Source of the DNA: Bdellovibrionales bacterium
GTDB taxonomy: Bacteria > Bdellovibrionota > Bdellovibrionia > Bdellovibrionales > JAGQZY01
NCBI GenBank assembly: GCA_031426555.1
Contig: JANPLN010000065.1
Location: 1-64,000 of the forward strand
Reading direction: 5' to 3'
DNA length: 64,000 nucleotides
The translations under genes were made by a program, and so were the position numbers. Each line of letters opens with the position of its first letter. The stretch's first letter is position 1. Below are positions 1 to 64,000 of the stretch, piece by piece. A model generated the notes under the pieces. That model had not been told where the DNA came from. It saw only the letters and a list, made by a program, of their open reading frames with translations, and made no database searches.

Positions 1-43
1 CCCCGCCACCCCCCTAAAACCCCAATAAAAAAAACAGCAATAA

Positions 44-83
44 AAAAGGTACGCCGTTCCGCTTGCGGTACGCCGTACCTTTT
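44..83. repeat. Short GTAC-containing palindrome (REP-like or terminator-like)
   Basis: AAAAGGTACG (44-53) pairs with CGTACCTTTT (74-83). Confidence 0.55.
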
Positions 84-199
84 GGTTGAGAGTTGCGTCA
101 TAGAATTTGTAAAAAATTTAAATTGCGTGGACCTGTGGGCCCTCTGTTGTGCTTTGAAGTGAGTTCGTCAAGAATCCGTCCGGGGTATTTGGGGGAATC

Positions 200-1207
200 A
201 TGGTACGTTTTTCGTTTTTTTTAGTTTTAATATTTCAGGTCGGCATTCAATCCACGGCGCAGGCAATTATTTTTGGCTCCGACAATCGAGTTGATGTGAT
301 TCGCGATGCTTACAAAAACAAATTTTTGGCGCCAGCAATCGCGATGTCGTTTGGGCAACCGTATGCGCTGCCGCAAAAAAATTTGGAGCTGTTTAACTTG
401 GATTTTTATCCAGCGACGGAATCCTACAGTCTTGGTCTTTGTGCGGAAGAAAAGTTTTCTAAGCAGTATGCGAACTGGCTTAACTGCACCGGGTTTTTAG
501 TGGCCGAGGATGTGATGGTCACCGCCGGACATTGTTTGATCTTTAACCATAGCGGTGTAGAGCCTGCTCTGGTTGAAGACGGCATGACCACCATGTGCTC
601 CGATTTTGATTGGCTGTTTGATTATACCGCAAAAGGCAATGGACAGGTTTCAATTAGCAACTACGCGGAAACACAAACCGCTCGCTGCGCCAAAGTGTTG
701 CACGCCGAAATCACTCCTGATGTTGTGGAAAAAAATGGTAAAATTGTCGGTGAGTACGGTCTTGATTTTTCGATTATAAAATTGGATCGGCCCTTCCCCA
801 ATCGCAGTGTTCTTAAGTTTGCTAAAACTTCTGTAAATCAAAATCAGCGTGTTTTTGCTTTAACCTATCCCTCGGGTCTTCCGATGAAAGTGGCCTACAA
901 TGCTCGCGTGTTGGAAAGTCATTTTGAAAATTTCTTTACGACTAATTTAGATATTTCTAGCGGAAGCAGTGGCGGCCCCGTTTTCAATATGCAAAACGAA
1001 GTGGTGGGGATCGTGGTTCGCGCTAGCCCCGGCGAAGACTACATTTGGAACGAAAAACGCGAATGCTCAGTGTCTTACGTTTGTAAAGAGCTCGGCGAAG
1101 GCGATTGTTCGCTGGACGACATGCCCGGCGCTTACCCTCTGGGAACTCACGTTCACAAAATCGAACCCATCGTAAAAAAACTCCGCGAACTAAAAATCAT
1201 CGAATAA
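200..1207 (+). CDS. Secreted trypsin-like (S1) serine protease
   Basis: Signal peptide; TAGHC (His), DFSII (Asp), SGSSGGPV (Ser) motifs. Confidence 0.88.
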   Translation: MVRFSFFLVLIFQVGIQSTAQAIIFGSDNRVDVIRDAYKNKFLAPAIAMSFGQPYALPQKNLELFNLDFYPATESYSLGLCAEEKFSKQYANWLNCTGFLVAEDVMVTAGHCLIFNHSGVEPALVEDGMTTMCSDFDWLFDYTAKGNGQVSISNYAETQTARCAKVLHAEITPDVVEKNGKIVGEYGLDFSIIKLDRPFPNRSVLKFAKTSVNQNQRVFALTYPSGLPMKVAYNARVLESHFENFFTTNLDISSGSSGGPVFNMQNEVVGIVVRASPGEDYIWNEKRECSVSYVCKELGEGDCSLDDMPGAYPLGTHVHKIEPIVKKLRELKIIE

Positions 1208-1220
1208 GTACGTTCCTACG

Positions 1221-1382
1221 TTTTGGGACTCATTGCATAAAAACCTCCCATTTTTTTAAAGAGTTTCTTTTTAAGACGCGCCCATCCTGGGCTCGCTTGC
1301 CGGACGAAACATCCTGTTTGCAAGAGGTCTTAAAAAGAACTCTTTAAAAAAATGGGAGGTTTTTATGCAATGAGTCCCAAAA
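1221..1382 (+). repeat. Fold-back element copy 1 (arm type A)
   Basis: Arms 1221-1277 and 1327-1382 complementary except one bulged T; core 1278-1326 shared with four other copies. Confidence 0.95.
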
Positions 1383-1438
1383 GTGAAAACGTCTTTTATA
1401 TAGCTGAGGTTTTCTCTCGATTGGCTTATGTTGAACCC

Positions 1439-2671
1439 ATGCAGGAATTGAATTCGGATCAGCAGAGTGCTCTTGAGCTTTTAAAAGGCAAAGAAAATAT
1501 TTTTCTTACCGGCGCTGCTGGCAGCGGAAAAAGTTTTCTCCTCAAAGAATATCTGAAGGGCAAAGACATTCCCATTCTCGCAAGCACTGGTGCCGCTGCG
1601 ATTTTGGTTGGTGGTCGAACGTTTCATAGTTTTTTTGGTTTGGGGATTATGGAAGGTGGTGTTGAAGCCACCGTGAAGCGCGCGAGTAAAAATAAAAAAT
1701 TAATGAAACGCATTCGGCAATATTCGGAAATCGTTATCGACGAAGTGTCCATGTTATCGGGACCCACGTTGCGTGCCGCGGAGCTGATTGCTAAACACGC
1801 TCTCAGCAGTCTTGCGCCGTGGGGCGGACTGCGCGTGATTGTGGTGGGCGACTTTTCGCAACTGCCACCGGTAAACCCCTTCAGCCGACAAAAAGAATGG
1901 GCCTTTCAAGATCCTGTGTGGGAAGAAAGTCGTTTCACTCCGGTGATTTTAAAAAAAATCATGCGCTCGTCGGATGTTGAATTTTTAGAAATTTTGCGAC
2001 GAATTCGCCACGGAGTGCTCGACGACAGCGTCACGGAATTTTTGGACTCAAGGGTCAAAGTGAAACCCACCGGAGATTTTACACGACTGTTTCCCCATCG
2101 TGCCGATGTAGACACCTACAATTTTCAGCAACTGCAGGAGATTGACCATGAAGTGCATACGTTCACGACGGTTTACTCGGGCAAAGAGGCGGACATCGAG
2201 CGCTTTCGCAAACATTCGCCCATTGCGGACGTGATCCATCTTAAAAAAGACGCGTTGGTGATGATTCGCCAAAACGATCCCGTAGGGCGTTGGGTGAATG
2301 GGTCTTTGGGACGAATTCAAAAAATTTCCGATGAAAGTTTAAAAATCAAATTAGACGGTGGGCGAACTATTGATCTTGAGAAAGCTGAATTCACGCTGCT
2401 CGATGCCGACGGCAATCCCGCAGTGAGTGCGACAAACTTTCCGATCACTTTGGCTTGGGCCATGACGATTCACAAAGCCCAAGGGGCAACGCTGGATCAA
2501 ATGCATGTGGATTTGCGAAAGATCTGGGAGCCCGGGCAAACCTATGTAGCTCTCAGCCGAGTGCGCAGTCCTCAGGGCTTATTTATCGAGGGTTGGAGTA
2601 AGAGCGCCATCTTCAGCGACCGTGATGTTTTCGCATTTCACAAATCTTTGGTTACGACTACGGACGTGTAA
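1439..2671 (+). CDS. PIF1-family (SF1B) DNA helicase
   Basis: GAAGSGKS Walker A, IDEVSM, GDFSQLPPV, TIHKAQG, YVALSR; start moved to 1439 because the track ATG at 1352 lies in the repeat arm. Confidence 0.9.
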   Translation: MQELNSDQQSALELLKGKENIFLTGAAGSGKSFLLKEYLKGKDIPILASTGAAAILVGGRTFHSFFGLGIMEGGVEATVKRASKNKKLMKRIRQYSEIVIDEVSMLSGPTLRAAELIAKHALSSLAPWGGLRVIVVGDFSQLPPVNPFSRQKEWAFQDPVWEESRFTPVILKKIMRSSDVEFLEILRRIRHGVLDDSVTEFLDSRVKVKPTGDFTRLFPHRADVDTYNFQQLQEIDHEVHTFTTVYSGKEADIERFRKHSPIADVIHLKKDALVMIRQNDPVGRWVNGSLGRIQKISDESLKIKLDGGRTIDLEKAEFTLLDADGNPAVSATNFPITLAWAMTIHKAQGATLDQMHVDLRKIWEPGQTYVALSRVRSPQGLFIEGWSKSAIFSDRDVFAFHKSLVTTTDV

Positions 2672-3221
2672 ATAAAAGTTCAAAAGGTCTGCGGTGAATT
2701 GTGTAAGGAATATCCCCGAATTCACTTTCTTGAGCTGTAATGAACTCGTACGATGCCAACATATTAAAACCATAACGAGCGGCCAGTCGGCCCGACCACG
2801 TGTTAAAAGCGGCATCTTCAATACTCATACGGTTTCTGAGGTTTGCGTGAAATTGGCTAAAATTAGTTCCACCACTCCAAACATCTCGTATGGCCGTTAT
2901 GTTTTGTACTCCAAAATGTTGAATCATCTGTGAGTAAAGGTCTCCGCCATGCATGTGACTTCGGATTCCAAGTCTTGTGTTTACAAGCTCCGCATCCAAG
3001 AAGAGCGTTCCGTCATTTTCCAGTTCGGCGACAAATTTAAAACCGTAGGTTTTATCCGTGAACGAAAACTTGTGACCCAGTTTTACTAAATACTCTTTTT
3101 CACTCTGAACAGTTTTATAAACATTCAAAAATTCAAAACACTGCATCCGTGCGTCAGCGGAGCCAGTTATGAGGAGTGAAACGAGTAGAACGCAAATTCT
3201 CATTGTGTAGTTTACCTTCAA
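2658..3221 (-). CDS. Small secreted protein, possibly polymorphic-toxin-like domain
   Basis: Signal peptide ending ADA; C-terminal HFG...W..GTN...AAFNTWSGRLAARYGF pattern. Confidence 0.6.
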   Translation of the reverse strand: MKVNYTMRICVLLVSLLITGSADARMQCFEFLNVYKTVQSEKEYLVKLGHKFSFTDKTYGFKFVAELENDGTLFLDAELVNTRLGIRSHMHGGDLYSQMIQHFGVQNITAIRDVWSGGTNFSQFHANLRNRMSIEDAAFNTWSGRLAARYGFNMLASYEFITAQESEFGDIPYTIHRRPFELLFTRP

Positions 3222-3333
3222 AGCTAAAACGGAGGTTAGGTTGAGTTTTGTAGCTTATCGGGATATGGATTGTCTACTTTTTTGACAGTGAAAACTTTGC
3301 TTTATGGCGCATATATTGCTCTTTAGTAGCATT

Positions 3334-6300
3334 ATGAAAAACAATCTTTTAAACGCCTTTTGGGTACTTATAGCTTATACAACTATCAACGTTTTGGTCA
3401 GCCAGCAGGCTCTTGCACTTGAGCCGCACTGCAAGCTTTATACGGACGCTCCCTTAAGCCAAGATCAGACCCAGTACTTTGAAAGCCAACTTGGCTATTC
3501 ACTTCAAAAGGTACCAACTAGCACGATCACCAACCATGAGACGTTGGCTCCGCTATTAACCGATTCGTCGTTTGTGCTGACCCAATCTCGTACAAAAAAT
3601 AAATTCGTACTTTTTATGAGTATCACACAAGGGAAGTATAATTCTAAGGGGTGGATCCCCTTGGAGGTCCCCGTTCAAGCAGATCTAGCTAAAAACTCCA
3701 ATTTAAGCTGTCGCTTGATGGCCGAATATGTTCCGTACAATCGCAAATCCCGTGAGAGCGTGGTTTATATGATGAGGCACGCTTTGAGTTTAAAAATGAA
3801 TCCGGAAATCACATTTGGCCAAAGTTTGATACAACTCGAGCATCACTACTTGATCTCTCGAGGAGAAAAGGCTCCGGACTTAGAAAAAATAAATGCAAAA
3901 TATGTTCAGATTCTGCAATACATTAAAGATCTTCGCATTGAAAATAAGGATGTGATTGCATCATGGCCTAAAGTGTACCAGGCCATCTATTCTCCGCAAA
4001 ACTTCAATATCGATTACTGTCGCCGCGACACCCTTTTGATTTCTGCACTTGATAAAAAGTGTACGAATTGTGTGGGTTTTGCCTCTCTATTTATTTCACT
4101 CTTTATAGATTCTGGGTTTCAACCACCCAAAGGCTGGATTTTGGGGTTAGAACTCCTTAGAGATCACATTAAACCGGTGCTTTATTCAAAAAAGAACAAC
4201 AAAGTTTATGATCTATCCAGCGGCGAGTTTGCCAAGCCGGTGGGTGCCATTTACCCGACAAGCGCGCTCAGTCGCCCGGCTGTGGTTGGCTTTGATCGTT
4301 TGGTCGTCCGCGAAGAGAAAAAAACATTAGCAAAAAACGGAACACAGCAACTCTACGCGCCTTTACTATGCGTTACTAAACCATTGGATTTAGGCTACCG
4401 CACCCGCCTCCAACTTTTTAATTGGGGAAGTTACAAGTTTTGTGGCCGTTATTCAATGGACTCTCCCCCAGAGCACGAAAATTTAGATGCCGTTGCCGAT
4501 TTGGGAAACCGAGAGAGAGTGAGTGGTCAATTGCCAGCTAAAGATCAAGCGCAGGTGAGTGACCAAACGCAAGCTAACGAAGAAGCGCGATCCAGCGATC
4601 AAACGCAATCTGGCGAGCGAGCGTCGGGAATTCCGTCGCAAAATTCGCCAGGAGGGAGCTTTTTTAGTGGATTCGCAAGCTGGTTTACAGGAACCGGACT
4701 CTACAGTGCAAAGGCTATTGATTATAAACAGAAAATATTAGACAAAGCCGAATATCTGTCGAAGAGTGAAAAATCTGAAGTCGAAAGATTTTCGCGCGAG
4801 TCCCATAGTTCTTTCTTTGCCAACTATAAACTCACCGATTTTTTTAAAGAAATAGGGAAAGAGTCAGATCTAATCACAAAGAAAATGCAAGATGCAGACT
4901 TTGCAAAACAAATCGAAGAAATTTATTTATTCCCAGCTCCTTTGTTTGAAGTTTCAAGCGGACCAGGTTGTGATATCTTTCTTGAAAGCGGTTGGGGAGC
5001 TATTGATATTGAGAAGACTCTGTATCCATCTGCTGCCGGTTTACATTCGTTAGATAGATATGCGCTGATTTCGAAGCACTTCAAAGATAAACTGCAAAAA
5101 AGCAGGCGCGAGCTTCCGTTTACGTCGAAAACCGATTTGCCATCGATCATACCATTTTTGTCTAATCCACAAACTACGGAGAAGTGGAGAAACTATTTTA
5201 AAACCATGTCTTGTAATGCCGATTTCCAAAGAACATTACCGACACGGCTTTTTTATCGAAACTTTAAGCCCTTGCCTGAGGAGTTGAACAATAAAATCAT
5301 GTCGCTTCTTTTAGATCAAGACGATTTGCTTGAGAAAGAAGTGGAGACGTTTTCGCAAAAAATAAAAAACTTGTTTCTTACAAATCCTCTGCTTGTCTTG
5401 TCAGAGATCGATAAGACAGCAGCAAATTCGCAAAACTTGGCAAGATCGGTAACTCTAGTTCTCGGCGTGGGTGAGAAGCAGCAGCACATACGTTCGGTTT
5501 TAACCCAGACGGAACCGCGTGGTAAAAGTTCGATACAACAAACGAAACTAGAATTTCTCGATTCGGTTTTTTGGCATGAGAAGTATTATTTTACCGTGAC
5601 CCCTGACGAATCTGAAAAAATTTATCAAAACACGACTGTTTTAAAAATCGCGGATTTAAAGGTGGTTGCATCGCCCACAACGCTACCTTATGTTCAACTC
5701 CCCAAATTACCTTTGGATTGGTGCAAAAATAATGCGACTGGGTACGTGGGAGGCAAAGGGCTTTATGTGGATTGCGGGAACCGCACTGGCGAGGGCTCGC
5801 AAACGAAGATTTCGAATAAAACAACAGGCGCCTCGTCTCAGAAAGAATCCATCGGTCAGGGGCTTGAAACACAAGCGGGCCTCGAAAAGGGGACGGCAGA
5901 GTCTACAGATCCAATCATCACTTCTATTGATTTAACGGGTCAGGCGCCTGCAAATCAAAACACGCAGACTCTCTTGAAGGATCCTCGTATCGAAGTGCAA
6001 CTAAAGCCAAGAACATTTGAGTACTTATATTATTTGAGTGCGCGGAACGATGAATTTCCTGCGTCGATCAAGCTAGGTTTATTCCACTCATACAGAAATG
6101 GTTTAGAGACACTTTTTCAGAAGTATTTTAAAGGCGGAATCTACTTTTATGTTAACGAGTATTCACCACACAGTGTTGTGGTAAAATCCTCTGAATTGCT
6201 TAAAAAATTAAAACAATCCAGTCAATGTTTCCTTCCAGGGTTGCTAAAGCTCAAGGTGTTTCGCCTCTACGAAGATGAAGCCTGTCGAAAAGCGTTCATA

Positions 6301-6699
6301 AAACAGATTTTTCAAAATAAAATAAAGCCCCGTTGGACGCATTTACCGGCGATTTATCAACAAAACGATTCTACGCGTGTGGCTTTTGATCGGTTGCTAA
6401 AAAATACAAATACGAAATTTGAATTATTGGATGGAATAGCCCAGCAGGAACTCAAAAAAGAGTTTTCTATTTCGAAACCTCGCCAATCCTTATTTTTTTG
6501 GGAACTCACCTTGAATTCAGAGACCATCTTTCAGGTCATGTATGGCAAGCCTACCCGAGCAGGGCATGGGGACTACGTTGATTACTTCTTTCAATCGGAA
6601 GCGATCACTCAATCCGTCAGTGAGAATCATCTGAATGAGCTTTCGGAAATCTATAAGTCAGAACACCTAGGAATGGGAGATTTGTATTTTGATTTTTAG
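3334..6699 (+). CDS. Large secreted protein with putative transglutaminase/papain-like Cys-His-Asp domain
   Basis: Signal peptide ending ALA; TNCVG...RDHIKPV...VYDLS; track start 3304, likely start 3334. Confidence 0.65.
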   Translation: MKNNLLNAFWVLIAYTTINVLVSQQALALEPHCKLYTDAPLSQDQTQYFESQLGYSLQKVPTSTITNHETLAPLLTDSSFVLTQSRTKNKFVLFMSITQGKYNSKGWIPLEVPVQADLAKNSNLSCRLMAEYVPYNRKSRESVVYMMRHALSLKMNPEITFGQSLIQLEHHYLISRGEKAPDLEKINAKYVQILQYIKDLRIENKDVIASWPKVYQAIYSPQNFNIDYCRRDTLLISALDKKCTNCVGFASLFISLFIDSGFQPPKGWILGLELLRDHIKPVLYSKKNNKVYDLSSGEFAKPVGAIYPTSALSRPAVVGFDRLVVREEKKTLAKNGTQQLYAPLLCVTKPLDLGYRTRLQLFNWGSYKFCGRYSMDSPPEHENLDAVADLGNRERVSGQLPAKDQAQVSDQTQANEEARSSDQTQSGERASGIPSQNSPGGSFFSGFASWFTGTGLYSAKAIDYKQKILDKAEYLSKSEKSEVERFSRESHSSFFANYKLTDFFKEIGKESDLITKKMQDADFAKQIEEIYLFPAPLFEVSSGPGCDIFLESGWGAIDIEKTLYPSAAGLHSLDRYALISKHFKDKLQKSRRELPFTSKTDLPSIIPFLSNPQTTEKWRNYFKTMSCNADFQRTLPTRLFYRNFKPLPEELNNKIMSLLLDQDDLLEKEVETFSQKIKNLFLTNPLLVLSEIDKTAANSQNLARSVTLVLGVGEKQQHIRSVLTQTEPRGKSSIQQTKLEFLDSVFWHEKYYFTVTPDESEKIYQNTTVLKIADLKVVASPTTLPYVQLPKLPLDWCKNNATGYVGGKGLYVDCGNRTGEGSQTKISNKTTGASSQKESIGQGLETQAGLEKGTAESTDPIITSIDLTGQAPANQNTQTLLKDPRIEVQLKPRTFEYLYYLSARNDEFPASIKLGLFHSYRNGLETLFQKYFKGGIYFYVNEYSPHSVVVKSSELLKKLKQSSQCFLPGLLKLKVFRLYEDEACRKAFIKQIFQNKIKPRWTHLPAIYQQNDSTRVAFDRLLKNTNTKFELLDGIAQQELKKEFSISKPRQSLFFWELTLNSETIFQVMYGKPTRAGHGDYVDYFFQSEAITQSVSENHLNELSEIYKSEHLGMGDLYFDF

Positions 6700-6717
6700 A
6701 GCGGTGAAGTGGCTGCT

Positions 6718-7269
6718 CTATTTTTTAGGAATCTGACTTTTTGTCGCAGCCGCTACCGAGGCACCGTGCATCTTAAGAGCTTCGGTGCACTTCATCAGTA
6801 AAAGCTCTTTTTCGTTGAGCATCTTTTGCATGGACGACATGCGGTTTTCAAAATTGCGAAGTGCGACCGACTGGCGTTCGATCAAACCTTCCACTTTCGC
6901 TTCTTCAAACCCCTGAGCTTGTATTTTTTCGCGAACTCCGCGCATTTTATCTTCGGTGTCGCGCGCTTGGGCGTGAACCGATTTTTCCACCCGCGATAAG
7001 GCCTGTGACAGGCGATCGAAGCGCTGATCGAAGGAATGTACAAAATCTGTCAGTTGGTTTTTAAAAACTTCCATTTGATTGTCATAATTGCGAAGTTTGG
7101 CCTTAATGCCCTGGACCTCTTCGTTAATTCGTTGAACTTCCATGTGAGACGACGGGGAGAGCCCCGAATGCCCAGAACCGTGAGTGGGCGAGGCAAAGGA
7201 GCCTGCGCGGTCCGTCGCGGTGTTGTTAGTAACCTCATCAAATAGGCCCGGATTCAGCTTTTTGTGCAC
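6718..7269 (-). CDS. Coiled-coil hypothetical protein
   Basis: 183-aa ORF with heptad-like charged helical sequence. Confidence 0.7.
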   Translation of the reverse strand: MHKKLNPGLFDEVTNNTATDRAGSFASPTHGSGHSGLSPSSHMEVQRINEEVQGIKAKLRNYDNQMEVFKNQLTDFVHSFDQRFDRLSQALSRVEKSVHAQARDTEDKMRGVREKIQAQGFEEAKVEGLIERQSVALRNFENRMSSMQKMLNEKELLLMKCTEALKMHGASVAAATKSQIPKK

Positions 7270-7332
7270 TTTAACCCCTTTGACACCAAATTTTGCTGGA
7301 CGATGTCACCATCCTTTCTTAACCTGAAAGGG

Positions 7333-8325
7333 ATGGATACTGTTCTTCAGCTTGCCAGACATATTTTGCGCTTTCAACCGAACAAAGATGCTGCGCGTCT
7401 TTGTTTCTATCATTTCCTCATCCATCACTGCGAACCTACGGATAAGGTGACTCCCGAGCTGGTTGAAAACTTTAATCGCTTTGTGCTCAGCTTTGAACAC
7501 TGGCGAAAAAATCGGCATCAGCTGGTGCAGGAGATGCAATATTTTTTGCACCATTTCGCCGAAACCTATCAAATCAAATTAGAATTTAAAAATATGGTTT
7601 TGCCAGATCGTTGGCAGGTTGTTGCCATCGACAATCCCATCGATTGTTTAAAAATTCTCGAAAAGAAATTTTCCGATGCGGGAAACAAAAGTCGTTTGAT
7701 CGCCACCACCAACGGAACCTTTATTTTGTTGAGCATGGACGAATCACAGGCCATGACGGTGACCCACCTCAACAACCTCATGCTGATCAATAACATCGGT
7801 GAGCTTGAACCCTTAAATCCTTTGATGAAGATCCACTACACCGCAGACCTCAGTTTACAGTTTCAAAAAGTTCAATACGTGGAAGTGGCTCCCAGTGTGA
7901 CCGCCCGCTTTATGATTTTGGGGCCGGGCATGCATGGCAATCTGATTCGCGGTTACACCTTTCAGAAGGCCGAGGAGTTTAAGGGTGGCAATGTGGCTCA
8001 GTACCCGCAGGTTTACTACGCCATTAAGAGACTGGAACAGTACTTTGTGGATCGCAAAACAGACCCTATGTACCAGGAGCTCACACAGCTTTTAGAAAAA
8101 GCTATAGAACTCGTGAACTTGCGGCACCCCGAAGCGCTCACGTTTGGCCAGGCCGCTCTTGAGAGAGGCGAATCTGCCAAGGAAAATATTTTCCAAAATG
8201 ACAATATGATTCGCCTTTTAACGCAAACTCTGCGATCTTCGCTGCAAAATAATCGCAATCTGATTGTGACATCGGAAAAGCAAAGAGAGATCCCATGGCA
8301 GAAAGATCAACTTCTAATCGAGTAA
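7333..8325 (+). CDS. Hypothetical protein
   Basis: Long ORF overlapping the start of the next gene; likely start MDTVLQ (track start 7264). Confidence 0.7.
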   Translation: MDTVLQLARHILRFQPNKDAARLCFYHFLIHHCEPTDKVTPELVENFNRFVLSFEHWRKNRHQLVQEMQYFLHHFAETYQIKLEFKNMVLPDRWQVVAIDNPIDCLKILEKKFSDAGNKSRLIATTNGTFILLSMDESQAMTVTHLNNLMLINNIGELEPLNPLMKIHYTADLSLQFQKVQYVEVAPSVTARFMILGPGMHGNLIRGYTFQKAEEFKGGNVAQYPQVYYAIKRLEQYFVDRKTDPMYQELTQLLEKAIELVNLRHPEALTFGQAALERGESAKENIFQNDNMIRLLTQTLRSSLQNNRNLIVTSEKQREIPWQKDQLLIE

Positions 8326-9092
8326 GACTCAATAAATATATCGCCGACTGCGGTATCGCCAGCCGCCGTAAAGCCGACGAAATGATCGAAAACGGCGAAA
8401 TCACCATCAATGGGAAAAAAGTTTTTGAATTGGGCATCCGCGTAGATCCTAAGCAAGATCGCATTTTGTTTCGCGGTAAGCCCATTCAGGCGCAAAATCG
8501 CTTCGTGTATTATGCCTTTAACAAGCCCAAAAGCGTGGTCACAACCACCGACGATCCCCATGGTCGTAGAACCGTGATGGACTTTTTTCCAAAAGCCAAG
8601 CTGCGCTTGTTTCCAGTGGGACGTTTGGATTTTGATTCTGAAGGTCTATTAATTATTACCAATGATGGCGAGTTTGCACAAAAAGTGATTCACCCTGATG
8701 AGCACGTGACAAAAACCTACCACGTTAAGCTCAACGGCATTCCCACAGATCCACAGCTGGATAAACTTCGCAGAGGGGTGTCCATCGTCGGTGGAAAAGT
8801 TTCGGCGTTGCACGTAAAGCGGTTGTTAAAAGCCACAGATAAAAAGTCCTGGGTCGAAGTGATGATCGACGAAGGTAAAAACCATCAGGTGAAGCAGATG
8901 TTCACCAAGATTGGTTTTGATGTGGAAAAATTGCGTCGAGTTTCCATCGGCGAATTTCGCATAGGCAGTCTTAAACCGGGCGAACATCGCGAGCTGACTT
9001 TTGAACAAATTCACAAAATCTTTAAAAAGCGCAGCAAAGCCAAAAAAGACGACAAAGAGCCTAAAGATAAAAATGCCGTAAAATTCGTCTAA
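8295..9092 (+). CDS. rluB: rRNA pseudouridine synthase, RsuA/RluB family
   Basis: S4 domain (RLNKYIADCGIASRRKAD), GRLDFDSEGL catalytic Asp motif. Confidence 0.88.
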   Translation: MAERSTSNRVRLNKYIADCGIASRRKADEMIENGEITINGKKVFELGIRVDPKQDRILFRGKPIQAQNRFVYYAFNKPKSVVTTTDDPHGRRTVMDFFPKAKLRLFPVGRLDFDSEGLLIITNDGEFAQKVIHPDEHVTKTYHVKLNGIPTDPQLDKLRRGVSIVGGKVSALHVKRLLKATDKKSWVEVMIDEGKNHQVKQMFTKIGFDVEKLRRVSIGEFRIGSLKPGEHRELTFEQIHKIFKKRSKAKKDDKEPKDKNAVKFV

Positions 9093-9206
9093 TAGGTTTG
9101 TCTAGCAATTCACCGACCAATGTCCGGGAGGCCTGAAACGGTGGCCTGATATTGCCGCTTTATTCCCATAGTTGTAGAATAAGATCCACCCGGGGGATTT
9201 TATTTT

Positions 9207-10148
9207 ATGAAAACGATCAGCATTTTACTTATTGGTTTTTTTATTCCTCTCTTGGCCACAGCCAAAGCACCCAAGACGTTTCGTCCAGTCACCAAACAAG
9301 AATTAAAAATTCTCAACGAAAAGATTAAGAAGCCAGACTTTGTTGTCGAAATGATGAATTCTGTTAAGAGCCGAGGTTCGCAAATCAACATCTTACGTCG
9401 ACATGTTTCTGCCACTGATTTGCGAGCGCTAAAACAACAAGGTGATCTGTTAAGAGTAAATTTGCGGAGTCGTTTCAAAATAAATTTGCATGATGCAAAT
9501 AGTTTTTCTTTTGATGATAAAACTAAAGTTTTTCGATTCTCACAAGACGGAAAAGCAGTGCTACTGGGAACTACCGTTTTTAAAGTCGATCGCACGCAAA
9601 GCTTGCTAACTAACTATAAACTTATCAGCTCTCAGTTAAAGTCCATGGGACGCCTTTCAGCAGGCTGCCAGATTTTTTCGTGCGCCCATGCTGGCTCGAG
9701 TGAAAACTCCATGGCTTACAATCTCACAACTCTTCTTTATTACATGGATATTCACACGGCCGGTGACGGCAGCATTATGTGGGATTATTTTTTAGAAGAA
9801 CCAGCGATTCAAAAAGCTCTCGATGGAGTGACAAAAGCCGGAAAAGCGATTCGCAGTATGACCTGTGAAGGCGAAGACGGTATGACCATCGAATACACCG
9901 ACGGAACGAAATCCTATCTTACGACTAACGGAAAGCGCGGGTCTGAATTCGAAATGACCATTAGCGAAACCCAACAGGCTGGTGGCGCTGAACAAATGGT
10001 GGAAGGTGTCGATTCAGCAACTGCTGGCAGCGGATGGTTTTATTACTGTGGAAAGCTGGACGACAACCAGCGCGAAAGCACAGTCAATTTTTTAAACGGA
10101 AACCTATTAGCACCAAGTCCAATTCTCGACGGCACCGTTGAAAAATAA
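9207..10148 (+). CDS. Secreted hypothetical protein
   Basis: Signal peptide MKTISILLIGFFIPLLATA. Confidence 0.7.
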   Translation: MKTISILLIGFFIPLLATAKAPKTFRPVTKQELKILNEKIKKPDFVVEMMNSVKSRGSQINILRRHVSATDLRALKQQGDLLRVNLRSRFKINLHDANSFSFDDKTKVFRFSQDGKAVLLGTTVFKVDRTQSLLTNYKLISSQLKSMGRLSAGCQIFSCAHAGSSENSMAYNLTTLLYYMDIHTAGDGSIMWDYFLEEPAIQKALDGVTKAGKAIRSMTCEGEDGMTIEYTDGTKSYLTTNGKRGSEFEMTISETQQAGGAEQMVEGVDSATAGSGWFYYCGKLDDNQRESTVNFLNGNLLAPSPILDGTVEK

Positions 10149-10170
10149 TTTTGAAAAACGTGGAGGTTTT

Positions 10171-11040
10171 ATGAAGTATATATTCTCTTTACTCGCCTTA
10201 TTTGCCTTGGTGTCCTGCGCGGAGGAAGAAGACGCTGTAGATATTCAGGAGACCGCCCAACAGATCGGCGACGTTATGGCTTCCGTGGATGAATCCGGCG
10301 GCACCACCAACGGAACCATGGTCATGATGGAAAGTCACAAGCGAATGATGGCAGCTCGCGAAAAAGCAGCCAGATCCTTTTCATTTTTGAACTCGTTTGG
10401 ATTGTTACCCACGGCACAAGCCGTGGCTTGCAAGGACACAACGTTTACGGGCTGTGCCTCTTCGCAAAAGGTTCGCGATCTTGGTGGATGCACCATCGGT
10501 GCTGCAACATTTACCGGCGACATCACCTTGCAGTTTAGCGATAACATGTGCGTGATAGATTCCGACGGCGATTCGGTAGAAAGAAATCCTGATTTTACCG
10601 TCAGCGGCATTCGTGGAGCCAATCTGACTGTGACGAAAACTGGAACTTACGGACAGCGTATCACCCGCGTCTCCAGCGGCAACTTTACGTTTGCCAACGA
10701 CGGGATTCGTCGTCTTTTTACGCTTGCTGGAGAAACACTCTTTGATTATACAACTCGCACCACATCAGCCATAAGCATAACAGGGACCACGCGTAGCGAC
10801 CGTGTTATGACGGGTGGCCAATTGCGAGTCACAAATAATATTTCTGGCGTTAATTGCAACTATGTTCCAAGCAATGTCACCTGGGCATCGAATTGTAATT
10901 GTGCCACCTCCGGCACATGGACAGGAACTTGCTCCGACGGCAAAGAAACTACTATTACCGTCACTGGCTGCGGAGCCGGAACCATTATTGTGGGTGAAGA
11001 GTCTGAAGGACTTTCTTTTGATCGCTGTTACAGCTTATAA
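10171..11040 (+). CDS. Thr/Gly/Cys-rich lipoprotein
   Basis: GGAGG RBS, lipobox LVSC, beta-rich Cys-rich body. Confidence 0.75.
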   Translation: MKYIFSLLALFALVSCAEEEDAVDIQETAQQIGDVMASVDESGGTTNGTMVMMESHKRMMAAREKAARSFSFLNSFGLLPTAQAVACKDTTFTGCASSQKVRDLGGCTIGAATFTGDITLQFSDNMCVIDSDGDSVERNPDFTVSGIRGANLTVTKTGTYGQRITRVSSGNFTFANDGIRRLFTLAGETLFDYTTRTTSAISITGTTRSDRVMTGGQLRVTNNISGVNCNYVPSNVTWASNCNCATSGTWTGTCSDGKETTITVTGCGAGTIIVGEESEGLSFDRCYSL

Positions 11041-11196
11041 AAAACCATCAAAGCGTTTCACGCTGAGGCAGATTTTGTCTCGTGTCGAGATAGTAGACGT
11101 TTTTTTCTAAATGCCCTCAAGTCCTTGGTCGAGGACGCCGAAAGTCTAAATGGAGAGTGTTTAAAGACTCTCTCCTTAATTTTCCGGGGGGAAAAA

Positions 11197-11643
11197 ATGA
11201 GAGCACAGTCTTTGTGGCATGGAGCCATTCTTTCTAGCAGTTTAGTTGGAATCTTTCTGGCCGGCGCTTTAATTTTTAAAGTTTACAACGCCAAGCCCAG
11301 AGCGCGCCTTCATTCACAGCATGTAAAGCTAGATCCTTCAAAAGTGAACCTCATCAAAATCATCAAACCTAACCGCAGCAAGGCTACGGGATCCGTAACG
11401 GCCAAGCGTGGACGTCGGGTAGCAAGTGCTGCACCTGCCGCCGTGAACGACTTATTCAGTCCTTTTGGACCTTTAAAAGGCCTAACAGCCCGCGAGCGCT
11501 TTCACTTTAAAAAAGAAGTGCTCGGCTACGTCGACACCAAAATTCGCCGCGGCTCCATCGACCCCCGCAATCGCTACCGCTTCATCGAGATGAAAGTGCT
11601 AGATAAGTCACTTGAGATGCTCGAAGCACGAGCTTCTAACTAA
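11197..11643 (+). CDS. Membrane-anchored hypothetical protein
   Basis: N-terminal hydrophobic helix, basic body; likely start MRAQS. Confidence 0.6.
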   Translation: MRAQSLWHGAILSSSLVGIFLAGALIFKVYNAKPRARLHSQHVKLDPSKVNLIKIIKPNRSKATGSVTAKRGRRVASAAPAAVNDLFSPFGPLKGLTARERFHFKKEVLGYVDTKIRRGSIDPRNRYRFIEMKVLDKSLEMLEARASN

Positions 11644-11675
11644 CAGAGATGCTCGAAGCACGAGCTTCTAACTAA
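11614..11675. repeat. Exact 30-bp direct repeat with 2-bp spacer
   Basis: GAGATGCTCGAAGCACGAGCTTCTAACTAA at 11614-11643 and 11646-11675. Confidence 0.95.
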
Positions 11676-11732
11676 AAGCCTTGCTTGTAGCCTGCCATAC
11701 TCCTAACTTGGGGTTTTCCTTAGGGAGTACCA

Positions 11733-13838
11733 ATGCGTCAGGCGTTATGTCTATTCAGCACAGTGATTTTTTTGTTATCTTGTCAGTCCATGAAAACAAA
11801 ACCCCAAGGTCCGCCCAAAGCCCAAAAAATAACTCACGAAATGAATCTCCATGGCGATGTTCGTACCGATCCCTATTTTTGGATGCGCGAGCGCGACACT
11901 GAACCCGTCCTCAGCCATTTAACGACCGAAAACGATTACGCCAAAACAAATCTGCAAGCGAGCAAGCCCACAGCGGATGTTTTGTTCGGCGAGATGAAAG
12001 CGCGAATCAAAGAAGACGATTCCTCGGCACCAAGCCGCAAGGGTGAGTATTTTTATTATACGCGCTACGAAAAGGGAAAAGAGTACGCTATCTACTGTCG
12101 TAAAAAAGGTGCGCTGACGGCATCCGAAGAGATTCTCTTAGATATTAATGTTCTTGCGAAAGGCAAAAAGTACTATTCAGCTGGCGTTGTGGATATTTCC
12201 ACCAATCACGAGCTTCTCGCTTTTGTCGTTGATGATGTTGGGCGACGATTTTACTCAATCCATTTTAAAAATTTAAAAACCGGCGAAATTCTTAAACAAA
12301 AAATCGCCAACACCACAGGGAGTTGGACCTGGGCCAGCGACAACAACACTGGTTTTTATAGCCAGCAAAATCCCGAAACTCTGCGCTCCGAAAAAGTTTT
12401 TCGCTATAATCTCAGCGCTAATAAAGCCACCGAGGTCTATTACGAAAAAGACGATATGTTTAATGTGGGAGTTGGAAAATCTCTCAATGGAAAAACCATT
12501 TTTATCGAAACTAACAGCGTGAATAGCTCGGAGTACCTTTATACCTCTGCCGACCGCCCCGAAGAGAGTTTTAAAATATTTTTGAAACGTGAAAAAAACC
12601 ATGAGTATGATCTCGAAGACGGCGGCGATGGTTTTTACATCCGCACAAATTGGAAGGCCGTGAACTTTCGGTTGATGAAAGCCGCTTACACTGCGACAAG
12701 TAAAAATCAATGGCGCGATGTTGTGGCTCATCGCAAGACAGTCTACTTGCAATCCGTGGCAGTGTTCGAATCCTTTATAGCCACCGAAGTGCGCGAAAAG
12801 GGTTTAGCACAAATCGAAATCCGTCATCGCAAGGATAAAAAGAAATCGCTGATTGGTTTTAAAGATCCCGTTTACTTGGCTGGCAATGGCCTCAACGAAG
12901 AGTACGCTACAAATACCTTACGCTATTCCTACAGCTCGTTAGTGCAGCCCGACGCCGTGTTTGATTACAATTTAAAAACGAAAAAATCAGTTTTGGTAAA
13001 ACAAAAAGAAATTCCAACCTACGAAGCAAAAAAATATGCTTCTGAGAGAGTTTGGGCGAAGGCCAAAGATGGCTCGCGCATCCCGATTTCCATCGTTTAC
13101 CGCAAAGACCTTTTCAAAAAATCGCAAAATCCACTCTTTGTTTACGGTTATGGCTCCTACGGACTTTCCATGGAAGCTCAATTTCGCCCCAACGTGGTGA
13201 GTTTGCTAGACCGTGGCTTTGTTTACGCCATTGCCCATATTCGCGGAGGGCAGGAGTTGGGTCGCGACTGGTTCGAAAAAGGTCGGCTGATGAATAAGAA
13301 AAACACGTTCACAGATTTTATCGAGAGCACGGAGTATTTGCTAAAATCGGGCTATGGCAAACCAGGCCACGTTTACATGCAAGGCGGCAGCGCCGGTGGA
13401 TTGCTGATGGGAGCGGTGATGAACCTGCGCCCCGATCTGTACCATGGCGTGCACGCCGCTGTGCCCTTTGTGGATGTGCTCACCACGATGCTGGATGCAT
13501 CGATTCCGCTCACCACGGGTGAGTATGAGCAGTGGGGCAACCCCAACGAGAAGAAAGCCTACAACTACATCAAGAGCTACTCGCCCTACGACAATGTGAA
13601 GTCGCAGAAGTATCCCCATTTGCTGATCACCACCGGCTATCACGACTCGCAGGTGCAATACTGGGAGCCATTAAAGTGGGCGGCAAAACTTCGCGAAAAT
13701 AATTTAGCTGACACGTTGATTTTGATGAAAACCGAAATGGGCGCTGGCCACAGCGGCGTCACCGGTCGCTTTTCGCGCACCCGCGAAATCGCCGAAGAGT
13801 ACGCCTTTTTAGTTTGGCTGGAGAGTGTTAATAATTGA
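11733..13838 (+). CDS. ptrB: Oligopeptidase B (S9A), lipoprotein
   Basis: Lipobox LLSC; YGYGSYG, GGSAGG, HDSQV, GAGH motifs. Confidence 0.93.
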   Translation: MRQALCLFSTVIFLLSCQSMKTKPQGPPKAQKITHEMNLHGDVRTDPYFWMRERDTEPVLSHLTTENDYAKTNLQASKPTADVLFGEMKARIKEDDSSAPSRKGEYFYYTRYEKGKEYAIYCRKKGALTASEEILLDINVLAKGKKYYSAGVVDISTNHELLAFVVDDVGRRFYSIHFKNLKTGEILKQKIANTTGSWTWASDNNTGFYSQQNPETLRSEKVFRYNLSANKATEVYYEKDDMFNVGVGKSLNGKTIFIETNSVNSSEYLYTSADRPEESFKIFLKREKNHEYDLEDGGDGFYIRTNWKAVNFRLMKAAYTATSKNQWRDVVAHRKTVYLQSVAVFESFIATEVREKGLAQIEIRHRKDKKKSLIGFKDPVYLAGNGLNEEYATNTLRYSYSSLVQPDAVFDYNLKTKKSVLVKQKEIPTYEAKKYASERVWAKAKDGSRIPISIVYRKDLFKKSQNPLFVYGYGSYGLSMEAQFRPNVVSLLDRGFVYAIAHIRGGQELGRDWFEKGRLMNKKNTFTDFIESTEYLLKSGYGKPGHVYMQGGSAGGLLMGAVMNLRPDLYHGVHAAVPFVDVLTTMLDASIPLTTGEYEQWGNPNEKKAYNYIKSYSPYDNVKSQKYPHLLITTGYHDSQVQYWEPLKWAAKLRENNLADTLILMKTEMGAGHSGVTGRFSRTREIAEEYAFLVWLESVNN

Positions 13839-13892
13839 TTCCAAGGCCCCAGCAAATAGGCTTTCAGATAATACTTCAAGTCTTCTAAACAT

Positions 13893-14711
13893 TTAAATTT
13901 TCGTCACGTCGCCAAGCTTACTAATATAAAAGCGCTTGGCGATGGGGCTGTCGTCGTAGGCCACAAAAAAATCGCCATCGGGAGAGCGCACAAGGCCGAT
14001 GGGCTCGATGAGGCGCTCGCGACCGGGGGAGCCACCGTTTTTGTAGGTCATGCGCACTCGGGTGCGTTGGTACATGGCATCGATCAAAAGTCCTAAACTC
14101 TTCGATTTAAATTTTAATTCATCCATGGAGTAGTCTTTCCAATAAAGCTCTCCATCTTGCATTTGAAAAATATCTTCCAATGATTTGAGCTGCGCGCGTT
14201 CAATACAGTGGAGCGCCACTTGCAGGCAAGCGATGGCGTCGTCCAAGGCGCGATGGGCTGCACCCTGAGTAATGCCCAAGTGGGGGATGAGAGTTTGTAG
14301 CTTGTGATTTTTGGAATCCTTAATCACATTGCGCGAAAGGCGGCTGCTGCAGATCACAGGTTTTGAAGGCAGCTCAAGGCCCAGGGCTTCAAAGCCCACA
14401 GAGATAAAACCCATATCAAAAGACGCGTGGTGAGCAATCAGTGTCCCATCTTGAATAAATTTGTGGAACCCAGGGAGAACATCCTTCAGTGCCGGTGCAT
14501 CTTGCACCATTTCGTTGGTGATTCCATGGATTTTAATCACTTCCTCACCCATTGGTCGAATGGGCTTGATGAGTGACTGAAAGGTATCGATGATTTCGCC
14601 GTTAAGATATTTAGCAGCGGCGATTTCGCAAATCTCGGATTCGATGGGGTATTTGCCTGTGGTCTCTGTGTCAAAGCCGATAAAAGTAGAATTTAAACTG
14701 GTCGTGATCAT
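13893..14711 (-). CDS. DnaQ-like DEDDh 3'-5' exonuclease with C-terminal WYL-like domain
   Basis: FDTETTG, AHHASFD, HRALDD; C-terminal MTY...ERLIEPIGL...FFVAY...KRFYISKL. Confidence 0.85.
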   Translation of the reverse strand: MITTSLNSTFIGFDTETTGKYPIESEICEIAAAKYLNGEIIDTFQSLIKPIRPMGEEVIKIHGITNEMVQDAPALKDVLPGFHKFIQDGTLIAHHASFDMGFISVGFEALGLELPSKPVICSSRLSRNVIKDSKNHKLQTLIPHLGITQGAAHRALDDAIACLQVALHCIERAQLKSLEDIFQMQDGELYWKDYSMDELKFKSKSLGLLIDAMYQRTRVRMTYKNGGSPGRERLIEPIGLVRSPDGDFFVAYDDSPIAKRFYISKLGDVTKI

Positions 14712-14725
14712 GGGGATCTTGTATC

Positions 14726-16459
14726 ATGGAGCACATGACGAAAGCACTTGTAATTTTTCTGTTAGTTATTGTTGGCAATGCAGCGCAGGCCCTGGATATT
14801 TCGCCTGCAAACGACAAGCAACCGGTGCAGGTAAAATCCGCGCGAGTGTCCCCGCTCGAGGTAAAGCCGGGCAGTCGAATCAGCGTTTCCATTGATGTGG
14901 ATATCACGCAAGGTTTTTCGGTTTATGAAGACAAACTCAAATTGTTCCCGCTGGAGCCCGATGGAATGACTTTGGGTGGTTTGCAAATGACACCGGTGGT
15001 GGAGTTTGTGGATTTTTCAGGAAAACAGCATCGCGGATTACTGAAAACCGCCCGCCTCGATTTTTTTGCCGAAATTCCCAAGGATGCAGACGCCCCTTTA
15101 AAAACCTTCGCCATGGATTTGGAATACATTGCGTGCACCACCAAGTACTGTTCACCGCCCACCAAGCTCGAAGTAAAGCTTCCGATAAATATCCAGTCGC
15201 GAGATCTGGTGCCCAATTCCTCCATGATCGAACAGCAGATTTCTAAAAATTTATTTTGGGCGTTCGTCCTCGTTTTTGTTTTCGGGTTTTTAACGTCTCT
15301 CACGCCGTGCGTGTATCCGCTGATTCCCATCACTCTCGCGGTGATTGGAGCTCGCGCTTCACAACTCTCTAGGGCACAGGCATTTGGTTTAAGTTTTGTC
15401 TATGTGCTTGGGATCTCGGCCACTTATTCTTTACTTGGTGTTGTAGCGGCAAAAACGGGGGCTTTGTTCGGACAGGCGTTGAGTTATCAGCCTGTCGTTA
15501 TGGCCTTTGTGATTCTTTTTGTATTAATGGCCTTAAGCATTTACGGGTATTTCGAAATTGGAATTCCACATTTTATTAGCAAGCGTCTCGAAAAATCAGG
15601 GGACAATCGCGGCTACATGGGCGCCTTCTCGTCGGGGCTCATCGCCGGAATCGTCGCCAGTCCCTGCGTGGGCCCGGTGCTGGTGGGAGTGCTTGCGTAC
15701 ATCGCAAAAACGCAAAACATCGTACTTGGATTCTGGTTGTTATTTACCTTCGCCATGGGCATGGGTGTTTTATTTTTATTTATTGGAACTTTTAGCTCGT
15801 CGTTTAAAAAACTACCGCGCTCGGGGCCCTGGATGGACGTGGTCAAATTTGTGCTTGGCACAACCATGTTGGGTGTGGCGCTGTATTATTTAAAACCGCT
15901 GCTGCCCGATGCATGGTTTACCATCTGCTTAGCATTGATGATTGCCGCAGCTCTCTTTATTTTTATCGCCAAGGTTTACCCAAAGGTGGATCATAAATTT
16001 TGGCACTACATGCCGTTTATCTTTTGCGCGCTGATTGTTATTAGCCCCTTAGTCATAAAAATTCCAACGTCGTCACGCAGTACAGAGCAAACGCAAAAAG
16101 CGGCCCTTAAAAACGGTTGGACCTACTATTCCGAAGACGCCTTAAGCAAAGCCAAAGAGCAGGGAAAGCCCGTCATTATCGATTTTTTTGCCGACTGGTG
16201 CGCAGCCTGCCTCGAGCTCGATGAAAAAACTTTCGCGAAGCCTGAATTTATCGAAGCGACAAAAAATTACACGTTGCTAAAAGTGGACGCTAGCGAAAAC
16301 TTTCCAGAGCTTGCAGATTTACAAAAGAAGTACGAAGTCTATGGCTTGCCAACGATTGTATTTATCGACAAAACCGGCAACGTGGTCAAAGAGCTTACGC
16401 TCACCGGCTTCGAAGAGATCGAGCCCATGATGGCTCGATTGAAGACATTGAATCCTTAA
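14726..16459 (+). CDS. dsbD: Thiol:disulfide interchange protein DsbD
   Basis: N-domain CTTKYC, transmembrane TPCVYP and SPCVGP, thioredoxin WCAAC. Confidence 0.92.
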   Translation: MEHMTKALVIFLLVIVGNAAQALDISPANDKQPVQVKSARVSPLEVKPGSRISVSIDVDITQGFSVYEDKLKLFPLEPDGMTLGGLQMTPVVEFVDFSGKQHRGLLKTARLDFFAEIPKDADAPLKTFAMDLEYIACTTKYCSPPTKLEVKLPINIQSRDLVPNSSMIEQQISKNLFWAFVLVFVFGFLTSLTPCVYPLIPITLAVIGARASQLSRAQAFGLSFVYVLGISATYSLLGVVAAKTGALFGQALSYQPVVMAFVILFVLMALSIYGYFEIGIPHFISKRLEKSGDNRGYMGAFSSGLIAGIVASPCVGPVLVGVLAYIAKTQNIVLGFWLLFTFAMGMGVLFLFIGTFSSSFKKLPRSGPWMDVVKFVLGTTMLGVALYYLKPLLPDAWFTICLALMIAAALFIFIAKVYPKVDHKFWHYMPFIFCALIVISPLVIKIPTSSRSTEQTQKAALKNGWTYYSEDALSKAKEQGKPVIIDFFADWCAACLELDEKTFAKPEFIEATKNYTLLKVDASENFPELADLQKKYEVYGLPTIVFIDKTGNVVKELTLTGFEEIEPMMARLKTLNP

Positions 16460-19400
16460 AACAAGTCTACGCAGCGCAATCCGGTTTGCGCAGGTGCGGC
16501 CGGCCGAGTTACTTGAAGTGTCATCCCCGTTCGCGATCGTTCCACCACGGACTTGAGTTCCGAGGAAATAAGGCTGTCCACGAGTACGTCCCAGGGGCCC
16601 ATGCTTTTTGGATCTCTCTTTGAAGGTTCACCTCTCCGTTGAAAGAACAATCGCATTATGATTCTTCTTAAAATCACGGATTCGAAAACAGCTCGATCTA
16701 AAATGATGGCTCGTTCCTTGGTTTTAACACTCAACGTTGAGTTGATATGATCAATTTTTGTTACCCCTCCAATCAAAGTTTCGATTTTCTTGGCGGAGGC
16801 GATGTCATCTGCGTGGCCAGAGATTGGTTTTACAAGATGCGCGTAGAGAGTTCGGTAAAGTTTCGCAGACTCGATGCTTTGATTGAGCTGCATTTGATAC
16901 AGAATTTCCATGACCTCGGGGGAAGGATAAAATAGACGTTCTAAATTCAATTGCTGAAGTTCTTGTTGATATCTCTGCCCAAATTGCTGGGACCAAAGCA
17001 CTATTTCTTTCGATCTCACATCGCCAAGGCCGTCAACATCTTCGAGATGTCCTCCGTATTTGGCTAAAAAATAAAATGGGAGGGCGGTAAAAATTCGCGT
17101 GCCAAAAACCATTCCATTTGCATTATCGAGACTGATTCTGCTGAGGTCCATGGGAAGTTCGTCGTGACTCAACGGTTTCAGTAACCAGTCTTTCATGGTC
17201 AGTGCCCACGGCGCAGCAGCTTTATTTACATAATTTAGCTTCTCTGCAAGTACGGAAACTATATCAAGTGTTTTCTCTCTTTGCGCAATGCTGAGGGTTT
17301 CTAATTGGGGATTGTAGACAATGCGGCGGTAGTATTCCAGCCACCAAACAGCATTTACAGTTTTAGGTAGCGTCACATTGTGGGATTTGTCTACTAGATA
17401 GTCTTCGCCGTGGTCTTGCATAGCCCGATAGCGGAAGTCCATGAGATCATCTCCGGTCATCGTGTATTTGGAGAGCTTGAGTTGGGCTTGAAGAGCTTGC
17501 CGGTGAGATTCATCGATATGATCGATCATTCGTTGGGCAAAGGGCGCTTGGTCTAGAAGATCTTGAAGAAGAAGCGGCGGCAGTGGTTGTAGAGTGGTGG
17601 CTATTTTAGAAAACCAGTTTAATTTCTCATCTGGAAGAACAACACCAAAGGCTTTCACGGCTTCGACAGCCAATGCTTGCTTCATCATGTAGAGCTCGAT
17701 GTTGCTGACCTGTGAGCCAATGTAAGCATCGACTTGGTAGGCTCTGTGAAGAGTAAAGATGCCATCTTGAGGAGTCAGGCGGTGGGGAGAAGCATTACCG
17801 CCCAGTGTGATGTCTGCGTCCAAAAGGGGTTGAGCAAACTGAGCAATAAATTGCTTTTGTCCTGGATTTTGCAACGACAGCTGACGAGCCAAAGCGGCCA
17901 ATCTAAACAACGGAATTTTTCCATTGCGTGCATGGATCCCATCGAAGGGAAGTCCCACGGAAAGACTTTGCATACGAAGTTTAGCAACATCCGATGAAAG
18001 GCGTGTGAGTTTTAGTAAATCCTCTGTTCCTTCAAAGGATTCCGCCCACCTGTAATCATAGTGCCAAGGATTTGTGATCCCCAACCTTTGAAAATTGGTA
18101 ACCACTTTGTGTCTGTAAGTTGGGAGCGCATAGGGTGTGCGTGTACTAGTCTCTGTTTGTAGAATCATTTTTAAAAGAGACGGAGCGTTTGGAGCTGCTA
18201 AGACAAGACGTCGCCCTTCGCTGGAGTTCAAAAGAGAAAGTATATTCACAATGGCCACAATTTGCTTTTTTTCAAAATCGGTTAAAGACTTTATGGTGTC
18301 GGCCCAGCTTTCCGGAAAGAGTTCTGTTTTCCCTTGAACAAAGGCCTCATAGACTCTGTGGATACCGCTTTCAGGGCCTAAACGAACACTAGGGTCATTC
18401 ATCATGGCTTCGTAAGTTCGCTGCATGGGGTGTTCTAGCCCGTCATAAAAAAGGCGTTCGATTTGAACATCCTGCAGGAAATATTGCCAAGGTAAGCTGA
18501 GCATTTTCCAGTTGGTAAAAATAAATTCGGAAAGCTGTCTTGAAATCTTGGGCCCAGCACTTTTTTCAGTATTCATCGACCATCTTCCATCAAGATGCAG
18601 ATCTGCTCTTTCTAGGATGGTCTGCACCCAATCATTGATTTGGGTTGAGGTGGGTGGATCAACTTTTACACTCCAACCAAACTGAATTGCAATTTTAGAG
18701 GATTGGCTGAGAATATCGCGCTCTGCATTTTTTAACTTTTGCAGTTCTGAATCATTGATAAGGTCCTTGTCTGATTGAGCTCTTTCCATAATTTCGAGCA
18801 TTGGACTGTCAACTTGCAAGCTGACTAAAGAGTCGATGCTGACCTTTTGGTCATCGAGGGTGATGCCAGACCCCTTTTTTTCTGTGTATTTGCGAAAGGG
18901 CTCATTGCTTTTAGGATCAAATTGGAAAACGGGAAACAGCGTGCTTAAAAGATGGCCAGGAATTTCCTGAAAAAAACGTATAAAAGAACCACCGAAATCT
19001 GTGAGACGAATTCCGGTTTTTAGCTGACTCAAACGCGTTCCTCGACCGAATGCTTGCAAAAGAACTTTAATATTAGAGGATGTGTTCACGTAGACGATTC
19101 GATTTGCTGACGGTAAGTCCACTCCTTCTCCAAGCAGGTCCACACTGATTAGATATCGATGTCTGTGGGAGCTTTGCGTACTATTAAACCAATCTATATT
19201 CTGAGCGACCACGTCCACTGAATTACTTTGTTTTTGTCCTGAGTGAACGACACGAAACTCCATGTTTTCGCTTTTTGCCATTTCGTTGAGGAATATTTTG
19301 TAAATTTCGGCGTGCACGATCGAGGGTACAAAAATGATACCGCGGTCGTACTCAGCCACACGGTCGTTGCGGTCGCGCTGAAATTGCGCTCGCAGGTCGT

Positions 19401-20862
19401 TGAAAACTTTTTCGATAATCGCTGTGTGCACAAAACGGATTTCTTCTCGCAGTGTTTTTAAAATTTCTTCAGGAATCTCGTCCACGTCGGCTCGGATAAA
19501 GGCGTCCTGGTGAGCGCCTAGTTTTTCACTGAGGGCTTGCTGCTCGCGCAGCAATTTTTTCCTAAAACTTAAACCCTCAAAATTATCGTTCATGCCAGTG
19601 ATAAAAGTGAGTTCTTGAAGTGGTGACAGCCAGCCTTCAGTGATGGCACGAACCAGTTGGATGCGAGCAATGCGGTCCGCCTCAACACCCTCGATCAGGT
19701 TTTTGTATTCTTCCACCGAAATAAAAGCCGTCGCAACACGTCCGTCATAATTTGCAATAAGGTCAGGCTGAGTCTCATGCCAAGGTGTGGCAGACATATC
19801 AACCACCACCGTGTTAGCAGAAAGGCGAGACATCATCTGTTCATGAACGACCGCAAACTGTCCCCCCACTTTCCCGGCATGGTGGGCTTCGTCGCGGTAA
19901 ATGACTTTAGGGCCGCTGTATCTTTCGAGAAGGGTGAGTATCTCTTGGCTTCGTTTAAAAAATGTAGAGCGGGTGGCAAGGATAAATCGTGTGTTGCTGC
20001 CAATCGCAGAGGTGGTGCCAGTATCAAATAAGCGCGCCGTTTCTATACCAGGAAAGATTTCCTGTAGTTTTTCTGCTACGTCCGAGAGGATCAATTTGTT
20101 CTCAACCACAAAAACCATCATGGGCATTTGCTGCTGATGAATCGCTTTGACCATCTCAAGAAATTTTAATGCCACAATCGTTTTGCCAACGCCGGTTGGG
20201 AGCATGAGGAGCATGTGCAGCGGATGTGCGATCCCTTGCTTTAAGTGATCTTGGTACATTGTGACCAGTCCTGGGCGAGAATAGTCCCCCTCCTTCTTTC
20301 CCGTCAAAGTTTCTAGTTGTGGAGGAGTAAGTTTTTTATTTTTTTGAGCGGGGAGAAGAGGGTTTTTAAACAAAGGATGCAGAGTCTGATCAGCGCGAAA
20401 GAGAGATCTTGTGAATCCCTTGAGATCTTCGACGTTCAGCAATTCCTTTTGTGAATTGTACATCGCAACGAGATTGCCCTCAATGGCTGGCCCTAAATAT
20501 TCTCCCTTGTTGGATTGAAAACGGTGAACACGCACATCTGGTGGACCTGCGATGTAGGATTCGCCTTCGACAAAGTGGATATTATATGTCGAATAGATGT
20601 TCCATTCGCTGCGCCTTTTTTTGGGTTCGGGAATCAGAACTTCCAGTGTGATGACAGCTCCCTGTTCGGTTTGAGACGTCTTCATACGAAAGGGGTGCTG
20701 CTGGGGGTCGGCTTCGATCCGCGGAAGTAGAGGGGAGAGAACCTCCTTCACATACTGGGCGACATAAGATTCAGGGGTCTGAGCAAAGGCGACAGGGCTT
20801 GAGCTTAGAAGCATCAGAGACAGGAAAAATTGTATTAAACGCATGCGGGCAATATAGGTCAC
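16456..20862 (-). CDS. Large SF2 DExH (ResIII-like) helicase with N-terminal signal peptide
   Basis: PTGVGKT, DEAHH, SATP, IIFVPS, LGEGVDLP, QAFGRGTR; likely start 20844 MRLIQFFLSLMLLSSSPVAFA. Confidence 0.85.
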   Translation of the reverse strand: MTYIARMRLIQFFLSLMLLSSSPVAFAQTPESYVAQYVKEVLSPLLPRIEADPQQHPFRMKTSQTEQGAVITLEVLIPEPKKRRSEWNIYSTYNIHFVEGESYIAGPPDVRVHRFQSNKGEYLGPAIEGNLVAMYNSQKELLNVEDLKGFTRSLFRADQTLHPLFKNPLLPAQKNKKLTPPQLETLTGKKEGDYSRPGLVTMYQDHLKQGIAHPLHMLLMLPTGVGKTIVALKFLEMVKAIHQQQMPMMVFVVENKLILSDVAEKLQEIFPGIETARLFDTGTTSAIGSNTRFILATRSTFFKRSQEILTLLERYSGPKVIYRDEAHHAGKVGGQFAVVHEQMMSRLSANTVVVDMSATPWHETQPDLIANYDGRVATAFISVEEYKNLIEGVEADRIARIQLVRAITEGWLSPLQELTFITGMNDNFEGLSFRKKLLREQQALSEKLGAHQDAFIRADVDEIPEEILKTLREEIRFVHTAIIEKVFNDLRAQFQRDRNDRVAEYDRGIIFVPSIVHAEIYKIFLNEMAKSENMEFRVVHSGQKQSNSVDVVAQNIDWFNSTQSSHRHRYLISVDLLGEGVDLPSANRIVYVNTSSNIKVLLQAFGRGTRLSQLKTGIRLTDFGGSFIRFFQEIPGHLLSTLFPVFQFDPKSNEPFRKYTEKKGSGITLDDQKVSIDSLVSLQVDSPMLEIMERAQSDKDLINDSELQKLKNAERDILSQSSKIAIQFGWSVKVDPPTSTQINDWVQTILERADLHLDGRWSMNTEKSAGPKISRQLSEFIFTNWKMLSLPWQYFLQDVQIERLFYDGLEHPMQRTYEAMMNDPSVRLGPESGIHRVYEAFVQGKTELFPESWADTIKSLTDFEKKQIVAIVNILSLLNSSEGRRLVLAAPNAPSLLKMILQTETSTRTPYALPTYRHKVVTNFQRLGITNPWHYDYRWAESFEGTEDLLKLTRLSSDVAKLRMQSLSVGLPFDGIHARNGKIPLFRLAALARQLSLQNPGQKQFIAQFAQPLLDADITLGGNASPHRLTPQDGIFTLHRAYQVDAYIGSQVSNIELYMMKQALAVEAVKAFGVVLPDEKLNWFSKIATTLQPLPPLLLQDLLDQAPFAQRMIDHIDESHRQALQAQLKLSKYTMTGDDLMDFRYRAMQDHGEDYLVDKSHNVTLPKTVNAVWWLEYYRRIVYNPQLETLSIAQREKTLDIVSVLAEKLNYVNKAAAPWALTMKDWLLKPLSHDELPMDLSRISLDNANGMVFGTRIFTALPFYFLAKYGGHLEDVDGLGDVRSKEIVLWSQQFGQRYQQELQQLNLERLFYPSPEVMEILYQMQLNQSIESAKLYRTLYAHLVKPISGHADDIASAKKIETLIGGVTKIDHINSTLSVKTKERAIILDRAVFESVILRRIIMRLFFQRRGEPSKRDPKSMGPWDVLVDSLISSELKSVVERSRTGMTLQVTRPAAPAQTGLRCVDLF

Positions 20863-20958
20863 TTCCCAGTGACCTGATATGACGTTGTCTTCGCGTTGTA
20901 AAAGTTTTAGATGTGATTAACTTTTATCCACTCTTTAGCTGACAGTTTTGCTGGCAGT

Positions 20959-21933
20959 TTAGCTGACCTGAGCGGCTGGGTGGTGGGCGGGGATGCCTGT
21001 ATTGGCCACGCCTTGCGGTAGGATGGGAACGATTTCAGTTTCCATTTTTTCCGTCACGATAAGATTTTCCAGCATCATTTGTGACAAAGCTTCTAGGTGG
21101 TTAAATTCATCGCTTTTACGAAGTTTTAATTTTTGCGGTTTGCCAGCCACGAAGTTTTTTACAAAACGTTCGAAGGCGTAAACCGGTCCAGCCACACGGT
21201 GGGAAAGGGAGCGGCCAATCATAAACAAGAAAGCACCAAACGCCAAGGTGAAAGCTGTGTAAGTCTGAATGAAGGGAATTAAAAATTGATCGAGCAGCTT
21301 TTGGTTATTACCAATCAAGTCCACCACCATAAAGCGCAAAAAGGTATAACTAAACACGCCGGCGATGAGACCAAATCCCAAACCAATACCCATCAACGTA
21401 AAGCAGTAACGCAATTGAAACGCGGGATTTACCCAGTAGTATTTACGAATATTATTTTGTGGCCACAGCAATTCGCCATCTTTTAAAAGCGCCGTCACTA
21501 AACAAATATAACCCACCCACTGGAGAGCATCTGCAACGTTGAGCACCGGGGAGTGCCAGCCACCCACTTCGAAATAAATAAAATCGATCACATAACCTTG
21601 AATCGTGCGATCGATCACATTGCCGATAATTCCACCCATGAGGGTCGACATTCCAACGCGCAACAAAAGGGATTTGATCGGAAGAAGATACTGAATGATC
21701 ACAAACGTAAATAGTAAAAATGCTCCACCCGTAGAAAGAGAAACAATTCTTAAAATCGGAGGAAGACTAGAAAACAACCCAAGCATAGCGCCTTTATTGA
21801 AATGCAGTGCAAATCCAAGGGGGCCATATTTAAGAGTGCCAGCAAGTCCCAGGGCCCACCATTTGGTTGCTTGATCAATTGCGATCGTAAAGAACATCGG
21901 GGCGAGGACATAAAACCATTCGTGCTTTTTCAT
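20959..21933 (-). CDS. lspA: Lipoprotein signal peptidase II with C-terminal two-TM/HAMP-like extension
   Basis: DQATK, NKGAML, GNVIDR, VIDFI, LNVAD motifs in the first ~150 aa. Confidence 0.85.
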   Translation of the reverse strand: MKKHEWFYVLAPMFFTIAIDQATKWWALGLAGTLKYGPLGFALHFNKGAMLGLFSSLPPILRIVSLSTGGAFLLFTFVIIQYLLPIKSLLLRVGMSTLMGGIIGNVIDRTIQGYVIDFIYFEVGGWHSPVLNVADALQWVGYICLVTALLKDGELLWPQNNIRKYYWVNPAFQLRYCFTLMGIGLGFGLIAGVFSYTFLRFMVVDLIGNNQKLLDQFLIPFIQTYTAFTLAFGAFLFMIGRSLSHRVAGPVYAFERFVKNFVAGKPQKLKLRKSDEFNHLEALSQMMLENLIVTEKMETEIVPILPQGVANTGIPAHHPAAQVS

Positions 21934-22004
21934 TCACTTAGAATAAAAGATTCAGTAAAAACCGCAAAACATAAAAAGGTCCTACTAGACAGAGCTCTAG
22001 TGCA

Positions 22005-22141
22005 TGTTTTCGATTCTAAGAAAATATGGAAAGGCATTCTTTTTAAACGCGTCCATCCTGGACTCGCTCGCAGGGCGAAACGTCCTGTTTGCGAGAGGTT
22101 TAAAAAGAATACCTTTCCACATTTTCTTAAAATCGAAAACA
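22005..22141 (+). repeat. Fold-back element copy 2 (arm type B)
   Basis: 44-bp arms 22005-22048 and 22098-22141 (3 mismatches); core 22049-22097. Confidence 0.93.
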
Positions 22142-22184
22142 AGACAAAAACACCCCTGTTAACCAACCTGCGCATTCACTTTCA

Positions 22185-22342
22185 ACTTTCTCCTATTTTT
22201 TGGAATTCTTGGAGATTCGAAACAGTTCTTTTTCAAACCTCTCGCAAACACGAAGTTTCGTCCTGCGAGCGAGTCCAAGGATGGACGCGTTTGAAAAAGG
22301 ACTGTTTCGAATCTCCAAGAATTCCAAAAAATAGGAGAAAGT
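22185..22342 (-). repeat. Fold-back element copy 3 (arm type C, inverted core)
   Basis: 54-bp arms 22185-22238 and 22289-22342 (1 mismatch); core 22239-22288 on minus strand. Confidence 0.93.
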
Positions 22343-22361
22343 GCCGAGTCATTGCTCGAGG

Positions 22362-23249
22362 TTAGGCGATGTCTTGTCCAATGACGGTCATGTTGCGGCC
22401 TTGTTTTTTGGCAAGGTAAAGTGCCTGGTCCGCCACTGCCACGATTTCGTCGGCATCGAGTCCATGCTCGGGGTAGCTGGCCACGCCTAAGCTAATGCTA
22501 AGGCGAAATTGCAGAGAGGGGATGTGGCTGACTGAGGCGCGCAGGGTTTCGGCAAAGGCGAAGGCAAAATCAGACGGAGTTTTGGGTAAAATCGCCGCGA
22601 ACTCTTCGCCACCGTAGCGGGAGAGGGAGTAGTGCGGCTTCATTTCGCTGGATAGCTTTTGCGCAAGCAAAGACAGGATCTGATCTCCGCGCGGGTGGCC
22701 AAATTGATCGTTAAGAATTTTAAAATGATCCACATCGATCATTATCAGCGAAACAGCGGTTTTTGTTTGTTTGGCTTTTTGGATTTCGATACGTAATTTT
22801 TCTTGGAAAAAGCGATGATTGGTAAGCTCGGTGACCGGATCGGTGATGGAGAGCTCTTTAAATTTATCGCGCTCGTTCAACAGACGCAACGTGCTTTCGG
22901 CCTCGCGCATGTGCAGTCGCAATAGATCGGGCTCCCAAGGCTTTAAGATAAACTTGTGGATTAAATTGGACTCCATGGCATTTGAAATATCGGAGAGTCC
23001 CACTTCTCCAGTGAGGAGCACTCGCAAGGTTTGTGGGTGATTGTCTTTGACCCAATTTAAAATTTCAAGACCATTAATAGTTTTAAGATTGTAGTCGCAA
23101 ATCACAATGGACACTTTTTGCGAAAAAGCCTTTTGCGCGTCCGAAAAATTTGTCGCCAAAGCTATGTCAAAGGACTGCCGGAGATCTCTTTGCAGAGCTT
23201 CGAGGATATGAATGTCGTCGTCGATGCACAGGATGAGAGGTCTATTCAT
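22362..23249 (-). CDS. REC-GGDEF diguanylate cyclase
   Basis: Receiver domain (CIDDD, ICDY, KPW); DVDHFK and RYGGEEF; start MNRPL overlaps upstream stop. Confidence 0.92.
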   Translation of the reverse strand: MNRPLILCIDDDIHILEALQRDLRQSFDIALATNFSDAQKAFSQKVSIVICDYNLKTINGLEILNWVKDNHPQTLRVLLTGEVGLSDISNAMESNLIHKFILKPWEPDLLRLHMREAESTLRLLNERDKFKELSITDPVTELTNHRFFQEKLRIEIQKAKQTKTAVSLIMIDVDHFKILNDQFGHPRGDQILSLLAQKLSSEMKPHYSLSRYGGEEFAAILPKTPSDFAFAFAETLRASVSHIPSLQFRLSISLGVASYPEHGLDADEIVAVADQALYLAKKQGRNMTVIGQDIA

Positions 23250-24810
23250 TTTTTTCGATTTCCTTCTCGATGTTAAAAACAAACTGAAATCCGCCCAAAG
23301 GCGATGGCACAAAATTTTGAATTCGCTTGTTCACCACCGCCACATATTGGTCATACCAAAGGGGTAATACGGGCATGTCTTCAATCACTATTTTTTGAAT
23401 CTGCTTGTAAAGCTGCACCCGTTGGTCGAGATTTTCGAGCTGTTGCCCTTGCTCTAAAAGCTTATCAAGCTGGGGGTTGATATAGAAGGCACGGTTCGCG
23501 CCTTTGGGAGGAACTTGTTCAGAGTGAAACGCGAGACGATACTGATCGGGATCCCAAATGCCCACAAAGCGCATTGTTGCGAGCTGAAAATTGCCCTTCG
23601 AAACGTCCTCGTAGTACGTTCCCCATTCAAAACTTTTCATGCGCACCGAAATACCGAGTTTTTCGATTTGATGAGCAAGAATACGACCGTTTTCGATGGC
23701 CATTTTTTGATTGGAGGTTTTAAGTTCGAGTTCCAATGGTTTTGGCAAATTCTTTAAAAGCTCCATGCCCTTTTGCACATCCGTGCTCGGAAGTTGAAGT
23801 GCGGCATCGTAGTACGGCGTGCTGGGAATTACAAATGCACTGGCCGGTGTGGCGTAGCCTTCGAGCTTGTATTTGATAATTTCAGAGCGGTCGATCGCGT
23901 AGTTAATCGCCGCGCGCACGTTTTTGTTTTTAAGTAAGGGATCACGCAGGTTCAATAACATGTAAGTCACATTGGCGCCAGGCATGTCATACACGCTAAA
24001 TCGGGGAGAGCTTTTAAAAACCGACATTTTTGAAAGTGGAATGTCGGTCTGTACTAAATCCACAGAACCTTTGTAAAGTTTTTGAAAGCGCGTGTTGTCG
24101 TCGCGAATCACTTTGAGTTGAAGTTTAGAAATTTTGGGTGCGCGGTAATGGTTTGCTCGTGCCTTTAATAAAAGTTCATTGTCGTTCGCAGTGACCAATT
24201 CAAAGGCTCCAGAGCCCACGATGTGTTCGTAAAAATCTTTATCGTGGGCTTGCACAATTTTTTTAGGAAGCATTTGAACGATTGCCAAATCGAGATAAAA
24301 CGTACTCTCAAAACGATCTACCGTGATGTCTACCGAGTGATTAACGCCGTCGTAAACCGCCACTACTTTCTTAATTTTTTTAAACGCCGGAGAAAACAGA
24401 CAAGAGTCTTTTTGAAACTCGGCAAACGAAAATTCAATGTCTTCGGCTGTGAGGGGAGCGCCGTCGGAAAAGGTGACTCCGGGTTTTAGATTAAAGTGAT
24501 AGACAAAATTTTTATAAGTCCAGGAGTCGGCAAGATCTCCTTGAATGGTGATGGGCGAGGTGGGTGTTTCGGTGGTCACGCGCACAAGTGAGGAGAATAT
24601 CAGACTGCGCACATTGCTGCCGATGGAGTCGCGTGCGATACGCGGATCCAGGGTGGGCGGTGCTGCGGGGATTCCGATGACCACGGTGTCGGGTGGCGTT
24701 TGCGAACGTTTTTTGCAATTCGTCAGAAGAATTAACGACAGGATTGTCATTGGAATGACAAAAACATAAAAAGTGAAAATACGAAGCAGCTGACGTCCAG
24801 AAAGTATCAC
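23242..24810 (-). CDS. Peptide ABC transporter substrate-binding lipoprotein (family 5)
   Basis: TLDPR, GDLADSW, FSDGAPLTAEDI, VRAAINYAIDR; start may be 24750. Confidence 0.9.
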   Translation of the reverse strand: MILSGRQLLRIFTFYVFVIPMTILSLILLTNCKKRSQTPPDTVVIGIPAAPPTLDPRIARDSIGSNVRSLIFSSLVRVTTETPTSPITIQGDLADSWTYKNFVYHFNLKPGVTFSDGAPLTAEDIEFSFAEFQKDSCLFSPAFKKIKKVVAVYDGVNHSVDITVDRFESTFYLDLAIVQMLPKKIVQAHDKDFYEHIVGSGAFELVTANDNELLLKARANHYRAPKISKLQLKVIRDDNTRFQKLYKGSVDLVQTDIPLSKMSVFKSSPRFSVYDMPGANVTYMLLNLRDPLLKNKNVRAAINYAIDRSEIIKYKLEGYATPASAFVIPSTPYYDAALQLPSTDVQKGMELLKNLPKPLELELKTSNQKMAIENGRILAHQIEKLGISVRMKSFEWGTYYEDVSKGNFQLATMRFVGIWDPDQYRLAFHSEQVPPKGANRAFYINPQLDKLLEQGQQLENLDQRVQLYKQIQKIVIEDMPVLPLWYDQYVAVVNKRIQNFVPSPLGGFQFVFNIEKEIEKNE

Positions 24811-24870
24811 TTCGAAAGCTTAGCTAATAATTGTTGTAATGCCAAGAGGGGATCGGGCATAATTATTTGC

Positions 24871-26229
24871 ATGGGAAAATACTCAACTCTCCTTCTGGCT
24901 CTGGTTTTTCAATGGAACGCCTTGGCCGAACCAATTGATGGAATCTTGCGACGGAGCCAAATTCCCACAAAGCACTTTGGTATTTGGATGGAGGGCGAAA
25001 AAACCGCATGGACCCATAACGCTGATGTGCTTATGACCCCGGCATCTCTGAGTAAAATTCCAACTGCTGCAGCAGTGTTGGGCGTACTAGGTTTGGGTCA
25101 CTCCTTCGAAACTCGTGTGTGGTCGTCAGAGCCAATAACGGGTGGAGAATTTAAGGGCGATCTCTATCTTCAAGGGGGCGGCGACCCTTCCCTGGTTTCG
25201 GAAAACTACTGGGCCATTGTCAACGAGCTCAAGCGCTCCGGTATAAAATCCCTTAAAGGGCAGTTGTATGTGGATAGCTCTCTGTTTGACGAAGAGTACT
25301 TCTCGGACTCTCGCCAAAGTGTACGGGTGGATCGCGCGTACGATGCGCCAGTTGCGGCACTGTCGTTTAACTGGAATTCGGTAAACATTTTTGTTCGACC
25401 GGGTAAAAGAGGCGAAGCTGCCTCTGTTTTTGCGGATCCACAAAACGATTATATCGAATTAAAAAATCAGGTCAGAACCGGAGCGAAAACCGAATTGCGG
25501 GTAGAGCGCCGTTCGAAAAAGCAACACGACGAAGTCATCGTGAGTGGAACCATCGCTCTGGGATCTGTGGAACAAGCGATTTATAAAAGCATTAGCCATC
25601 CTGATTTTTGGGCGGGCAAAAATTTTAAAACATTTTTAAATCAACAGGGCATTGAATACAGCGGCACTGTGGAAAAAAAGGCTCCTCCGGCATCGGCGCA
25701 ACTTTTAGTGACGTTTAAGAGTAAACCTTTGCGCGACATCGTTACCGACATGGCTAAGTTTTCAAACAACTACGTGGCCGAGATGCTCACCAAGGCTCTT
25801 TCGCAGCAAAAACCCGCAACTCTTAAAAAAGGCGTGGAACGAATTCATCAGTGGTTGATCGAGAACGGTTGGAAGCATAAAAATTTCGTTTTCGAAAATC
25901 CATCGGGGTTTTCCCATGATAATAAATTTCGCGCCCAGGATTTAGGACAGCTGTTAGTAGATCTTCGTTCAAAGCACGCCATCTTTCCAGAGTTTATTGT
26001 ATCGTTGCCGATTGCTGGAGTGGATGGGACACTGAAAAAACGTTTGAAAGACAAAACCACAGAGGTGCGAGCCAAAACCGGCTATTTGGATGGAATTATA
26101 GGGCTTGCGGGCTACTACCAAAAAAACGGTGAGCAAAAGGCTTTTGTGTTTATGTACAACGGCCCCACTAAATACGACAGCCAAGTGCGCGATGTCTTCG
26201 ACAACATCCTCCGCCACGGCAGCTTTTAG
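24871..26229 (+). CDS. dacB: D-Ala-D-Ala carboxypeptidase/endopeptidase PBP4 (S13)
   Basis: PASLSK (SxxK), SNN (SxN), KTG, GGGDP. Confidence 0.92.
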   Translation: MGKYSTLLLALVFQWNALAEPIDGILRRSQIPTKHFGIWMEGEKTAWTHNADVLMTPASLSKIPTAAAVLGVLGLGHSFETRVWSSEPITGGEFKGDLYLQGGGDPSLVSENYWAIVNELKRSGIKSLKGQLYVDSSLFDEEYFSDSRQSVRVDRAYDAPVAALSFNWNSVNIFVRPGKRGEAASVFADPQNDYIELKNQVRTGAKTELRVERRSKKQHDEVIVSGTIALGSVEQAIYKSISHPDFWAGKNFKTFLNQQGIEYSGTVEKKAPPASAQLLVTFKSKPLRDIVTDMAKFSNNYVAEMLTKALSQQKPATLKKGVERIHQWLIENGWKHKNFVFENPSGFSHDNKFRAQDLGQLLVDLRSKHAIFPEFIVSLPIAGVDGTLKKRLKDKTTEVRAKTGYLDGIIGLAGYYQKNGEQKAFVFMYNGPTKYDSQVRDVFDNILRHGSF

Positions 26230-26266
26230 GTACCAAGTACCTTTACCGGCGGCGTAGCGTCGAGGG

Positions 26267-26764
26267 TTACTGCGTTTTAGCGTAAGCGATTTCTTTTTCG
26301 GCTTTTGTCTTAAGTTCTTCGCAGAGATCTTTTAAGGCAGCGGGACATTCCTTTTGAGCTTTAACAACAACATTGGCGAGCTGTTTTTCGGTGGCCGAAA
26401 CATAACAGCCCATACTTTTAAAAAAGAAACTTTTAAACTCTTTATCAGCATCGAATAACTTTGCGAGATCAGGAAGGCGCTTCCAGAAGACGTCCAAGCT
26501 TAAGCTGATGGCACCTTCGATTCCTTGGGAGTAAGCGCCGTCCATGCAGTTGCTGTGATTTTTGTAAAAGTCGTACAGCGCCTGAAAATTTCCATTGGTA
26601 TCGAGTTCAGAAATTGTCTTCTGAAATGCATTCATGCAAACATTTTCAGTGTCGTTTGTTTTTTCCACTGGAGTCGCCACCTGCACCGGCGGCGCCACGG
26701 GTTCTTTATTAAACCAGGAGCAGGATGTAATTAAACAAAATGAAATAGCTAGAAAAATTCTCAT
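26267..26764 (-). CDS. Hypothetical lipoprotein
   Basis: Lipobox ITSC; Cys-containing helical domain. Confidence 0.7.
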   Translation of the reverse strand: MRIFLAISFCLITSCSWFNKEPVAPPVQVATPVEKTNDTENVCMNAFQKTISELDTNGNFQALYDFYKNHSNCMDGAYSQGIEGAISLSLDVFWKRLPDLAKLFDADKEFKSFFFKSMGCYVSATEKQLANVVVKAQKECPAALKDLCEELKTKAEKEIAYAKTQ

Positions 26765-26779
26765 TTGGACTCCTCTGAG

Positions 26780-27310
26780 CTAATTCAAATTATCCGCTTT
26801 AGCAATGTAAGGAAGATTGCGATACAGTTCCTGATAATCAAGACCGTAGCCCACCACGAATTCGTTTTTAATTTCGAAGCCAAAATAATCCAACTGCACA
26901 TCGGCTTTCATGGCATCGGGTTTGACAAGCAGGGAAACTGTTTTGAGGCTTTTTGGCTGGCGGGCTTGCAAGCAAGTTTTGAGGTACGTCATGGTAAGAC
27001 CAGAATCCACGATGTCTTCCACCAACAAAACATTTTTACCTTCGAGGGGATTGGTGAGATCTAACGTCACCTTCACTTCGCCCGACGATTGCGTGTCGCC
27101 ATGATAGCTGGAAACTCCAAAAAATTCGCAAATCACGTTGGCGTCGATTTCGCGAATCAGATCGGAATAAAACATGTACGAGCCCTTCAAAATACAAATG
27201 GCCACCACATCCTCGCCTTTAAAATCCTTGGTGATCTGTGCTCCCAATTGCTTTACCCGCTCTTGCAGCGTTTTTTCGTCGATCAATTTTGAAAGTTTTA
27301 ATGGCACCAT
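26780..27310 (-). CDS. hpt: Hypoxanthine phosphoribosyltransferase
   Basis: ILKGS, VEDIVDSGLT PRPP motif, FVVGYGLDY..YRNLP. Confidence 0.95.
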   Translation of the reverse strand: MVPLKLSKLIDEKTLQERVKQLGAQITKDFKGEDVVAICILKGSYMFYSDLIREIDANVICEFFGVSSYHGDTQSSGEVKVTLDLTNPLEGKNVLLVEDIVDSGLTMTYLKTCLQARQPKSLKTVSLLVKPDAMKADVQLDYFGFEIKNEFVVGYGLDYQELYRNLPYIAKADNLN

Positions 27311-27325
27311 GGTTCCCCCTGTTTA

Positions 27326-28117
27326 TTACACAAATGAGTTGCTAATTAATTCACCGACGCCACCAGCGCCGGGGACAATATATTGTTGGTCGTTGAGGCC
27401 ACGCTCGTCGGCCCAGCGCTCGCCTGGAATCGTTTTTAAAACCGATTCGCTGGAAAGTCCACGGTCTACGCGGGCAGTGTAAATTATCACGTCGGGGTGA
27501 GCCTGAGTGATTTGCCGAATGTATTCGGGCGTGACGATTAGATGCACGGCAATCCATTTTTTTGCAGGACCTTTTACATTTTTTTTATAAAAATCCAACA
27601 CGGTCGATAGCGATTGACCGGTGGCGCCCATGGGATCTGGCAAAATGACGATGGAGTTCGTAACGTCGCCGCCGATTTTTGAACCAGCAAGGTCCGTCCC
27701 AGTGACAGTGTTTTGCGCGTTGACAATACGAGAGGCGAAAATATGATCCTGTCGCACCAAATGCGGATTCACCGTGTGGCACAAAAGATCAAAACCCACT
27801 TGGCTGGGCAACATGCCCGCGCGAGCAATATCCACAATAACGGCCTTTTGTTTATCATCGAGAATTTCACCGGTGTACAAAGATTCAGGATGGGACGCCG
27901 TCATGCGCGTCGCCTTTTTTACCGTGATTTTTGGCCATTCGTTGTTGATCGCCTCGATAAATAAAGTGCTGTAAATAGTCGCCACTAAGCGATTGAACTC
28001 AGGTTGGAGTGTTTCGGGGGCGCAAAGTTTTGTCAGCAATGAGTTCATCGTCGGATGATGCAGAATGTGCACATTGGCTGGATAACGGTGCTCAATTTCG
28101 TAAGACTTGTACCCCAT
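27326..28117 (-). CDS. upp: Uracil phosphoribosyltransferase-like protein
   Basis: IARAG, DPMGATG, LNDQQYIVPGAG. Confidence 0.82.
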   Translation of the reverse strand: MGYKSYEIEHRYPANVHILHHPTMNSLLTKLCAPETLQPEFNRLVATIYSTLFIEAINNEWPKITVKKATRMTASHPESLYTGEILDDKQKAVIVDIARAGMLPSQVGFDLLCHTVNPHLVRQDHIFASRIVNAQNTVTGTDLAGSKIGGDVTNSIVILPDPMGATGQSLSTVLDFYKKNVKGPAKKWIAVHLIVTPEYIRQITQAHPDVIIYTARVDRGLSSESVLKTIPGERWADERGLNDQQYIVPGAGGVGELISNSFV

Positions 28118-28135
28118 TTGGGATTTATAGCGTGC

Positions 28136-29092
28136 TCAATCGGGAAGTTCAACAAACATGATCAAATCAATATCACCGTCCCAAAAGCCCTCTGAATTAT
28201 AGATTTTAAGGGCACGGTCAGTTTCGAAAATGGATTTTTCCTCATCCCCAAATACTTTGTCCTTGGGAAGAAAGCCTGCGATCATGGCCACCGATTGAGA
28301 GTTGAGCGTCATTTCACTGGTGAAGAGGTTTTCGTCGTTCTCCTGAAGCTTTAGGCTTCCCCAACTTTTAACTTCGATGTGGAAGGACGTCGCATCATTC
28401 TTGAGGGGGTTTACCTGAAAATACAGGCCGATGCTTTTTGCAGACTCGCCACTTTTTTGACCTTTAAAAATACTTATCGGCAGACCATCAAGTTTATAGC
28501 GATTGGTAGATATGGATTTGAGTTCGGGACTTTTGCGTAAAACAGCCAGTCGCTTTTTTGAAACAATGCCCCCAAAACCATCCCCGTTGAAGGGACTGGC
28601 ATTGGTTTCTCGCTGAATTTCGCTCAGTAAGGCTCGGGAGACCTGATAAAAGGAAATTTGCAGGGAGGATTTGGCCACTGTCGCCCCTTGCGCAGGTGGA
28701 TCGTTAGCAACGCGAGCCGGGCGAGGCGCTTCCACAGCCACTTTCTCGGTTGAGGCCGCCTCGATCGGCTGAGCCTGTGGAGATTCTATGCCAGGCTCGA
28801 TAGCCGGCTTGTACGAAGACGGCGTCTGGGAGTCCTGGACATCCATTTGTTCGCTGGTTTGTTTAGTAATCGCAGCAACGACGTTGGTTCTTGGTTTTTT
28901 AGAAAGGGCGTAGTCGTACAAGACAAAAATAATAATGCCCACAAACAAAATTCCCAAAATGGGGTTTTGATTGGATAGCAACAAAGCAACAATGGACTTT
29001 CGCGGAGGAACAAAATTTTTCATATTGACGCCGCATTGGGCGCAATAAATATCCTCGGGCTGTTCGAAGTCGCATTTTGGACACTTTATCAT
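28136..29092 (-). CDS. Zinc-ribbon membrane-anchored hypothetical protein
   Basis: CPKC...CAQC followed by one TM helix. Confidence 0.75.
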   Translation of the reverse strand: MIKCPKCDFEQPEDIYCAQCGVNMKNFVPPRKSIVALLLSNQNPILGILFVGIIIFVLYDYALSKKPRTNVVAAITKQTSEQMDVQDSQTPSSYKPAIEPGIESPQAQPIEAASTEKVAVEAPRPARVANDPPAQGATVAKSSLQISFYQVSRALLSEIQRETNASPFNGDGFGGIVSKKRLAVLRKSPELKSISTNRYKLDGLPISIFKGQKSGESAKSIGLYFQVNPLKNDATSFHIEVKSWGSLKLQENDENLFTSEMTLNSQSVAMIAGFLPKDKVFGDEEKSIFETDRALKIYNSEGFWDGDIDLIMFVELPD

Positions 29093-29207
29093 GAAAAATC
29101 CTTCTCAAAACAGACTAACATAGTGTTTTGTGATGAGCTAAAGAGAGTTGACGCTCCTCGCCTATGGTCTAACTGACTTCGACCCGTAGCGAGCGTAAAA
29201 TCACCGG

Positions 29208-30104
29208 ATGTCAGAATCAAATCTCCATGTCCCGGTCATGCTCAATGAAATCATCGAACTCTTCAATGCGGGCTCTCCTGAGCCGCGCAAACTGCTGGAT
29301 GGAACCTTCGGTCGCGGTGGGCATTCGTCGGCTTTGATGCAGCGATATCCCACTCTGCATGTTGTGGGCGTGGATCAGGATTTAACGGCCATCGACCACG
29401 GTCAAAAAGTGATCGAACCGCAGTTCCCCGGGCGCCTCACCATGTACCATGGAACTTTCGCCAAATTTACGGAACAGAATACCGATGAGTTTGATCTGAT
29501 ATTATTGGATTTAGGAGTGAGCTCGCCTCAACTGGATAACCCCGAACGGGGATTTAGTTTTTACCATAACGGTCCTTTGGATATGCGGATGAATCAAAAC
29601 CAAAAAATCTCGGCTGCCACCATGATCAATGAATGGGATGAAGAAGACCTGATTGATATTTTTAAAAATTACGGCGAGGTTCGCAGCCCTTACCGTGTGA
29701 TTCGCGCCATATTGTTTGATCGACAAACCAAGCCGTTTACCACAACTCATCAGCTGGCGGGATTGATCGAGCGCATCGAGGGCTGGCAAAAAAAAGGCAA
29801 GCACCCAGCGACGCAGTATTTTTTAGGCCTTCGCCTGCGAGTGAATCAGGAATTGGAGAGTGTACAGGACAGTTTGCCTCGCATGATCAGGTCTTTGGTC
29901 CCGGGTGGAGTGCTCGTCGTTATGACCTTTCACTCCTTAGAGGATCGAATTGCGAAAAATATCTTTAAGGATCACGAAGAATTCGGGTATCGTATTAATA
30001 AGAAGGTCATAGTGGCAAGTGACGAGGAGCAAAAGCTGAATCCTCGATCGCGAAGTGCGAAGCTGCGTGGATTTTTGCGGAGGCCGGATGAAAAACATGA
30101 ATGA
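29208..30104 (+). CDS. rsmH: 16S rRNA m4C1402 methyltransferase
   Basis: HVPVM, DGTFGRGGHS, DLGVSSPQLD, FHSLEDR, NPRSRSAKLR. Confidence 0.96.
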   Translation: MSESNLHVPVMLNEIIELFNAGSPEPRKLLDGTFGRGGHSSALMQRYPTLHVVGVDQDLTAIDHGQKVIEPQFPGRLTMYHGTFAKFTEQNTDEFDLILLDLGVSSPQLDNPERGFSFYHNGPLDMRMNQNQKISAATMINEWDEEDLIDIFKNYGEVRSPYRVIRAILFDRQTKPFTTTHQLAGLIERIEGWQKKGKHPATQYFLGLRLRVNQELESVQDSLPRMIRSLVPGGVLVVMTFHSLEDRIAKNIFKDHEEFGYRINKKVIVASDEEQKLNPRSRSAKLRGFLRRPDEKHE

Positions 30105-30384
30105 AAATATAAAGCCATTCTTGAGCGTATTTATTTTGCTTTTATCTTTATTCGCCATTGTTTACGTTAAAATGGAAAACCGCCGAATGGGCTATGCTTT
30201 GCTGGAGCTTGCCGAAAAAGAAAAACGCGCCACTCAAAGACAACAATTGAGCATGGTGAGCCTGGCGCGCATGACAAGCCCCGAGCGTGTGCGAAAGATC
30301 GCGACTACTCAACTCACATTTCAAAACGCAAAACAAGGACAAGTGATTCGGGTGGCTGGGCAAGGCACCGTCGCTGTAAAGTAA
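30088..30384 (+). CDS. ftsL: Cell division protein FtsL-like
   Basis: Between rsmH and ftsI; TM plus coiled coil plus SPERVRKIA; start 30088 or 30097. Confidence 0.75.
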   Translation: MKNMNENIKPFLSVFILLLSLFAIVYVKMENRRMGYALLELAEKEKRATQRQQLSMVSLARMTSPERVRKIATTQLTFQNAKQGQVIRVAGQGTVAVK

Positions 30385-30391
30385 GTAAACT

Positions 30392-32308
30392 ATGAAGCAT
30401 CGTTTATCCATACTGCTCATTTGGTTTTTTGCGATCTGGTCGCTTCTGGTTTTTCGCGGTTTACAAATTCAACTGTACCCCAGTCACAATTTAGATCTCG
30501 CAAGCCAAAAGCAGTATCAACGGATTGTGAAACTCTATTCCAAACGCGGAGATATTTTTGATCGCAATGGCCAGGAACTTGCGATCTCTGTGCCAGCTTT
30601 TTCGCTTTTTGCCGATCCATTGTTAATCAAAACGCCGCGCCGGTTGGCAAAAAAAATGTCGCAAATTTTACCGCTGTCACAAAAAAACATTTACAAAAAA
30701 TTGACTAAAAAGAATTCGCGCTTTGTGTGGATTCAGCGCTTGCTCGACGAAAACAGCAAAAAGAAAATCCTCGCGCTCAACGAAAAAGGTTTGGGATTTA
30801 AAGACGAGTTCAAACGAGTATATCCCAATAAAAATTTAATGGCCCACACCATTGGGTTTGTGGGTGCCGATGGTCACGGGCTTGAGGGCATCGAGGCTCG
30901 CTACGATGCCCGCCTGAGTGCTGAGGATAAAGTTATGAATCTTCCGAAAGATGCCCGCGGGCGATTTTTGGTGGAAGACGGTTGGCTTTTTATGCAAAAT
31001 CGCGATGGTGAGGACGTGTACCTTACGATCGATGCAGACCTTCAGTACTTTACCGAGCAGGAACTTAAAAAAGCCCTGGTGCACCATAATGCCGAAGCCG
31101 CGTGGGCCATAGTGATGAGTCCGAAAACTGGCGAGATCCTCACCATGGCGTCACTTCCCGACTTTGATATCAACAATGCCGGTGGCGCAAGTAAAGAATC
31201 TCGCCGCAATCGCATGACCACTGATATCTACGAGCCCGGTAGTACCATGAAAACTATGTTCTTAGCGGCGGCGCTTAAAAATGGAATCATTCAAGGCAAC
31301 TCAGTGATTGATACCTCCACGGGCCAAATCGAAATCGACAAACGAGTGATTCGCGAATCTGATGCCCATCATACCTACGAAAAACTTTCCACCACCGAAG
31401 TCCTAGCCAATTCATCCAACGTGGGAGTTTCTAAAATCGCGCTGAAGATGAAAGATAAGCAGATTTACGAAGAGTATAAAAAGTTTGGCTTTGGCGAAAA
31501 AACGGGAATCGATATTCTGGGAGAATCCAAAGGAATTTTTTTAACCCCTCCATGGCGCGATCATCACAAAGCCAATATTTCGTTTGGCCATGGGATCGCC
31601 GTGACAGCTTTGCAAATGGCCAACGCCTACGCCGCGATCGCCAACAAAGGCGTTTTGCAGAGGCCCATTCTTGTAAAATCGCAAAAAGAAATTCTCGACG
31701 CTAAAACAGTGCAAGAGCGCAACATGGGCCGAGTGCTCTCCGACAAAGAAGCCGGGAGAATCAAAATGATGCTCGTAGCAGCCACGGCCGAAACCGCAAC
31801 GGGAAAATCGGCCCGCGTGCGAGGATTTCCGGTCGCAGGCAAAACCGGCACGGCACAAAAGGTTGATCCCAATGGTCGCGGGTACTTAAAGGGACAATAC
31901 ATCTCGAGCTTCATCGGCTTTTTGCCAGCGAACGATCCAGAGTTTTTAATTTATGTGGTGGTAGATAATCCTCGCAACAATGGGTATTACGGTTCCGAAA
32001 CGGCAGCTCCCATTTTTGCAAGAATTGCCCACTACGCGATTAATAAACGCGGACTGGCGCCGGTGCAAATTGCCGAAGAGGATTTGATTAAGCCGCGCAC
32101 CGAAATTCACGAGGTTCTGCTTGGTACGGAGGGTGAGGCTTTTGTTCCCGATATGAAGGGCTGGGCTCTCCGCGATGTGCTCCGATATGTGCAAAAAGAA
32201 AAAGTCGACTTAAACCTGGTGGGTCGCAAGGGGCGCGTTGTCAAAACAGCTCCCGCTGTTGGCGAAATTTGGACGGATGACAAGAAACTCAAAGTCTACC
32301 TCGAGTAG
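30392..32308 (+). CDS. ftsI: PBP3 transpeptidase with C-terminal PASTA-like domain
   Basis: RGDIFDRNG, EPGSTMK, SSNVG, KTGTAQK. Confidence 0.95.
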   Translation: MKHRLSILLIWFFAIWSLLVFRGLQIQLYPSHNLDLASQKQYQRIVKLYSKRGDIFDRNGQELAISVPAFSLFADPLLIKTPRRLAKKMSQILPLSQKNIYKKLTKKNSRFVWIQRLLDENSKKKILALNEKGLGFKDEFKRVYPNKNLMAHTIGFVGADGHGLEGIEARYDARLSAEDKVMNLPKDARGRFLVEDGWLFMQNRDGEDVYLTIDADLQYFTEQELKKALVHHNAEAAWAIVMSPKTGEILTMASLPDFDINNAGGASKESRRNRMTTDIYEPGSTMKTMFLAAALKNGIIQGNSVIDTSTGQIEIDKRVIRESDAHHTYEKLSTTEVLANSSNVGVSKIALKMKDKQIYEEYKKFGFGEKTGIDILGESKGIFLTPPWRDHHKANISFGHGIAVTALQMANAYAAIANKGVLQRPILVKSQKEILDAKTVQERNMGRVLSDKEAGRIKMMLVAATAETATGKSARVRGFPVAGKTGTAQKVDPNGRGYLKGQYISSFIGFLPANDPEFLIYVVVDNPRNNGYYGSETAAPIFARIAHYAINKRGLAPVQIAEEDLIKPRTEIHEVLLGTEGEAFVPDMKGWALRDVLRYVQKEKVDLNLVGRKGRVVKTAPAVGEIWTDDKKLKVYLE

Positions 32309-32316
32309 GTACGGCG

Positions 32317-32485
32317 TTTTGGGATTCATTGCGTAAAAATAATCTCCCATTTTTTTAAAAGGGTTCTTTTTAAGACGCGTCCATCCCTGGACTCGCTCGC
32401 AGGACGAAACGTCCTGTTTGCGAGAGGTCTTAAAAAGAACCCTTTAAAAAAATAGGAGATTATTTTTACGCAATAAATCCCAAAA
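32317..32485 (+). repeat. Fold-back element copy 4 (arm type A)
   Basis: Arms 32317-32376 and 32427-32485 (2 mismatches, 1 bulge); core 32377-32426. Confidence 0.95.
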
Positions 32486-32500
32486 GTGTGCGGGTCGCAG

Positions 32501-33307
32501 CTAATGGGCTTTGATAAATTCGATGCCTTGATCGATTGATGAATAGCTAAATAAATAAACGGCGATGTGGCCCAAGAATGCTGCTCTGTAGGTTTTTACT
32601 TCGCGATTCTTTTTTTGCAGAGCTGCGGCCATCATATCCATTTGCTCGGGTTCGACAAGGCTGTCCCAGGAGCCGTGGTATAAAAATACGGGTGGGGAGT
32701 TTTCGCTCACTTGAAAAACTGGGGAGGCTTTTTCCCAGAGTTGTTGGTTTTCCGCGTAGGAGACGCCCAGAAATGTTTTTACAAGTGGAGAGTTGGGCCA
32801 AGCTGTAAGGTTAGCCGGCGTGCCGCCAGCAACAACAGCTTTTACGCCAAGGGTTCCGTCGAGGCTTGCGAGCAAGGCCAAGTGGGCACCTGAGGAGTAA
32901 CCCCATACGTAAAGTTTTTCGGGATCAACATTCAACGGAGCGGCGCTATGTTTGAGCCACGAAATAGCATCGCGTACATCGTCGACAGCCTTGGGATATA
33001 AATGTTCGGGAGCCAAGCGATAGGTAACGTTCATAACAACGAATCCCTCAGCGACCAGGTCTTTGCACAGACTTTCCATATCGCCACTGCGTTTTGCCCA
33101 CGATCCGCCGTGGACCACCACGACCGCTGGACGCCCGTTGCCGTTTTTAGGAACAAACAAATCGGCCTTTAACGAGACATTCCCTACGGTTTTAAAAACA
33201 ATTTCCTTTTGCACGTCGTAAGCTTGGGATGAAAATAAAGTGGCGCAACCAAAAAAAATGCCGGCAGTAAAAATAGCTGTTACTATAAAAATTCTTCTTT
33301 TCATCAT
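32501..33307 (-). CDS. Alpha/beta hydrolase (esterase/lipase-like), exported
   Basis: HGGSW, GYSSGAH nucleophile elbow, HGSWDSLV. Confidence 0.88.
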   Translation of the reverse strand: MMKRRIFIVTAIFTAGIFFGCATLFSSQAYDVQKEIVFKTVGNVSLKADLFVPKNGNGRPAVVVVHGGSWAKRSGDMESLCKDLVAEGFVVMNVTYRLAPEHLYPKAVDDVRDAISWLKHSAAPLNVDPEKLYVWGYSSGAHLALLASLDGTLGVKAVVAGGTPANLTAWPNSPLVKTFLGVSYAENQQLWEKASPVFQVSENSPPVFLYHGSWDSLVEPEQMDMMAAALQKKNREVKTYRAAFLGHIAVYLFSYSSIDQGIEFIKAH

Positions 33308-33927
33308 GCATCGTCCTCACAGTTATCTAAAAGTGATTGTACGGCCCAGCCCACGGCATCGCTCATAGCTTCGCCGGAGTAGCCAAAATCCTCGCGGAGA
33401 TCGTACCATATTTTGGCATTCACCAAACACGTCACCAGTGCGAGTCGCTTCTGCATCTGCGACGTGACGTGCAATTTTTTTTCCGCAGCAATGCGAGCAA
33501 TCATCAGTTGTGTTAATTTTTTACGAAACAAAACACGTGTCTCTTGCCCAAAGGGTGATAAGACATAGGCCATGGTCAATGATTCGTGTTGGTCAAAAAG
33601 TTTAAATGCGTTGATGGCAAAGCCCACAAAATGCAAGGTTTCCATTTGCTGAGTGCTGGATTGCAAAAACCCAAGCAGGTAGTTATCCATGGCATCGTGC
33701 AAAGTTTTTTTGTCTTTAAAAAAACGAAAGATAGTTCGCTGCGCAATGCCAATTTTTTTGGCCACATCCTGCAATTGGACCTCGCCGCCTCTTCTTTCCA
33801 CAAGAAGTGATATAAATGCCTCGATAATCGCTTTTTGCGTTTGGGCGGATTTCTCACTGCGTGAAGTATTGTTGTATTTCCGTTTAGATACGGGTGTTTT
33901 TTTTACTTTTTTCCTGATCTGAGCCAT
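33304..33927 (-). CDS. TetR-family regulator
   Basis: HTH LQDVAKKIGIAQRTIFRFFKDK. Confidence 0.92.
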   Translation of the reverse strand: MAQIRKKVKKTPVSKRKYNNTSRSEKSAQTQKAIIEAFISLLVERRGGEVQLQDVAKKIGIAQRTIFRFFKDKKTLHDAMDNYLLGFLQSSTQQMETLHFVGFAINAFKLFDQHESLTMAYVLSPFGQETRVLFRKKLTQLMIARIAAEKKLHVTSQMQKRLALVTCLVNAKIWYDLREDFGYSGEAMSDAVGWAVQSLLDNCEDDA

Positions 33928-33965
33928 AAGTTATTTTGCACTTCCCAATTTAAAAAATCAATGAT

Positions 33966-33990
33966 TTAATGTCATACTGTGTGACATTAA
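33966..33990. promoter_or_regulatory. Putative TetR operator
   Basis: TTAATGTCA-N7-TGACATTAA in the divergent intergenic gap. Confidence 0.7.
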
Positions 33991-34008
33991 TACAAAAAGG
34001 ATTTAGCC

Positions 34009-35280
34009 ATGAAAATCGCAGTTGTTGGCTCGGGAATCAGTGGAATAGGCGCGGCTTGGCTCTTGTCGAAACAGCATGAAGTGCATCTTTTTGAGGCGGA
34101 ATCGCGCTTGGGCGGACACGCGCACACGGTTGTTGTGAACGAAGCGCAAAATAGTATTCCCATGGATACAGGCTTTTTAGTTTACAACGAACTCACGTAC
34201 CCCCATCTGACCCAGTTTTTTAAACATCTTAATGTGGAGACCATGGACTCCAGCATGTCGCTTTCCGTTCAGGTGCCGCAAAAAAACTTAGAGTGGAGCG
34301 GTGGAAACTTAAATACCATTTTTGGACAACGACGGAATCTTTTTAAACTCAGTTTTTACAAAATGCTTTTAGAGATCCTGCGCTTTGGGCGAGAAGCCGA
34401 GTCCAACCGGCAGGCAGCACTTCGTCACGCGTGGACCCTGGGCGATATGCTACAAGCGAGAAAGTATTCTGAAGCTTTTAAATCCGACTATCTGCTGCCC
34501 ATTGGAGCGGCGATCTGGTCCACGCCTGAACAAAAGATGTTGGAGTTCCCAGCGTCCACATTTTTAACTTTTTTTATCAATCATAAGCTTTTACAAGTTA
34601 ACGGTCGTCCGATTTGGCGTACAGTCAAGAACGGCAGCGTGGAGTATGTTAAAAAAGCGGCCGCAGCAATTCAACACATCCATTTATCATCAGCGGTTGT
34701 AGAAGTGCGACGCGCACAAAATAAAGTTTTTTTAAAAACTTCGAAAGAGGCCTTCGAGTTTGATGCCGTTGTGCTCGCAACCCACGCGCCGATCACAGCG
34801 AAAATCCTCAAGGACCAATCGCCAGAGGAACAGAGTGTACTAAAGGCGATTTCCTACGAGGGCAATAAAGCGTTCCTCCACAACCAAGAGGAAGCCATGC
34901 CCAAGGCCAAGCGCTGCTGGTCCGCCTGGAACGTGTATGGCGAAATGAACGCGGATGCTCAGACTGCAAATCAGAAAGTATCGTTAACGTACCACTTAAA
35001 CGAGTTGCAAAAGCTTCCCACGAAAACAAATTACTTTTTAACTCTGAACCCCACAAAAAAAATAAATAATTCGCAGGGTGAAATCGAATACGCCCATCCG
35101 CAGTTTAATCAAACCGCCATTCGCGCACAACGGGCACTGCCTTCGATACAAGGTCAGGGCGGAGTGTACTTTGCAGGGGCATGGACGCGCTACGGGTTTC
35201 ATGAGGACGGCTTACTGAGCGCGGTCAATGTGGCAGAGCTCCTTGGTGCTACCATTCCCTGGGCGGTGAAAAATGAATAA
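34009..35280 (+). CDS. FAD-dependent oxidoreductase, amine oxidase-like (UfaD-like)
   Basis: GSGISG Rossmann motif, RLGGHAHT, DTGFLVYN, GFHEDG. Confidence 0.9.
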   Translation: MKIAVVGSGISGIGAAWLLSKQHEVHLFEAESRLGGHAHTVVVNEAQNSIPMDTGFLVYNELTYPHLTQFFKHLNVETMDSSMSLSVQVPQKNLEWSGGNLNTIFGQRRNLFKLSFYKMLLEILRFGREAESNRQAALRHAWTLGDMLQARKYSEAFKSDYLLPIGAAIWSTPEQKMLEFPASTFLTFFINHKLLQVNGRPIWRTVKNGSVEYVKKAAAAIQHIHLSSAVVEVRRAQNKVFLKTSKEAFEFDAVVLATHAPITAKILKDQSPEEQSVLKAISYEGNKAFLHNQEEAMPKAKRCWSAWNVYGEMNADAQTANQKVSLTYHLNELQKLPTKTNYFLTLNPTKKINNSQGEIEYAHPQFNQTAIRAQRALPSIQGQGGVYFAGAWTRYGFHEDGLLSAVNVAELLGATIPWAVKNE

Positions 35281-36022
35281 TCTGCAATTGAGCCAAGGAT
35301 TTGTCTATCACAGCCGGCGCGAAGGTGCGAAGACAGCCTTTCGTTATCCTACGTTTTTTGCTTTTTTCAATTGCGATAACGAACAGGGATTTTTAAAAGT
35401 CTTGCGCCAAAATTTTTATGGTTTGCTGTCGTTTAAAAGCAAAGACTATTTACAACAAAAATCCGCTCCGGTGAGCGCCACCGTAAAAGATTTTTTAAAA
35501 GAAAAATGTAACTACCAGCCAGAGCAGGTTTGGCTCTACTCTATGCCACGAATGTTTGGTTATGCGTTTAACCCTGTGAGTTTTTGGTGTTGTTATAAAA
35601 ATTCACGGTTAGATGCGATCCTTGTCGAGGTTCATAATACGTTTGGAGAGCGCCACTTTTATTGGATTCACCCCGAAAAAGGCATACAGGCTACCGAGTG
35701 GTACAGATCGGAAAAGAATTTCCATGTTTCGCCATTTTTCCCTGTGGACGGGTTTTATAAATTTCGCTTTGATTTTTTGTCCAACAGGATAAAAATCTAC
35801 ATTAACTATTACAATCCCGACGGATCTGTTCGCTTGGTAACTTGGGTTGATGGAGAATTAACTTCTTTAGAAAGCCATTCTTTTTTCCCTCTGTTATTTA
35901 AATATGGCTGGATCACGCCGCTGGTTGTTTTGCGTATTCATTATCAAGCTTTCAAATTATGGCTTCGTAAAAGCCGCTTTTATTCTAAACCGCTACCACC
36001 TCAAAAGGAGATTACAAAATGA
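35273..36022 (+). CDS. DUF1365 family protein (UfaO-like)
   Basis: PRMFGYAFNPVSF, EVHNTFGERH, FHVSPF, IHYQA. Confidence 0.9.
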   Translation: MNNLQLSQGFVYHSRREGAKTAFRYPTFFAFFNCDNEQGFLKVLRQNFYGLLSFKSKDYLQQKSAPVSATVKDFLKEKCNYQPEQVWLYSMPRMFGYAFNPVSFWCCYKNSRLDAILVEVHNTFGERHFYWIHPEKGIQATEWYRSEKNFHVSPFFPVDGFYKFRFDFLSNRIKIYINYYNPDGSVRLVTWVDGELTSLESHSFFPLLFKYGWITPLVVLRIHYQAFKLWLRKSRFYSKPLPPQKEITK

Positions 36023-37194
36023 AGACACCGTCATTCCGCGGACAAATGTTTCTGAAGGTTTTAAAAAATGCCAAACACGGAACCCTCGAATTGATTCTAC
36101 CTGACGGCACCCGCGATCGATACGGCGAGGGAGCCCCACAGATTCAGGTGCATTTAAAAAACTGGAAAGCGCTGGATTTGCTTTTTAGCAAAGGCGATAT
36201 TGGTTTAGCCGAGGCCATTGTGGACGACCTCATGGTGGTTGATGATGTGGCGGCGCTTGTTGAGTGGGCGTGTCGCAATGATCAGGATCTTGCCAAGGTG
36301 ATTTATGGCTCGTGGTATGGAACCATCGCTTCAAAGATTCATCACTTTCTCAATCGCAACAACCGCAAAGGGGCGCAAAAAAATATCATGGCCCATTACG
36401 ACCTCGGCAACGAATTTTATAGTTTGTGGCTCGATGAATCCATGACTTACTCGTCGGCGATATTTAAAACCCCAACACAGAGTTTAGCCGATGCACAAAA
36501 CCAAAAGTACGATCACATTATCGATTCCTTAGAAATAAAATCTGGAGACCATCTCCTCGAAATCGGCTGTGGCTGGGGCGGTTTTTTTAGTCGCGCCATC
36601 GAACGCACGGGCTGCAAGGTGACAGCGGTTGCAAATTCGCCTGAGCAAATTCGCTACAATCAGGCAAAAATCGAAAAACAAAACATGAAAGATCATGTGC
36701 AAGTTTTGCAGCAGGATTATCGCGACATATCGGGGCGCTTTGACAAAGTGATCTCCATCGAAATGATCGAAGCGGTGGGAGAACAATATTGGAATGCGTT
36801 TTTCTCAAAAATGCGAGCGTCGTTGAAAGAAAAAGGCAAAGCCGCCATTCAGGGCATTACCATTCGCGAAGATCTGTTTTACTCCTACAAAAAAGGAACG
36901 GACTTTATTCAACAATCGGTATTTCCAGGAGGTATGCTGTTGACGGACAAAGCTGTATCTCAGGCCAGTGAGCAAAATGGCTTGGTGGTTTACGGCTCCC
37001 ATGAGTTCGGTTTGGATTACGCGCGAACCCTCAAGCTGTGGCGGGAGAATTTTAACAAAGCGCTCCCGCATGTTCGCGCCATGGGCTTTGACGATCGCTT
37101 TATTCGCCTGTGGAATTTGTACTTGGCATATTGCGAAGGCGCCTTTCGCGCGCAACGAATTAGCGTCAGCCAATACTGGCTCGTCCCCGTTTAA
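36019..37194 (+). CDS. cfa: Cyclopropane-fatty-acyl-phospholipid synthase family methyltransferase
   Basis: HYDLGNEFY, MTYSSA, LEIGCGWG, SIEMIEAVG, YLAYCEG. Confidence 0.9.
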   Translation: MKTPSFRGQMFLKVLKNAKHGTLELILPDGTRDRYGEGAPQIQVHLKNWKALDLLFSKGDIGLAEAIVDDLMVVDDVAALVEWACRNDQDLAKVIYGSWYGTIASKIHHFLNRNNRKGAQKNIMAHYDLGNEFYSLWLDESMTYSSAIFKTPTQSLADAQNQKYDHIIDSLEIKSGDHLLEIGCGWGGFFSRAIERTGCKVTAVANSPEQIRYNQAKIEKQNMKDHVQVLQQDYRDISGRFDKVISIEMIEAVGEQYWNAFFSKMRASLKEKGKAAIQGITIREDLFYSYKKGTDFIQQSVFPGGMLLTDKAVSQASEQNGLVVYGSHEFGLDYARTLKLWRENFNKALPHVRAMGFDDRFIRLWNLYLAYCEGAFRAQRISVSQYWLVPV

Positions 37195-37226
37195 TTGCCG
37201 ACACTGTATTAGATAAAGTACGGACA

Positions 37227-37398
37227 CACTTTTGGGACTCATTGCATAAAAATAATCGCCCATTTTTTAAAGGGTTCTTTTTAAGACGCGTCCATCCCTG
37301 GACTCGCTCGCAGGACGAAACATTCTGTTTGCGAGAGGTCTTAAAAAGAACCCTTTAAAAAATGGGCGATTATTTTTATGCAATGAGTCCCAAAAGTG
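37227..37398 (+). repeat. Fold-back element copy 5 (arm type A, perfect 61-bp arms)
   Basis: 37227-37287 is the exact reverse complement of 37338-37398; core 37288-37337. Confidence 0.96.
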
Positions 37399-37614
37399 GA
37401 AGGCGCCTTGTCCCGTGTCGTACTTTGTTTTTCCTCGGAAATAGCTCGGCAACGTGCCAAAAAATCTCTATTAAATAATGACTTATTATTTAATCTAGGA
37501 GTTTAAGTGGGCTACCGGAATTCTTTCTGGGAACGTCCAGTGTAGTATGCCTGTGCAATTTAAACTGCGCCCCTCCGGTTAGACAGTGCTCCAAATAGTT
37601 TTTGTACAGTGAAA

Positions 37615-38901
37615 TTATATGCCCGTAGAGTATTTTTTAAAATAGATTATGTCCGATGTTCGACAGAGGTTACCAGCTATTTTAATAATCCCGTTTTCCA
37701 TCCACTTAAAATTCTCTTCACCCAAGCCATTTAATAAACTAGAGCATGTATCGAATGCTTTCTGTGTTTTCTTTCCCAAATAGGATTCAACTGTATCGGT
37801 AAAGCTTTGAAACTTGCAAGGGATCTCTCTTTCGCAGAACGATGCTGAATGTGTTCCATTTTCAGTGAGCATCCAAACTATCAAAATATCATTCTTAAAA
37901 GAGTCATTTAGAAATGAGCCTAAAGATTTCCAGTTGGGGACCTCTATTTTTTTTCCATTTACCTCTAACACTCTGCTATATTCACTTTCAAATCTTGATA
38001 AATGAGCGTTGTGACCGAGTAGAATGACTTTATTCTCTTTTCTCTCAAGCAACTTAAGTGCATTTCTTAACATTGTTTGTTCGCGCTTTTTATAAGCAAT
38101 CAATAGTTGTTCCTGAGAGGGATTGTTGAGCGCTACAGCTAGAAAAGAAATGCTCTCATAGGACTGTTGCAGCACTTCAGAAAACTCTAGATGTTCACTT
38201 GGTGTAAAAATTTTCTTAGTAGGACATCTGCTTATCAGTTTATTAAATTTCTTTAGATTCGTGAGCTCATAGTCTAGGCGCCCCTCGCTAGTGCGTTGAA
38301 GCAGGTGGGCGATAGAGCTACATTCTCTTACTGACGATGCAGCTAGTTTCGGAATAAATAACTGTAGCCTATCAAAAACAATATCTGGAATTTTATCAAC
38401 GTCATAGCCAGAATAAAAAAAATTGTTTTTTAAGTAGACCTCTCTCAGGCTAGAGTAGAACCTGTAGTCGTTTTTTTTCATGCGCTTGCGGTACTCTGAC
38501 TGGAGATCGTCTTTCGGTAACAACATACCTTTGGGAGTTCTTATGGGCCAATTTGGATTTTTATAGCCGTTTTCGCCAATTAACGAGAGCAAACGCTCAT
38601 CACCTGTCGCTAAATAGTTTTGTACATTTTGCGAATCGAATAAACTTCGCTCATTGGCGACTATGTTGAAACCTTTTTTAGCTAAGTAATCAATTATTTC
38701 TATCTGGTAGGCCCCTTTTTCATTGATCCAGTGGTCAGGCTCCCCCAGTAACACAATGCGCTTTCCCTGTATTTGTTTATCGATTAAAGATTTGTCAGCT
38801 GCACGTAGAGTCGAATTATCCACCACAGGTTTTATAGATTTGCTGGCACAAGAAAGAAGTAAAAGAGAAAAAGCGCAATAAAAAAACACACGTTTTATCA
38901 T
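37615..38901 (-). CDS. Erythromycin esterase-like lipoprotein
   Basis: Lipobox LLSC; IVLLGEPDH, REQTM, VILLGHNAHL; AT-rich. Confidence 0.72.
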   Translation of the reverse strand: MIKRVFFYCAFSLLLLSCASKSIKPVVDNSTLRAADKSLIDKQIQGKRIVLLGEPDHWINEKGAYQIEIIDYLAKKGFNIVANERSLFDSQNVQNYLATGDERLLSLIGENGYKNPNWPIRTPKGMLLPKDDLQSEYRKRMKKNDYRFYSSLREVYLKNNFFYSGYDVDKIPDIVFDRLQLFIPKLAASSVRECSSIAHLLQRTSEGRLDYELTNLKKFNKLISRCPTKKIFTPSEHLEFSEVLQQSYESISFLAVALNNPSQEQLLIAYKKREQTMLRNALKLLERKENKVILLGHNAHLSRFESEYSRVLEVNGKKIEVPNWKSLGSFLNDSFKNDILIVWMLTENGTHSASFCEREIPCKFQSFTDTVESYLGKKTQKAFDTCSSLLNGLGEENFKWMENGIIKIAGNLCRTSDIIYFKKYSTGI

Positions 38902-39089
38902 GTTTAACAGTTAGCACCTTCTGATGAATTTACAAAGCTCGTTGTATCAAAACTAAATCTTTTAGAACACCTTGGCGGCAACTAGAACACTGGAAACCTA
39001 TCCAGACTCAATACGAAATAAGCCCACGCCGTCAGACCTCGCCCGTCTAAGAAATAAGTGCCACTCCCTACTAACTCCGGCGATGCGTA

Positions 39090-40283
39090 CTACTTCTCAA
39101 AATGATCGAGGACGATGGCGAGGGTCATGTCGCTGAGGACGTTGACGCAGGAGCGGAGGCGCGCCATCACCCAGTCTACGGCAAGTAATAACGGCAGTGC
39201 TTCCATGGGGAGTCCAAGGCTTGTAACCACCACCGTGAGGGAAATGAAGCCTGCTTCGGGCACGCCAGTGATTCCGACGGCGGCAACCACACAGGCTAGG
39301 GCTGCCGTGATCATCTGCCACATGTCCCAATGTAGGCCATGCAAGTGGGCAATAAAAAACACGGCCGAGGCTTCATACAAAACAATGCCGTCGTTATTTA
39401 GATTGGTGGCCACGCCAGCGCCGAGGGAGGCCGAGCTATCAGACACGCGCAGCTGTTTGAGAGCTTTCAGCGTTAGGGGCAGTGTTGCAAGGCTGGAATT
39501 AATTCCGAGAGCGTAAACCAGCGGGCGTTTGGCTTCTTGCCAAAAACGGCGAACAGGAATTTTCACTATCGCCACAATCCAAGTTCCGTAGACAAGAACG
39601 CATTGTAAGGCAAGAGCGCTCACAACCACCGCCACGTACATGGCGAGCTGTGAAAACACTTCGAAGCCGTATTGGGACACCGAACCTGCAATCACCAAAA
39701 ATACAGCCAGGGGAATAATTTTTAAGATCCACATAAGCATTTGTTCTAAAATGCTGCGCACGGCTTCGAAGCCAAAGGCAATTTTTTTAAGTGTTTCTGG
39801 CTGTTCACGAAAGGCTTGGCGGGCGGCTAGGCCAATTAACAAAGAGAGCAACGCTATCAACAGAATTTCATTTTTTACCAGTGGAGAAAACAAACTTTCG
39901 GGGCTGAGGGTTTGCACCCAGCCATCCGCGCTTAAAGTGGCAGCGGGTTTTTCGGAACGGCTCTCCACAGGAATAGGGATAGAGACGTCAGTTAAAAACA
40001 CCTTGGTCATGGTGATTCCGATAAGGAGTGCGAAACTGGTATTCAATAGAGCGATGCCGACGAGTTTTAGACCTGACGACCATTTAGCTTGAATATGTAG
40101 CAGCGAAAGCACCACCGAAAAAAACAAAAAAGGCCCAGCTATTAAACGAACCCAGTGCAAAATCATTTTTGCAAGCTTGGTAAATATCGCCATGTGTTCG
40201 CCCGGAGCTAACACGCCCACCACTATACCCAAAAGGACGGCCAAAAAAATTTGCAAGGCAATGGAGTTTTTAAGTGTTTTCAT
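39090..40283 (-). CDS. Dicarboxylate/amino acid:cation symporter
   Basis: SSLATLP, NLNNDG, GITGVP, VDWVMARLRSCVNVLSD. Confidence 0.92.
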   Translation of the reverse strand: MKTLKNSIALQIFLAVLLGIVVGVLAPGEHMAIFTKLAKMILHWVRLIAGPFLFFSVVLSLLHIQAKWSSGLKLVGIALLNTSFALLIGITMTKVFLTDVSIPIPVESRSEKPAATLSADGWVQTLSPESLFSPLVKNEILLIALLSLLIGLAARQAFREQPETLKKIAFGFEAVRSILEQMLMWILKIIPLAVFLVIAGSVSQYGFEVFSQLAMYVAVVVSALALQCVLVYGTWIVAIVKIPVRRFWQEAKRPLVYALGINSSLATLPLTLKALKQLRVSDSSASLGAGVATNLNNDGIVLYEASAVFFIAHLHGLHWDMWQMITAALACVVAAVGITGVPEAGFISLTVVVTSLGLPMEALPLLLAVDWVMARLRSCVNVLSDMTLAIVLDHFEK

Positions 40284-40421
40284 ACATGAGAAGATAGCAG
40301 TAAAGCCACAAACTTCCTAATTGAAATTTGCTAGTGACTATGACGGCTGTCATGGTTTTTAAAGAAATTGTGTGTTTTTATAGATAATAAGGAGTAGCGT
40401 ATACAAAATCGTCTTCGAGAG

Positions 40422-41576
40422 GTGTTTATGCATAAATGTTTTTACTTTGTTGCCGTATTAATTTTAGCGTCCTGCCAAAATGCAAAAAAAACCGAGGGCG
40501 ATACCTCTTGGCCTTTAGAGATGCAACATTTGGCTCAGTCCTTCGAAGAGCTCATTCCCTATGTCTACAGCGAAAATAAATTTCAAAATCCCATCAACAA
40601 ACAAGAAATTCAAAAAAAGATCGAAAACTTTCGTGCGAACATTCATCAAATTTCTCCCGAGAAAGCCAAACAGTTGTACGGCGCCGACCCTCTGATGATT
40701 AAAGGCCTCGAAAATCTAAAGGAGATTTCATCGCGCTCCCTGTCCTACTTTGAATTGGGAAAAACAACCTACGCGCAAAACCTTTTAAAACAATCTGCCA
40801 AATACTGCTTTCAGTGCCACACACGAATTCCGGCGGGGCCCCAGCACATGTTTTGGAATAAATTTAGCATCGAAAATTATCAACTTGAGCCCTATGAGAA
40901 AGCGCAAATTTACGTGGCCATGCGCCAATACGATAAAGCAAAGACCGCATTGGCTCAGTTCGTGAACGATTCTGGCAAGCAAGACAACCTGACGCTTCTT
41001 CGCGAACAAGATATTAAGTACTATTTGCTCATTTCGATTCGTGGCCAATCGCAATTCGAGGAGGCCAACCTGTTTATTTCGCAACAAGCAAAAAACCAAA
41101 ACCTGTCCAAGTATTTTAAGGAAAATCTGCAAACCTGGAAAAAGGATCTTACTTACTGGGCAAAAAACTTTACTTCGGTTCCGCACAACCTCCAAGGTGC
41201 TAAAAAAGCCTTGGGCATCAAAAAGAATTCCTTCGAGATCAACGAACCGCAGTTTGTAAAAGCCATCGTGGCAGCGCTTATGATTCACGAAGGTCTCTCG
41301 CAGGAAACAGATGTCGCCGTCATTGCCGAAAGTTATTATGTGCTAGGACGCATTTACGAATATTTCACTGTAGGTGGATTCTGGGATCTATCGGATTTTT
41401 ATTACGAGATCTGTGTGGACACCCTTCCGCACTCCGAAGTGGCCTTGCGCTGTGTGAACCGTTTGAACGAAAGCTTGATTATCAAAAACAGCGGATCGCA
41501 CGGATTAATTTTGCCTGAAGTGGAAGTTCAAAGACTCAACGACTTAAAAAAACGCGCAAAGCCCACTAAAAAGTAG
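40422..41576 (+). CDS. Lipoprotein with one CxxCH heme motif and TPR-like helices
   Basis: Lipobox LASC; CFQCH. Confidence 0.75.
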   Translation: MFMHKCFYFVAVLILASCQNAKKTEGDTSWPLEMQHLAQSFEELIPYVYSENKFQNPINKQEIQKKIENFRANIHQISPEKAKQLYGADPLMIKGLENLKEISSRSLSYFELGKTTYAQNLLKQSAKYCFQCHTRIPAGPQHMFWNKFSIENYQLEPYEKAQIYVAMRQYDKAKTALAQFVNDSGKQDNLTLLREQDIKYYLLISIRGQSQFEEANLFISQQAKNQNLSKYFKENLQTWKKDLTYWAKNFTSVPHNLQGAKKALGIKKNSFEINEPQFVKAIVAALMIHEGLSQETDVAVIAESYYVLGRIYEYFTVGGFWDLSDFYYEICVDTLPHSEVALRCVNRLNESLIIKNSGSHGLILPEVEVQRLNDLKKRAKPTKK

Positions 41577-41594
41577 TGCTGCCATTAAAGAGTA

Positions 41595-42332
41595 TTAGTT
41601 CAGTTCGACATAGCGGGCGATGCCGATTTCGTTGTTGTTAACCAGCGGGTGGTACGACGACACAACGCCGACCACTTCGCCCTTGGCGTTCACTACGGGA
41701 GCGCCGCTAAAGGCCTGACTAACGATGATGGTCGTTGTTGTAACTGGCTCGTCTGTGGGTCTCTCTCCCGAAGCGCGAAGTTGTGAAGCACCATGAGAAA
41801 AGGTGAGAGCTTGAGAGTCTTGATAAAATCCAACGGCAGTAATTGGTTCTGCTTTTGACTGCGACGACTTCTGTAACGGAACAACTCCCGACAAAACCGC
41901 TTCGTCTTTGATTTCTAAAAACAAAAGGTCAGAAGTGGGATCACGAAGTGCGATTTTTGCTGTGACGGTAATTTCTTTCAGTTTGGTGGCGTCCTCGACC
42001 AAGCCGATGGTGATTTCGCAAGTACCGGTTTGAACACAGGCATTTTGATCCAAAGTATGGAGAGCTGTAACGAGAAGGTTGCGATTTTTGAAAAAGAATC
42101 CTGTACCATAAGAATCCTGGCCTGCTAGATTTTTTACTCGCAAGCGCACAAGGCTTTGTTTTAGATGTTTTTGCGTGCGCGAGGCTTGGTTGAGATTTTG
42201 GATTTGCGAAGTTTGTACCGTCACAGACTGCACGCCGCTTGAGGAGTTACCCGCAACCTTAGGTGCATGGTTGCACGAAGTGATCCCCGCGCAATAAATT
42301 GCGAAAAATAATGGCCATAATTGGCGGAGCAT
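41595..42332 (-). CDS. Trypsin-like serine protease, lipoprotein
   Basis: GTGFF, TALH, DLLFL, FSGAPVVN. Confidence 0.82.
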   Translation of the reverse strand: MLRQLWPLFFAIYCAGITSCNHAPKVAGNSSSGVQSVTVQTSQIQNLNQASRTQKHLKQSLVRLRVKNLAGQDSYGTGFFFKNRNLLVTALHTLDQNACVQTGTCEITIGLVEDATKLKEITVTAKIALRDPTSDLLFLEIKDEAVLSGVVPLQKSSQSKAEPITAVGFYQDSQALTFSHGASQLRASGERPTDEPVTTTTIIVSQAFSGAPVVNAKGEVVGVVSSYHPLVNNNEIGIARYVELN

Positions 42333-42506
42333 ACGTACAACCTCTCATTAAGGGTCCCACGCCTGATTTGCAAGATCAGCTCCACAAGTGTGATTCCTTG
42401 GTAAAATGTAAACCCTTGAATTCACATCGATATTTAGCACACCTCGTCGTAATCTTTGATCGGCGGTGACTCATTGGGGCTTTATTCAGTAGGATAAAGC
42501 TGAAAA

Positions 42507-44015
42507 ATGACACTTAAAAACCTTCTCACATTCTTTGGTAAAATCGATTGGCAACAAATGTCTCCTGATTTTGTGGTGCAAGGGGTGACTTCAGACTCGC
42601 GCAAGTCAGGTGTGGGATTTATTTTTGTAGCCGTGAAAGGCGTTAACAGCGATGGCCATGATTATTTGCAAAAGGCCATCGACCAAGGAGCCTGCGCTGT
42701 GGTTGTGGAGTCCACGCAAAACATTCCAGCAAGCTACAAAGGAGCCGTAGTACAGGTGCTCGATTCAGCACTGGCATACGCCTCGGTGCTGTCTGAGTTT
42801 TACTCCCATCCCGAGGACAAATTAATTTCTGTGGGTATCACCGGTACCAATGGAAAAACGAGCTCGAGTTATTTGATCGAGCAGATTCTAAATTTCGCGC
42901 ACGTTCCTTGCGGTGTGATGGGAACCATCGATCATCATTTACAAAAAAACGTTTGGAAAAGCTCCCTCACCACGCCGGATGCTGCTACATTTTATCAGCG
43001 ACTTCAGGATTTTATTGCGTTGGGTGCAAAAGCGTATGTTATGGAAGTGTCCAGTCACAGCCTCAAACAAAAACGCGTCCCCACACGTTTTGATGTGACC
43101 CTTTTTACTAACTTTACTCGCGATCATTTGGATTACCATGCGACCATGGACGATTATTTTGAGAGCAAACAAAAACTGTTCACCGAGCATCTCAAACATG
43201 AGGGCGACGTGTTTGCCATTTTAAATGCCGATGATGACAAGGTTAAAAACGTGCGCGTGGATCGTCGCGCGCAAATCTTCACCTTTGGACAAGCCGCAGA
43301 TTGTGATTTCCATTACCGAATAACCGAAACTACAGTGGATGGAATGGAATTTGAGGTCGTCGAAAAAAGATCGGCCGAAAAAATGTTGACCTATAAGTAC
43401 CAAACTTCCATGATCGGCGCGCACAATGTGGCCAACTGTGTAGGGGCCATCGCTGTGGCCCGTTGCCTGGGAGTGAGCCACGAAATTTGCCAACTCGCTA
43501 TTAAGCAATTCACGGGTGTGCCTGGGCGTTTACAGCGTGTTCCAAATAAACACCGCCGACATGTGTTTGTGGATTACGCCCATACTCCCGATGCGCTGGA
43601 AAAGGTTTTGCAAGCGGTTCTAAAAATCAAATCTCCCAACGCTCAGCTCATTTCTATTTTTGGTTGCGGAGGGGATCGCGATCAAGGCAAACGCCCCCTG
43701 ATGATGCAAATGGCGCAAAAATATTCTTCGCACACTGTGGTCACTTCGGACAATCCGCGATCGGAAGACCCGCAACACATCATCGATCAAATCTTAGCTG
43801 GCGGAGTTGTTGGTAAAAATTCAAACGCAAAATATATGACTACAGAAATAGACCGCGAAGAGGCTTTTCGCAAAGCCTTGGCACTGAGCAAGCCCGAAGA
43901 TGTCATCGTGGTGGCGGGCAAGGGTCACGAAAACTATCAAATTATTGGAGCGACAACTTTGCCATTTAGTGATTTCGAAAAAATGCAGGCGTTGTTACAG
44001 AAGGATACATTATGA
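42507..44015 (+). CDS. murE: UDP-MurNAc-tripeptide synthetase
   Basis: GTNGKTS, EVSSH, DYAHTPD, DNPR (meso-DAP motif), GKGHE. Confidence 0.96.
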   Translation: MTLKNLLTFFGKIDWQQMSPDFVVQGVTSDSRKSGVGFIFVAVKGVNSDGHDYLQKAIDQGACAVVVESTQNIPASYKGAVVQVLDSALAYASVLSEFYSHPEDKLISVGITGTNGKTSSSYLIEQILNFAHVPCGVMGTIDHHLQKNVWKSSLTTPDAATFYQRLQDFIALGAKAYVMEVSSHSLKQKRVPTRFDVTLFTNFTRDHLDYHATMDDYFESKQKLFTEHLKHEGDVFAILNADDDKVKNVRVDRRAQIFTFGQAADCDFHYRITETTVDGMEFEVVEKRSAEKMLTYKYQTSMIGAHNVANCVGAIAVARCLGVSHEICQLAIKQFTGVPGRLQRVPNKHRRHVFVDYAHTPDALEKVLQAVLKIKSPNAQLISIFGCGGDRDQGKRPLMMQMAQKYSSHTVVTSDNPRSEDPQHIIDQILAGGVVGKNSNAKYMTTEIDREEAFRKALALSKPEDVIVVAGKGHENYQIIGATTLPFSDFEKMQALLQKDTL

Positions 44016-45430
44016 GTTTCAGTTTAGACGATCTGGTACGTGGAACCGGCGGAAAACTTCGCAGTCAGCACGGCACGGAGTATTCCGAAGTGGTTACAGA
44101 CTCGCGCAAAGATGTGCGCGGAAAAATTTTTATCGCACTGAAAGGCGAAACCCACGACGGACACCAGTTTGTGCGAATGGCCGTTGAAAACGGCGCCAGC
44201 GCCATTATCTCTCACGAGTGGATGGCGGACTATGCGCCACTTCTCACAAAAACAACGTGGATCCATGTGGACGACACCTTAAAGGCTTTGCAAAATCTGG
44301 CGAACCACTGGCGCCAGACGTGGGGTGATCAGAGGGACAAGACGGTGGTCGCGGTCACCGGTAGCAACGGAAAAACCACGGTCAAAGATTTTACCACCAC
44401 ACTTCTCGAGGGACAGTTTCGCACTCTAAAAAATGAGGGAAGCTTTAACAACCACTGGGGCCTGCCGTTGACACTTCTAAAGTTAAAACCCGACCACGAA
44501 GTTGCAATGCTTGAGATGGGAATGAATCACGCGGGAGAAATTGCCGAACTCTGCCGTATTGCCCAACCCAACATTGTCGCGGTGAACAACGTGGGTCGCG
44601 CGCACATCGAACACTTCGGCAGCATTGACGGTATCGCCAAAGCCAAAGAGGAAATCTATCAGGATCTGCCATCCACAACCAAAGCGGCCTTCAATTTGGC
44701 AGACCCGCGCACAGCTGACATGCACGCGCGTCTTAAAGAAAATTTCGCCCGCACCATCACCTTTGGGACTCCCCAGGCGGATGTGCACTTTCAACTCGTC
44801 TCCAGCGAAACCGGTGGTTTAAAAATCCATTGCCGACTTTTTAAATATGAACAAACAGTCATGGTGCCGTTGTTTGGCGAACAAAACGTCAGCAACCTCA
44901 TGACTGCCAGCAGTTTGGCTTTGCTTGCCGACGTAAAAGTAGAAGTGATCTTTGCGCAGCTGGAAAAATGTCAAACCGGTTGGGGCCGCAACCAGTGGGT
45001 GATGTTGCAGTCGGGCGCTCAAGCACTGTTCGACGGCTACAATGCTAACCCCGATAGTTTTGCGGCGCTGATAAAAAATCTTCCCTCGGTGGTGAAGCCC
45101 GAGCAAAAAGTCATCGGCGTATTTAGCGAAATGCGCGAGCTCGGAGAGCAGGCGCCGGCGGAGCATTTTGAGCTTGGAAAACAGGTGGCCCTATCGCCAG
45201 TGAGCGACTGTTACTTTATGGGCGCCTCTCAGGCCCATTTTAAGGCCGGTTTCGAATCCGCAAAAACTGGAAAAACTCTCAATATTACAGATACTTACGA
45301 AGAAACTCTTGCATTAAAAATAAAAAGTATGCTAAATAATAAAACTTTGGTGGTTATAAAGGGATCGCGAGGCGGCGCACTCGAACGAGTGCTGGTTGGT
45401 CTTGAACCCAAAAATTTTACAACAAAGTAA
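44012..45430 (+). CDS. murF: UDP-MurNAc-pentapeptide synthetase
   Basis: [28 protein letters not shown]. Confidence 0.95.
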
Positions 45431-45438
45431 GACAAAAC

Positions 45439-46515
45439 ATGCTTTATCAGTGGTTATATTCTTTTTCGGATCAGGTTTCTTTTTTCAACATTTTTCGCTA
45501 CATCACCTTCCGTGCGTTTGTAGCGTTTTTCTCCTCCTTCTTTTTGTGTTTGCTGTGGGGACCTTATTTTATTCAGAGCATGCAGCGTTTGCAAATGGGT
45601 CAAGCCATCCGCAACGATGGTCCCCAGTCCCACCACAAAAAAGCGGGAACACCCACCATGGGCGGTGGACTGATTCTTTTAAGTCTGCTGATTCCTTCGA
45701 TGATGTGGCTCGATCTTACTAATCCGTTAGTTATTGGCACTTTGGTAGTCACTTTGGGATTTGGTCTTGTGGGCTACGCTGATGATTACTTAAAAGTGAG
45801 CAAAAAAAATAGCAAAGGCCTTTCTGGAAAACTTCGATTGGCATTGGAATATGCGTTGGCGGGCTTAGTGCTTGCCGTTTTGATCGGGTACTTTCAATTT
45901 TCAACAGTTGTTCCCATACCGTTTTTTAAAGGCCTACAGATTGATCTCGGGTGGTACTATATTTTATTCGGTTCCACGGTCATCGTTGGAGCTGCCAATG
46001 CCGTAAATCTCACGGACGGTTTGGATGGACTTGCCATTGTGCCGGTGATCATCGCCTCGGGCACGCTGGCCATTTTTGCCTATGTTTCTGGCCACTCTCA
46101 GATTGCGCACTACTTGCAAATTCCATTTATCCATCAAGCTGCAGAGCTCACACCCATCGCCACGATGATGATGGCCGCGGGGCTTGGCTTTTTGTGGTTT
46201 AACGCTTACCCGGCGCAAGTCTTTATGGGCGACGTGGGAAGTTTAAGTATCGGCGGATTTTTAGGAGTGATGGCTGTCTTTACACACAACGAACTTTTGC
46301 TGGCTATTTTAGGCGGTGTGTTTGTTGTCGAAGCGGTGTCGGTGATTATGCAGGTGGCTTCGTTTAAGCTCACAGGCAAGCGCGTGTTTCGTATGGCCCC
46401 CATTCATCATCATTTTGAATTAAAGGGGCTCGATGAAACTAAGATCATCGCCCGGTTTTGGATTGTTGCGATTCTATTGGCAGTTTTGTGTTTAAGTACT
46501 TTAAAGTTGAGGTAA
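45439..46515 (+). CDS. mraY: Phospho-MurNAc-pentapeptide translocase
   Basis: [30 protein letters not shown]. Confidence 0.97.
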
Positions 46516-46519
46516 AACG

Positions 46520-47908
46520 ATGTTTAGTGAAGTTTCAGAGTTAAAAGATAAAAAAATCATGGTGATCGGTCTCGCAAAGTCAGGCGTTTCTCTGGTGCGC
46601 TTCCTTGTGGAAAAAGGCGCCAAAGTGACCGTGTCGGATCACAAATCAAAAGCTGAGCTTTCAAATTCCCTAGAGCAAATTGAAAGTCTGCAATTGGAAT
46701 ACGATCTCGGTGGACACACGCCGAAAAAATTTATCGAACAGGATTTAATCATCTTAAGTCCCGGAGTTTCTCCGCAGCTCAAAATCTTTGATTACGCTCG
46801 CCACAACGGTGTAAAAGTGACCGGAGAGTTCGAATTCGCCAACTGGTTTATCAAAGAGCCCGTCATTGCCATCACAGGAACCAACGGCAAGACCACAACC
46901 ACGTACCTGATGCACAAAATGCTTAAGGAGTCGGGTGTGGATGCCTGGATCGGTGGTAACTACGGCGCCCCGGTCATCGAGTACGTGGCCTCTGGCAAAA
47001 AAGCTCAGGTGCTGGTGCTTGAAGTGTCGAGCTTTCAGCTCGAGCATTGCGAAAAATTTAATCCTAAAAACGTGGTGTTTACAAACTTGGCCGAAAACCA
47101 TTTGGATCGCTATAAATCCATGGAAGATTACATCAACGCTAAACGACGCATATTTGCCAACACCAATCCAACCACAACCAGCATTCTCAATGCCGATGAC
47201 AACGCAGTGATCGAGCTTGCGCGGGATCCAGCGGTTCAGCGCGGTCGTATTTTTTACTTCTCACGCAAGGCCGCCCTCGAGCCACAAATTATGAACATCG
47301 GTGGGATTGTAAATATTAAAGACGAACTCCGAGTTCGCACCGGACCCGACATTGAATCTCTTAGTATTAAGGGCATGCGCGCTCGCGGGAAACATTCCAT
47401 CGAAAATATGATGGCTGCTATTCTTGCGGCCCGCGAGCACGGAGCTACCAGCGAAGCCATCATTAGCGTGATCAACAGCTTTAAGGGTATTCCTCACCGG
47501 CTCGAATACGTTCGACGCGTGGGCGGCGTGGAGTTATTTAACGACTCTAAGGCCACGAACGTTCACTCGGTAAAGCGAGCTCTCGATGCTTTTGAAGAAA
47601 ACGTGATTTTAATCATGGGCGGAAAAGATACCAACCTCAGCTACGAATCTCTGCGTGATATGGTTCGCAAAAAAGTAAAGTCGTTGATTCTTGTGGGCGA
47701 GGCCAAAGAGCGCATCAACCGCGATATTGGCGACTTTTGCGAAACCTATTTGATCGGAACCTTCGAAGAAGCGGTGCTGATCGCGTATCAAAAGTCGCGA
47801 ATCGGTGACACTGTACTTCTCTCTCCCGGCTGCTCAAGCTTTGATATGTTTGATAGCTACGTGGAGCGCGGAAATTACTACAAAGACATCGTAACGAGTT
47901 TTAAGTAA
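46520..47908 (+). CDS. murD: UDP-MurNAc-L-Ala:D-Glu ligase
   Basis: SPGV, GTNGKTT, EVSSFQL, NDSKATN, LSPGCSSFDMF. Confidence 0.96.
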   Translation: MFSEVSELKDKKIMVIGLAKSGVSLVRFLVEKGAKVTVSDHKSKAELSNSLEQIESLQLEYDLGGHTPKKFIEQDLIILSPGVSPQLKIFDYARHNGVKVTGEFEFANWFIKEPVIAITGTNGKTTTTYLMHKMLKESGVDAWIGGNYGAPVIEYVASGKKAQVLVLEVSSFQLEHCEKFNPKNVVFTNLAENHLDRYKSMEDYINAKRRIFANTNPTTTSILNADDNAVIELARDPAVQRGRIFYFSRKAALEPQIMNIGGIVNIKDELRVRTGPDIESLSIKGMRARGKHSIENMMAAILAAREHGATSEAIISVINSFKGIPHRLEYVRRVGGVELFNDSKATNVHSVKRALDAFEENVILIMGGKDTNLSYESLRDMVRKKVKSLILVGEAKERINRDIGDFCETYLIGTFEEAVLIAYQKSRIGDTVLLSPGCSSFDMFDSYVERGNYYKDIVTSFK

Positions 47909-47929
47909 TAAACTTTAAGTTATCAGGGA

Positions 47930-48673
47930 GTGGGCATGTTTAAATCATTGGTCTTTTTATTGGGTTTATTAGGCTTATTTTTTACAGTGGCTTGCGCCTC
48001 AACTCACCCGGGCACAATCTCTGAGTCGAAAGAAAAAACAGTGACTGTGAGTGTTTTAAAAAACTTGGATCTTTCCGATAAGTATTACTATTTTTATGAG
48101 TACACCATCGAAAACATGACCGCTGAGTGGAAAGACATTCAAATTAAGAATACTTACTTTGAAGGGCAAGAAACCGAGATTTTAACCGACGACAAACTGG
48201 CTTCTTGGATAGAGGGCGCTGAGCTCAAACTAAAAACAGCCAATTACAACCGAGATTTATTGTTGGGTTCCATCGTGGCAGTGGGCGGGGTTGCCGCCAT
48301 GACTTCGAGTAATTCCAATGTACAGGTCGCCGGTGCCGGTGCCGCTGTTGGCGCCGTGGTGGCGTCGGGGGCCATCGACCTTTCGCGGGCAAAGCAACAA
48401 GCCGTGACGGGGACAAAGGGACTTAACCAAACGGTGAACGTTTCGCAAAGCCATGTTCTGGTGCCATCAAAGATTGCCCCGGAATCCTATATCAAGCGGT
48501 GGGTTGTTGTCCGCGCTCCAGCGGGTAAGGTTCAGGGCAAGGATCAAGGGGCCATAAAATTTAGTTCCAGTTACTTTAACAGCCAAAAGTTGATCACCAC
48601 GGCTATCTTGGATAGCACTAAAGAGGTGAGTTTTAACACCCAGGTGCAAACCAGCGCCTTTTACGAAAACTAA
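47930..48673 (+). CDS. Hypothetical lipoprotein
   Basis: Lipobox TVAC; internal Gly/Ala-rich hydrophobic hairpin. Confidence 0.7.
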   Translation: MGMFKSLVFLLGLLGLFFTVACASTHPGTISESKEKTVTVSVLKNLDLSDKYYYFYEYTIENMTAEWKDIQIKNTYFEGQETEILTDDKLASWIEGAELKLKTANYNRDLLLGSIVAVGGVAAMTSSNSNVQVAGAGAAVGAVVASGAIDLSRAKQQAVTGTKGLNQTVNVSQSHVLVPSKIAPESYIKRWVVVRAPAGKVQGKDQGAIKFSSSYFNSQKLITTAILDSTKEVSFNTQVQTSAFYEN

Positions 48674-48749
48674 ATTTTTTTCACACTCCTTCATTTGCGT
48701 GGAAGTTTTTAAGCCTCTGTGAGACTTATGACGCCACACAACATAAGGA

Positions 48750-49106
48750 GTGTTTATGAAAGCAGTTTTAGGTCTATTGATGGTTTTTGGTGTTAATGCG
48801 GCAAATGCCGATGCCGTTCTTTGTGATAACGAAGTGGTCATTCAAGCCGTGCAAAAAGTGATGGAAAGTATCGATGCAGAGAGCAAAGCTCTTGCTGGAA
48901 TCAGCGTTGTAGCTGATCAGCCGGTGCGCGCTTTAGCGGGCTTGGCAGATGGTTCGGGCATGAGTGTTGATACATTTACAGTTGGCGTAAAGGCCACCAA
49001 CGGAAGCGAAACCGTTTCTTACAAAGTTCAATTGAGCGTTGAGTTTAACAATGCAGATGGAACTTGCGATTACATCAAAAAAACAACTCAAATCGCCGTT
49101 CAGTAA
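48750..49106 (+). CDS. Small secreted protein
   Basis: AAGGAG RBS, signal peptide ending ANA. Confidence 0.7.
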   Translation: MFMKAVLGLLMVFGVNAANADAVLCDNEVVIQAVQKVMESIDAESKALAGISVVADQPVRALAGLADGSGMSVDTFTVGVKATNGSETVSYKVQLSVEFNNADGTCDYIKKTTQIAVQ

Positions 49107-49124
49107 CTATTTGGAAAACTTGTA

Positions 49125-49149
49125 GCCTCTAAATTAATTATTTAGAGGC
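49125..49149. terminator. Hairpin between convergent genes
   Basis: GCCTCTAAAT-N5-ATTTAGAGGC. Confidence 0.45.
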
Positions 49150-49171
49150 GCACGCCCTCAGAAGCCCTGTT

Positions 49172-49414
49172 CTAGGACCCGCTCAGTTTTAAGACGGTTA
49201 CGGCAACTGCCACGACCGCTGTCACTAAAGCACCCAACTTAATAATAAGTCTGTACTCAAGCTTTTGCATTTCGTCTTTAATCTCTTTTACATCTTGTTT
49301 TGTAGCCAATTCGCCCTCAATGATTTCTGCGATTATAGTTACGTGCGCCTCGGCGTGCTCGCGAGATATCCCAACCGCTTCTAAGATCTTACTATAGCGT
49401 AATGTATTGAACAT
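49172..49414 (-). CDS. DUF1640/CCDC90-like small coiled-coil membrane protein
   Basis: GGAGG RBS; MFNTL...LEAVG...AEA...LATKQD...IIKLG plus C-terminal TM. Confidence 0.8.
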   Translation of the reverse strand: MFNTLRYSKILEAVGISREHAEAHVTIIAEIIEGELATKQDVKEIKDEMQKLEYRLIIKLGALVTAVVAVAVTVLKLSGS

Positions 49415-49595
49415 AAATAGCCTCCTTTTTAATTTCGTAGATGCAAAAAAGTGCAGCCAGCCGCTGGCTGTTTTAAAGACAAATGCGTCAGATGATGCGG
49501 TTGCCGGAGCTAATTTAGGATTTGCTGCATAAAGTCTTTTAAATAGGAAGCTCACTGCTATGCTTTCCCCTTAATGTTCTTTTAAGGGGAGAATT

Positions 49596-50243
49596 ATGAA
49601 GTCTTTATTTTATTCATTTTTATTTATTTTGTGTGTGACCGCGTGTTCGAGCTCCAGTGACGGTGGCGGCGCAGCTGGTCCTAAAATTACCAATTCAAAA
49701 CCTGGTGCAGGTCGCATTTTTGTGATGGGTGACAGTCTCGCCTATGGAACTGGATCCACAGTTGATGCGTACACGCCTCAAGGCTGTTTCGCACAAGCAT
49801 TCTTAGGAGATAAAATTTATAACGTCGCGATACCAGGATTAACAAGTGATGGTCTTGTGGACAACGTTCCCTACTATCTTGGTCAATCTCCAAAATTGGC
49901 GTTTATCAGCACCGGTGGAAACGACGCACTTTCTGAATATTCCCAACCCGGTTCGTACCCGGCAGATAAAAGTGTTCGTGAACTCAAGCGAATCATTCTG
50001 CAATTACAAAATGTAGGAGCGGTGGTTGTGTATTTAGCCATCAACCCACCGTTTGATCCAGCGGCTTCCAAGCGATTGCAAGATATGGCAAAAGTAGCTC
50101 GCGAAAACGGCGCAGTTATCGTTGACGGAATGGCTGGCCTTTGGAATTCAGCAAAAATGCATGATCAATTCCATCCCAACGACGAAGGGTACGAAGTGAT
50201 GTGCGATCGCATTATCAACGCAGTGTCTGCGCATTATCCTTAG
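49596..50243 (+). CDS. SGNH/GDSL hydrolase lipoprotein
   Basis: GDSL, GGND, DQFHPN. Confidence 0.9.
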   Translation: MKSLFYSFLFILCVTACSSSSDGGGAAGPKITNSKPGAGRIFVMGDSLAYGTGSTVDAYTPQGCFAQAFLGDKIYNVAIPGLTSDGLVDNVPYYLGQSPKLAFISTGGNDALSEYSQPGSYPADKSVRELKRIILQLQNVGAVVVYLAINPPFDPAASKRLQDMAKVARENGAVIVDGMAGLWNSAKMHDQFHPNDEGYEVMCDRIINAVSAHYP

Positions 50244-50331
50244 AGTGTTGAGGGAAGCGCATTGCTCGGTCTTTGGTCTAGGGAGAGTCTCTCTCTAGAC
50301 AGCTTCCCAGTGTCCGTGGGACAATCAAAAA

Positions 50332-51420
50332 ATGTTGAAAGACAAATCTCAAGAAGTGTTGCTGGTTGTGTTTGCGCTGATCGTTTTTGGTTTGATCCAG
50401 GTGTATTCCTCGAGCTTTATTTTTGCCCACGAAAAATTTGGCGACGGTCTCTATTTTTTTAGACGGCAGTTGGTTTTTGCAGCGGTTGGTTTTATTTCCA
50501 TGATCGCTCTTTGGCGCGCTCCCTCTCGGTGGATCGAAGTGCTGGGAATTTACTTAGCACCACTGGCTATCATCGCATTGTTTTTAACCATCGTTCCCGG
50601 AATTGGCATCAGAGTGGGTGGCTCCACGCGGTGGTTGCCAGGCTTAATGGGTGTGCGCATTGAGCCCTGCGAAATTTACAAAGTGGCGTTGCCATTTTTG
50701 CTGGCGATCTTTTTTGCTTATGATCAGGAGCGATTGGGCCGGTGGAAGTGGGTCGTTCGCAGCCTCACAATCATTCTTCCTCTGGTTATTTTTATGCGCC
50801 AACCCGATTTTGGCTCGTTTACCATGTGCATTCTGGTGATTGCCACCGTGATTTTTGTTTTTGGCTTTCCGTGGAAATATTTAGCCGCATCAGCCGTGCT
50901 TGCAATGCCGCTATTTTATTTTTTGGTGATGAGTGTTCCTTACCGCAAAGCGCGTTTGATGACTTTTATCGACCCGTGGCAAGATCCCAATGGCAAAGGG
51001 TTCCAAGTGATTCAAAGCATGCTCACGTTTAACTCGGGCGGCTTGTTTGGTGCGGGCTTGGGCGACGGGCAGGGCAAATTATTCTTTTTACCAGAGGCGC
51101 ACACCGATTTTACTTTAGCTGTTTTGGGAGAAGAGTTGGGCTTTTTGGGATTTTTTACTTTGATGCTCGCTTACGGCTATTTAGTGATTCGCGGTTTACA
51201 AGTGGCCCACCGAGTGGAATCGTTGTTTTTTAAAGTTCTTTCTTTGGGGCTTGTGGTTTGTTTTGCCTACTCCGTGATGATTAACACGGGCGTGGTTTTA
51301 GGGTTGCTGCCAACAAAGGGACTCACTCTCCCGTTTTTGAGTTACGGTGGGGCGTCTTTAGTAATGTCGTGTGTCCTTTTTGGAATCTTATTGAACATCC
51401 AACGCCAGTGTCGTACTTAA
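50332..51420 (+). CDS. ftsW: SEDS peptidoglycan polymerase FtsW
   Basis: QPDFG, LPEAHTDF, EELG, LPFLSYGG; directly upstream of murG. Confidence 0.95.
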   Translation: MLKDKSQEVLLVVFALIVFGLIQVYSSSFIFAHEKFGDGLYFFRRQLVFAAVGFISMIALWRAPSRWIEVLGIYLAPLAIIALFLTIVPGIGIRVGGSTRWLPGLMGVRIEPCEIYKVALPFLLAIFFAYDQERLGRWKWVVRSLTIILPLVIFMRQPDFGSFTMCILVIATVIFVFGFPWKYLAASAVLAMPLFYFLVMSVPYRKARLMTFIDPWQDPNGKGFQVIQSMLTFNSGGLFGAGLGDGQGKLFFLPEAHTDFTLAVLGEELGFLGFFTLMLAYGYLVIRGLQVAHRVESLFFKVLSLGLVVCFAYSVMINTGVVLGLLPTKGLTLPFLSYGGASLVMSCVLFGILLNIQRQCRT

Positions 51421-51425
51421 ATCCT

Positions 51426-52514
51426 ATGTCTACCATCGTGATCACAGGTGGCGGTACAGGTGGTCATATTTATCCTGGACTCGCTATCGCTCAAGCCCTG
51501 CAAAAAAATAATCCCGCCTTAAAAATTCATTTTGTGGGAGCGCAAGGTGGCCTGGAAGAAAAAATCTGGGCACAGTATGCGTATCCTTATCATTTGATTC
51601 AGGTGGGTCGCTTGCACTCGTCGGTGGGTCGCTTACAACAACTTAAGACGATGCTGCAGATGCCATTTTCGCTGATGCATGCAGCTTGGATCTTTTTTAA
51701 AATTCGGCCGCAGCTTGTGTTGGGAGTGGGCGGTTTTGCATCGGGACCGTTTATTGCCATTGCCAAAATCTTTGGCGCAAAAACCGCGCTCTGGGAAGCC
51801 AATGCCTACCCGGGCCTCACCAATCGATTGCTGGCGCGCTGGGTGGATACAAACTTTATTGTTTTTGCCGAGGCAAAAAAATATTTAACGTCCGCTAATA
51901 TCATCGAAGCCGGTATGCCTGTGCGCTCCGAGTTTTTTATAGAGAGCGAAAAAAGTGTGACTTCGCAAGGAGCCAGACCCCGTCTTCTAATTTTTGGCGG
52001 AAGCCAAGGAGCACGGGCTATTAACGACGGCGTTTTACAATTTTTAAAAACCTATCCAGATATTCTCGATCAGCTGTCCATCAAACATCAAACCGGTGCG
52101 CGCGATTTTGAGCGCATGAAAACCGAGTATGGTGTGCTTTCGGATAAAATCGAACTCGTCGAGTACATTCACAATATGCCGCAGGAGTTACAGCGCGCCG
52201 ATATGGTCATCTGCCGATCCGGCGCGAGCACCGTGGCCGAAGTGATCTCGTGTCGCAAACCCGCCATTTTTATACCGCTGCCCACCGCCGCCGACAATCA
52301 CCAGTACAAAAATGCCAAGGTGATTGTGGATCAGCACGGGGCTTTTTTACTGGAGCAAAAAAACCTCACGCCGCAAAGCTTGCACGCCATCCTGCAAGAG
52401 TTTTTGCAAAATCCGCAAAAGCTGCAAACGATGAAGCAAAATTTAGAAAAATTTGATTTTTCAAATTCAACGCAGGTGATCGCGCAGTCGCTACTCAAGG
52501 AAATCAACATATGA
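51426..52514 (+). CDS. murG: Lipid II GlcNAc transferase
   Basis: GGGTGGHIYP, GGSQGA, RSGASTVAE, HQYKNA. Confidence 0.96.
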   Translation: MSTIVITGGGTGGHIYPGLAIAQALQKNNPALKIHFVGAQGGLEEKIWAQYAYPYHLIQVGRLHSSVGRLQQLKTMLQMPFSLMHAAWIFFKIRPQLVLGVGGFASGPFIAIAKIFGAKTALWEANAYPGLTNRLLARWVDTNFIVFAEAKKYLTSANIIEAGMPVRSEFFIESEKSVTSQGARPRLLIFGGSQGARAINDGVLQFLKTYPDILDQLSIKHQTGARDFERMKTEYGVLSDKIELVEYIHNMPQELQRADMVICRSGASTVAEVISCRKPAIFIPLPTAADNHQYKNAKVIVDQHGAFLLEQKNLTPQSLHAILQEFLQNPQKLQTMKQNLEKFDFSNSTQVIAQSLLKEINI

Positions 52515-53845
52515 AGTTTGCAAACTCGCAAGTGCATTTTTTAGGTATTGGCGGAATTGGAATGTCTGGAATCGCCGAGCTGTTGCACAAAATGGGCGCC
52601 ACCGTGTCGGGCACAGACATGAAAGAGAACGAGCAAACCAAACGTTTGCAGGCCATGGGTGTGAAAATTTACTTTGGCCATAAAGCCGAAAATATTCAGA
52701 ATTGCGATGTGGTGGTTTATTCCAGCGCCGTTAAACAGGACAACCCCGAGATGCTCGAAGCCAAACGCCGTTCCATTCCTCGCATTCCGCGCGCCGAGGC
52801 CCTCGCCGAGATCATGAACCTCAAACGTGGTTTAGCCATTGCCGGCACCCATGGAAAAACAACCACCACAAGTTTTGTTTCGTCGGTGTTTGTGCATTCC
52901 AAGCTCGAACCCACCATCGCAGTGGGCGGCCGCTTGGATTTAATAAAATCCACGGCGCTTTTAGGTAAAGGTGATTGGATGATTGTGGAAGCCGACGAAA
53001 GCGACGGAAGCTTCTCGCGTTTTAACCATGAAATCTGCATTGTGACCAATATCGACAACGATCATTTGGATTATTACAAATCCATGGAGACGTTAAAAAA
53101 AGCGTTTTATGATTTTGCCCTAAAGGTTCCTTTTTATGGAGCCGCTGTAGTTTGCGGCGACGATCCAATCATTCGCGAAATCTACCAGGATTTTCCGAAA
53201 AAAATCATTTACTACGGCCTAAATAAAAATAACGACTACTACATCGAGGGCAAAAACGGCGAGTATATGGTTTACGATAAACAGGGCAAAAATCTGGGCG
53301 CCATGAATTTGCAAGTGTCGGGCAGGCACAACGCTTTGAATGCGTTGGCTGCTGCCATCGCAAGTCATCTTGCCGACGTCCCGTGGAGTGAGTGCCTGCG
53401 CGGTGTGGGTTTATTTAAGGGCGTGGATCGCCGGTTCCAATTGCGCGGCGAAAAACACGGTGTACTGATTTACGACGATTACGGCCACCATCCCACAGAG
53501 GTCAAAGCGACCCTTCAGGCCTTTCGCGAAAAATACCCTACGCAAAAAATTTATGTTTTGTTTCAACCCCACAGATACTCGCGCACACAGTTGTGCTGGA
53601 AAGACTTCACACAGTCCTTCGCTGTGGCCGAAAAAGTATGGGTGCTGGACATTTACGCTGCTGGCGAAAAACCCATGGAGGGAATCACCGCACAACGATT
53701 GGCCACAGAGATCGATGGTAATCGCGGCGATTGGGTCGGTGTGTTTGCCACCGCAAAGGAAATGCTCACCAAAGAATGTAAACCGGGCGACGTGGTGGTT
53801 TGTTTTGGCGCCGGCGACGTAAACAAGTTCTACGACTTTATTTAG
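52511..53845 (+). CDS. murC: UDP-MurNAc:L-Ala ligase
   Basis: GIGGIGMSG, GTHGKTTT, EADESD, DDYGHHPTE. Confidence 0.97.
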   Translation: MKFANSQVHFLGIGGIGMSGIAELLHKMGATVSGTDMKENEQTKRLQAMGVKIYFGHKAENIQNCDVVVYSSAVKQDNPEMLEAKRRSIPRIPRAEALAEIMNLKRGLAIAGTHGKTTTTSFVSSVFVHSKLEPTIAVGGRLDLIKSTALLGKGDWMIVEADESDGSFSRFNHEICIVTNIDNDHLDYYKSMETLKKAFYDFALKVPFYGAAVVCGDDPIIREIYQDFPKKIIYYGLNKNNDYYIEGKNGEYMVYDKQGKNLGAMNLQVSGRHNALNALAAAIASHLADVPWSECLRGVGLFKGVDRRFQLRGEKHGVLIYDDYGHHPTEVKATLQAFREKYPTQKIYVLFQPHRYSRTQLCWKDFTQSFAVAEKVWVLDIYAAGEKPMEGITAQRLATEIDGNRGDWVGVFATAKEMLTKECKPGDVVVCFGAGDVNKFYDFI

Positions 53846-53894
53846 CCAGGTCCTTTTTGAACCATAACCTGGCACCGGATCCGAGGAGAACCAA

Positions 53895-54788
53895 TTGGAT
53901 TTTAAACAAAATTACAAGTTGGCAGAGCACACGTGGTGGAAAGTGGGGGGCAGTGCCGACTGGGCCGTCTTTCCACATTCAGTGGAAGATATTTTAGATG
54001 CCTGTCGATGGGCGCGCGAAAAAAAGCTTCCCATCACAGTGTTGAGCGGCGGCAGCAACGTTCTCGTGAGTGACGAGGGTGTTGTGGGTTTGGTGATTGT
54101 GCTTACGCAATTTTCAAAAATGGAAAGTGTGACTGTCGCGGGTCACAAAACCAGCGCGGTTTGCCAAGCAGGTTTGCCTAAATCTGAATTGTTGAAAGTC
54201 TTTATTAAACAACGACAAAGCGCCGCCATCTTTTTAGCCGGCCTCCCCGGCGACGTGGGCGGCGGTGTGGTGATGAATGCAGGTGTAGGTCACGAGATCC
54301 ATCCCAAAGAATTCTGCGAGATCGTAGAGTGGGTAGAATGGATTGATCTCGCGTCGTCAGATTTTGAAATCCTTCGAAAAAATAAATCAGAGCTAGAGTG
54401 GTCCTATCGAAAAACTAAGGGCTGGCAGCCAGGTATTATCACGCGCGTAGGGGTTGCGTGGGAAGAACCACCAGACGACACAGTGTTAAAGCGCCTCCAA
54501 GAGAGCAACAAACGACGGATAGCAACGCAACCGTTAAACTTGCCAAGTTGTGGTTCAGTTTTTAAAAATCCTCCGGGCAATAAATCAGGTCGCCTCATCG
54601 AAGAGTGTGGCCTCAAAGGCTACCAAGTGGGCGGCGCGCAGGTTTCTGAAAAGCATGCAAACTTTATCGTAAACATCGGCGGAGCCACGGCTAAGGATAT
54701 CGAAAGCGTGCGACAGCATGTTCAGTCCACCGTGAAATCACTTAAAGGCGTCGAGCTCGAGACCGAGTATATTTATTTAGGTCGCTGA
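53895..54788 (+). CDS. murB: UDP-N-acetylenolpyruvoylglucosamine reductase
   Basis: GGSNVL, MNAG, GSVFKNP, SEKHANFIVN; TTG start after GAGGAG. Confidence 0.95.
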   Translation: MDFKQNYKLAEHTWWKVGGSADWAVFPHSVEDILDACRWAREKKLPITVLSGGSNVLVSDEGVVGLVIVLTQFSKMESVTVAGHKTSAVCQAGLPKSELLKVFIKQRQSAAIFLAGLPGDVGGGVVMNAGVGHEIHPKEFCEIVEWVEWIDLASSDFEILRKNKSELEWSYRKTKGWQPGIITRVGVAWEEPPDDTVLKRLQESNKRRIATQPLNLPSCGSVFKNPPGNKSGRLIEECGLKGYQVGGAQVSEKHANFIVNIGGATAKDIESVRQHVQSTVKSLKGVELETEYIYLGR

Positions 54789-55436
54789 TCAGGCTGATAT
54801 AGCCAATAGGGCCCTAGAAAAAATCTCCCACTGACTTTTGATTTTGTCGACTAACTCAGGGTAAGCTGCACGCTCAGCAGCATCTTTAAGGATCTCGAGG
54901 CACCGCAGTTGCGGCGAGCTTCCATTTAATGAATGAGCTTCCGCCCATTCGGAAAACGATATGGTTTCATCGCTTTGTTGAAAGAATTCAACTTTCCAAT
55001 TTGGGTTTTGAGATAGCGAAAATAGATAAACCATTGCAGGATGATCCGGCTGAAATACTCCGAAAATCTCACGGGCGAGCTTGAGGTCGATAGATTCAAG
55101 GGGATTTAAAACAATTTGTTTTTTAAGAACGTAGGCGAACCCACATGATTTCCAGAACGTATCTACCATCGAAGTGCTCGCAGCGACTTCGGTGAACCAA
55201 CGCCATAGTAAATATTCAGAATCGTTTTTTTCAAGAGCAATAAAAGGTCCGATCATTTTAAACGGATATGGTGAGCTGGATGAGTCCCAATCCATTTTGA
55301 GGTCCGCAAATAGGCATTTGATTTCATTGTCATCGCCGTAGGCTTGATCGATGTGGTCATACATTTCTCGCACCGGTATTCCAGCTTCAAACAAAAGGGC
55401 GCCTTCAAAAAGAGCTAAGCAAACATTATTCATCAA
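54789..55436 (-). CDS. Hypothetical protein
   Basis: 215-aa ORF without a recognised motif. Confidence 0.55.
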   Translation of the reverse strand: MMNNVCLALFEGALLFEAGIPVREMYDHIDQAYGDDNEIKCLFADLKMDWDSSSSPYPFKMIGPFIALEKNDSEYLLWRWFTEVAASTSMVDTFWKSCGFAYVLKKQIVLNPLESIDLKLAREIFGVFQPDHPAMVYLFSLSQNPNWKVEFFQQSDETISFSEWAEAHSLNGSSPQLRCLEILKDAAERAAYPELVDKIKSQWEIFSRALLAISA

Positions 55437-55529
55437 TCTAGGGTATGAAATGTATAAAAGGTGGTCAATAGAATATGTGCTATGTTTTTTGATGCGAGCT
55501 TACTACCGCTACGGAAGTGAAATTGAGAT

Positions 55530-56201
55530 TTACCCCATTCTTAGTACCAGTAAATTAGCTATTTTGTTCAGTTGGAGATAGGGGCTTTCCACGAAAATAG
55601 CAGTCGTCTTGTTGTGAAATGAAAAATAAGAACAACCTCCCAAAGACTCTTTTAAACCGAACAGGAAGACTTCAACTGGTAATTTGTTGGTGGCTACGCC
55701 GTTTGCAGTAAAATATAAGCCCAAGGCACTAGCGCCTAGCCCTAACGCAATCAAAGCGAGTGATCCAATGAAGACAGAGTTGGTGTCTAACGAGAGATTT
55801 TTTGAAGAATGATCTTTTACAATGACTGTTTTAAAAAAAAGCATAAGCTCTCGATACAGGAGTATCCCCCCTAGCAATAGAATTGGGTACATTGGTGCAC
55901 CGCCCTCAAAGATAAAATTGATCATAAAATCCTCCTTGGTTATGTAAAGAATTAACCCCGTGATTGGAGCTAATAAAATTAAATGTTCTATTGTTGTGCG
56001 TGCTTTTTGATTCAATCGTTTCGTGGCGTTATAAAAACTCGTGTTGTGTATAGACGAAAATTCTTCGATCTCACTTTCGGTAAGCAGCATATCTCCTCTA
56101 TCATCGCAAACTGATAAATGATCTTCCAGTTCAACTTGTAAAAATAGCTTTTGGGGATAAGGAATATTTAGATCTTGAAGCTGTCTGAATATTTTGCTCA
56201 T
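55530..56201 (-). CDS. PadR-associated membrane protein, MotA/TolQ/ExbB-like segment, possibly 3'-disrupted
   Basis: FIFEGGAPMYPILL...GLKESL; coupled to padR. Confidence 0.55.
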   Translation of the reverse strand: MSKIFRQLQDLNIPYPQKLFLQVELEDHLSVCDDRGDMLLTESEIEEFSSIHNTSFYNATKRLNQKARTTIEHLILLAPITGLILYITKEDFMINFIFEGGAPMYPILLLGGILLYRELMLFFKTVIVKDHSSKNLSLDTNSVFIGSLALIALGLGASALGLYFTANGVATNKLPVEVFLFGLKESLGGCSYFSFHNKTTAIFVESPYLQLNKIANLLVLRMG

Positions 56202-56513
56202 GACGGCACCAGCTTCGTCGTTGCCTTATAAAATAGTACGAAGTCAGCGGTCTCTTGTGTTGCTTGCTGTTTCCCTAACTTGGTTAATCTATAGACTTTT
56301 CTTGGTCGAGCACTGTCTTCGTTTTCAATTTCAACAGTGACCAGATTATTCTTTTCTAATTTGTGAAGTATTGGATATAGAGAACCGAAAGCCATTTTGA
56401 AGAACCCATGTGATTTGTCTTCAATGTATTTTGCGACTTCGTAGCCATGCTTAGGTCCATCACTTAGGGCCATAAGAATTAAGAACTCGCCGTGCTTTCT
56501 TTTTTTTCTCCAA
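56198..56513 (-). CDS. PadR-family regulator, possible frameshift near the start
   Basis: GPKHGYEV, GSLYPILHKLE, RKVYRLTKLG; AGGAGG plus TTG at 56513 is one base out of frame; intact track ORF is 56198-56473. Confidence 0.85.
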
Positions 56514-56534
56514 TCTTCCTCCTATCAAGAACCT

Positions 56535-56562
56535 ATATATCTAGTAACTATATATATGTCAA
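56535..56562 (-). promoter_or_regulatory. Putative padR promoter and operator
   Basis: TTGACA on minus strand (56562-56557) beside imperfect palindrome ATATATCTAG-TAA-CTATATATAT. Confidence 0.55.
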
Positions 56563-56592
56563 CGATATATAAGGAGTGTTTCAAAATGAGTG

Positions 56593-57513
56593 TTACTTCC
56601 TACAGTCAGGTAAATTCCAAGCAATCGACTTTTCGATATACGTCATTAAGTAACGCATTCCATTTGGAATTGGTTTTGCCGCATCACGCGAATTTGTTTT
56701 GGAGGGGCTATTATACAAATGAACTCCATCTTGTCGAAACTCATTGTACTCATAATTTTGACCTTCAAAAAAGATGCCCGATTGGTCACGGGGCCCAAGA
56801 TTACCTTTTAGGTTTTCGACCATCCGGTGCATATCAATGATGTAACACTGGTGTTCAAGGCGACACTTTTTAATTAAAAATGAATTCACTTTTTGAGCGC
56901 ATTTAATTTTAGGTGGCTCCCAGCCAGCTTTTATAACAGCTGCCACTTTACTTTCGTCTTCGTAGGAAACGTTGCCAAGAAGAAGAGGGATTTTATTATT
57001 TTTCGCAAACAAGATAACATCCTCTGTTCGTTCCATTGCGTACTCTGCCCACGAACAATCATCGCCGTAAATTGTTGGCCAATACAAACCATCGATGCTG
57101 GCCAGTACAGTGGAATCTACAGCAGTCTGTTTCTGCGCAGGATCTTGAATGTAAGTTAAAAATTGGTCTGCTCCTACCGACGAGTGCTCCATAGTATTAA
57201 GAATTTCTGAGATATTTGTAACCTGAGGGTTAGAAACATATTGATGGGCTAACCGCGTGATGGGATCTGGATTGTTCCCCAAATGTTGCGAGCTTCTTCC
57301 TAACAACTGACTCATTTGTAGTTTTGTAAAGGCGGTCGTCGCATCAGATAAGTCTTGATAGCCGGCGCTGATACTCGCACCAAAAATAAAGGGTTTTCCT
57401 AATAAGCAGGCCATTTTTTCTTTTTGCGAAGCGAGATTAAAATCGGGATTGGATTGACCAAAAACGGCCCCAGAGTAGACGTAAATAAGCATCATAAATG
57501 CGTGAAATCTCAT
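56593..57513 (-). CDS. Secreted SGNH-like hypothetical protein
   Basis: Signal peptide; IFGASISAG and QDGVHL resemble SGNH blocks I and V. Confidence 0.6.
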   Translation of the reverse strand: MRFHAFMMLIYVYSGAVFGQSNPDFNLASQKEKMACLLGKPFIFGASISAGYQDLSDATTAFTKLQMSQLLGRSSQHLGNNPDPITRLAHQYVSNPQVTNISEILNTMEHSSVGADQFLTYIQDPAQKQTAVDSTVLASIDGLYWPTIYGDDCSWAEYAMERTEDVILFAKNNKIPLLLGNVSYEDESKVAAVIKAGWEPPKIKCAQKVNSFLIKKCRLEHQCYIIDMHRMVENLKGNLGPRDQSGIFFEGQNYEYNEFRQDGVHLYNSPSKTNSRDAAKPIPNGMRYLMTYIEKSIAWNLPDCRK

Positions 57514-57597
57514 AAAAGCTCCAAAAACGATTTCTAGTTTCTATAGAGCACTTTGTTTGCAAATGACAAACCATATCCGCGTTTTAGCAGTAACTAG

Positions 57598-58761
57598 CTA
57601 AAAACTCGTTTCTAAGTTACCTAACGCTTCTGACAGAGCTTGCTCGCCTTGGTTAAGGACAGCTTTTTGCCAGGCTTCGTCCTGCGGATTGAACAAGGTC
57701 TCGAAAAGTCTGCGAGTGTTTTGTTTATCCGCTTCGTTTGCGTAACCGTAGTGAAACCCTTGATTTTCGAGGACTGCGATCCACAAGGATTCCATGCCTC
57801 CCAAGAGGGTTTGGCTGTCCATAATGCCAAATTCAAAAACCATGGGGATGACGGTTTTTTGCGGGAGAGCTTTCCATGTCCAATCGATAAAATCGCCGTG
57901 GGTGGGATAAAAATCGGCGTCGTCTGCGGTGTCCACTTTAATATTGGGAAATATCTTTTTGAGGGAAGCGCGCTGTTGGGGACTTCGAAACTCTTCGCTT
58001 CCGTAAAAGTGCAATTTGCCGCGTTCGCCAAAGCCGGTGTGCAGATCTATGTGCAAAACTGTGGAAAAGTTTTGCGCAATATCTAGAATCCAGTTTTGCA
58101 CAATGCGGGTTTCGGCTTGAGGCTCTAAGCCCGAAAAGTAAAGACCTTTGGGGGAATCACTTTGCCCAGCGAGCGTGTTGAGGATCGCTCTCTTTCCATT
58201 TATTAAATAGTACCAACTGACTTTTAGAAAAAAGCCCCATTTGCTTAGTGGCGACGTGGAAGCGGGGGTTTGCGGTTCTAGCAAAGACTGCATATTTTGA
58301 TAGGCTTGATTTTTTGGTAACCCTTCAATAGAAAAGTTTCGGTTCAGATCCACATTTTGTGCATTGGTTCTGCGGAAATGCGAAAATCCGTGGGGATTTA
58401 AAATATGAATAAGCAGTAGACCGGCTTTTTGTGAGTCGCCTTGCCATTTTTGCAGAAAAATTCGTTGCAGGGCACTGCCCGTAAAGGCCTCGGCACCATG
58501 AATTCCCGAAGATAATATAAAGAGTGGCGCCGAGGGAGACGGGGCCGGCACAAAAACCGCCTGCAAAGAGTCTTTGACGAGTAGCTGAGCTTTAGGATTC
58601 TTCGAAAGAAAGGCATCCACTGTTTTTTGCCAGAGAAGAGTTTCCTCCTCTGCGCTCACAGAAAACCGAACGGGCGCCAATTCGCTGCTAAGACTCAACT
58701 GGGTGTATAAAACAATGATAAAAAATAAAGGGCTCATTGTTACTTCTCCTCGCGCTAGCAT
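57598..58761 (-). CDS. M14-like metallopeptidase (DUF2817-like)
   Basis: SGIHGAE, NPHGF, RRTNAQNVDLNRNF, IDLHTG. Confidence 0.85.
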   Translation of the reverse strand: MLARGEVTMSPLFFIIVLYTQLSLSSELAPVRFSVSAEEETLLWQKTVDAFLSKNPKAQLLVKDSLQAVFVPAPSPSAPLFILSSGIHGAEAFTGSALQRIFLQKWQGDSQKAGLLLIHILNPHGFSHFRRTNAQNVDLNRNFSIEGLPKNQAYQNMQSLLEPQTPASTSPLSKWGFFLKVSWYYLINGKRAILNTLAGQSDSPKGLYFSGLEPQAETRIVQNWILDIAQNFSTVLHIDLHTGFGERGKLHFYGSEEFRSPQQRASLKKIFPNIKVDTADDADFYPTHGDFIDWTWKALPQKTVIPMVFEFGIMDSQTLLGGMESLWIAVLENQGFHYGYANEADKQNTRRLFETLFNPQDEAWQKAVLNQGEQALSEALGNLETSF

Positions 58762-58824
58762 TGAACTCGAGCTTAAGGGCTAGCCTGGATTGTTTTTTTT
58801 CGATTTCAAAATTATTCTATTACT

Positions 58825-59568
58825 ATGTTAAGGCCTGTAAAGTTATTTATCGCTGCATCTGTGCTTGGGCTTATAAGCTTGGCGGCTTATATTTTTTATT
58901 TCGATCAGACCGTCTTTGTGTTCCGCGATGTTCAGGTCACCGTGGTGGGCGAGCAGTGGCACGCAGAAATGCTTCGGCAAACGCAAACCAAATGGCTTGT
59001 ACGCTTTTTAACGCATAAAAATAAAAATCTTTGGCAAGTTCCCCTCGAAGAGATCAATCGCAGTATTCTGCAAGACCCCAGCGTGCAATCGGCCATCGTC
59101 GAAAGAGAGTGGCCAAACCGCGTGCAAGTGCGACTGCAGCTAAAGCCCGTGGTTCTGGTTTATTTTGAGGGTAAAAAGAGAGTGCGTGCCGTGACCGAGG
59201 ATGGATCCATTCTGCCTCCCATGGATTTAGTTTACGCGCCAGATGTGCCTTTTGTGCGAAATTCACTTTTCGTAAAAAACGAAGACGCGCGAAAAAAGAT
59301 AATTCAGCTTTATCTATTGGTGCCAAATGAAGGTGTGATTTCTAAACCCGAGGTTGCGGAGATCGACTGGAGCGTGTCGAGGGGTTTGGTTTTAGAAATG
59401 AGTCGCGGCGTGGAAGGCGAAATTGTTTTGGGTCACGGTGATGTTCATTTAAAAGCAAAACGTGTTGCAAACGTATTAAAATATTTAGAAAGTCAAAATC
59501 AAAAATGGCGCGTCATCGACGCGAGCTTTGCAAAAAAAGTTCTTGTCAGGCTGCGTAAGCATTCGTAG
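58825..59568 (+). CDS. ftsQ: Cell division protein FtsQ
   Basis: TM plus POTRA (NLWQV...VEREWPNRV); upstream of ftsA. Confidence 0.85.
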   Translation: MLRPVKLFIAASVLGLISLAAYIFYFDQTVFVFRDVQVTVVGEQWHAEMLRQTQTKWLVRFLTHKNKNLWQVPLEEINRSILQDPSVQSAIVEREWPNRVQVRLQLKPVVLVYFEGKKRVRAVTEDGSILPPMDLVYAPDVPFVRNSLFVKNEDARKKIIQLYLLVPNEGVISKPEVAEIDWSVSRGLVLEMSRGVEGEIVLGHGDVHLKAKRVANVLKYLESQNQKWRVIDASFAKKVLVRLRKHS

Positions 59569-59612
59569 GCTAAGGTATAGATGCCCTACTAACGGACAGT
59601 GTTGCCGTAATA

Positions 59613-60863
59613 GTGAGCATAAATCCAAGGATGCGGATGTCGAAAGAGAAAGTACAATATTATACAAGTCTTGAAGTGGGTTCATCCAAAGTCGTAATGG
59701 CTTTGGGGCGTGTTTCTGGCGAAAAATTGGAAATCGTTTCTGTAGTCCAACTTGCACACAAGGGTATTCATCAGGGGCAAATCATCGATGCCCGAGAAAT
59801 CACGACAGCCATTCACAAAATTAAAACCGAACTCGAGATTACTCACGAAATAGTCATCAAAGATGTTTACGCGTCCGTGGCGGATATCACTCTTGAAAGC
59901 ATGAATGCCAAAGGTGTGTTGTCGATTAAAAAAGTGGTGACGGCAAAAGACATTGAGCTGGTGAAAAAAGTGGGCGAGGACCTTGTTCCGTTGCGCAGCG
60001 ATCGCCAAATCCTGCACCATTCTCCGCACTTTTTTAAGATCGGTAGCCAAAAGCATTTCAAAGCACCGTTGGGTCAAAAAACAACGTCGCTCGAAGTGCA
60101 TTCGCAGTTGATTGTTGGCGCTAAAAAAATATTACAAACCATTCGCGACTGCGCTGCTCATTCCAATATCAATATCATCGAGTTTGTACCGCAGCCCGTG
60201 GCCTGCAGCGAAGTGCTATTAACTGCAGAAGATAAAGAAATGGGAATCGCCGTTATAGATATGGGCGGAGCCATGACCCAGTTGATCGTTTATAAAGAGA
60301 GCAAGATGGTTCTTTGCCAAACTTTACCGATTGGCGGCTCGCATTTTACGAACGATCTCGCTGTGGGACTTCGTACACCGCAAGCGTCTGCCGAAAAAAT
60401 CAAAAAGAACAACGGCGCAGCCCTTGTGGATTTAATCAGCGAAGACGAAAAAGTCGAAGTCGAATCCCTCAAGGGAGACGGGATGCAGGTTGTATCGGCA
60501 AAGCTTGTCGCAGAAATCCTAGAGGCCCGCTCAGAAGAAACTCTAGGTTTGATCTTACGCAAACTCAACGATGAGGGTTTGCTAAGTCATATCAAAGGGG
60601 GTCTCGTGCTCACCGGGGGCGGAAGTCAGCTTCCAGGATTGGCCGAGCTTGGCGAGTTTACCTTTGATATTCCCATCCGTCGTGGCGGGCTCAATAACGT
60701 TTTGTCTACAAATCCGCTGGCCCAAGGTCCTGCAATGTCTGTCACAGTGGGTCTTCTGCAGCACGCCAGAAATCGACAAAGTTTTGAAACCAGTGAGTTT
60801 TTGTCGGACACTTTTAAAGAAACTTTTAATCGAGTCAAAAATTATTTTGAGAATTTATTATAA
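59613..60863 (+). CDS. ftsA: Cell division protein FtsA
   Basis: [30 protein letters not shown]; true start may be 59631 or 59637. Confidence 0.95.
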
Positions 60864-60880
60864 GCAACAAAGGGGAACCT

Positions 60881-62428
60881 ATGTTTGAGTTAGAAGAGAA
60901 TGTAAATATTGGGGCGACGATCAAGGTTATTGGCGTTGGTGGAGGCGGAAACAACGCTGTAACAACAATGATCGAGGGTGGTCTCACAGGGGTGGAGTTC
61001 GTTGTTGCGAACACAGATCGTCAAGCTCTCGAGGCGCATAAAGCGCAAAATAAAATTCAGCTGGGTAAAGAGCTCACAAGAGGCCTCGGTGCCGGTGCCA
61101 ATCCCGAAGTTGGAAAGCGCGCAGCCATCGAGTCTTACAACGATATCGTTGAGTCCCTTGAAGGCGCGGACATGGTTTTTGTCACTGCCGGTATGGGCGG
61201 TGGAACAGGAACTGGCGGCGCTCCCATCGTAGCAAAGATCGCTAAAGAATTAGGCGCACTCACTATTGGTGTGGTGACAAAGCCGTTTAGCTTCGAAGGT
61301 AAAAAAAGAATGCGTCATGCCTTCGGCGGTTTAAATGAACTGCGCGAAAGTGTTGATACACTCATCGTGATTCCAAACCAAAAGCTATTGTCGATCTCTC
61401 ACGAAAAAACGTCGCTCTTGGATATGTTTCGCAAAGCCGATGAAGTTTTGCTTCAGGCCGTAAAAGGGATATCAGACCTCATTAACATTCGCGGTTTGAT
61501 CAACCTTGATTTTGCCGACATTCGTACGGTGATGTCCACGCAAGGCATGGCCATTATGGGAACAGGCGCAGCCACTGGCGAAAACCGCGCGGTGGAAGCT
61601 GCCACTGCAGCCATCTCCTCTCCGCTTCTCGAAAACATTTCGATTGATGGCGCCACCGGCATCATTATCAACGTCACTGGCGGAAGAGATTTAAGTTTGC
61701 ATGAAGTGAATGAAGCTTCGACTCTGATTACCGAAGCCGCCCATGAAGAAGCTGAAATTATTTTTGGTGCTGTGATCGATGAATCTCTGGGCGACGAAGT
61801 TCGCGTAACAGTTATTGCAACGGGTTTTGGCGTCGACCAAGTGAAGCTCGGCGTTCCTCAGCATTATTCGTATCAAGCGCAGCCGCAGCAGCCTGTATAT
61901 ATGACTCAGTCTCAGCAGCAGCCACCGCCGCAGTATTATCAACCGCAATATCAGCCGGTTCCCGCGCAGGCAATACCTCAGCAGCCATTGCCGCCAATTC
62001 CTCAACAACCAGTGTATCAGGCCGCAGTTCAGCAAGCGACAGTTCAGCAAGCGACTGTACAAGCTCCAACAATCGCGCCAGTGGTAGCAGCTCCGATGAT
62101 GCCGCCAACAGCACCTATGATTGAAGAGTTAGTAGCTCCAATCATCGACCCCGCACATCCACAGTACAATGCCGAAGCCGCAGCCCACGCGGCGGCTGCC
62201 AACTCTCGCGATATGCTGATCGCCAAAGCAAAAGCGTACCGCGAGCAGGCCCTCAAACAACGGGAGTTACCCACCGAACAGTTGAGCATGGAAATGAGTT
62301 TAGATCACAACGCCGCCGCGAAAGCAGCAGCTGCGGATCTTAGCTCTCCGTTTGATCAGTCCAATCTTGATGTTCCGACCTATCTTCGCCGCAAACAGCG
62401 CAATGAGGAGTCGCAGGACGGGATGTAA
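60881..62428 (+). CDS. ftsZ: Cell division GTPase FtsZ with long Q/P/A-rich linker
   Basis: [24 protein letters not shown]-terminal LDVPTYLR. Confidence 0.98.
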
Positions 62429-63162
62429 TGAAAAGTTACTACTTTCTCTCAGATTTACATCTGAGAGATATGAACGACGACCCAGCGCAGACTCTTCTGC
62501 GCTTTTTTATTTCCCTCGAGCCCAAAGCCAAAGACTCCATCGTTTTTTTAGTGGGTGATATTTTTGATCTGTGGATTGGCAAACATCAGTATTTTATCCA
62601 AAAGTTCAAGCCGCTCATCGAAGTGATGCAAAAGCTCGTAACTCTGGGAGCAGAGATTCATTATTTTGAGGGCAATCACGATCTGCACCTAAAAAAATAC
62701 TGGCAAGATGATCTCAGTCTCATTGTACATAGCGACCCCGAGTACTTTCATCTGGACGACGAGATCGTGCGCATCGAGCACGGGGACCAAATGGATCCCG
62801 AGGACAAAGGCTATTTGTTTTTGCGGTGGCTTCTGCGAACTCCCGTTATGAAAGCTATCGCACTTTATCTTCCCGGTTTTTTTGTGGCCTGGCTTGGCAA
62901 GTCGATGAGCAAAACCAGCCGCGCCTACACCAACTCCCTGCGCGATCCGCAACGAATTTTAAAAACAATTCACACCCATGCACAAAAAGTTTTTGCTGTT
63001 CGACCCTTTCAGACCATCATCACGGGCCATGTGCATCTGCGCGACGAAACCACCTTTATCGTCAGCGGCCAAAAGATGACCAGTTACAACCTAGGCAGCT
63101 GGGATGACAGCTGTAAAGTTTTATCCAAGCAAGGCCGGCAGTGGAGCTGGCTGAATCTGTAA
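62428..63162 (+). CDS. lpxH: UDP-2,3-diacylglucosamine hydrolase-like metallophosphoesterase
   Basis: SDLH, GDIFD, GNHD, HGD, GHVH, NLGSW. Confidence 0.8.
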   Translation: MKSYYFLSDLHLRDMNDDPAQTLLRFFISLEPKAKDSIVFLVGDIFDLWIGKHQYFIQKFKPLIEVMQKLVTLGAEIHYFEGNHDLHLKKYWQDDLSLIVHSDPEYFHLDDEIVRIEHGDQMDPEDKGYLFLRWLLRTPVMKAIALYLPGFFVAWLGKSMSKTSRAYTNSLRDPQRILKTIHTHAQKVFAVRPFQTIITGHVHLRDETTFIVSGQKMTSYNLGSWDDSCKVLSKQGRQWSWLNL

Positions 63163-63188
63163 AAACAGGAGAAAAATGGGAGGCAATC

Positions 63189-63554
63189 ATGAGTGAATAT
63201 TCTTTTCAAATCGCTGGGGCGTTGACTGTTTTTTTTGTGGGTCTTTTGAGTTGGGTTTTGATCATTTATTTAAATTATCGGCTGAGCAAACGAGTGTGGT
63301 CGTTGGTGATGGGTAAAACGGCTCTGGTATTTCTATTTACTGGTGTGCTTTCCGTTGTTTTTGCGTGCATCCAGCTTTTTGTTTTAAACTTTGTGGCCGA
63401 TTTATTCACCGGCTTTGGTTTAGGCTATGCTGTGGGCTTTGGTGCTAGCGCCTGCGCCCTGGGCGCAGTGGGCTCGGCTTTAATTTCCACCTATCTTATT
63501 AGGAACGCGCATCGCTCAAAAGTTGCTTCGCATGGGCAAGGCTCGTCGAGCTGA
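63189..63554 (+). CDS. Small three-TM membrane protein
   Basis: GGAGG RBS before MSEYS; three hydrophobic helices; overlaps recN 3' end. Confidence 0.6.
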   Translation: MSEYSFQIAGALTVFFVGLLSWVLIIYLNYRLSKRVWSLVMGKTALVFLFTGVLSVVFACIQLFVLNFVADLFTGFGLGYAVGFGASACALGAVGSALISTYLIRNAHRSKVASHGQGSSS

Positions 63555-64000
63555 GTTTTTCTCCCGAGATGAGGCGCGCGATTTCTTCCACCCGCTCTTT
63601 GCCGGTCAAGGCAACGGCCGTCATGTTCATTTGGCCTTTGACCGATTTTTTCGAAATAAAATAATGTTGATCGGCAAACGACGCCACTTGCGGCAAATGG
63701 GTGATGCAAATCACTTGCTGGCCATGGGCAATTTCCTTAAGCTTCTTGCCAACTTTTTGCGCCGTCGGGCCACTAACTCCCGTGTCCACTTCGTCAAACA
63801 GATATGTGCGAGGGGAATCGATTTCACCCACAGCTACTTTTAGCGAAAGAAGAATTCGACTGAGCTCTCCACCGCTGGCTGATTTTTGCAGCGGGCGCTG
63901 TTCGCCCTTGGGTCCGTTCTGAATGGCAAACATCACAGAGTCCAGGCCCGTGGCATTCACCGGCGCCGTTTCGATGCTGATCGAAAACAGAACGCCCTTC
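63499..64000 (-). CDS. recN: DNA repair protein RecN, C-terminal part (runs off window)
   Basis: SGGELSR, FDEVDTGVSG, ITHLPQVA, ERVEEIARL. Confidence 0.95.
   Translation of the reverse strand, partial: KGVLFSISIETAPVNATGLDSVMFAIQNGPKGEQRPLQKSASGGELSRILLSLKVAVGEIDSPRTYLFDEVDTGVSGPTAQKVGKKLKEIAHGQQVICITHLPQVASFADQHYFISKKSVKGQMNMTAVALTGKERVEEIARLISGEKLSSTSLAHAKQLLSDARS

Follow-up and report, generated by a model that had tools for sequence, protein, structure and literature searches.

The window (the whole 64,000-nucleotide stretch of Bdellovibrionales DNA that was analysed) contains a large helicase gene whose product starts with a predicted Sec signal peptide and ends in a cysteine-bearing tag, together with a second, shorter tagged gene. 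The features, all on the minus strand, are:

2658..3221, minus strand: second tagged gene, 187 aa, a signal-like leader followed by ARMQCFEFL, with a single mature Cys
16456..20862, minus strand: helicase ORF, 1468 aa counted from GTG
16459..16479, minus strand: terminal tag LRCVDLF, holding C1464, after a low-complexity linker
16528..18582, minus strand: predicted all-helical C-terminal region, about residues 761-1445 (AF2 model)
19030..19353, minus strand: SF2 RecA2 domain, residues 504-611, with EGVDLP and QAFGRGTR (PF00271 Helicase_C, E 2.4e-11)
19783..20226, minus strand: SF2 RecA1 domain, residues 213-360, with Walker A PTGVGKT, DEAHH, and SATP (PF04851 ResIII, E 3e-13)
20263..20778, minus strand: conserved N-terminal domain, residues 29-200, dN/dS 0.08
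20779..20844, minus strand: predicted Sec signal peptide, residues 7-28, ending AFA before Q29, kept in 10/10 homologues

The helicase and its terminal cysteine

The first-pass annotation described an intact SF2 helicase with a full set of DExH motifs, and the ORF, its motifs (PTGVGKT, DEAHH, SATP, LGEGVDLP, and QAFGRGTR), and the Pfam ResIII and Helicase_C matches bear this out. As expected of SF2, there are two RecA domains, with motifs I, II, III, V, and VI all intact. Against L021, dN/dS is 0.11 for the whole ORF and 0.026 for the helicase core (residues 201-640). Judged by its sequence, the ORF is an intact SF2 (ResIII/RadD/SauUSI-like) helicase with purifying selection acting on it. The core adds a new member to a known superfamily; the novelty of the finding lies in the tag.

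The likely start of the helicase is not the GTG but the ATG at 20844 (residue 7), and the 90%-identical homologues P0001 and P0002 begin at the equivalent Met. The predicted leader, MRLIQFFLSLMLLSSSPVAFA, begins at this ATG and has Sec/SPI features by eye and by script: a basic n-region, a hydrophobic h-region, and an AxA site. It is the most hydrophobic 19-aa window in the protein (KD 1.75) and has zero non-synonymous changes against L021 at a dS of 0.25. Signal peptides here and below were called by eye and with a hydrophobicity/AxA script. The N-domain that follows (29-200) has six invariant residues (Y93, F97, R152, S153, R156, and D158) and no Pfam match, and Pfam matched nothing beyond residue 611. 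An alignment-based AF2 model of the C-terminal region (744 aa) reached a mean pLDDT of 59.9 and a pTM of 0.51; single-sequence AF2 of the C-terminal 864 aa (pLDDT 34) was of no use. A fold search with the pLDDT 60 model gave no Foldseek match at E<=0.001, a best VIA Z of 7.5 to generic helical bundles, and no nuclease fold; because this model is 744 aa long, single domains could be missed. No stand-alone homologue of 409-1302 aa was found for the C-terminal region, and the ESM Atlas was blank for this region and for a tag segment. The helical region appears to be duplicated in P0007, where BLAST gives a second segment, and in P0008.

The protein ends in GLRCVDLF, and Cys1464 is the only Cys among its 1468 aa. 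This residue is invariant in 11/11 aligned sequences. The 10 homologues in the databases (29-90% identity) all begin with a leader resembling a signal peptide and carry C-x-x-[LIVA]-[FL] at the C-terminus. Their tag Cys, 4 to 21 residues from the end, is the only mature-chain cysteine in 10/10. On these predictions, the earlier call of a Sec-type signal peptide holds for the query and its homologues, and its question whether homologues keep both leader and terminal Cys motif is answered yes. The CxxLF tail it named stands as a conserved terminal Cys motif, but in literal form it occurs in only 3/10 homologues. A profile search with A1 returned the same 10 proteins again, so no leaderless outgroup was obtained. 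In a sister clade, the start is readable in 12 helicases, of which 11 have C-x-x-x-hydrophobic directly after the leader and one has it at the C-terminus; this motif is loose compared with that of the query clade, and the leaders of L063 and L067 could be lipobox-like. Sister-clade helicases contain 1 to 10 Cys, so the cysteine purge is not universal.

Among the four neighbouring genes scanned, DsbD and a DnaQ-WYL exonuclease lie downstream of the helicase and an LspA-like gene upstream. At the dsbD/lspA-like site, G301 carries the helicase, G302 and G253 carry other genes, and G274 and G303 have nothing. Because the two genes adjoin without the helicase in G274 and G303, the LspA-like adjacency is uninformative, and we rejected closeness to either gene as meaningful context. 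The helicase is an accessory gene, patchily distributed and inserted at a variable site.

A tag at either protein end

We scanned the genome for C-x-x-[LIV]-F in signal-bearing proteins, with canonical lipoboxes filtered out, and retained 35 proteins after dropping four lipoprotein-like or doubtful rows from 39. The motif lies directly after the signal peptide in 22 and at the C-terminus in 13, where the chain ends 0-2 residues past the Phe. The tail form occurs in 12/586 signal-bearing versus 1/1459 other proteins of at least 200 aa (Fisher p 2.7e-6). The proteome scan proposed in the first-pass annotation thus finds the expected enrichment; its idea of a tail acting as a tag holds in part, since 22/35 proteins bear the tag after the signal peptide instead. 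The motif is short, and its definition drew partly on this same genome. It turned up 32 times behind signal peptides, where 6.1 occurrences would be expected, and 15 times at the C-termini of signal-bearing proteins, where the expectation is 1.1; proteins without a signal were close to expectation (30 versus 29.2 N-terminal, 8 versus 5.1 C-terminal). The tag stands at either protein end and is common to ~35 unrelated signal-bearing proteins. The 187-aa tagged gene in the window (2658..3221) is a paralogue of tagged C25:57644.

The tagged proteins are also nearly free of other cysteines, a property that was not among the criteria defining the set. Outside the tag, Cys accounts for 8/14,268 residues (0.056%), a 17-fold depletion; other exported proteins have 0.96% and non-exported proteins 1.13%. 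No Cys besides that of the tag occurs in 31/35 proteins versus 7.9 expected from their lengths (31/39 before the four rows were dropped). Overall composition is near that of the non-exported set (N 4.35, T 5.21, H 2.46% versus 4.17, 5.27, 2.33), and other exported proteins differ (N 5.22, T 6.31, H 1.64%).

Tagged cargo of this genome includes ATP- or CoA-dependent types (a ClpB-like AAA+ protein, two amidoligases, and a kinase-like protein) as well as nucleases and hydrolases. In relatives we found a tagged acetyl-CoA transferase and an adjacent MoxR AAA and vWA pair with both partners tagged. Only 5/35 tagged proteins of this genome have a recognisable ATP-dependent fold, and 5'-nucleotidase, GH2, trypsin, and S9 peptidase belong to classes that are commonly secreted; among 30 tagged proteins of relatives, 23 have no Pfam match. 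Of 51 untagged, signal-called controls at the same loci, the sole ATPase was an ABC-F protein miscalled as exported. In other genomes, 12/12 complete homologues of the amidoligases have retained both leader and tail.

The tag recurs across Bdellovibrionales and was recovered in 13/14 other genomes examined around profile matches. In blind samples it is sparse: G225, G072, and G139 gave about 1-2 tags for every 64-88 signal-bearing proteins, and no convincing tag was seen among 40 such proteins in G024. Because of this sparseness and the accessory nature of the helicase, neither is a core predation trait. The only recurrent neighbours of tagged genes are a gene that we take to be transposase-like and what is presumably a small helical protein, in several copies. 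A comparison of upstream regions gave no conspicuous shared motif, the best of many thousands of words reaching a p of about 1e-5. A search of 1.84 billion representatives with a tag profile returned a single spurious repeat ORF (P0012), the PDB and the NCBIfam sorting models gave no match, and a literature search found no paper on the tag.

What the tag may do

The best explanation we can offer, tentative and falling just short of an even chance, is that the tag serves as a covalent handle, probably a disulfide, by which Sec-exported cargo is loaded and then delivered into prey. No result here tells disulfide bonding from acylation of the tag Cys. Cargo would be exported by Sec and then cut by signal peptidase I, and the free-ended tag would be read in the periplasm, likely as a short helix with the Cys and a hydrophobic face at +3/+4. 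With other cysteines purged, only the tag Cys would react, and cargo without internal disulfides would be unfoldable. The handle would load enzymes on a carrier or secretion machine; exit may be through the T2SS or a type IV pilus system, with reduction in the prey cytoplasm freeing the cargo. The helicase would run on prey ATP and translocate on prey DNA, and its helical C-terminal region may give it targeting or an unrecognised activity. Both delivery into prey and action on prey nucleic acids are steps that we infer, and the order to which this uncultured organism belongs is the basis for assuming that it is a predator. The genome has a complete T2SS gene cluster (gspC-N), one FHIPEP gene, and one weak VirB4 match; VipB was searched for in it and not found. 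Our searches found no carrier, scaffold, or repeated-acceptor protein for the tag and no recurring partner gene; lone-Cys untagged exported proteins yielded no carrier, and P0011 has no homologue in this genome.

It is possible, although we would not call it probable, that Bdellovibrionales use an undescribed two-step pathway, i.e., Sec export, coupling to a carrier by a single end-independent Cys tag, and release in the prey cytoplasm, for dozens of cytoplasm-type enzymes (helicase, ClpB-like unfoldase, amidoligases, MoxR-vWA, kinases, and nucleases). If so, the predator would remodel a still-energised prey cell rather than only digest it, and effectors of predators could be listed by a one-line rule, the presence of the tag. 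How Bdellovibrio-type predators give their enzymes access to prey cytoplasmic contents is the question on which the tag bears. Passages of a 2025 review describe the evidence on the roles of predator secretion systems as limited (PMC12428579), and passages of a 2026 review state that the breakdown of inner DNA, RNA, and protein proceeds behind a prey cytoplasmic membrane that is still intact (PMC13689555). The five-residue tag singles out cysteine-purged exported enzymes, offers a one-residue experimental handle for adduct and partner, and yields a candidate effector list from any genome.

Unlikely, but a serious contender, is the reading that a non-canonical periplasmic enzyme lipidates the tag Cys (S-acyl or diacylglyceryl). 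The tagged enzymes would then be anchored on the predator outer membrane, vesicles, or feeding junction and come into contact with prey contents after a breach of the prey inner membrane. A lone Cys beside a hydrophobic face would suit lipidation, Lgt and LspA are each encoded by two genes in this genome, Cys-bearing sorting signals have been proposed to be lipid-modified (passages of 10.1101/2023.06.07.544157), and B. exovorus disrupts the prey inner membrane at the feeding junction, according to passages of PMC12428579. Yet there is no lipobox: in 21/22 N-tagged proteins the Cys lies 3-7 residues past the predicted AxA-type site, preceded mostly by R, Q, T, or S. The C-terminal form lacks a membrane helix for Lgt or sortase action, and the LspA-like neighbour lends no weight for the reason given above. 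Were the Cys lipidated, the finding would reduce to a variant of lipoprotein-like anchoring.

We regard as rather improbable a multi-enzyme digestion complex outside the predator, in which the tag joins the enzymes together or fixes them to a scaffold on the surface or in the periplasm, and nothing crosses into prey. Tagged genes do adjoin another tagged gene in 8/39 cases (about 1 expected) and many cargoes are catabolic hydrolases, but the search for a scaffold or repeated-acceptor-motif protein came up empty and ATP-dependent cargo would require an extracellular ATP supply. Less probable again is an uncleaved signal anchor or unused leader, which would make the helicase a membrane-tethered, restriction-like defence enzyme in the predator cytoplasm. 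Its nearest solved and curated relatives (SauUSI 7clg, RadD, HsdR, and PbeA) are cytoplasmic defence or repair helicases, and its patchy distribution and variable insertion site resemble those of defence genes. However, the leaders are short with an AxA-type end, trypsin, GH2, and 5'-nucleotidase bear the same leader and tag, a 17-fold cysteine purge has no reason in a reducing cytoplasm, and PADLOC matches are confined to the helicase core (best E 7e-10). That the tail is incidental, a short motif partly defined from this genome arising by chance, is very improbable given the invariant Cys across 29-90% identity, enrichment in signal-bearing proteins only, the independent cysteine purge, and recovery in 13/14 other genomes.

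Comparison with known systems

The nearest solved structure to the helicase is PDB 7clg (profile E 3e-17), followed by RadD 6jde (2e-11); 7clg is SauUSI, a type IV restriction enzyme, and is named in papers on SauUSI. What the query has in common with ResIII/RadD/HsdR-like helicases is its SF2 core (Walker A, DExH, SAT, motifs V and VI); it adds an export leader, an N-domain, a ~700-aa helical region, and the Cys tag. Pfam recognised no PLD, SRA, or other nuclease domain in the query, and the PADLOC SauUSI-type match spans residues 567-627 only, so that the query does not qualify as SauUSI-type. We also rejected a type I/III R subunit: none of the four neighbours is a methyltransferase, as previously remarked, and NCBIfam HsdR-type models scored 19-24 bits against cut-offs of at least 550. 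A predation-induced helicase, Bd1370, is described in passages of PMC2797640, and the supplements of PMC12546842 list it as an RNA helicase.

The tag is new, for it failed the test for each Cys-based sorting signal considered (lipobox, CaaX, and MYXO-CTERM). First, the lipoprotein lipobox (Lgt/LspA/Lnt) resembles the N-terminal form in having a Cys close behind the signal peptide, but the conserved residues of the tag follow the Cys and the tag also has a C-terminal form; [LVI][ASTVI][GAS]C was rejected: the query has no Cys near its leader, and in the 22 N-tagged proteins, from a set pre-filtered against canonical lipoboxes, the residue before the Cys is mostly R, Q, T, or S. Second, CaaX prenylation needs a Cys fourth from the end and was rejected, because the query has its Cys in fifth place, homologues have theirs as many as 21 residues from the end, and 22 proteins carry the tag at the N-terminus. 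Third, MYXO-CTERM-type signals are likewise short invariant-Cys motifs in dozens of unrelated signal-bearing proteins per genome. According to passages of 10.1101/2023.06.07.544157, in which we found no mention of Bdellovibrio, they combine a C-terminal motif with a transmembrane helix and an Arg cluster, whereas the Bdellovibrionales tag has neither helix nor cluster and stands at either end. A MYXO-CTERM-type tag was rejected, as no stretch close to the end of the query looks transmembrane and no NCBIfam sorting model matched.

The A subunits of AB toxins are disulfide-tethered and exported by Sec and a T2SS-type step. By analogy with the role proposed for the tagged cargo, they are Sec-exported enzymes meant for another cell's cytoplasm, and a single terminal Cys ties them to a carrier until reduction frees them. 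Tagged cargo differs in having no B subunit or translocator encoded alongside, and in that one tag serves dozens of unrelated cargoes.

The helicase family and the position of its cysteine motif

We read the helicase ORF as follows:

16456..20862, minus strand: helicase ORF, 1468 aa from a GTG

Every SF2 motif listed in the first-pass annotation was found in this ORF, which is real and intact; Pfam matches are limited to residues 213-360 and 504-611, and the Met equivalent to residue 7 is the start in close homologues. The orthologue at locus L021 of a close relative is 93% identical, with a dN/dS of 0.11 for the whole protein and 0.026 for the helicase part, and its leader carries zero non-synonymous changes. 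The sole Cys, C1464, lies within the tail. Judged by its sequence, the protein is probably exported. The gene is accessory, because its site is occupied by the helicase in only one of five same-genus genomes (the flanking genes are adjacent in two and separated by other genes in two).

A database search yielded 10 homologues at 29-90% identity among the best 8000 candidates scored. The leader and CxxLF end emphasized in the first-pass annotation both recur, the second in relaxed form: each of the 10 begins with a hydrophobic leader and keeps the motif as C-x-x-[LIVA]-[FL], with its Cys 4-21 residues from the end and the only one in the mature chain. In two 2040-aa homologues (P0007 and P0008), a helical C-terminal region of roughly 600 aa is apparently present twice.

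A profile search of 301 genomes of the phylum found more distant relatives in 13 other genomes (families f15, f27, and f30). Eleven of the 13 have C-x-x-x-hydrophobic soon after the leader; in the relative at L059 the Cys is C-terminal, and at L066 (G167:C12) the start region upstream of 6770 is broken and out of frame with the leader, reflecting a frameshift or else a fault in the assembly. The motif is looser in this second clade (1-10 Cys per protein). In a helicase-core tree of 24 rows, midpoint-rooted for drawing only, a branch with support of 99/98 parts the 11 C-tagged proteins from the remaining 13. One helicase family thus contains two clades that carry the Cys motif at opposite termini.

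A lone-cysteine tag in the genome and the order

We scanned the proteome for the motif, as the first-pass annotation had suggested, using mechanically called ORFs and a crude signal-peptide script prone to false calls. C-x-x-[LIVFMA]-[FL] was enriched in 849 signal-bearing soluble proteins, directly after the leader (32 versus 6.1 expected) and at the end (15 versus 1.1), but not in 1745 signal-less proteins (30 versus 29.2 and 8 versus 5.1, respectively). A stricter rule, which took no account of Cys number, gave 39 tagged proteins, with the tag N-terminal in 23 and C-terminal in 16. A single mature Cys is present in 31 of them, and in eight cases the gene adjoins another tagged gene. This count is a lower bound, because the apparent counterpart (C69, L091:2583-3833) of an N-tagged gene of G301 is cut by a contig end; the G301 gene (L087:128-1483, LQCTSLF) lies upstream of a long amidoligase. 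We removed four lipoprotein-like or doubtful rows with 2-6 Cys each (C2:76294, C57:57508, C67:16867, and C69:35844), which biases the following counts toward the favoured reading: Cys outside the tag makes up 0.056% of the remaining 35 proteins versus 0.96% and 1.13% in control sets, and 31 of the 35 have no further Cys versus 7.9 expected. Their amino-acid composition follows that of non-exported proteins, and most are unrelated to one another. The sequence evidence for the tag is strong. The window holds a second tagged gene:

2658-3221, minus strand: 187 aa, leader then ARMQCFEFL, one mature Cys

This protein is 39% identical to the tagged C25:57644, and a Pfam search gave zero matches. A transposase-like ORF family of roughly 160 aa (64-99% identity) occurs at C25:12348 and about 11 further places, three copies being near tagged genes.

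Use of the tag is broad but uneven, with high numbers in the present genome. A profile from 18 N-tags, searched against 301 genomes with no more than 26 candidates scored in each, gave several matches per genome chiefly inside the order: 1-13 in each of the six other f1 genomes, 3-6 in seven of nine g3 genomes, nine in G140, and 0-3 in genus g10. Outside the order, most genomes had 0-1 matches, many of them chance. Twenty loci chosen at strong matches held true tags in 13 of 14 genomes. Blind 400-kb samples of G225, G072, and G139 contained roughly 1-2 convincing tags for every 64-88 signal-bearing proteins, and a 140-kb sample of G024 (40 signal-bearing proteins) had none. The genomes are related, hence these samples are not independent.

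Tagged cargo and secretion genes

C-tagged proteins of this genome include a ClpA/B-like double AAA+ protein in which both Walker motifs can be read, a pair of Amidoligase_2 proteins, of which one has an ATP-grasp, a PI3/4-kinase-like protein (weak match), and GH2, 5'-nucleotidase, FAD oxidoreductase, nucleoside hydrolase, trypsin-like, and thioredoxin-like proteins. The N-tagged set comprises S9 peptidase, EEP nuclease, DUF559, and ParB-like proteins, weak transglutaminase-like and Nt-Gln amidase-like matches, and numerous orphans. Among 16 amidoligase loci (two own, two cut by contig ends), all 12 complete homologues of other genomes have leader and tail. Seven of 30 tagged proteins of relatives match Pfam (two C1 peptidases, PLD, acetyl-CoA transferase, DUF2252 with a weak score, and a MoxR AAA protein paired with a neighbouring vWA protein, each carrying the tag), versus 25 of 51 untagged controls, for the most part ordinary envelope families. 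The pair, in G226, has signal peptides and nearly identical N-tags (NRCEDLF):

L112:881-5077, minus strand: MoxR-type AAA and FGE-sulfatase protein
L112:5185-8736, plus strand: vWA protein, divergent

By ORF reading, the genome encodes four secretins, a complete gspC-N cluster, and type IVa and Tad-like loci. It also has four DsbA-like genes above cut-off, two Lgt, and two LspA. Our search linked no partner gene to the tag. Another Tad-like locus, the second, includes a secretin (C45:762-10795) and adjoins a third GspE/PilB-type ATPase, whose gene belongs to neither the T2SS nor the type IVa cluster; this locus is a candidate route for tagged cargo. Genes near the helicase, here or in the close relative, are:

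20959-21933, minus strand: the genome's second LspA, an LspA-like signal peptidase II with readable catalytic motifs and a 170-aa C-terminal extension, kept in five of five same-genus genomes
13893-14711, minus strand: DnaQ-like exonuclease with a fused WYL domain at its C-terminus, transcribed divergently from dsbD
L021:10587-13493, plus strand: P0011, a 968-aa signal-bearing ORF in the helicase-dsbD interval of the close relative, with no counterpart in this genome

P0011 runs coiled-coil, Gly/Ala-rich hydrophobic stretch, coiled-coil (Pfam only DUF1664, weak), a layout that gives the impression of pore-forming proteins.

What the tag may do

A single obligatory Cys, all others having been removed, is the pattern to be expected if the tag thiol has to bond specifically under oxidising conditions outside the cytoplasm while the cargo stays unfoldable. 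ATP is absent from the periplasm, so that ATP-dependent cargo and the co-tagged MoxR-vWA pair point to another destination that has ATP, which in a Bdellovibrio-like organism would most simply be the prey interior. We tentatively favour disulfide-type loading of tagged cargo and delivery into prey, at somewhat less than even odds, a mechanism that we infer; only 5 of the 35 tagged proteins are recognisably ATP-dependent, which counts against such delivery. Its weakest step is helicase action inside prey, because the C-terminal region is helical by modelling and fold comparison gave no assignment. A lipid anchor on the tag Cys is the next most probable reading, at about one chance in four. An external enzyme complex of tagged proteins is less probable again, and a cytoplasmic, anchored defence role for the helicase is the least probable of these four.

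The tag is absent from the literature surveyed, whose coverage left out most subscription papers and the bioRxiv supplements that could bear on the question. In the parts covered, PMC11656739 does not contain "signal peptide", "motif", or "cysteine", and the tag is not described in PMC13689555, PMC12622784, 10.1101/2023.11.21.568195, 10.1101/2023.06.07.544157, PMC12428579, PMC11870529, PMC2797640, or the PMC12546842 supplements. The helicase brings to light a lone-cysteine tag, hitherto undescribed and independent of the chain end, that many Bdellovibrionales proteins share as a large class; the tag motif appears to operate at either free end, requiring no fixed distance to a membrane helix or C-terminus, which argues against sortase-type and CaaX processing as well as Lgt.
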